IMG/VR virus record: IMGVR_UViG_3300032303_000924
Coordinates: 1-30,626 of that record
Length of the DNA stretch: 30,626 bases
Source: a virus
Lineage: Duplodnaviria > Caudoviricetes
Direction: 5' to 3' (one strand)
Below are positions 1-30,626 of the stretch, in pieces (the first letter of the stretch is position 1; every line of letters begins with the position of its first letter). Below the pieces are notes generated by a model that was not told the origin of the DNA, made no database searches, and worked only from the letters and a program-made list of their open reading frames with translations. The translations under genes and the position numbers were made by a program.

Positions 1-123
1 GAAAACTGAATGTTATAGATTCCTGTATTTGCCAATGTTACTCTTGTAGGATTCGAGCTGCCATCATTTACAACGGTTACACCATTCGATAAATCAGTAG
101 TATTGAATTTTACTGCATAGGCA
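1..123. repeat. Terminal direct repeat copy 1 (identical to 30504-30626); circular-assembly overlap
   Basis: gaaaactgaatg...actgcataggca is identical at both ends, and a reading frame runs uninterrupted across the junction. Confidence 0.95.
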
Positions 124-1727
124 GTATTTATGCTGGCCGCTGTTTGTGATGTAGTGTCTTGAAACGCCCCGTAATAACCTGTTGGTGTTGGCGTTGCGGT
201 ATTATTCAACACACCCGCACCCGTGAGCGTTAGGCCCGAACCAATAGTAATTTGTTCCATTATACCCGTTCCCGCCGTATAACGTCCCACGAGCTTATTG
301 GTGTCCATTGCCGTTGTAATGGTTCCGCTAATCGTAATTGGGCCGCCTGAAATTAAACCCGTGGTGCCAACGCTTATAACGGAACCGGTGCCCACGCTCG
401 GTTTATTTTTAATATAATCGAGCGCCGACGTGTTAGCCTGAGTCCAATCACTTTGGATTTGAGCGGCGGGGATTGTCGGTTTATTTTTAATATAATCCAA
501 CGCCGCGTTATTTGCTTGCGTCCAATCCGATTGAATTTGAGCCGCTGGGATAGTGGGTTTATTTCCGAGGTCTAAATAGTCACCCGAATAAGCCACGGCA
601 GCGAGTTGGTAATTAATCCATTCTCCCGCCGTATCATCCCAATAAAGAACGTCACCCGGATTCGGTGAAACGTTAACGTCGCTCAGTTTTTCAAGTGAAA
701 ACGAAAGCGCAGTAACTATCCATTGACTGCCATTCCATTCGATTATATCGCCAACGGCTGAACCGTGTCCAATTAAATCTTCGATTGTTTTGGGGATAAC
801 CGGTTTATTACTGAGGTCGTCGTATTTACCCGAGTAAGCAACCGACGCGAGTAAATACGGAATCCATTTTGTCCCGTCGTAATATAAAACTTTTTGGAGG
901 GATTGCCCCGCTGTGTCGACGTCGTTAAGGTCGTTTAATACACTCGGAATGGTTGGCAGGTTATCGAGGTCGGTATAATTATTTGAGAAAGCAACAGCCC
1001 CCAAGTCGGCGGTGTTGGCTTTTAAACCTAACGCGGTGGCGAGGTCGGTTTGGTTCGTTAACGTGCCGCCAATATCGCCCCAATTAATCGTTTGAATGCC
1101 TCCGGTGGCATCTATTCGGACTTGGCCGTTGCCGAGGTCGGTTATCGTGGTATTCGTGCCGTCGATTAAATTTAAAATATCTTGGCTAATATTGTCAACG
1201 CCATTAACGCGCAGCACCAAACCAATACCAACCCCCGAACCTCCCGAGCCCGTGCCACCAACCGACCAATCGGCGGGTATATCGCAAGCGCTCCAATCCC
1301 ACGGAACCGAAAGCGTGAGCTCGAGTTTTACGCCTGTGAGCGTGTGGGTAAATTCCTGAATCAACGGCTCAATTGATGGACTCCCATCGAGCTCTACCGT
1401 AGGCCCGAAAACCACCAACCCATTTTGGATTTCCGCCAGTAAGTCCTCAGCCAATCGGATGCAATCGCTCAGGCTCTCGCGCTGGTATTCGGTGGGCGTT
1501 TCTTTGTCGCGTGGGAGATCGGCAAATATGACCGCGAATGAATATAACCGAGAGCCACCACGCGGCTCGATGCTCACGGGGAAAACGTGCATCCATGGGT
1601 AGCCATTGTCCTTTTCGATGTCTGTTACATCAAGCTCGCCGTGAGTGAATCGCTCAATGAGATAGTGGCCCGAGGCGAAAGCCTTAAACCTTTCAATTAT
1701 TACGTTGTAGCTTATTTGAGTTATCAT
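1..1727 (-). CDS. 5' part of a ~1013-aa virion protein (tail-completion/terminator-like N-terminal domain fused to a fibre); continues across the junction to the stop at 29189
   Basis: Manual translation: ATG at 1727 (MITQISYNVIIERFKAFASGHYLIERFTHGELD...), no stop down to base 1, in frame with ORF 29189..30538. Fibre-type repeats VAYSGxYxDLxNKP and AAQIQSDWTQANxxALDYIKNKP x2. Missing from the ORF track because it runs off the window edge. Confidence 0.9.
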   Translation of the reverse strand, partial: MITQISYNVIIERFKAFASGHYLIERFTHGELDVTDIEKDNGYPWMHVFPVSIEPRGGSRLYSFAVIFADLPRDKETPTEYQRESLSDCIRLAEDLLAEIQNGLVVFGPTVELDGSPSIEPLIQEFTHTLTGVKLELTLSVPWDWSACDIPADWSVGGTGSGGSGVGIGLVLRVNGVDNISQDILNLIDGTNTTITDLGNGQVRIDATGGIQTINWGDIGGTLTNQTDLATALGLKANTADLGAVAFSNNYTDLDNLPTIPSVLNDLNDVDTAGQSLQKVLYYDGTKWIPYLLASVAYSGKYDDLSNKPVIPKTIEDLIGHGSAVGDIIEWNGSQWIVTALSFSLEKLSDVNVSPNPGDVLYWDDTAGEWINYQLAAVAYSGDYLDLGNKPTIPAAQIQSDWTQANNAALDYIKNKPTIPAAQIQSDWTQANTSALDYIKNKPSVGTGSVISVGTTGLISGGPITISGTITTAMDTNKLVGRYTAGTGIMEQITIGSGLTLTGAGVLNNTATPTPTGYYGAFQDTTSQTAASINTAYAVKFNTTDLSNGVTVVNDGSSNPTRVTLANTGIYNIQF

Positions 1728-1994
1728 CGTTTATACGCTTGTTTCATTATTCGCGCCTGTTCGCTTTGATAATCTCTGAGGTAACTCAGATGGGTAAAAA
1801 TCGAAAAGGCTGGTTTATCTAAAATCGTTTCGTGTTTCGTTATATCATTCTCGGCTATCGACTCGAGGACGTGGTACCACCCCCAGCGCGCGAGTCCGCT
1901 TGGGGTAAAATCGCTTTCATCTCCTTCGCTAACATCGCGTCTAAAGAGTCCAAAGAATTGTTCACTAACTCGGCTCCGATACTTGAAAAAAAAA
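1724..1994 (-). CDS. Tail assembly chaperone T segment, reached by -1 frameshift (GT fusion 2481->1724, ~252 aa)
   Basis: The -1 frame after the T9 run reads FKYRSRVSEQFFGLFRRDVSEGDESDFTPSGLARWGWYHVLESIAENDITKHETILDKPAFSIFTHLSYLRDYQSEQARIMKQAYKR*. Its TGA overlaps the next ATG (ATGA at 1727-1724). Confidence 0.8.
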
Positions 1995-2481
1995 GCAACG
2001 CGCCGTTCACCTTGTCGAGAGTTAGCCCCAAAATCTCGGGCATATAACCCGCCGTTTTATCGAGATCGTATTTCTCGAGGTTGTAATAGTCCCCAACTTG
2101 CTCTTTGATCGGTCGAAACATCACGGCCATAAGTTGAGGCAGCTCTTTATAATTCGGTTCGTCAGAGTTAGGCCAAATGCTTTGGGCGAGTTGATCCAAG
2201 TCGACGTGTTCGCGAAATGTGATTCCATTTATGTCGGGTAAAAACGCGAGGCGCTTCCCGTTAATCGTTACAATCCGCTCGAAGTTATCGCCAGCCGCAT
2301 TAATAACCTCATCGAATAACTCAATAATCGTTTGCGCGGTTTCGACCTTGAGGCCCTCGCAGTATTCACGGTTCTTATTTATGATCACCATCACTTTTTC
2401 GATGTCATCAGCTGCCGAGTGGTAATCCATAAATTGGCGAAGCGTCACTTGGGAGGCGTTGCCCGGTATCTTTAACTTCAT
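1855..2481 (-). CDS. Tail assembly chaperone G
   Basis: 208-aa ORF containing CTT TTT TTT TCA (LFFS) slippery run, with an open -1 frame downstream; start overlaps the TerS stop (ATGA). Confidence 0.75.
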   Translation of the reverse strand: MKLKIPGNASQVTLRQFMDYHSAADDIEKVMVIINKNREYCEGLKVETAQTIIELFDEVINAAGDNFERIVTINGKRLAFLPDINGITFREHVDLDQLAQSIWPNSDEPNYKELPQLMAVMFRPIKEQVGDYYNLEKYDLDKTAGYMPEILGLTLDKVNGALLFFSSIGAELVNNSLDSLDAMLAKEMKAILPQADSRAGGGTTSSSR

Positions 2482-2813
2482 AGGTTCGCGCTTATGGTTA
2501 TCACTGGTTGGTTATCCGCTCCCGTAATTTCTTGGCGCTCGATATAACCTCTACTTTTTGCCTGCGTTTTTAAAAAAAATATAGTTGCGGCAACGTTGCC
2601 CTCACTTATTTGTTTATGTAACTGAGCCTCGGCAAAATCAATAGTTATATTTTTAATATTTTCGACTTCAATTTTATAATTTGAATCGGTTTTTAACCAT
2701 TCATAATGCGTGCATGAATTAATACCTACCATTCGCGCGGCGGTTGTAACAATGCCTAAAGACTTTTCAAGGGCCTCAATCATTGCTTTTTTACGTGTTG
2801 GATTCTGTTGCAT
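2478..2813 (-). CDS. terS: Terminase small subunit-like HTH protein
   Basis: KKAMIEALEKSLGIVTTAARMVGI..THYEWL HTH, then helical DFAEAQLHKQI..GNVAATIFFLKT..RGY.ERQEI pattern typical of putative TerS in Bacteroidota phages. Confidence 0.7.
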   Translation of the reverse strand: MQQNPTRKKAMIEALEKSLGIVTTAARMVGINSCTHYEWLKTDSNYKIEVENIKNITIDFAEAQLHKQISEGNVAATIFFLKTQAKSRGYIERQEITGADNQPVITISANL

Positions 2814-2816
2814 ATT

Positions 2817-3551
2817 TTAAAAATCTAACTCAATAGCGTATGTATTATTAACGCGCTTAACCTTTCTAATTAGGTTCGGATATTTAGCTATTAATCGGTT
2901 AATGCATTCAGTTTCAACTGCGTGAGTTCGATAATCTTTACAACCTCCATCGGTAACCCAGTGCTCACATTCAAAATGAATATAACGGCTACAAACAATA
3001 CCGCCTAATTCGGCAACGTGGCGTAAACATAACTCGTAATCTTCTTTTACCTTAAACGATTCATCAAAATAATAACTTCCATCATTTATAATCCCTATAG
3101 CTGAACCCAACACATAGCTTTGAAACAAAAACGGTTTATATCCATAATAACCTTGGGCCGCTGAGGTAGTAGAAACGCCCCATATTCTATACCCTAAATC
3201 TTCAGTTAAACAAGCTAACTTCAACATTTCATTTAACCAAATTGCTTCATCGTAAATAGTTTCATATCTAACGTTATCATTATTCAATTTAACATAACCA
3301 GCCACCTTGCAATCATCGTCAAACATCATAACATAATATTGGCCGCAGTTTTTTAATATCCAATTTCTTGTGGCCGTTATTCCTTTTACCTCATTTGGAA
3401 CGCCAACGACTATATTTTTATAATATCGCCGATAATCCTCAACTTCATTTTGAGGAACGTAAATTGTAGCGCCGGGAAACATCAAAACGGTTTTTAACTT
3501 TTGCCCAGCCCTCCCCTTACTTGGAATTGCGAAATGTATTAATGAACTCAT
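2817..3551 (-). CDS. TET-associated/GREB1-like (TAGT) GT-A glycosyltransferase, putative DNA-base modification enzyme
   Basis: IPSKGRA N-terminus, GI..TRNWIL, DxD motif (MFDDD), KEDYELCL and C-terminal GGC motifs. Confidence 0.75.
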   Translation of the reverse strand: MSSLIHFAIPSKGRAGQKLKTVLMFPGATIYVPQNEVEDYRRYYKNIVVGVPNEVKGITATRNWILKNCGQYYVMMFDDDCKVAGYVKLNNDNVRYETIYDEAIWLNEMLKLACLTEDLGYRIWGVSTTSAAQGYYGYKPFLFQSYVLGSAIGIINDGSYYFDESFKVKEDYELCLRHVAELGGIVCSRYIHFECEHWVTDGGCKDYRTHAVETECINRLIAKYPNLIRKVKRVNNTYAIELDF

Positions 3552-4158
3552 TTGCTAAAATTACGCGATTTATACCTTTATGAACTTCGTACGGGCTTCC
3601 CTCTTTACAACCACCGCGACGAACCAATTTTAATTGTAAGATTTGTTTTAATTCCTCCCACTCTTCATTTTCAGAATTGCACATAATTACAACATATTCC
3701 CTTTTTGGAACTAACTGAACGGCCTGATCTAAAACAATTTCGGCGCCGTTATCCATTTCGGAAACATCAATATTTTCAACTTTTAAATCAGGTAAATCCA
3801 ATCCCCAATTATTCAATTGAGTAACGTCCCATTCATTCGCTAGAATATCCCAATCCCACTCTCCAAATCCAACATTGTCTTTTATAATGAATTCGCGTTG
3901 TTGATCCTCAGATAAATCGCTGGCATAAATTACTGGAACTTCTTTTAGCCCGGCTTCTTTGCAAGCCTTCAAACGCATATTTCCCCCCAAAACCACGCCA
4001 TCGGCATTACAAACTATTGGCCTAAGCTCTAGCATTTTCGGGAACTCCTTTATTGAGATAACAAGTTTTTTAAACTTGTCATCTTTAATAATTCTAGGAT
4101 TATTTGGATTCGATTTTATTTCGCCTATTGGCTTTAATTGAACTTTATTATTTATCAT
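3517..4158 (-). CDS. ParB/Sulfiredoxin N-terminal domain protein (likely ATG start at 4158)
   Basis: NPNNPRII...LRPIV...VLGGNMRLKAC...EFIIKDN..FGEWDWD.LAN is the phage ParB-N type that usually accompanies DNA-modification genes next to terminase. No HTH. Confidence 0.85.
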   Translation of the reverse strand: MINNKVQLKPIGEIKSNPNNPRIIKDDKFKKLVISIKEFPKMLELRPIVCNADGVVLGGNMRLKACKEAGLKEVPVIYASDLSEDQQREFIIKDNVGFGEWDWDILANEWDVTQLNNWGLDLPDLKVENIDVSEMDNGAEIVLDQAVQLVPKREYVVIMCNSENEEWEELKQILQLKLVRRGGCKEGSPYEVHKGINRVILANEFINTFRNSK

Positions 4159-4255
4159 CTTTTTTAATTTGTTGGTACACGTCAACGCTAGCGATAAACA
4201 TAAAGCTCGCCACCGCGACCAGAGTTATATAACCAATCATTGTAAAATCATCCAT
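4148..4255 (-). CDS. 35-aa single-TM peptide
   Basis: MDDFTMIGYITLVAVASFMFIASVDVYQQIKKDDK*; its 3' end overlaps the ParB start. Confidence 0.5.
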   Translation of the reverse strand: MDDFTMIGYITLVAVASFMFIASVDVYQQIKKDDK

Positions 4256-4333
4256 TGTTAATATCGTGTTTCTCCTTATTTCACTGGTGTTTCATCGGTG
4301 ACCAAATCGCATTTATCGGCTAGTTACTAACAA

Positions 4334-4480
4334 TTATTTAGTGCTTTCGCTCCATTGTGTTTGGCAAACAGCAAAGCGCTGGGGCGCTTCCGGGTATTCG
4401 GTAAGCATCTTAGACGCGGCCATACAACGAGCGATGAACTCGGGCTTACTTTCGTTTGCGTTCTTTGTTGGTAGGGGCAT
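4334..4480 (-). CDS. 48-aa conserved-type small phage protein
   Basis: MPLPTKNANESKPEFIARCMAASKMLTEYPEAPQRFAVCQTQWSESTK*; the MPLP..E...FI.RCM...EYP...QR.AVC...W pattern recurs in phage late regions. Below the ORF-track cutoff. Confidence 0.75.
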   Translation of the reverse strand: MPLPTKNANESKPEFIARCMAASKMLTEYPEAPQRFAVCQTQWSESTK

Positions 4481-4598
4481 TTGGTTTCTTTTTAGTGTTT
4501 ATTATTCTGAATGGCTCGGCAATCTCTCGCATCTTATCCCCAAAACGAACAGCCACGCTATGCGCTAAATAGTACGCCTTTAGTATTAGTCTTCTCAT
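4446..4598 (-). CDS. Possible 50-aa basic hypothetical protein
   Basis: MRRLILKAYYLAHSVAVRFGDKMREIAEPFRIINTKKKPNAPTNKERKRK* fills the gap and overlaps both neighbours. Confidence 0.3.
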   Translation of the reverse strand: MRRLILKAYYLAHSVAVRFGDKMREIAEPFRIINTKKKPNAPTNKERKRK

Positions 4599-4887
4599 TT
4601 ATTTTGGTTATTTGTTCAGAGTTGTTGTCGTAATGCGTCCCAATCCGGTACTGAGCCATGACGTGCCATTTATCGCGGTGATTTGTGAAAATAACGCGCT
4701 CGTGTTTAATCCCCAAATCGTCGGCGGTTTTAAAAACGCTTTCGCTTTGGTTACGCATTCTCGCCGTTATAATGTACACGGTGGCGCCGCCCTCAATTAA
4801 GAGTTTGGCCAGCTTGCGACCGCGTGGCGTGCTGAGTACTCCATCGTAATCAAAACTAATGCGAGAGGCGAGTAATTTTAAGCGCAT
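4558..4887 (-). CDS. Small capless HAD-superfamily phosphatase-like protein
   Basis: Motif I SFDYDGVL, motif II IITAR, a conserved K (RDK), motif IV HYDNN. Confidence 0.7.
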   Translation of the reverse strand: MRLKLLASRISFDYDGVLSTPRGRKLAKLLIEGGATVYIITARMRNQSESVFKTADDLGIKHERVIFTNHRDKWHVMAQYRIGTHYDNNSEQITKINEKTNTKGVLFSA

Positions 4888-4907
4888 ACACTATTAACGG
4901 CAAAAGG

Positions 4908-5384
4908 TTAAACATTTTCCCCCGAATCGTCCCATGTTCCAACGTTTACGGTTTCTTTTAGATATTCGATAACCATTCGCGCTTTACAACTTGAGCACCC
5001 GTAGCGTTGGCCTGTTATCTTGGTGAACCATTCGGAGGCGGCTTTAATGATTTCCACGGTATAAACGCCCTGAGTTGGTAACCCCGAAACGAATTCGCGT
5101 AAAGCCTCGGCCTCGGTTTCATTTAGGCGATAGCGGCCCCACTTGTTTATTGGGCACCTAAATAACGAGTATTTGGTTTTGACAGGCATAAAGCATCCAC
5201 ATAAACGGAGTTTTTTCCGATAGTGAGTAATCTCATTTAATACCTCAGCCTCGGCCAAATCCTCAGGGCTCAATTTATCCCCCAAAACGAGGGTACCACA
5301 CGATTGGGTTTCAGCCTTAAAGTGTTTACAGGCTTTACAAATATTAAATCGCTCAATTGCGACCGCTGGGGGTACTTTGAACAT
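4908..5384 (-). CDS. Cys-rich putative zinc-binding protein
   Basis: RFNICKACKH...CG...LCGCFMPVK...CPINKW and a C-terminal CSSC. Confidence 0.65.
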   Translation of the reverse strand: MFKVPPAVAIERFNICKACKHFKAETQSCGTLVLGDKLSPEDLAEAEVLNEITHYRKKLRLCGCFMPVKTKYSLFRCPINKWGRYRLNETEAEALREFVSGLPTQGVYTVEIIKAASEWFTKITGQRYGCSSCKARMVIEYLKETVNVGTWDDSGENV

Positions 5385-5883
5385 TGCGTTTTATTTTGTT
5401 TATAGCGTTTTCGACTAATTTATAAAGTGTTTTTATTGGGATTCCGGTCGCTTTGCTCGCCTCTTTATAGCTGAAATCGTCGAGAATATATAACCTCAAA
5501 ACCACGGCGTCGAGCTGAGGCATTAAGTTAATGTATGCGTCGATATACTCGTTATCTAATCGACTCCCGAGCCACGGGGCGTTAGGTTCATCCAAATGCT
5601 TTTCTGAGAATTCAGACCAACCCCGAGAGAACTTTCCGTATTTTACCCCAAAACGTGAGGTGGGGTCGATAGCCATAAGATAAAGCGAGCGATCAACGTA
5701 ATAACTCAATTTGCCCTCAGCCGCGAGAGCCTCGGCCTTATCGCGTTGGTTCTCTAAAATCTTTAAAAGCGTTTCGGCGAGTAGGTCATCCCCTTTAGCT
5801 CGGTCGCGCATAAGCCCCCGGGCTAACTTGGTCCAGCGTGGGTAATTGGCGGCGAGTTCGGTGTCCAACTTATTTTTTTCCAC
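5353..5883 (-). CDS. ECF-like RNA polymerase sigma factor (probable late sigma; start uncertain, GTG 5883 or TTG 5925)
   Basis: Region-2-like GDDLLAETLLKIL and region-4 HTH VLRLYILDDFSYKEASKATGIPIKTLYKLVENAINKIK. Confidence 0.75.
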   Translation of the reverse strand: MEKNKLDTELAANYPRWTKLARGLMRDRAKGDDLLAETLLKILENQRDKAEALAAEGKLSYYVDRSLYLMAIDPTSRFGVKYGKFSRGWSEFSEKHLDEPNAPWLGSRLDNEYIDAYINLMPQLDAVVLRLYILDDFSYKEASKATGIPIKTLYKLVENAINKIKRNVQSTPSGRN

Positions 5884-5885
5884 GA

Positions 5886-5919
5886 TTCGGTAATGTAGCA
5901 AAAAACTAACATATCTTCG
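5886..5919 (+). promoter_or_regulatory. Bacteroidota-type promoter with operator half-site in the divergent intergenic region
   Basis: TATCTTCG (5912-5919) resembles TAnnTTTG. It is preceded by TGTAGCAAAAAACTAACA (5894-5911), whose left half is identical to the 8268-8285 palindrome. Confidence 0.55.
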
Positions 5920-5946
5920 CGACAACCAATATAAACCCCCTACACA

Positions 5947-6222
5947 ATGGAATTAAACCCAATTGTCAACACCGAATCTAAAGAGGTGTTAACTCCCGTG
6001 AACGAATTTATTTCGATTATTCGAAGCCGTTACAACTCAAGCCCCAACTCGTTAGCCGCTGGCGGTTATCGCGAGGTTCTTAAAATGGCTGAACAGTTCG
6101 TTAACGCTGAAATCGCGTTTAGTTCAGCCGCATATACGGCGGGATATGAGCAAGCGATTCAAGATATACGCGAAGCGAAAAACATCGAGCCCCAAAATGA
6201 GGAGGTGACAAATGAGCTCTGA
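5947..6222 (+). CDS. Hypothetical protein
   Basis: 91-aa ORF, first gene after the promoter, overlapping the next ORF. Confidence 0.7.
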   Translation: MELNPIVNTESKEVLTPVNEFISIIRSRYNSSPNSLAAGGYREVLKMAEQFVNAEIAFSSAAYTAGYEQAIQDIREAKNIEPQNEEVTNEL

Positions 6223-6403
6223 AATATTAGACAAATTAATTAACGAGCACTTTGGCACTAAGGCGCTATTTAGTGCCCGAATGAAAGTAAGCCGTCACAC
6301 TTGTTACCGATGGATTAAAGATCCATCGCGAATGACCTTAAACGATTTAAATCGACTGAGCAAAATAACTAAAATCCCAATTTGTGAATTTTATGAGTGC
6401 TGA
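6212..6403 (+). CDS. Small Cro/XRE-like HTH regulator
   Basis: TKALFSARMKVSRHTCYRWIKDPSRMTLNDLNRLSKIT HTH pattern. Confidence 0.7.
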   Translation: MSSEILDKLINEHFGTKALFSARMKVSRHTCYRWIKDPSRMTLNDLNRLSKITKIPICEFYEC

Positions 6404-6887
6404 AACTGACTTCGAAAAACTATTGTTATTGATTCCCCACCGTTACCATTGTGAAGCGCTGAACCTGCTAAATCAATATCTCAGCCCCGAAATGAAGTGG
6501 GAAGCAAATGATTATTTAAAGTTTTATAAAAAAGAACCTGAGGCCCCCGCCGAAATCATTAAAGTAATTTTTCAAATCGTCGGTGAGGTGACCGGAGTGG
6601 AAAACGTTAGAGACACTAAAAGGCGCATTTACAACGAGGTTATGGCGCGACAATTGGCCATGTACGCCATTTATTACGAATTAACGAATTTTGGTTTATC
6701 AATGGTTGGCCAAGCGTTTACACATAAATTTGATCATGCCACGGTTATTAACGCGAAAAAAAGCATCGAGAGCCATTATGCAACAGATGGAGAATTCAGA
6801 CGCATGTTCAACCAAGTTGCCGCGCTTATGGAAAAGCAGGGATTAACGAATTTAAAGGCCCGGATTTCAATTTTAAAAACGTTGTAA
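6393..6887 (+). CDS. Protein with DnaA domain IV-like (Bac_DnaA_C) HTH
   Basis: RR...VMARQLAMY...LSMVGQAF...DHATVINAKKSIE matches the DnaA C-terminal signature (ARQIAMY...IG..F..RDHTTV). No AAA+ domain. Confidence 0.75.
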   Translation: MSAETDFEKLLLLIPHRYHCEALNLLNQYLSPEMKWEANDYLKFYKKEPEAPAEIIKVIFQIVGEVTGVENVRDTKRRIYNEVMARQLAMYAIYYELTNFGLSMVGQAFTHKFDHATVINAKKSIESHYATDGEFRRMFNQVAALMEKQGLTNLKARISILKTL

Positions 6888-8182
6888 TGGTAACCTTTCT
6901 CCCGAAGCAAATCGATTGTTTAAACGCGCTCGGATTAGATAGCGCGGCCGAGGTTGTGTTATTCGGTGGAGCGGCTGGCGGGGCAAAGTCATTCACGGGC
7001 TGCGCGTGGCAAATTCAACGGCGTTTGAAGTATCCCGGAACGAGGGGGCTAATTGGACGATCAAAACTCGATACGCTCAAGAAAACCACGTTAAAGACCT
7101 TTTTTGAAGTAGCGGGGATGTTTGGGCTCAGAGCCAACGAGCATTATACCTATAACGCTCAATCCAACATAATCACATTTTACAACAAATCGGAGATTAT
7201 TTTAAAGGACTTATTCGCCTATCCATCCGATCCCTCATTTGATTCGTTAGGATCGCTCGAAATTACTGATAGTTTTATCGATGAGTGTTCTCAGGTTTCA
7301 AAAAAGGCAATTGACATAGTGCGCTCTCGTATGCGTTATAAGCTCACCCAATACAACTTAACCCCCAAAACGTTGCTAACGTGTAACCCATCGAAGGGTT
7401 GGCTTTATAACGAATTTTTTGCCCCGTTTCGTTCGGGCCATTTGCCGCCACATTTGGTGTTTATACAATCGCGAGTGAGCGATAATCCACACTTACCCAC
7501 CACCTATGCTGAAACTTTGGCTCGGTTGCCTGAGCTTGATCGTAAACGCCTTTTGGAGGGAGATTGGGATTATGACGAAACACTCGACGCGCTATTCACT
7601 ACCGACGATTTACTCCGATGCTTTCGCCCAGCTGAGCAAACGGGAGAGCTTTATATAACGGCCGACGTTGCACGACTGGGAAAAGACAGGACGGTAATAG
7701 CGCTTTGGCGTGGCCTTTCGCTTATTCAGATAATTGAGCTACGAAAAAAGAAAATAGACGAAACGGCCGCCGTTATCCGTGAGCTCGCGGACTTTAATAA
7801 GGTAAAATTGAGCAACGTTATAGCCGACGCCGACGGCTTAGGCGCTGGGCTTGTGGACGTGCTCAAGTGTCGTGAGTTTCGTAATGGATCGCGAGCCACT
7901 AAACCCGAAAGATTTGTTAATCTAAAGGCCGAATGCTTTTTTAAGTTGGCCGAACTCATCGAATTAAACCGCATCGTGTTACCCGTGGCCCATCGTGACG
8001 TTATAATTAAGGAGCTCGATTTGATGCGGCGCAAAAACCCCGACGGGGACGGCAAATTAGCGGTTACCGGGAAAGAGGAGATTGCACGAACCCACGGAAT
8101 GAGCCCCGATTATGCCGACGCGGTGGCGATGCGAATGTTTTTCGAGCTTTTCCCCAACTATGGGCGGTATTCATACGCATAA
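6887..8182 (+). CDS. terL: Terminase large subunit
   Basis: Walker A GGAAGGAKS, Walker B FIDE, LTCNP coupling motif, DNPHL, RNase-H-like nuclease ADVAR.G.D / DADGLG / SPDYADA. Confidence 0.93.
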   Translation: MVTFLPKQIDCLNALGLDSAAEVVLFGGAAGGAKSFTGCAWQIQRRLKYPGTRGLIGRSKLDTLKKTTLKTFFEVAGMFGLRANEHYTYNAQSNIITFYNKSEIILKDLFAYPSDPSFDSLGSLEITDSFIDECSQVSKKAIDIVRSRMRYKLTQYNLTPKTLLTCNPSKGWLYNEFFAPFRSGHLPPHLVFIQSRVSDNPHLPTTYAETLARLPELDRKRLLEGDWDYDETLDALFTTDDLLRCFRPAEQTGELYITADVARLGKDRTVIALWRGLSLIQIIELRKKKIDETAAVIRELADFNKVKLSNVIADADGLGAGLVDVLKCREFRNGSRATKPERFVNLKAECFFKLAELIELNRIVLPVAHRDVIIKELDLMRRKNPDGDGKLAVTGKEEIARTHGMSPDYADAVAMRMFFELFPNYGRYSYA

Positions 8183-8204
8183 TTAAAAAAGTTTATTCAC
8201 AACG

Positions 8205-8227
8205 AAAGCCGCGCTAGTTGCGGTTTT
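8205..8227 (+). terminator. Probable intrinsic terminator after terL
   Basis: AAAGCCGC-gctagtt-GCGGTTTT hairpin with a short U tract. Confidence 0.5.
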
Positions 8228-8260
8228 GAGGCACTTATTGACAATAATCAATAAAATATT

Positions 8261-8293
8261 TTTGGTGTGTAGCAAATTTGCTACATATATTTG
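8261..8293 (+). promoter_or_regulatory. Bacteroidota -33/-7 early promoter with a perfect 18-bp palindromic operator in its spacer
   Basis: TTTG (8261-8264), 21-nt spacer, TATATTTG (8286-8293). The spacer contains TGTAGCAAATTTGCTACA (8268-8285). Confidence 0.8.
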
Positions 8294-8332
8294 CCCAACA
8301 ATTAACGAGTTAAACACTTAAAACAAAAATCA

Positions 8333-8530
8333 ATGTACACACTTATCATTAACAACCGCCCAAACCGCACATCTCAAACATTTGAATTTCGCAATATACG
8401 CGAAGCACTTACGTCATTCATTGAGCGCTGCGATGCTTTTGATCTTGTTTATTGCGAAGATAACAATGGGAATTTTAGCGCAGGTGGTATCGGTAGCGAT
8501 TGGGAAATTGAATTAATTTCTAATTTCTAA
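8333..8530 (+). CDS. 65-aa early protein, paralog A
   Basis: Shares SF.ERCD...NG...AGG.GSD..I.L with 8543..8740. Confidence 0.8.
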   Translation: MYTLIINNRPNRTSQTFEFRNIREALTSFIERCDAFDLVYCEDNNGNFSAGGIGSDWEIELISNF

Positions 8531-8542
8531 AACCCCAAAACG

Positions 8543-8740
8543 ATGCCATCAATACTTATCTTTCATTACCCCTCGAGCACCCACAAAGCGCTCCAATTCC
8601 CAACTAATCGCGCCGCTTTTAACTCATTCGCCGAACGTTGCGATGAGCTCGGCCTTGAATGGGAGGAACTCGATAACGGCGATTTGCGCGCTGGAGGTCT
8701 CGGTTCTGATTTCGTAATTGATTTAATGCAAAACCCTTAA
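8543..8740 (+). CDS. 65-aa early protein, paralog B
   Basis: Same length and motifs as 8333..8530. Confidence 0.8.
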   Translation: MPSILIFHYPSSTHKALQFPTNRAAFNSFAERCDELGLEWEELDNGDLRAGGLGSDFVIDLMQNP

Positions 8741-8751
8741 AATTTATTTAT

Positions 8752-9030
8752 ATGAACACATTTACATTTAAAATTACTTTGCCCCAAGTCATCGACACTC
8801 ACACAGTAGAGCTCCCCTATTACTGCAAATTGGGCCTTGCACATTGGGCAATCCTCGCCGAGGATCATTTTATTGAGGTAAATTATTATCCAACAATTAA
8901 GTCGGCAAACATCTTTAAAAAAGATAAAACGCCTAGCGAGTTGGAACGCTTTGAGGTTGAAGCCAGCACCCGCGAGGAATTTCTTGAAATCTATCAAAAG
9001 GCTATAAATCTAATCACTGAAAAGCTATGA
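8752..9030 (+). CDS. Hypothetical early protein
   Basis: 92-aa ORF in the operon, AT-rich translation start. Confidence 0.7.
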   Translation: MNTFTFKITLPQVIDTHTVELPYYCKLGLAHWAILAEDHFIEVNYYPTIKSANIFKKDKTPSELERFEVEASTREEFLEIYQKAINLITEKL

Positions 9031-9113
9031 AAGACGAACAAGTTAAAAAAGAACTGCAAATTTTAATTCTAATAAATCTAATTCTAATCATTCTATGGAT
9101 AGCTACCCTTTGA
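9027..9113 (+). CDS. 28-aa hydrophobic peptide
   Basis: MKDEQVKKELQILILINLILIILWIATL*; ATGA-coupled to the upstream ORF and overlapping the recombinase start. Confidence 0.5.
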   Translation: MKDEQVKKELQILILINLILIILWIATL

Positions 9114-9763
9114 GCGCCGAAACCGCCGAGGCTTTACAAAAATTCCAAACGCGGCTAAATAGCGCCCCAAATGATGCGGGCATCGAATCAACTCCCGACA
9201 ACAAAGCTAAAACCGTGGTCATTTCACACATCGAAATGACGCTCGATGAAATGTTTTTTGGGCAGTGGAAAACCGAAAATTTCAAGTGGTCGGCAATTGC
9301 TAATGAAGTCCAAGGCTCAATGGAGCTTGTATGTGTTCACCCGGTAACAGGTTTCGAATTACGCCGAACGGGAGCCGCATCAATTATAATTATGGTCGAT
9401 CGGGTACCCGAGGGGGTAACTGGCAGCGATCGCAACCAATGGGCTCTTAACCCAGCTAATAAGAAAGCCAACGCGTTAGATATGGCATTCCCCAAATTGA
9501 AAGCGGAATGTCTCAAGAACGCCGCCCAATCACTTGGAAAAGTATTCGGACGCGATCTTAACCGAAAGAACCGAGACGAGTACCGCCCTTATAAAATTGC
9601 AACCTCGGGAGAATTGCCCCAAAACATCATTAACAAATTGGAGGTGGGAATAATGAACCGTGACCCCCAAGCTATTGAGGCAATGGCCGCGCTTGATACT
9701 CATTTAAGCCCATCGCAAAAAAACCAACTTAACGAATTAATCCAAAAGCAAAATGAGCACTAA
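9095..9763 (+). CDS. Sak/Rad52-like single-strand annealing protein
   Basis: LDEMFFGQW...PKLKAECLKNAAQSLGKVFGRDLNRK resembles the Rad52/Rad22-type core; adjacent to an exonuclease. Confidence 0.65.
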   Translation: MDSYPLSAETAEALQKFQTRLNSAPNDAGIESTPDNKAKTVVISHIEMTLDEMFFGQWKTENFKWSAIANEVQGSMELVCVHPVTGFELRRTGAASIIIMVDRVPEGVTGSDRNQWALNPANKKANALDMAFPKLKAECLKNAAQSLGKVFGRDLNRKNRDEYRPYKIATSGELPQNIINKLEVGIMNRDPQAIEAMAALDTHLSPSQKNQLNELIQKQNEH

Positions 9764-10466
9764 CCCCTATTTAAATGAATATCTGATAAGCGTTGCCCAA
9801 AACTCGAGCGCTTGGGATAAACTCAGGCTTGGCCGCTTTACAGGCTCGGGAATCTCGGCGCTAATGACCGACCCCAAAACCAAGGCAGCCAAAGAAGCGG
9901 GAGAAATGAGCGAAACCGCCAAAAAGTACATTTACGAGAAAGTAATGGAGCTCGTCACTGGGCAAAGCGCCAACGAGGCAACCTCACGGGCGATTGATTG
10001 GGGTAACGAATGGGAGGAGCACGCATTAAGACAACTGCAAATTTCACTTAATAGCCCGGATGAAGGCACCGAGCTAAAGCCGTCGTTTAAATTATTCAAC
10101 GATTACTTTGGATGTAGCCCTGACGCCTTTATGATTCACCCCAAATTTGGGCCCGTTGGATGCGAAATTAAATGCCCGTGGAACTCAGTTAACCACTTTC
10201 ACCATTCGCAAATTGAAAGCGCCGAGGATTTAAAACGAGTAAACTCCGATTATTATTGGCAAGTGATTGGCAATATGTTAACGTTTAATCTCCCAGCGTG
10301 GGTTTTTGCCTCATACGACCCGCGCCAGCCTGAGCACCGCCAACTACACCACACGGTGATTTTATTCGATCCTGATGCCGCCGCTAATCTTTGCGAGGTT
10401 ATGGAAAAGGCCCAAAAAATGAAAATGCAGCTACTAAACGAGTGGCTCGAATATCCAAAAAAGTAA
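9753..10466 (+). CDS. YqaJ/lambda-type exonuclease
   Basis: W..LRLGRFTGS, WG.EWE..A, GCSPDA, EIKCP, YYWQV motifs. Confidence 0.9.
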   Translation: MSTNPYLNEYLISVAQNSSAWDKLRLGRFTGSGISALMTDPKTKAAKEAGEMSETAKKYIYEKVMELVTGQSANEATSRAIDWGNEWEEHALRQLQISLNSPDEGTELKPSFKLFNDYFGCSPDAFMIHPKFGPVGCEIKCPWNSVNHFHHSQIESAEDLKRVNSDYYWQVIGNMLTFNLPAWVFASYDPRQPEHRQLHHTVILFDPDAAANLCEVMEKAQKMKMQLLNEWLEYPKK

Positions 10467-10484
10467 ATCCCAAAACGTTATAAA

Positions 10485-10925
10485 ATGAAATTTAGAACTA
10501 GTTATGTAAATCGCATTGAGCGAATTCAAAAATGGATTAACGAAAATCCGGGCGTACACGTCAACGATATGCTCGAGGAATTCAGCGACACACCACGCGG
10601 CACTATTAGCGCCCTCCTTTCATTTATGCTCAGAGCTGGGCACCTTATCAGAGGCGGAAAAGGTTATTACACATTACCTGATTTAATCGCAAGCCCCAAA
10701 AGTGTGGCGTTTGATATTGCCAAGCAAAAGAAAGCACCGAACCTGTTTAACCACGCTAAAAGGCGCAAAGGGGGGAGTATGCCCCAAATTGCCCCTCTTG
10801 AAATTCAGTCGGTTACAAATCGTAACCAATTGCCCGAGATAATTAAACCAGCGCCAACGGATGAAATTATGCGAGCGATTGCGTTGTTAAAAAGTAATGG
10901 GGCGAAAATTACGCTCGAGTTCTAA
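10485..10925 (+). CDS. Putative winged-HTH DNA-binding protein
   Basis: IQKWINENPG...TISALLSFMLRAGHLIRGGKGYYTL wHTH-like N-terminus. Confidence 0.55.
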   Translation: MKFRTSYVNRIERIQKWINENPGVHVNDMLEEFSDTPRGTISALLSFMLRAGHLIRGGKGYYTLPDLIASPKSVAFDIAKQKKAPNLFNHAKRRKGGSMPQIAPLEIQSVTNRNQLPEIIKPAPTDEIMRAIALLKSNGAKITLEF

Positions 10926-10944
10926 GGTTGTTTATTATTGCAAC

Positions 10945-11038
10945 GACACTCAGTAATGAAAATCTTGAATACAGACCGCCGCCGCATTGCCAAAGCCTAT
11001 CCGGGCGCTGGGTGTCCTTTGCGTGCGGTGGTTGTATT
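10945..11038 (+). ncRNA. Candidate structured cis-regulatory leader RNA (pseudoknot or switch) upstream of the initiator
   Basis: Long stem 10968-10986/11020-11038, plus GACACTCAGT (10945-54) complementary to the enclosed GCTGGGTGTC (11007-16). Confidence 0.55.
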
Positions 11039-11044
11039 TATTAA

Positions 11045-11692
11045 ATGAAAAAATCTTTCTTACTTTACATTGACGCCTTGGAGGTGCTTAATGTTTTAAG
11101 CGATCAACAGGCTGGGCAATTATTTAAAGCCATTCGAGCTTATCAATTGGGAATTGAGTTAGAAATTGAGCCAATTATTCAAATTGCAATGGCCTCGTTT
11201 ATCCAAAATTTTAAGCGTGATAATGAAAAATATTTAATGATTGTGGAGCGTAATCGCGCAAATGGATTGAAAAATAGTAAGTTAAAACATGAAACCCAAA
11301 GGAACCCAGTGGGTACCACTCGCACCCAAACAAAGCCACTCGTAACCGATAATGATAATGATAATGATAATGATAATGATAATGAGATAAACAAAAAAAA
11401 TAAACAAAAAAAGTTTGAACCTCCAACGCTTGATGAGGTTAAAGCGTGGTTTGCTGAACAAGGCTCAACGCCTGAGCAAGGGGCCAAAGCGTGGCAATAC
11501 TACACCGATGGAAATTGGAGCGACGCTAAAGGCTCACCCGTTAAAAATTGGCGTCAGAAAATGCGAGGCGGGCGTTGGCTCGAAACGCAAGCGCCAGCAC
11601 GCCAACCGGAATTACTGAAAAACTATCAAAATCTCACTAATCTAAATCTCGAATCTTATGACGAACTTAGTCACATTGGTTCCACCGAATGA
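11045..11692 (+). CDS. Replication initiator (DUF6291-like N-terminus, lambda O analogue)
   Basis: MKKSFLLY..LSDQQAGQLFKAI..Y N-terminus, low-complexity linker, F.PPTLDEV...YY...W...G..VKNW C-terminus; directly upstream of DnaB. Confidence 0.8.
   Translation: MKKSFLLYIDALEVLNVLSDQQAGQLFKAIRAYQLGIELEIEPIIQIAMASFIQNFKRDNEKYLMIVERNRANGLKNSKLKHETQRNPVGTTRTQTKPLVTDNDNDNDNDNDNEINKKNKQKKFEPPTLDEVKAWFAEQGSTPEQGAKAWQYYTDGNWSDAKGSPVKNWRQKMRGGRWLETQAPARQPELLKNYQNLTNLNLESYDELSHIGSTE
11291..11412 (+). repeat. Probable replication origin inside the initiator gene: short repeats, (GATAAT)6 and an A-rich tract
   Basis: ACCCA x3 and CCACTCG x2 (11291-11347), six GATAAT units (11348-11383), A-rich run 11388-11412. 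Confidence 0.55.
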
Positions 11693-13001
11693 CGTTGAAC
11701 TCGAAAAAACCTTAATAGGGGCTATTCTGCTCGATTTTAAAGCACTCAATCGCGTTGAAGGTATCCTAACACCTAAAAAGTTTTTTGATCCCCGTAATGA
11801 GCTTATAATTGAGGCAGTGTTAAAATTGAAAAGCGAAAATTTACCCATCGATATTTTAACCGTTACCCAAACGCTGAGAAAAACCCAACAATTAACCGGG
11901 GCGGGTGGGCCTGTTTATATCGCTGAACTCACGGGGCGCGTGGCCTCAACCGCTAATTTGGAGGTTTGGGCGCTGGCGTTAACTGAAATGTACTTAAAAA
12001 GAGAAATTGCCAAGATTGCAGCGCGTATGGCTGAGCTCGCACTTTCTCCCGAAAACGACCCGTTCGACCTTTATAACCAATTCAGCACCGAGTTAACGGA
12101 TCTCATACGCGATAATCTCAAAGGCCAAAGCTCGCACGTGTCAGCCATTACCCCCGAAACCTCATTCAGCATCGAAGCGCGTGATAAAATTGGAATAAGT
12201 GGAATCCCCTCAGGCATTCGAGCAATCGACGGCGTGCTCGGTGGCCACCAAAAAAGCGATTTAGTTTATGTGGCCGCTCGCCCGGGTATGGGTAAAACAT
12301 CCTTTGCGTTATCGGTTCTTTTAAATATCGCTAAAACAGGCCGACCCGTTGCGTTTTTCAGCCTCGAAATGTCGCGCGTTCAAATTGTTTTCCGCTTGGC
12401 CTCAATTCTGAGCGGGATAAACGCCGAAACGCTGGCAAAGCATCGACTCGACCGCGATACAAAAATTAAATACTATCAGATTGTCGACAAGCTAAACGCC
12501 TTACCGATTTACATAGATGACCAAGCCGCTCTAACGATTCACGATCTAAAAACGAGAGTTCGAATGCTTAGGGAAAAGTTTAAAGTTGAGGCGGTTTTTA
12601 TTGATTACGTCCAACTAATTAGTGGTGGAAAATCAAAAAACCAAAACCGCGAACAGGAAGTTAGCACCATTTCGAGGGGTTTAAAGTTAATCGCTAAAGA
12701 AAACGATTTGCCCGTCGTCGCTCTCGCCCAGCTCTCACGATCCCTTGAAACGCGAAGCGATAAACGCCCTATGCTTTCTGATTTGCGCGATTCCGGGAGC
12801 CTCGAGCAAGATGCGGATGTGGTCGCCTTTCTTTATCGCGAGGATTATTACTCAAAGGAAAGCGGTATTAACAACGCGGAGTTCATTATCGCCAAACATC
12901 GCAACGGTCGAACTGGTTTCGTAAATGTAAATTTCACCCCCGAAACGATGCACTACACCGACACATTGCAAGTACAACCCCAAAACTATTTTGAATTATG
13001 A
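11658..13001 (+). CDS. dnaB: Replicative DNA helicase
   Basis: AARPGMGKT, FSLEM, IDYVQL, QLSR..E.R.DKRPMLSDLRDSGSLEQDAD, KHRNG. Confidence 0.97.
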   Translation: MTNLVTLVPPNDVELEKTLIGAILLDFKALNRVEGILTPKKFFDPRNELIIEAVLKLKSENLPIDILTVTQTLRKTQQLTGAGGPVYIAELTGRVASTANLEVWALALTEMYLKREIAKIAARMAELALSPENDPFDLYNQFSTELTDLIRDNLKGQSSHVSAITPETSFSIEARDKIGISGIPSGIRAIDGVLGGHQKSDLVYVAARPGMGKTSFALSVLLNIAKTGRPVAFFSLEMSRVQIVFRLASILSGINAETLAKHRLDRDTKIKYYQIVDKLNALPIYIDDQAALTIHDLKTRVRMLREKFKVEAVFIDYVQLISGGKSKNQNREQEVSTISRGLKLIAKENDLPVVALAQLSRSLETRSDKRPMLSDLRDSGSLEQDADVVAFLYREDYYSKESGINNAEFIIAKHRNGRTGFVNVNFTPETMHYTDTLQVQPQNYFEL

Positions 13002-13534
13002 AATATGAGTTTTCAGAATGTTCGTGGGAATCTGTAAAACATTTATTTCTGAATTATCATTATTTAAAATCTATGCCCGCTGGAATATTGGCCGTATATG
13101 GATTATTTGATAATGAAAATTTGGGTATATCAGTTGGCGGCGCTATATTTTGCAATGGGCGAATTCAATACGATAAAAAATATATTGAATTCAGTCGAAT
13201 GTATTTAATACAAGATTTACCAAAAAATAGCGAATCTCAATTTATTGGCAATTGTCTTAAATCATTAAAAAAAAAATATCCCACTTATTTAGGAGTTGTT
13301 ACTTGGGCTGATTTAAATCGTGGTCATAATGGAATTATTTACAAAGCATCGAATTTTGCTTTTGACGGAATGAGCCGCTCGGTAAAAAAATATCAAGGTA
13401 AAAACAAAAAAACCATTTATGAACGTACGGCAAATGCACAAAGTATTTATTGCGGATTTGATAATCCAAAAAAACGATTTATTTATTATTTTGATAAAAA
13501 ACTAAGAGAAAAAAAACGAAATGAAAATATTTAA
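12998..13534 (+). CDS. Mom-like GNAT DNA adenine-modification protein
   Basis: YHYL, EFSRM, KNSESQFI, WAD...GHNGIIYKASNF correspond to the Mu Mom-family pattern (HY...EL.R...N.ES...YAD...H.G.IYQA.NW). Confidence 0.75.
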   Translation: MKYEFSECSWESVKHLFLNYHYLKSMPAGILAVYGLFDNENLGISVGGAIFCNGRIQYDKKYIEFSRMYLIQDLPKNSESQFIGNCLKSLKKKYPTYLGVVTWADLNRGHNGIIYKASNFAFDGMSRSVKKYQGKNKKTIYERTANAQSIYCGFDNPKKRFIYYFDKKLREKKRNENI

Positions 13535-13733
13535 AAACTCTGACGGATCATTTGATGTGGTAAACGATCACCGAATTTTGTTTCACGCGAAAAACGGCCA
13601 ATTAAAACTTATTGGGCGGGTTTCTCCAAGCTGGCGAACAGTCTCGAAACAAGTAAGCCGTTTACCCGTTAAATTGAAACCGTTTAAATGCACAATTGAA
13701 ACAACTATTTATGAAGCGTTGCCGCGTTTGTAA
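13521..13733 (+). CDS. Hypothetical protein
   Basis: 70-aa ORF overlapping both neighbours. Confidence 0.6.
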   Translation: MKIFKNSDGSFDVVNDHRILFHAKNGQLKLIGRVSPSWRTVSKQVSRLPVKLKPFKCTIETTIYEALPRL

Positions 13734-14247
13734 AGAGAAATTCATGCCGAGTTATTCAACATTGCAAGCGACTTGCACCAAATCGCGTTGTTTAATCGAA
13801 TGGAGGCGCATCGTTGAGCGTAAAAAAACCAAACGAGAATTAAAAATAATTCGCGAAAGCCTAAAAAGCGTTAGCCAATACCGCCGAGAACTCCAAAAAG
13901 TATTTAATGAGTTCATCCGCCTGAGAGATTCAAAACAACCGTGTATAAGTTGTAATAAGCCTCTACCGCTTAAATATGATGCGGGCCACTTTTACTCGGT
14001 TGGGGCTTATCCCAATTTAAGGTTTAACGAGGACAACGTTCACGGCCAATGTGTCGAATGTAACCAGCACAAACACGGCAACCTTTTGGAATATGCCCCA
14101 CGATTAAATGAGCGAATCGGATTTGAACGGGCGAGTAAATTAATGGCAATTAGAAATGAGCCGCTTAAAATGCCACTCGATGAAATAAAACGACTAATAG
14201 AACACTACAAATGCAAAGTGAAAACCCTGAAACGAACCTCCGAATAA
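13711..14247 (+). CDS. ninG: NinG/Rap-family junction endonuclease
   Basis: CRVC...C...C, FNEFIRLRD..PCISC, DAGHF, LRFNEDNVHGQC..CN. Likely ATG start at 13711. Confidence 0.9.
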   Translation: MKRCRVCKEKFMPSYSTLQATCTKSRCLIEWRRIVERKKTKRELKIIRESLKSVSQYRRELQKVFNEFIRLRDSKQPCISCNKPLPLKYDAGHFYSVGAYPNLRFNEDNVHGQCVECNQHKHGNLLEYAPRLNERIGFERASKLMAIRNEPLKMPLDEIKRLIEHYKCKVKTLKRTSE

Positions 14248-14390
14248 TCGCCTTAAAACAAGAGCTTTTTATTTTAATGGCTCGGCGATCATTACGGCCG
14301 TGCCTTACTGAAAACGCCCGAATGTGGCGCGTAATGGCTGAGCTTTACGAATTAACACACGACGAAAATTTTAATTTAAAATCCAAATAA
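14211..14390 (+). CDS. 59-aa hypothetical protein (LYELT family, copy 1)
   Basis: MQSENPETNLRIIALKQELFILMARRSLRPCLTENARMWRVMAELYELTHDENFNLKSK*; fills the gap and resembles 14627..14791. Confidence 0.65.
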   Translation: MQSENPETNLRIIALKQELFILMARRSLRPCLTENARMWRVMAELYELTHDENFNLKSK

Positions 14391-14391
14391 A

Positions 14392-14625
14392 ATGAGTAAT
14401 TACACACAAAAGGAAGGCCAAGGGTCTTTATTTAGAAACGACAAAAAAAACAACGAAAAAAGCCCCGAATACACGGGTTCCATTATGGTAAATGGCCGTG
14501 AAATGCGCCTGAGCGCTTGGGTAAAAGAGGGTAAAAGTGGTAAATTTTTGAGCCTCCAAATTTCAGAAAAACAAAATCCAAAACCCGCAAGCGAACCAGC
14601 ATCAAATAACGATTTACCTTTTTAA
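14392..14625 (+). CDS. Small SSB-like (DUF736-like) protein
   Basis: GSLFRN.KK..KSPEYTG.I.VNG....LSAW....GKFLSL beta core with a C-terminal NDLPF tail. Confidence 0.7.
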   Translation: MSNYTQKEGQGSLFRNDKKNNEKSPEYTGSIMVNGREMRLSAWVKEGKSGKFLSLQISEKQNPKPASEPASNNDLPF

Positions 14626-14626
14626 A

Positions 14627-14791
14627 ATGAAAGCTACACTTTACGATTTTGCCACCGTGGTAAAAATCCTCAAACTCCGAAAGGAACGCCACGAATTATT
14701 ATACAATCCAAAAGCATACCGAGGGCGACAAAAAGCTGTTAGCCGCCAGCTTTACGAGTTGACAAAAAATGAAATTTACCTCCGGTTCTAA
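14627..14791 (+). CDS. 54-aa hypothetical protein (LYELT family, copy 2)
   Basis: MKATLYDFATVVKILKLRKERHELLYNPKAYRGRQKAVSRQLYELTKNEIYLRF*; its stop overlaps the endolysin stop. Confidence 0.65.
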   Translation: MKATLYDFATVVKILKLRKERHELLYNPKAYRGRQKAVSRQLYELTKNEIYLRF

Positions 14792-15171
14792 ATTTGGAAA
14801 TGAGGATAATCTTTGAAGCTATCCCAATCGCCGCCCCATTGCACCTGTGGGCATTGAATGGCTAAAATGTGGGCGAATTTTTGAAATAAAACGGGATTCC
14901 AATCGAGGGTTCCGTTTTTTTTTTTGAATGCAATATCAAACGCCTTAGCTGGCTTTTGATTGTGTTTACCATTGCGGCGAATCTGAGTTACAATTTTACC
15001 CGGTGCGGTTCGACCTTGAGCATATAACTCCATTTGTTCGGCGTTGCTGCGATAGGTGCAAGTCAAAAACGGCTCGGGCTCGCCCGGGTTCATATAAAGA
15101 AAAGTTCTCAGCGCGTCAGCCCAAGCCTTTTGGAGTATTGGATCGCAGTCGTTTATTTCACGGCTTGGCAT
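14788..15171 (-). CDS. Endolysin, M15-family (L-Ala-D-Glu) peptidase
   Basis: YRS..EQ..LYAQGRT, H...AFD, WGGDW..FKDYPHFQ zinc-peptidase motifs. Confidence 0.9.
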   Translation of the reverse strand: MPSREINDCDPILQKAWADALRTFLYMNPGEPEPFLTCTYRSNAEQMELYAQGRTAPGKIVTQIRRNGKHNQKPAKAFDIAFKKKNGTLDWNPVLFQKFAHILAIQCPQVQWGGDWDSFKDYPHFQI

Positions 15172-15286
15172 CGTTCAAGTTTTTTTGAATTTTGCGTTTT
15201 TCAATCAAACGCACAATCAAACCAATTAAAATAATTACAATTTCGCGAACCCCGTCGCTCGTTGTGGTTGGTAGAAAATCCTCCAT
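15158..15286 (-). CDS. 42-aa single-TM lysis-cassette peptide
   Basis: MEDFLPTTTSDGVREIVIILIGLIVRLIEKRKIQKNLNDAKP*, between holin and endolysin. Confidence 0.6.
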   Translation of the reverse strand: MEDFLPTTTSDGVREIVIILIGLIVRLIEKRKIQKNLNDAKP

Positions 15287-15297
15287 TTTTATTTTTT

Positions 15298-15642
15298 TTA
15301 TTTAGATTTTTTATCGCCACGCTTGGGCATAATAAACGAAACAACTGCGGTAAACATTGCCTTGTAATTACTCATGAAATAAATGAAAATCTTTTCACCC
15401 ATGAGCGTAGCCATTGGGACGGCCCATTGCGCCTCGGTAACGTGCCCGTTATTGATGCAATAAACCGAGGTTAGATAACCCGAAAAAATGGAAAGGCCGA
15501 TGACGGCAATCCATTGAAAAACTGAGAGGGTTCTTTTCATGTAAATTTCATAAGAGAGTTTTCCCAAAACTCCGATTATTACGCCGAAAATCCAGCTCGA
15601 TATATCGCCTAACAAATCGGTTAAATAATTAAACACGCTCAT
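15298..15642 (-). CDS. Putative holin
   Basis: 114 aa, two to three hydrophobic segments, basic C-terminus, upstream of the endolysin. Confidence 0.65.
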   Translation of the reverse strand: MSVFNYLTDLLGDISSWIFGVIIGVLGKLSYEIYMKRTLSVFQWIAVIGLSIFSGYLTSVYCINNGHVTEAQWAVPMATLMGEKIFIYFMSNYKAMFTAVVSFIMPKRGDKKSK

Positions 15643-15746
15643 AGTTTTTTAGGTTTCGTTTTAGCTAATAACTGACGCTCGTATTTTTTTAGAGCCTCAA
15701 GATATGAACGGCGTTTTTCGCTTGTTTTCCTTTCTTGAGATTTCAT
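15639..15746 (-). CDS. 35-aa highly basic peptide
   Basis: MKSQERKTSEKRRSYLEALKKYERQLLAKTKPKKL*; ATGA-coupled to the holin. Confidence 0.55.
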   Translation of the reverse strand: MKSQERKTSEKRRSYLEALKKYERQLLAKTKPKKL

Positions 15747-15750
15747 TTAT

Positions 15751-16317
15751 TCACGGGATTTGGTTTATACGAAAATTACCGCCATTCATGCGCGAGCTTA
15801 CCGTATTTCCTGAGCTAAACAAATAACTTTGAGAACCTTTTTGAATCTGAATCGGTGCACGCTGGGGCCAAGTATTACTCGAGTATTCAGGCAACGAGCT
15901 TGAATTAGCACAAAGCCAATCGACCATTAAAGCGGTATAATGCTCGGCATTTTGCTGCCAGCGCGCAAGGGAATCCTTAAAAACAACATCGCTAACGGGT
16001 TGAGAATCCTCGGAAGTTCTTTGCACCATCGTGCCATTATCAACTTTATATGTTAAAGTTGGAGCGGCTTCGACCATTGTCCACCAAAGAACAACCCTGC
16101 GGGCGTAATCCTCAACGAGTATCAGATACGGTCCCGCGAGGGTGTTGTTTAAAATATCATCTTTAATTTTTTCATATAAAGCCGTTCCAAGGTATGGGCT
16201 CAAATATTTATCCTGAGCCAAATAAATGGACGGGTAAAGTAGATTGGGATCAACGGCCCCATTTATATTAGTGTACTTTTTAATGTACACGTCAGAGATT
16301 AAAAGTATTTCAGCCAT
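15751..16317 (-). CDS. Putative head-tail adaptor/connector
   Basis: Helical 188-aa protein after the portal with I..AQD.YL...LGT.LY.KI pattern. Confidence 0.55.
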   Translation of the reverse strand: MAEILLISDVYIKKYTNINGAVDPNLLYPSIYLAQDKYLSPYLGTALYEKIKDDILNNTLAGPYLILVEDYARRVVLWWTMVEAAPTLTYKVDNGTMVQRTSEDSQPVSDVVFKDSLARWQQNAEHYTALMVDWLCANSSSLPEYSSNTWPQRAPIQIQKGSQSYLFSSGNTVSSRMNGGNFRINQIP

Positions 16318-16321
16318 TTTT

Positions 16322-18124
16322 TTATCTTCTGTAATTTATACCGTCCTTTCCGTAAACGGGGTTATCCTCTAAAAATCCGTTGTAATCCATATCGACTGGC
16401 AACAACGCCACGAGTTCGTCATTTTTCACTTTATAACCCATTTTAGCCGCCTTTGCAACTGCAATGCGCTGAGCATCGTTGGCGAGCGGGTTTATTCCTT
16501 TTGCGTTTATATAGGTTTCTTTTCTCCATAGATGGTGACAATTGCCGCCGCCTTTATAAAACCAAATATCATAAGTAGACGCGCCGTGTGGTCCCCATCC
16601 CGGGTTAACCGCTTTGCTTTCCATTGCGACAATATCCTCTTTACGATATAGCTTGTCGGCTGCGATCATTTTACGGCAAAATTCCCGTTCACTTGAGCCG
16701 CCCCCAAAATAGCGGTAACGAGTCATAAATGTTACCCCCGCGTAATTGGTTTCATCTTGATCACTTGTAGCCATAGCTTTGGCGCTGCCAGTCGATGCCA
16801 ATTCGTGCGCGGCGATTTTTATTAATTCCTCATTTTCCAAATCGTCGGTGTCATAATCGACCTCGTAACTATCAATTAAAATAAACCCCTCGGGAGAATC
16901 TTCGCCGAGTGAAATAAGTTCATCCGCCACGGCACTATCTAACGCAACGTTGAAACCCTCAGCCGAGCAACAAACCTTTTTTTTTTCAGCCTCCATTTGT
17001 GTTGGTGCTGGTGTTGGTGCGACGGTTACAGGGCCGCTATTTGTTAATGGTGTATTTGGAATTACCGTTATTTTTAATCCGGGCATCGACCAACCTAAAA
17101 CCTCTTCGAAACCTTTGGCAAGTTTTCTTTGAGCTGGCTCAATTACTTGGTTTGTAAAAATCTCCAAACCGATAGCCATTTCGTCTTTATTTGATCCAAA
17201 ACCGCTTTGTGAACGGATACCAAATAACAGAGGTGTCGTTACGCGATGGGCGACCATAATTAACGAGGTAGATTCCTCGCTTAAGAATTGATATTGCTTA
17301 TCTGCATCACTGAGCGGAAAGGTTGTAATATCAGGTTTAGGAGTATCGCGCTCGTTAAAGGTCATTATAAACTTTCCAGCGTTGCGAGCTCCTGTTAATT
17401 GGCGTTCCCAATCATTTTTGATTTGGCGCTGATCGTCAGGACTCGGCGCACCCTGAAACATCGAAACGATAAAGCTCGGCGTTAAGCCGTTCACAATATT
17501 ATTAATGTGGTAAACGCTAATCTCCTTTGCTAATTCAATCGAATTTATGGCGCTATAATAGTCGGGTCGCGGGTAATATTGGCCCGAGGTATAATTGTAA
17601 CAAAAATAAATTTGGCGAGGTTCCTCGGCCTTTTTAGCCACATTAAAAAGAGGGATAAACTCGGGACGGTTGCGTTTCTTTTTAATATACGCCCAGTCGT
17701 TTGAATGGTAAACGCCGTTTATTTCATCCTCAGAATCTACCGAAAGTCGGCACTCTTCAAATGGAATGTGGCGCAGCTTGGCCACACTCGCGCGATCAAA
17801 TGAGTAAATAACTTCGATATAATACCCGCCGTATTTTTTTAAATCGTGGGCGCATCCGTAAAACACATCGTATGTTGAAAGCCCATTTAATTGAGCCGTG
17901 TAAATTCCAGCCTCTAAAGCCTTTCCAGCCATCATATCGCCTATCGATATGCAAAGCGATCCGTGAACGGCTCCGGTTTGGGCGAGTTCTCGGAGGTATT
18001 GAGGGAATAAATTGTTTACGCCATAATTCACCCATCCCGCACGATCGGTTTTTTCAGCTGAGCTTATTACCGTGTAATCCGCGAGCTTTATACTTACGGC
18101 GTTATTAATCGATTTATCCATCAT
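16322..18124 (-). CDS. Portal protein with ~215-aa C-terminal extension
   Basis: YG..NLFPQYL, YYP.PDY, NG..PS, G..NAGK, I..AHRVT.P.LFGI, I.P.Q portal-like motifs; extension contains REFCRKM and YKGGGNCHH.W. Confidence 0.85.
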   Translation of the reverse strand: MMDKSINNAVSIKLADYTVISSAEKTDRAGWVNYGVNNLFPQYLRELAQTGAVHGSLCISIGDMMAGKALEAGIYTAQLNGLSTYDVFYGCAHDLKKYGGYYIEVIYSFDRASVAKLRHIPFEECRLSVDSEDEINGVYHSNDWAYIKKKRNRPEFIPLFNVAKKAEEPRQIYFCYNYTSGQYYPRPDYYSAINSIELAKEISVYHINNIVNGLTPSFIVSMFQGAPSPDDQRQIKNDWERQLTGARNAGKFIMTFNERDTPKPDITTFPLSDADKQYQFLSEESTSLIMVAHRVTTPLLFGIRSQSGFGSNKDEMAIGLEIFTNQVIEPAQRKLAKGFEEVLGWSMPGLKITVIPNTPLTNSGPVTVAPTPAPTQMEAEKKKVCCSAEGFNVALDSAVADELISLGEDSPEGFILIDSYEVDYDTDDLENEELIKIAAHELASTGSAKAMATSDQDETNYAGVTFMTRYRYFGGGSSEREFCRKMIAADKLYRKEDIVAMESKAVNPGWGPHGASTYDIWFYKGGGNCHHLWRKETYINAKGINPLANDAQRIAVAKAAKMGYKVKNDELVALLPVDMDYNGFLEDNPVYGKDGINYRR

Positions 18125-18503
18125 AAATTACATCGTCGTTAATTGTGATATTGGGCACGTCGTAAAATTCGGTGTTATTCGTTAAATCCGCCCAACCAAT
18201 TTTGCACAATCCAACTACCTCGGCATTAGTTGGGTTTAAATTACTTGCTGAATTTTGGCCGTAAATTTCGAAGCGATAACGCCCCGCGAGCTCAAGGCCC
18301 ACCGTAGTCATTTCGAGCGTCGTTATTCGTTGATTCTCGTTTAAAATAACGGGAACCTGAGCGAGGTAATTTCCTGCCGTCGAATTTTCCTCATGTGTTA
18401 GAATTAGCAAATAATCTGTAAACGTTTCGGCGAAATATTGGCGGCTCTCGTTAAGAGTAACCCGCATCAATTGACCAGCGAAATTGGTGTTTAAATATTG
18501 CAT
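18114..18503 (-). CDS. Putative head-completion/structural protein (likely start 18503)
   Basis: Beta-rich ORF between tail tube and portal; upstream in-frame codons fall within a terminator hairpin. Confidence 0.55.
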   Translation of the reverse strand: MQYLNTNFAGQLMRVTLNESRQYFAETFTDYLLILTHEENSTAGNYLAQVPVILNENQRITTLEMTTVGLELAGRYRFEIYGQNSASNLNPTNAEVVGLCKIGWADLTNNTEFYDVPNITINDDVIYDG

Positions 18504-18509
18504 AGTTCT

Positions 18510-18538
18510 AAAAAAAGGGGCGGGCAAATACCCACCCC
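18510..18538 (-). terminator. Intrinsic terminator after the tail tube gene
   Basis: GGGGTGGG-tatttg-CCCGCCCC followed by TTTTTTT. Confidence 0.8.
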
Positions 18539-18562
18539 ATTTTAATTTTATTAATGGAAAAC

Positions 18563-19114
18563 TTAGCCCTGAACTACGGTAATTCCCGTAAAATTATCAA
18601 AGGGCTTTACTGTATAATCCTCAAGAAAATCAGGTTGTCCCGGTTCCTGTGCATTCAAAGTAAATTGATAGCCATTCAAATCGCCTTTAGCTTTACCGGA
18701 TTGATAAGAACCAGTCGTTAGAAAAGCTCCATCGGTGCGACCAACGCAAACAATTTGATCGTCGTAAAGTTGGACGAAAACGATTAGTTTCGCCTTACTC
18801 ATATTCTCGAGTTCTTTTTTCTTTGCGTTGCTCAATTTGCCGAGAGTGATTTCGACACTTTGATCATAGTACAAAGTTCCATTTTCGAGGTTAGCAGTAG
18901 GAACAACCGTAAGGCCTCCCGTGTTGCGATTTGGTTGATATTGGAAAAGATCAACTGAGCCAGCCGAACCGGGCAATCCATCGACCAAACCAGTTGCAGG
19001 GTCAATAGTTACACCGCTAGCGAAAAAATCCCAATTCGCAATAAAGATATTTTTAACCCCGCCAACTCCCTCGTTGCACTCGAGCAGAAAACCACGCTCT
19101 AATAAACAAGCCAT
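18563..19114 (-). CDS. Putative major tail tube protein
   Basis: MAC.L..G....C...VGGVK N-terminus, ENGT.YY.Q, SG.A.GDLNGY..T....E pattern; beta-rich, 183 aa. Confidence 0.65.
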   Translation of the reverse strand: MACLLERGFLLECNEGVGGVKNIFIANWDFFASGVTIDPATGLVDGLPGSAGSVDLFQYQPNRNTGGLTVVPTANLENGTLYYDQSVEITLGKLSNAKKKELENMSKAKLIVFVQLYDDQIVCVGRTDGAFLTTGSYQSGKAKGDLNGYQFTLNAQEPGQPDFLEDYTVKPFDNFTGITVVQG

Positions 19115-19135
19115 AGTATTATTTTTTTTAAGTTT

Positions 19136-19158
19136 AAAGGGGGGCGATTAAACCCCCC
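19136..19158 (-). terminator. Hairpin/weak terminator after the capsid gene
   Basis: GGGGGG-tttaatcg-CCCCCC-TTT. Confidence 0.6.
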
Positions 19159-19169
19159 AATTTAATTTT

Positions 19170-20069
19170 TTAGAACCAAGTTCCATAAGCGGCGATTTCA
19201 TTACCAATTCCGAACTGGCAACCAGCGAAGAATTTAGCCGAGAAACGCACGTTATCCTCGGCGAATTGGCCCATATCCACAACTTGAATATTGTTCCAAT
19301 CGTTCAAAACGTTAGTACCAAACCAGAGGTTTGATTTTTGAGCCATAACGATGGTGTCGTCTGGCATACCCGGGCAAATTGCCATTTGATAACCCAAGTA
19401 TTGTTTAGGCATTTCAGGGCCACCGTATGTGTACCAACCGTTACCAACACCAGCGCTTGCGATCATGAATGCCTCCCAAACGTTGTTAGCCATATAAATA
19501 ATTGGCTTTTCAGTGGAACGCTTAACCGCAGTTGGGCAAGCCGCAACCGCCAAAGCAATTTTAGCGATTACGTTTGAGCTTGTAATGGCTACCGGAGTGG
19601 CAACAAAATTTACCCCAGATCCACCGGCTTTCATGAGAGTTAATAGACCATCATATTGGCCTGTAGTAGCATTTACACCACTCCAAAGGATTTGCTCATT
19701 TTGTGCAGCAATTCCTTCGAGCATATTAGCAATAAGAGTATCCGCCAAAGCTGGCTCGAGTTCGCCATTCTGAACGTATGATGCACCCCAATCCGCAAGG
19801 AAAGTGTTTTTACAAAGGTTGCGTTGCACTTGGAATTTCTCCAAAGTCAAAGTACGCTCGGTAATTGTTACCGTGCCCAGTGGTGTAAAGTCACAAGTTG
19901 GCGCTTCAAACGTAATTGTGTCAACGAGTTTCTTTACAATTTGCTTGTAATCGATATTCTCCTTAACGGTTACGTGTTGGAGTGATTCGTTGGCCAAGAA
20001 AGCCGCTTTAATGTAGTCACCCGCGTATTTACCCGCATAAGTGGTAGTTAGTGAAGTAGTTGTTGCCAT
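19170..20069 (-). CDS. Major capsid protein
   Basis: 299 aa after protease and scaffold; TTYAG.YAG.YI, TCDF..GTVTITER.L, ILW.G....GQYDG, KSNLWFGT motifs. Confidence 0.85.
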   Translation of the reverse strand: MATTTSLTTTYAGKYAGDYIKAAFLANESLQHVTVKENIDYKQIVKKLVDTITFEAPTCDFTPLGTVTITERTLTLEKFQVQRNLCKNTFLADWGASYVQNGELEPALADTLIANMLEGIAAQNEQILWSGVNATTGQYDGLLTLMKAGGSGVNFVATPVAITSSNVIAKIALAVAACPTAVKRSTEKPIIYMANNVWEAFMIASAGVGNGWYTYGGPEMPKQYLGYQMAICPGMPDDTIVMAQKSNLWFGTNVLNDWNNIQVVDMGQFAEDNVRFSAKFFAGCQFGIGNEIAAYGTWF

Positions 20070-20081
20070 AATGCTTTTATA

Positions 20082-20684
20082 TTATTTAATATTTTCAATA
20101 TTTTTAATGATTCTTTCGCGTAAGGTCATTTGTGAAAATGGTTTTTCGCTTGCCTCAGCGCCCAAAATGACGCGGGTTTTATTTTCTTTAACGGAAGTTG
20201 CTGCGGGTTGTTTTTTCAATGCGCTGAGCTCGGCTTTAGTAGTATTCAATTGGCTAGCAACTTTGTCCTTTTCAGTTTTAATTAAGGCCAATTCAGCTGC
20301 TAGAGTTGTGTTTTCACCCTCCAAACTTGAAACTCGCTCCGATAGCTTTTCAATTGCGGAAAGCAAATCTTGTGAGCTCATCCCTTGCGCCATATCTGGC
20401 ATTGAGATCTCCTCAACTTGGCCCATTTCGTTAACTGACAAAACCTCACCCGTTGCGAGTGAGTATAGACCCGGCATAGCTGGTACGTTAGCCCCGCTTG
20501 CATCTTTAGTATAAACGTCGACACCAATCGCCAAAGCGTCGGCGCTGGTAAATACTGAAGTGCCGTCGAGCAACTTAACCTCAGTTTCAAGTTTAACCTC
20601 TGTTTCAAGCTGAATACCGTACGCCTTAGGATCAATGGCGAATTTTTGGAAAATCGCCTTTACTGATTCTTTTAAATTTGACAT
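20082..20684 (-). CDS. Scaffolding protein (likely start 20684)
   Basis: Located between protease and MCP, with a coiled-coil C-terminal half. Confidence 0.65.
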   Translation of the reverse strand: MSNLKESVKAIFQKFAIDPKAYGIQLETEVKLETEVKLLDGTSVFTSADALAIGVDVYTKDASGANVPAMPGLYSLATGEVLSVNEMGQVEEISMPDMAQGMSSQDLLSAIEKLSERVSSLEGENTTLAAELALIKTEKDKVASQLNTTKAELSALKKQPAATSVKENKTRVILGAEASEKPFSQMTLRERIIKNIENIK

Positions 20685-20733
20685 AATTGGTGTAATATTT
20701 AGAGAAAAAACGGCGCTCGAATATTTTTCCCCC

Positions 20734-20767
20734 AAAACGAAAAGGCCCCGCTACATTTAGCGAGGCC
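20734..20767 (-). terminator. Intrinsic terminator after the protease gene
   Basis: GGCCTCGCTA-aatg-TAGCGGGGCC followed by TTTTCGTTTT. Confidence 0.8.
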
Positions 20768-20798
20768 CCCTCTCACACCCAAAACATAATTAAACACA

Positions 20799-21410
20799 CT
20801 ATACAAACGAATTAAACAAGTCGTTTTTTAAATGGTTTTTTAATAAATCTTTTAGCTCACTCAATATTTGATCTTCAACACTGAGTTTGGTCATCGAAAG
20901 ACCGAGCTCGTTAAAATGGCCCTCAATAGAAAAGCCCTTTACCGTGCCGTCCTTAACCTCGGCCCAAATTTCGGAATCGTCGACCTTTAGCCCAATAATC
21001 CATGAACCAACCGGGGCGGTTAATCCTAAATGGTAAGCCTTATCCTTTTCTCCCTCGATAATCCAACTCTCTACCACGGTGCAACCCATAACCGAATATT
21101 GGTGTTCAATTGTTGTGTTGTGTTGAAGATTCTTTTGTAAATAAAGGTGGGCGCATTTAGTAATCGTTTCATTGTCGAAAACGATATAGTAATCCTCACC
21201 TGTTGTTTGATCAACTCGCAAAATGTATTTATTCGGAATCAATGCGGGGCCGTAAAGCATACGACGCTCTGAGTCAACGCTTGATAATTTCACGGCGTTC
21301 AATGCAATGAAATTTTCCTCAATGGCTGGGAATTCAACGAGGCTAATCGCCCCAACGCCAAGTTTACCGTTTTCATCAATAACACATTTTACGATTTTCT
21401 TTTTGTCCAT
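20799..21410 (-). CDS. XkdF-like prohead maturation protease
   Basis: AISLVE.PAIEENF, GPALIPNK.I.R, T.EH, VESWI, P.GSW, W..VK.G.VKGFSIEG.F. Confidence 0.85.
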   Translation of the reverse strand: MDKKKIVKCVIDENGKLGVGAISLVEFPAIEENFIALNAVKLSSVDSERRMLYGPALIPNKYILRVDQTTGEDYYIVFDNETITKCAHLYLQKNLQHNTTIEHQYSVMGCTVVESWIIEGEKDKAYHLGLTAPVGSWIIGLKVDDSEIWAEVKDGTVKGFSIEGHFNELGLSMTKLSVEDQILSELKDLLKNHLKNDLFNSFV

Positions 21411-21417
21411 TTTCTTT

Positions 21418-21501
21418 TATATTTGTTGCGTAGTGATTCGATTTATTAGTTTCTAGTTTTTCAGTTTGGGGCCCCTTGAAACGTCGAGGGGCTTTCCTTT
21501 T
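21418..21501 (+). ncRNA. Candidate trans-acting antisense sRNA (-7 box, ~40-nt U/G-rich body, terminator)
   Basis: TATATTTG (21418-25); hairpin GCCCCTTGA-aacg-TCGAGGGGC + TTTCCTTTT has a U tract only on the + strand; body complementary to 9004-9027, 9069-9082 and 11614-11655. Confidence 0.6.
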
Positions 21502-23764
21502 ATAAACGGCTTAAATCGGTTACTTTCGCCCGAGCCTCCATGCTCGACGCAATATCCGAGGCCAAAACGTAAGCGGGCGTTACTTGTGCGGGTTGGTTTT
21601 GAAGGCCAAGCGTTGCGAGTGGATTAAATTCGGGAGCGCCGCCGGTTGTTGCCACGCCTGTATTAGCCAAATCCCCACCGCCACCGCCAGCATTGGAACC
21701 GCCACCACTTGGCGCGGGACTTTCAAAAGTGGTTTTAGAAATCTTTGCCACGTTTGCCAAACCAGCTGCAACTGCCGCTGCCGCCGCGATAAATGCACGC
21801 GGCACACTTGTAGGATCGCCCGGGATTAATTGCGAAGCATACGCCGCCGTAGCGCTTTGATATGTGTTAACGCTCGTTTGTGCAATTTGGAGGGCTTTAT
21901 TACGCTTAAATGCCGCCTTTTGAGCCTTTTCACTTTTACCCGTGAACGCCTCATTTAAACTCAAAAGAGTATTAATCGAATCTTGAGCCGTTTGGATGTG
22001 AGCGGCTTTTAATGCTTTGGCGCGATCCTCATCCTTTTTTTGTTTTTCCTCAGCAGCCGCCGTGTCGGCATCCCTGTACTTTTTATCAATTGCCGCTAAT
22101 CCGTCGTCTAATTGCTTTTGGAGATTTGTAGAGCTTTCTTTATTGGCTTTTAAAATTTCAATTTGCGCGTTTAACGAATCTCTGAGCGCAATTTTTTCGC
22201 GTTCCTGAGCGCTTAGGCCAGCTTGGAATTCGGCTTCCTGTAATGTTTCGAGCTCGTTTAAACGCTCGGTTTCGTTATCGCGTAAAACTTTATTAAGTGC
22301 ATCCTGTTTAGCTTGCTCTTTTGCGAGTTCATCTTTCGCGAATTGGTCGCGTATTTCTTGCTCTGACTTTAAACGGTCGGCCTCAATTTGCGCAAGTAAA
22401 CTCGCGTTTTTCCCCGCTTTCTCAACGAGCGCATCGTATTTTAATTGATTTTGGCGTAATTCCCTATCCTCGGCGCTAAGCGTATTTTGATAACGTTCCT
22501 CTTGCGCATCTTTGAGCGCATCCATTACCTCCTTTTCTCGCGCCTTACGCTCGGCGGCGCGTTGCTTGGCTAAATCCGCTTGGCGCTGGGCTTCGGCTTC
22601 GGCTTCTTTAGCGGCTTTCTCAGCGGCCGCAGCCGCATCATTTCGGGCCTTTTCGGCGGCATCTCCTTCGGCTTCAAGTCGCTTTAAAAAGATTTCTTGC
22701 AACTCGGCCTCGGCTTTTTTTCTATCCTCTTTTTGTTTATCGCTTTGTTCACCGCGTAACGAATTCGCTTTTTTTATTGCATCCTGTAAATCCGCGATGC
22801 GTTGATCTTCGGCTGCTTTATTAATCGCGTTAACATCGCCGCCCGTTTTTTTAGCCTCGGCAATTGCTTTACGCCTTTCATTATCGATTTGTTTTCCCCG
22901 TTCCTCAAGTGATGCAAAAGCCCCATCCACCGCGTTAACGGCCGCCACCTCAGTTAAACCAATTGCGTCAGTCACAGCAAAAATGGCTGTCTTAATTCCA
23001 TCAATTATACCGGTTAAAAAATTAAACACGGCCGCAACCGCTGGCACCGCATTTTTAATTTGCTCGAAATTATTTATAATCGTTAAAATAACTTGGCCAA
23101 GCAAAAAAAGAGGATTGGCTAAAAGAGCCTTACCAAAAGAAACGAAACCGTCTTTAACGGCGCTTATCCCGTCTTTAAGTGAACCAAGTTTAAAATTATT
23201 TACATTTTGACTCAGGCTCTTAAATTGATCGCCAACTCCTTTTAAATTGACATTGCCCAATTCCTCGCCAAGCGCTGAGGCATTACTACTGAAAGCGGCA
23301 AAGGCTGGCGCACCTTGGTTATCGACGGTTTTAGAAAGTTCTGCAATTTTTCCTTCAAGTTTTGAGGCCTCAAGTGTGAGTTTATTAATTTCCTCAGTAC
23401 CGAGGCCCTTTTGGTCTAATTGCTTTCGTATCGCTTGCAACTCCTTTTTATAGGAGCCAAGATTTTCACTTGCTGAAACGGCCTTATCGCCCGAATCTGA
23501 AATTTGCGTTTTTAGTTCATCAATGCTTTGGGTAACGACTTTCGAGGAACCTCCGAGCTCTTTATATTGCAAAGCGAGCTCAGCCCATTGAGCGCTTTTG
23601 GGGTCTAATTGCCCAAGTTGTGTTTTTAGATCGGCGAGTTGACTTATCCAACTTTTTGAAGCATCGCCCGCCGTGTTAATCTCTTGGCCGAGTTTATTAA
23701 TTGATTGAATAGCGCCCGAATCATCCGCCGTAACCGTTATAATTATGTTTGTATTGTCAGCCAT
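21500..23764 (-). CDS. Tape measure protein
   Basis: 754 aa, Ala/Glu/Lys-rich coiled coils with hydrophobic segments (ALLANPLFLL...) and a Gly-rich C-terminus. Confidence 0.8.
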   Translation of the reverse strand: MADNTNIIITVTADDSGAIQSINKLGQEINTAGDASKSWISQLADLKTQLGQLDPKSAQWAELALQYKELGGSSKVVTQSIDELKTQISDSGDKAVSASENLGSYKKELQAIRKQLDQKGLGTEEINKLTLEASKLEGKIAELSKTVDNQGAPAFAAFSSNASALGEELGNVNLKGVGDQFKSLSQNVNNFKLGSLKDGISAVKDGFVSFGKALLANPLFLLGQVILTIINNFEQIKNAVPAVAAVFNFLTGIIDGIKTAIFAVTDAIGLTEVAAVNAVDGAFASLEERGKQIDNERRKAIAEAKKTGGDVNAINKAAEDQRIADLQDAIKKANSLRGEQSDKQKEDRKKAEAELQEIFLKRLEAEGDAAEKARNDAAAAAEKAAKEAEAEAQRQADLAKQRAAERKAREKEVMDALKDAQEERYQNTLSAEDRELRQNQLKYDALVEKAGKNASLLAQIEADRLKSEQEIRDQFAKDELAKEQAKQDALNKVLRDNETERLNELETLQEAEFQAGLSAQEREKIALRDSLNAQIEILKANKESSTNLQKQLDDGLAAIDKKYRDADTAAAEEKQKKDEDRAKALKAAHIQTAQDSINTLLSLNEAFTGKSEKAQKAAFKRNKALQIAQTSVNTYQSATAAYASQLIPGDPTSVPRAFIAAAAAVAAGLANVAKISKTTFESPAPSGGGSNAGGGGGDLANTGVATTGGAPEFNPLATLGLQNQPAQVTPAYVLASDIASSMEARAKVTDLSRL

Positions 23765-23936
23765 TGCACCAATTAAAAATTAGATAAGTAATAAAGCCCC
23801 ACCAAAGTCCAAAACATCCCCATTTGAATAAACGGAAAGCCCAAAGCCTTTTACTACCCAGCGCCTTGCTAGGTAAATTTGATTTCACACCGAGTTTTAA
23901 AAGCTCGAGCGTTGGGCTAATTGTGTTTAATTTCAT
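23757..23936 (-). CDS. 59-aa protein with an aromatic C-terminal membrane segment
   Basis: MKLNTISPTLELLKLGVKSNLPSKALGSKRLWAFRLFKWGCFGLWWGFITYLIFNWCNG*; ATGA-coupled to the tail gene and overlapping the TMP start. Confidence 0.65.
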   Translation of the reverse strand: MKLNTISPTLELLKLGVKSNLPSKALGSKRLWAFRLFKWGCFGLWWGFITYLIFNWCNG

Positions 23937-26900
23937 CGTGTTTGTGTATAGTAAAGCGTTAAAACGGCTTGGCCTAACATTGGGAATCCAATCCCAGCGC
24001 TTGTTACTTTAAATCGGTGTTGAGTTGTGTCAGTGCTTGTGTCAATACTTAAAACAAACGTTATTGTACCCGATGCATCGCTAGTAATTGGAATAGGTGT
24101 ACTCGCTACGGCAACGCCTCCAATCTTTTCAATATATAGTGAGCCCGTTTGGTAAAACGCTTTTCCGTTTACATCTGAGACTTGCAAAACATAAAGCGCC
24201 GTTATCGATGTTCCATCCGGTAAACTTATTCGAGTTATTGCGGTTCCATCATTACCGGTGGCAATTTCAATACTTTGACCCGCTGCGGTAAAATTGCGAG
24301 TATTGGCCAAAATTATAACCCCACTTTGTTGGTTTCCTTCATTACTAGAAACACGATCGCCCCCACCGTAATGGATGCCCATTATATTGGTGAATGCATT
24401 TTTTCCCAAAATGGCCGAGCCTCGATTTGCCCCCTCTAATTTCAATTGGTTACCAACCGCAAGCGTGTTTGAGTTATCTGCATCGATTGTAATATTTTCA
24501 CCTGCAAAAACGCTAAAAGTATTACCAACGTCGATGTTTGTATTTGCGGTCCGAGCCAAAACGTTGCTCGGCGAACCATTCACCCCAACATTGAGCATAA
24601 GCGCCGCGGCTGAACCTCCCCCGCCATCGGGATCTAAAATAATTGGCGTTCCATAGCTCAAACATTGATTAAGGCCAAAACTCCACGTGTAGCCGTAACG
24701 CTCGCAACAAATTTCAGTCGGTGGCACCGGATTGCCATTAATATCTGCAAATTCGATAACCTGAGCAACGGCTTCGGTAAACACTACCGTGGTCGGTATT
24801 CCTTCACAATCTGGCCCGGGTTCCGTTATTTTGATGAGCTTAACCTTTACGCTCTCAGCGTTGCCTACTTTGTAATCGGATATTTCTAAAATGCGCCAAT
24901 ATGAATCTTTTATAAAATAACGGTCGGCATAACTAAAAGTCAAAATATCTGTCAAATCGAGAGCAAAATAAGCCTCTAAAATTCGAGCCTCAGGATTATA
25001 AAGCCCATTTAAATAGTCGCGCCAATACTCGTTAAATAGGTTTTTGTAAGGATTTGTTATTATGGTATGCAAGGGCGTTTCGGGATTAAAATTTAAATCG
25101 TAATCCCCAACGGATGCGTTAACGCTTGAGTAATGGTTGAACACATTCACGGCTGTATCTACCACCGCTTCGGTGTCATCATTATAAACGCTCATAGTTG
25201 CCACGTCAGCCAAAAAGAGAAACCTCAAATTTGGAATTAAAAACTCGCCCTTATCATTAATAAATTTCGGAATCGGAATCGATGTTCCATTGATATAACT
25301 CGCGGGCGTGCTCTCGGCCACTAACTGCGTTTTTAAATCTCCACTAGCGAATTGATTGGGCGTATTATTCGCGCTCACCGTGTAACCATCAATAATTTTA
25401 TATTCGCCATACGTACGACCGCTCTCGGTGAAAAGTTTGGAATTATAATCGCCCCCCGGTTTGTAGCTAAATAGAAAATTGCGGCGCTGTATTTCAGTTG
25501 TTGGACTGAGTGTTATATCCTTCGCAATATCTAATTTTGAAGTCCAATCGTAATCGTTGCCGCTCGCTATATAGTCACGAATTGGCACTATGGACAATTG
25601 GCTCGGTATGGTGCGAGATGGTACCAATACAGCCGCGTGCATCGCCAACACGTCGCGAATAAAATCAACTTGTTTGATATTTGGCGCGTTTGTTTGGTAA
25701 TTGATTGTCGCGCCATAGTTACGAGTAAAATTTACAAGTTCCCAACCTGAACCAGCGGCGGGGTCATTTGTTGCTGAACCGCGGAAAATTGGCGTTCCGT
25801 TAAATTCGGTATAGCAGACAATGCTTTGCCCGGATGCCATGTAAATCGGAACCGTGGTAAATAGCACGTTTTGAACTACGCCATTATTTTGGTCTGTTCC
25901 TGAAATTGCAACCTCGTGATTAACAACCACAACCCCATTTAAGATTAATCGCACCCCTCCAACGTTTGCCCCAAATGATCCCACGGGCTGAACGTGTAAC
26001 CAAACTCTAAAAGTAAAAAATCCATCAAATGGAGCGTAAAATTTGTAAATTCCATAAGCTCCGCCATTATTGACAAGCGCGGGAAATTCTAAATTATTAT
26101 GGTCGGTCACTGAGGTGTTAGAAGTAAAACCCGCGTTAAAGTAAATATCTCCAACCTGTTCAACCGTCGCCACATTTTGCGCCGACAGCCACGGGCACCA
26201 ATAACCGGATAAAATCGTTTGAAGTGGTGTCGGCGCCAGCGTAAAACCAGCCTCAGCTATCGAATGATAAAAAAGCGTCCATGCGTTTACAAATGGTGTA
26301 AGGTCACCCGCATAAATTGGGTTTTCAGAATTTTGAATTGGGCGCGTGTTAGCCTCGCCCGCTTGGCTCCAACGTTGGCCGCGATCAACAATCCCCCAAG
26401 CTCTATTACTATTTACGTCCGTTGCATTAACGTAGGTAATTGTTTCGTTTAATGTGCTCAAATACCCAATATCTCGGAGCATTTTATCGCCAACGGATCT
26501 AAATAGATCGGGAGCCTCTCCGTAAAAACAAATTTGAATGTCGGCGATTTGGTCGTTTCGTTTAAACGTCTTTAAAACCCGTATGTGGCCGCGAGCTATG
26601 GGTAAAGTGTCTACTCTAATTTCGGCAGGTATGCGCGTTTGGTAAACGTTATCAGTATCGCTAAACGTGAATGAATCGAGCAACCCGAACACCTCGGTGT
26701 TTCGGTCGCTTGCGGGAATTCTAAACTCGCGCGTGAAATCTCCAAGTGCGGCAAACGTGCCCATGTCCTGAAAGTTGAAAGTTTGCGAAATTGATTCGAG
26801 CGGGTACAAATCGAGATAAACCTCAACGCCTGTTGGTGCACTGTAAAAAATCGGAGTATCTAAAAAGAAAATTACAGGTTCAAAAAAAATAGTATAAATG

Positions 26901-27118
26901 CCCGGGTAAACAGTATCGAATTCGACCGCTGTAATTGTGGCCGTATATTCATTATCGGAGGCATCAGTTATGGTTACGATTTGACCAATGATGCCCGTTG
27001 GATTATCGACAAACGCCGAACCTACTTTGTTAACTCCACCTCCACCAGCTGGCTCACTCAATGAACCACTAACAAGCGCTCCCGCTTTTCTAACTATTAA
27101 GTGAACCTCGTTTTGCAT
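23933..27118 (-). CDS. Large tail tip/hub protein (~1061 aa, likely start 27118)
   Basis: LDLY..ESI, F.R.FRIPAS..N...F, DWT.KLD, NLFNEYW..Y...LY; beta-rich C-terminus; TAATG coupling to the upstream gene. Confidence 0.75.
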   Translation of the reverse strand: MQNEVHLIVRKAGALVSGSLSEPAGGGGVNKVGSAFVDNPTGIIGQIVTITDASDNEYTATITAVEFDTVYPGIYTIFFEPVIFFLDTPIFYSAPTGVEVYLDLYPLESISQTFNFQDMGTFAALGDFTREFRIPASDRNTEVFGLLDSFTFSDTDNVYQTRIPAEIRVDTLPIARGHIRVLKTFKRNDQIADIQICFYGEAPDLFRSVGDKMLRDIGYLSTLNETITYVNATDVNSNRAWGIVDRGQRWSQAGEANTRPIQNSENPIYAGDLTPFVNAWTLFYHSIAEAGFTLAPTPLQTILSGYWCPWLSAQNVATVEQVGDIYFNAGFTSNTSVTDHNNLEFPALVNNGGAYGIYKFYAPFDGFFTFRVWLHVQPVGSFGANVGGVRLILNGVVVVNHEVAISGTDQNNGVVQNVLFTTVPIYMASGQSIVCYTEFNGTPIFRGSATNDPAAGSGWELVNFTRNYGATINYQTNAPNIKQVDFIRDVLAMHAAVLVPSRTIPSQLSIVPIRDYIASGNDYDWTSKLDIAKDITLSPTTEIQRRNFLFSYKPGGDYNSKLFTESGRTYGEYKIIDGYTVSANNTPNQFASGDLKTQLVAESTPASYINGTSIPIPKFINDKGEFLIPNLRFLFLADVATMSVYNDDTEAVVDTAVNVFNHYSSVNASVGDYDLNFNPETPLHTIITNPYKNLFNEYWRDYLNGLYNPEARILEAYFALDLTDILTFSYADRYFIKDSYWRILEISDYKVGNAESVKVKLIKITEPGPDCEGIPTTVVFTEAVAQVIEFADINGNPVPPTEICCERYGYTWSFGLNQCLSYGTPIILDPDGGGGSAAALMLNVGVNGSPSNVLARTANTNIDVGNTFSVFAGENITIDADNSNTLAVGNQLKLEGANRGSAILGKNAFTNIMGIHYGGGDRVSSNEGNQQSGVIILANTRNFTAAGQSIEIATGNDGTAITRISLPDGTSITALYVLQVSDVNGKAFYQTGSLYIEKIGGVAVASTPIPITSDASGTITFVLSIDTSTDTTQHRFKVTSAGIGFPMLGQAVLTLYYTQTR

Positions 27119-28404
27119 TAGCTCCAATAATCTTGGCTATAACTCAATTTCAGAGTTACGTTATATAATTTCCCGTTACGATCGCGACGCTCTAAAAAAG
27201 AGGTGTCCTCAACACTCACGGGTGTATGAGTGCCGTTTAAATTTACGATGTGCACTTGATTCGACGCTAATAACGACCTCAAAAAAATGTACTCGTTTTC
27301 CTGCAACCAATCGGAGTTAATTGTTAGAATGCGGGTAACTACGTTTTGGCGGTCGTATTGCTGGCGATCGGTAGTTGAGAAAATTGTCGAGGTGCTATTG
27401 AATAAAACCCGCTTGTATTGTTTGCGGTCGATTTGATTCGTAACCTCATTTTTTTTTATGAAATTGAAATAGTCCCAACCACCTCGCGAGCTCACCCAAG
27501 CCACTCTAACGTTATTATAACGGCAATCGTATTGTCCATAAAGTTCAGCATTATAAAAAATGTAGTATTTAGAAACGCGAGCCGACGCACTCCACGCGCT
27601 TACCTTATAAAATCGAAAGCCATTTGCCGTTGGATCAGGTATAGAGGGCACTGTTGAATTTTTTAAATTTTGAGGCCCTATCGGAATGCCTTCTTGCACT
27701 GAGCCGTCAACATTCACATATAATGCACTCGTGGCACCATTCTCGGCGGTCAATTGAATATAATACCGCGTTACATTATTTGGAGTTGAATAGGTGTCAA
27801 TGCCTTGCAAAAATAAAAGGCCCCAATCGCTCTCTAGCGTTGGAATGAAAATAGTGGCACTATCCGGGGTAATGCCAAAACTTTGGGCCAGCGGCCAAAC
27901 ATGAGTATTTAATTGGCGGTCGCTTTGTAAATAGTCCGCTATGTTATTATTTGGAATCTTAATACTCTTATTTGAGCTTGTGAAAACATTTGGCCTGTAA
28001 CCATCCGACGGTTGTAAATAACCATTATAAACCGCGGTTGTGGTTGATTCGCTCACGCCCTCATTTTCGGTAAAAACCGCGTCAACTATCCACCACTCCG
28101 AAAAAGTCAAATTATAAGAGCGCCACGAATTTCCCTCGGGTTCAACGTAAGTGGCCGCCGTGGTTCCGTGAATATTGCCATTTTCGGCATTGTGCAATAA
28201 AACGAGTGGATTTAAATCAAAAAAGGCGTTACCGTTTGGGCTTGGATCTAAAAAAAACTCGTATGTTTTGGCCGCCGCTACATCCTCAACTGAAATCCCA
28301 AATTTAAACCCAGCATTTGAGCTATTGTCTGAGCTCAAATTATAAATGAGCTTTTGGCCCCGAGGTGTCCACGTATAAGGTTGATCGTTTATTGTAATCG
28401 CCAT
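27118..28404 (-). CDS. Tail structural protein (distal-tail-like position)
   Basis: 428 aa; C-terminal W....GGWDYFNF and LTINSDWL.E.E...L..LL.S motifs; directly upstream of the hub. Confidence 0.65.
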   Translation of the reverse strand: MAITINDQPYTWTPRGQKLIYNLSSDNSSNAGFKFGISVEDVAAAKTYEFFLDPSPNGNAFFDLNPLVLLHNAENGNIHGTTAATYVEPEGNSWRSYNLTFSEWWIVDAVFTENEGVSESTTTAVYNGYLQPSDGYRPNVFTSSNKSIKIPNNNIADYLQSDRQLNTHVWPLAQSFGITPDSATIFIPTLESDWGLLFLQGIDTYSTPNNVTRYYIQLTAENGATSALYVNVDGSVQEGIPIGPQNLKNSTVPSIPDPTANGFRFYKVSAWSASARVSKYYIFYNAELYGQYDCRYNNVRVAWVSSRGGWDYFNFIKKNEVTNQIDRKQYKRVLFNSTSTIFSTTDRQQYDRQNVVTRILTINSDWLQENEYIFLRSLLASNQVHIVNLNGTHTPVSVEDTSFLERRDRNGKLYNVTLKLSYSQDYWS

Positions 28405-28405
28405 T

Positions 28406-28927
28406 TTATTTAATGTATTTATCGGCTTTTAATCTCAATTGTTGCAGCACCTCACGGCGGTAAAACGTGCGGAAAGCCGAGCCGCTTTTTCTAAATGTGT
28501 CTTGGAACGCATCGCGCATATAATACACGCCCACAATGCCACGCCGTCCAATACTTTGAGCCATTCGCCGAGCTTGGAAATCCTCGCTCACATCCGGGGT
28601 GAAAAGCCCTTTTAATTTCATCCATTTGTAAATTGGCGCAACAGGTGGCCACGTTGCTGGGTCGGAGTTTGGCGTGCGACCTTTCTCTATTACGTCAGCG
28701 TAATTGCGTGTGGTCGTATCATTTGCAGGAACTCCGAACCATTGAATAATTTTAGGCCCTCTTTTAAAATAGCCATAAGTCAATTTAGCCGATAGGTTGC
28801 CCGTTGCTATTCTATTAACGGAACGGCCTCGTATATTCCGTTTACGCTTAAGGTTTGCACGCGCCTGTTTAATAACGCCATTGGCGAAGTCATCCAAGAT
28901 TTGGCGATTTTCCGCGAGCGATGCCAT
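28406..28927 (-). CDS. Putative neck/tail-completion protein (HK97 gp10-like)
   Basis: Basic protein with ATGNL..., YA.VIEKGR.P...PPV.PI.KW...KG, I.RRGI...YM.DA. Confidence 0.6.
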   Translation of the reverse strand: MASLAENRQILDDFANGVIKQARANLKRKRNIRGRSVNRIATGNLSAKLTYGYFKRGPKIIQWFGVPANDTTTRNYADVIEKGRTPNSDPATWPPVAPIYKWMKLKGLFTPDVSEDFQARRMAQSIGRRGIVGVYYMRDAFQDTFRKSGSAFRTFYRREVLQQLRLKADKYIK

Positions 28928-29187
28928 TAAATGAGAATTAAATTTAATTGAGTTGCGGCATAATTGTACGCCTCGGCATTAGAATCTCCGCTTGCACCCC
29001 AGTTTGTATAGTCACTGCCCGAAATTGGCAATCCACCCTCAGCAACACAAGCCCCTTCAATAGTGCAAAGTTGATAAATGAAATTTGCCGAGCTTTCGAG
29101 ATCATCGTAACTGACGTAAAGCGTTAAGCTCACAGCCTCCAACGTTTCGCCAGCGTTCCAAATGTTTATTGCTTGTATATTTTTCAT
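28927..29187 (-). CDS. 86-aa fibre-associated protein (likely start 29187)
   Basis: MKNIQAINIW...YDDL...A.F.YQL...G.L.ISG.DY.NW; immediately follows the fibre gene. Confidence 0.6.
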   Translation of the reverse strand: MKNIQAINIWNAGETLEAVSLTLYVSYDDLESSANFIYQLCTIEGACVAEGGLPISGSDYTNWGASGDSNAEAYNYAATQLNLILI

Positions 29188-29188
29188 A

Positions 29189-30626
29189 TTATAATGTTTG
29201 AAATTGTAGTACTGAACCCGCTTTAATTGCCAACGTGCCCGCAGTTGCCACCGATTTACCAAAGCGCATTATAACGGTACCATTTGCGTTGGCAACAATT
29301 AACCCCTCAATGGTGACGTATTGCTGAGTAGTAACTGCACCTGTAGTAGTCGTGGCTGAATCGAGAGCGAAGGCGCCCCAAGTGGTAATCCCTGTTTGCA
29401 AGCCGCTGACGTTAGTAGTGCGATAAACAATGGAACCCACGCCCACGTTAGCGTTAACGGCAAATTTGCATCCGGTAGCCGATGCGGATGTTTGCACTTG
29501 CAATTCAGCGCGAAAACGATATGAATTACCCGAAGTTATTGCGAACGATAGCCCCGTTATATCGGCCAACGTTGTATTAGAAGCCGTAATGTTTACGTCG
29601 CTTGTAAGTGTTACATAACTTATTTGGTTAGCAATACCTAAGTCACTTTTTAGCTGGGCAAGTGTTAAGGCCGTTACCGTATTATTTGCATTTATTCGCA
29701 AGTAACTAATTACACTCGGGTCGGCAAGTGTCGCTAGTGCCGTGCCAACCGTTGTTAATCCAATCGAGTTTTGTTTACCGTTAAAAGTTGACCAATCAGC
29801 AGCGGTTAAAAATCCAGCTTGGCCTGAGGTCGCTTTCTGAGCATTAGTATAATCAATTGAAATAACTCCACTTGTTGCGTTAAAATCAGCCGCGGTAAAT
29901 GCTGCGGCTCCTTTGGTTGATCCATCCGCTGCTGCATCGGCAATGCTCAACGTTCGATTAGCGCTTAAATCGCCACCCCCGGAAAGTGGTGAGGTTGTAG
30001 ATATGCTTCGAGCTGTTCCAACTTTTGAGTTAAATGTTGACCAATCAGCACTTGATAGAGCGCCCCGATTTGATGCAGATGCAGTGGGCAAATTGAAAGT
30101 GTGCGCCGTGCCCGCTGAGCTAATTGCAAAATCCGTTCCCGAAGTACCAACTCCCATCGTTTGCACCGCACCCGTGAGCGAGTTAATCGCGGTTATTCCA
30201 GTACCTGCTAAGATGCCTGCCTGTTGTGTAACTGTTAATATAGATGAAGGTATTGACGGGTGTGGAGCTGTAGCCGAAGCGGCTACTATTTCAACATTTG
30301 TATTGGTCGTTGCCCACATTAGTTGAACATAATCCCCTGCTACTAAATCGAGAACGTAATTCCAAGCCGCCACAACCGGAGAGGCATTTGCACTACCTGT
30401 AAGCACTATTTTTCCAGTGGTTGAAGGAACGTCAACACCATTTTTTCTTATCCAAATATCAGCAATCATGTTACCGCTTCCACCCGTTTTCTCCAGTTGC
30501 AGCGAAAACTGAATGTTATAGATTCCTGTATTTGCCAATGTTACTCTTGTAGGATTCGAGCTGCCATCATTTACAACGGTTACACCATTCGATAAATCAG
30601 TAGTATTGAATTTTACTGCATAGGCA
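29189..30626 (-). CDS. 3' part of the ~1013-aa fibre protein starting at 1727
   Basis: In frame across the junction; YYGAFQDTTSQTA...GIYNIQFSLQL beta domain, ADWSTFN repeats x2, terminal beta-sandwich-like domain. Confidence 0.9.
   Translation of the reverse strand, partial: AYAVKFNTTDLSNGVTVVNDGSSNPTRVTLANTGIYNIQFSLQLEKTGGSGNMIADIWIRKNGVDVPSTTGKIVLTGSANASPVVAAWNYVLDLVAGDYVQLMWATTNTNVEIVAASATAPHPSIPSSILTVTQQAGILAGTGITAINSLTGAVQTMGVGTSGTDFAISSAGTAHTFNLPTASASNRGALSSADWSTFNSKVGTARSISTTSPLSGGGDLSANRTLSIADAAADGSTKGAAAFTAADFNATSGVISIDYTNAQKATSGQAGFLTAADWSTFNGKQNSIGLTTVGTALATLADPSVISYLRINANNTVTALTLAQLKSDLGIANQISYVTLTSDVNITASNTTLADITGLSFAITSGNSYRFRAELQVQTSASATGCKFAVNANVGVGSIVYRTTNVSGLQTGITTWGAFALDSATTTTGAVTTQQYVTIEGLIVANANGTVIMRFGKSVATAGTLAIKAGSVLQFQTL
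30504..30626. repeat. Terminal direct repeat copy 2
   Basis: Identical to 1-123. Confidence 0.95.

Follow-up and report, generated by a model that had tools for sequence, protein, structure and literature searches.

Opposite the late genes of an uncultured phage lies a compact unit, at positions 21418 to 21501 on the + strand, in which a promoter box of Bacteroidota type, a short variable body and a terminator-like hairpin follow one another, and the body of which is complementary to the translation start region of the phage's own dnaB gene (Table 1). The architecture of the unit, its strand, its patchy presence among relatives and its complementarity to dnaB are seen directly. From these sequence features we consider it very probable that a + strand RNA of about 72 nt is made from the unit. 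We also lean, with a good deal of reserve, towards the view that this RNA acts as a translational brake on DnaB, through a pairing particular to each lineage and from the start of infection onwards.

The window, by which we mean the whole stretch of DNA analysed (30,626 nt), represents a complete circular phage of 30.5 kb with a terminal repeat of 123 nt. It belongs to a group of uncultured phages whose host is likely to be found among the Bacteroidota, as inferred from a Nonlabens phage relative, the rarity of GGAGG and the presence of TA(T/C)ATTTG boxes. The nearest cultured relative is Nonlabens phage P12024, at a protease identity of 44%, and relatives within assembled genomes show 35-51% identity, mostly on short contigs. 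Of 887 called starts only 25 have GGAGG before them, and in 19 of 25 genomes or loci a TA(T/C)ATTTG box (TATATTTG or TACATTTG) stands after terL, at the head of the replication operon. A + strand block (5947-14791) encodes a Cro/C1-type HTH protein, terminase, the RAD52-fold recombinase with its adjoining YqaJ exonuclease (PF09588), the DUF6291 protein, dnaB, ninG and ssb; the - strand carries a sigma factor plus the tail, head and lysis genes. From its gene position the DUF6291 protein is likely to be a replication initiator. The first-pass annotation had described a phage with neither integrase nor CI-like repressor. No integrase is indeed present among the 43 window proteins, but a 63-aa Cro/C1-type HTH protein (PF13443) is encoded at 6212-6403.

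Table 1. Features of the unit, its predicted pairing sites and the genes concerned, in window coordinates
Feature	Position	Strand	Remarks
Bacteroidota-type -7 promoter box TATATTTG	21418..21425	+	predicted +1 is G21430
Variable, largely unpaired RNA body	21430..21470	+	segment A 21432-21450, segment B 21454-21465
Intrinsic-terminator-like hairpin, AACG loop, U tract	21471..21501	+	stem-loop 21471-21492, then TTTCCTTTT
Second TATATTTG box, at head of recombination/replication operon	8286..8293	+	identical to unit box
Predicted main target: dnaB leader (-44 to -3)	11614..11655	+	30 Watson-Crick (WC) positions, colinear; inside 3' end of DUF6291 gene
Possible secondary site: small peptide start	9004..9027	+	passes in 2/16 units (window and G010/L114)
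Possible secondary site: before recombinase ATG, in peptide Leu/Ile codons	9069..9082	+	13/14; passes in 1/16 units
Hydrophobic 28-aa peptide	9027..9113	+	maximum 19-residue hydropathy 2.7
RAD52-fold single-strand annealing recombinase	9095..9763	+	model pLDDT 84; Foldseek human RAD52 E 5.5e-07
DUF6291 protein	11045..11692	+	PF19808; 35-nt overlap with dnaB start
DnaB-like replicative helicase	11658..13001	+	PF03796, PF00772, phrog_19
Prohead protease	20799..21410	-	PF14550
Tape measure protein	21500..23764	-	phrog_1538; stop codon abuts U tract of unit

Several other features of these genomes may be recorded here. The large terminase gene (6887-8182) lies on the early (+) strand, away from a small-terminase-like gene at 2478-2813 (-), and two adjoining 65-aa paralogues (8333-8530 and 8543-8740, +) stand at the head of the replication operon. 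The 28-aa peptide is tightly packed, its start overlapping the upstream stop (ATGA) and its end the recombinase start; many relatives have peptides of 25-34 aa in this position, and in other clades unrelated peptides of 32-34 aa occupy the same ATGA junction before the recombinase. A run of GATAAT hexamers (11348-11386, +), possibly an origin or a linker, codes for Asp-Asn repeats within the DUF6291 gene. Relative to the window, the recombination/replication operon is inverted, on the late strand, in G001, G002, G003 and L105. Strong Shine-Dalgarno-like GGAGG(T/C)G sequences, at most three per genome in a phage family whose starts are otherwise mostly without a Shine-Dalgarno sequence, precede small early genes in the window (6193-6214, +), G011, G012, G013, G017 and others. 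Finally, GGGAA-N15-16-CCGTT, which we liken to an ECF-type promoter consensus, occurs 45-47 nt upstream of a scaffold-like gene in eight of 12 genomes (sites in the window at 20731-20706 (-) and 4921 (-); also G006, G011, G012, G013, G017, G025 and G026) and may be a promoter recognised by the sigma factor that the phage itself encodes (5353-5925).

The coordinates of the unit in the first-pass annotation proved correct throughout, and the -7 box and a U tract confined to the + strand are present as it had described: TTTCCTTTT has six T in eight on the + strand and one on the - strand. Within the window TATATTTG occurs just twice, in the unit and at the head of the recombination/replication operon. 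The Bacteroidota box is placed at -12 to -5 relative to +1 in the account of PMC9723704, and with this placing the base at -1 is C in 19 of 25 units and that at +1 is G in 12 of the 25. Among the same units the box is TATATTTG in 14, TATATTAG in five and a variant in six, giving the consensus TATATT(T/A)G, and the distance from box to stem is 31-52 nt. The -33 element (TTTG) is spaced 19-21 nt from the -7 box, and none is found at that spacing from the box of the window. AACG forms the loop in 15 of the 18 distinct hairpins, and in 23 of 25 units the unit strand gives the more stable hairpin. Stem pairs on the + strand comprise 19 G-U among 144 and no A-C, a count that provides no clean strand test since the stems were defined on the + strand and the G-U pairs are partly inherited. 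The centroid fold of the RNA has a mostly open body and a single terminator stem. The unit is antisense to positions -20 to -91 of the protease AUG and to 2 nt of the tape-measure stop. Rfam yields no match at gathering score in the window, the only match (E=1.7) lying on the other strand of the 21200-21700 region. The small + strand RNA originally proposed is well backed by the box, start-site bases and strand-specific hairpin and U tract conserved in relatives.

The distribution of the unit is patchy. With a strict hairpin detector it is found in 27 of 63 distinct upstream regions, that is, gaps between the tape measure and protease genes, and three further units (L180, L382 and L429) are visible by eye. 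About half of the relatives are without it; in these the gap is mostly only about 10-20 nt, and relatives without the hairpin are also without the box. When the strict presence labels are placed on the protease tree, nine gains or losses result, at least seven of them forced, and somewhat fewer once L180, L382 and L429 are corrected. When 35 genomes or loci were scanned blindly for a box followed by a terminator, none had more than one unit and 22 had one, 20 at the tape measure-protease site and two just past the protease gene, all opposite late genes. A pattern scan of viral contigs returned 28 loci; among eight new loci that were examined, only L429, which is without dnaB, is a relative.

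The unit is kept over protease identities from 55% to 96% while its body varies. The body is often better conserved than nearby fourfold protease sites (for example 0.95 against 30/58 and 0.79 against 25/55), is replaced in some close pairs (identity 0.47-0.57 at 91-92% protease nucleotide identity) and is 86% common to G011 and G007 at only 65% protease nucleotide identity. This combination of conservation, replacement and sharing suggests selection on the body with occasional exchange. In the site-1 units of G011 and G007/G018 a small hairpin stands at the beginning of the body, and UUUCCAU, the sequence of its loop and the stem bases next to it, is the complement of AUGGAAA, with which the exonuclease gene of G011 starts.

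Units at the second site (G025 = L387, G027 = L390, G007 = L282 and G018) have a TAA(A/T)TT(T/A)G box shortly after the protease stop and a hairpin 34-46 nt further on. G025 and G027 are without a unit at the first site, and the second-site stretch of each matches its own dnaB start. These two matches are less secure because the second-site hairpin is present in all 14 genomes printed and the box shares bases with the stop codon of an inserted gene about 350 aa long. This optional gene, absent from the window, lies antisense between the protease and scaffold genes in relatives (L287:13021-14085 (-); also L390, L387, L304, L311, L282, L269, L105 and L285), and has no Pfam match above cut-off, no PHROG match below E 0.02 and no usable ESM Atlas match.

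Turning to pairing within the window, the matches of segments A and B on which a trans-acting RNA had been proposed are all present. Segment B pairs 12/12 with 11614-11625 and, by 11 WC pairs and one G-U, with 9016-9027; segment A pairs 14/15 with 9004-9018, 13/14 with 9069-9082, and with 11636-11655 through two 2-nt bulges. At the dnaB site the two segments are colinear with the RNA. At the peptide start their sites stand in the reverse of the order in the RNA and have 3 nt in common, so that a single RNA is unable to pair with both colinearly.

Of 5000 dinucleotide-shuffled bodies, 26% have an exact 12-mer match somewhere in the genome and 4.6% have one within an early start window. Ranked by duplex energy among the non-self sites (about 6,100 windows), the dnaB site comes 5th and the 9011-9060 window 8th, so that energy over the whole genome, tried as a discriminator, does not single out the three sites. 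An alignment score rewarding G-U was replaced, since it ranked noise highest. Taken jointly, the three sites give p=0.02 against shuffled bodies and p=0.002 against the start windows of unrelated relatives; five genomes with fewer than ten called early starts were left out of this test and of the all-early-start test below. Single matches are hence modest and the joint pattern is above chance. For the window body, dnaB is the best of 19 own early starts, and the window's own dnaB start ranks first of 62 dnaB starts. The net energy with the dnaB leader is -19.8 kcal/mol, the best for any trans partner among 35 starts, while the strongest predicted partner is the late mRNA (the protease-side complement), at -37.0 kcal/mol within a 60-nt window.

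Relatives were used to ask which of these targets is shared. dnaB, which the first-pass annotation had already named, is the top own early start in six of the 18 genomes when the window is counted; among mismatched pairs the figure is 28 of 280 (p=0.0096). Without the window, the own dnaB start passes at p<=0.05 for six of 23 units against 12 of 472 non-own pairs (Fisher 6.6e-5, the pairs not being independent). For site-1 units only, four of 19 pass on own dnaB (p=0.002), or three of 11 families (p=0.011-0.063). Eight families of a near group (DnaB identity above 70%, a near/far split drawn after the data had been seen) give combined Fisher values of 0.006 by WC score and 0.026 by energy. All 14 families without the window are not significant when combined (0.084 and 0.154), nor with a cluster-level null of 15 clusters (0.57 and 0.53), and a diagonal test gives p=0.158. 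The six distant families hold no combined signal (0.61 and 1.0), G001 being the only one to pass, by energy alone (p=0.020), and the own-dnaB match is missed in the near relatives G007, G008, G011 and G012. Over all own early starts only four of 19 bodies beat unrelated genomes, and the bodies as a group show no excess over 107 control leaders (Mann-Whitney p=0.18). The all-early-start test is conservative, as the gene caller missed the 72-aa first gene of G013, which is that genome's best match. Mis-called dnaB starts (L178 and L181) were excluded from the diagonal test and retained in the 62-start ranking, second-site and cluster-null panels.

In all eight duplexes drawn (the window, G013, L298, L012/L032, G016, G017 and second-site G025 and G027) the end of the paired region falls between -6 and +9 of the AUG. 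The duplex sequences differ from lineage to lineage, as do the bodies and the dnaB starts. G013 and L298, counted as one family with 12 nt in common, have a C/T difference at a synonymous target position, and their bodies differ to match. L012, linked to its dnaB by 99.9% identity over 5.7 kb, passes the own-dnaB test (p=0.017-0.040); G027 was linked likewise, via overlap (99.9-100%). On these comparisons, dnaB is likely to be the target common to the near clade.

Of the three trans targets originally proposed, then, dnaB is retained as likely, with own-start pairing in several unrelated body types, and the peptide and recombinase are not. As shared targets, the peptide site passes in only two of 16 units, the window and one likely sister (G010/L114), and the recombinase site in only one of 16; both are at most lineage-specific extras. 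Covariation is likewise seen at the dnaB start in near relatives and not in the 14 families combined, and for the peptide and recombinase it does not extend beyond that likely sister pair. Some other designs were tried and set aside. An anti-AUG body is not indicated by CAT in seven of 17 families (5.4 expected, p=0.28), and among 19 labels of other orthologous starts the lowest value (p=0.042, a Cro-like gene) is lost given the number of tests. A second unit does not rescue the dnaB misses, the best window having p>=0.146 in 13 of 14 genomes, with G025 the exception. We consider protein-binding repeats at the DNA level unlikely, since the matched sequences of close relatives are entirely different.

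We envisage the following mode of action. Host RNA polymerase with sigma-A would transcribe the unit together with the replication operon, as we infer from the same box being carried by both. The open body would cover the A-rich, unstructured dnaB leader, which is devoid of a Shine-Dalgarno sequence. Leader adenines at -3, -6, -12 and -13 drive initiation in Flavobacterium according to PMC6847099, and pairing could hide such upstream adenines and so damp translation of the helicase. Were RNA supply to scale with genome number, DnaB output would fall as genomes accumulate, so that replication would be under negative feedback. An incoming phage whose dnaB leader is the same might be damped too, amounting to exclusion. 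Ribosomes translating the DUF6291 gene could strip the RNA off, since the dnaB site lies in the last codons of that upstream gene. Late mRNA, which crosses the unit on the other strand, might soak up the RNA once late transcription begins. The late shut-off put forward in the first-pass annotation is the least favoured timing: the box is of the host-sigma kind found on the replication operon, and the late mRNA, as a perfect complement, would titrate the RNA, which argues for early damping instead. A broader conception is more doubtful, namely that the unit is an 'RNA moron' with a constant box and AACG terminator, whose guide of 30-50 nt is gained, lost and swapped and tracks the dnaB start of its own lineage. 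Were it true, these phages would possess a lineage-specific replication brake and an incompatibility group without repressor protein or integrase, and the late mRNA would be a sponge committing the phage to lysis.

An RNA acting only in cis, in the manner of lambda OOP or aQ, would pair perfectly with the late mRNA between tape measure and protease, or its promoter would collide with late transcription, limiting premature protease expression; its body would drift freely, and matches to early leaders would reflect a common A/C-rich leader composition. The cis partner is indeed the strongest predicted, by the energies given above, the body has the composition of reverse-complemented early leaders, for most distant families the own genome holds no notable match, and five of 107 control leaders reach p<0.01. 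A purely cis role would nevertheless leave the own-dnaB pairing of unrelated bodies unexplained, conservation of the bodies often exceeds that of neighbouring fourfold sites, and the RNA ends 20 nt short of the protease AUG, missing the -12/-13 adenines. We regard it as unlikely. A slightly smaller chance is given to an RNA that does act in trans but mainly on host mRNAs or the starts of competing phages, own dnaB being one use among several. The sequence AGTTTT(T)CAGT is common to the window, the G006/G017 family and G004, and their own early starts have no match to it in common; the body that is 86% common to G011 and G007 matches own dnaB in neither; and some bodies score 15-17.5 on the starts of other phages, although such scores partly reflect the size of the search (3,278 windows).

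It is improbable that there is no small RNA at all, the hairpin merely stopping stray antisense transcription or marking a processing site and TATATTTG being the reverse of the A-rich protease leader. The box does overlap that leader, all the sequences are AT-rich and single matches are common in shuffles. On this account, however, one would not expect hairpin-less relatives to be without the box as well, the spacing to be held at 31-52 nt with C at -1 in 19 of 25, the replication operon to be headed by the same box, or the 35 genomes or loci to hold no chance units elsewhere.

No description of such a unit, nor of a regulatory RNA for this phage group, was found in the open-licence literature; the phage regulatory RNAs described so far are mostly those of proteobacterial models. 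If the dnaB brake is real, phage replication would be under RNA control in Bacteroidota, a phylum whose ribosomes pay no heed to Shine-Dalgarno sequences, and plasmid copy control would have a counterpart that is trans-encoded. The natural body/target pairs of several lineages offer ready-made orthogonal reporter tests in Flavobacterium, and the unit may possibly serve as a 72-nt repressor scaffold for Bacteroidota.

The first-pass annotation had likened the unit to the C4 RNA of phage P1 and the CI RNA of P4, a comparison that we keep as analogy only. P4 CI RNA represses through short complementary segments, C4 and CI RNAs are multi-stem and processed, and Rfam includes C4 models. The C4 of P1 and P7 is presented in PMC8198154 as a small RNA repressing via short complementary segments, with c4, icd and ant in one operon. 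The unit resembles C4 and CI in its short complementary segments and in the small ORF of the controlled operon (icd there), yet it falls outside their class: it has no Rfam match and is a separate box-to-terminator element about 9.8 kb from dnaB (9.8-12.4 kb from all sites), its RNA is predicted to have an open body and one terminator stem, and the common predicted target is a helicase, not an antirepressor. C4 and CI have paired sites around a small ORF controlling an antirepressor or a killing gene; here too a peptide ORF has two sites, but the next gene encodes a RAD52-fold protein.

Antisense RNAs that set plasmid copy number are constitutive and unstable, and cause sequence-specific incompatibility. 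R1 CopA and pMV158 RNAII, as treated in PMC5717011, block rep translation directly or via a coupled leader peptide and are cis-encoded opposite their target. The block proposed here on translation of a replication gene would be similar, as predicted from sequence (for dnaB in the window and six of 23 related units, the all-14-family test being non-significant), whereas the unit is trans-encoded, pairs imperfectly and lies between tail and head genes. Lambda OOP and aQ, P22 sar and BTP1 STnc6030 are described in PMC12197685 as short RNAs with their own promoter opposite phage mRNA, STnc6030 giving superinfection exclusion. The unit likewise has its own putative promoter and terminator opposite phage mRNA, but its overlap is intergenic and misses the protease AUG, and covariation points to a distant own gene. 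Among the Hfq-dependent trans-acting phage sRNAs touching DNA replication that the same source covers, lambda PreS and VP882 VpdS, PreS acts on host dnaN, aiding replication (PMC12197685), whereas the predicted target here is the phage's own dnaB. In its short imperfect pairing over a translation start, predicted in eight genomes, the unit is like a trans-encoded sRNA of bacterial type.
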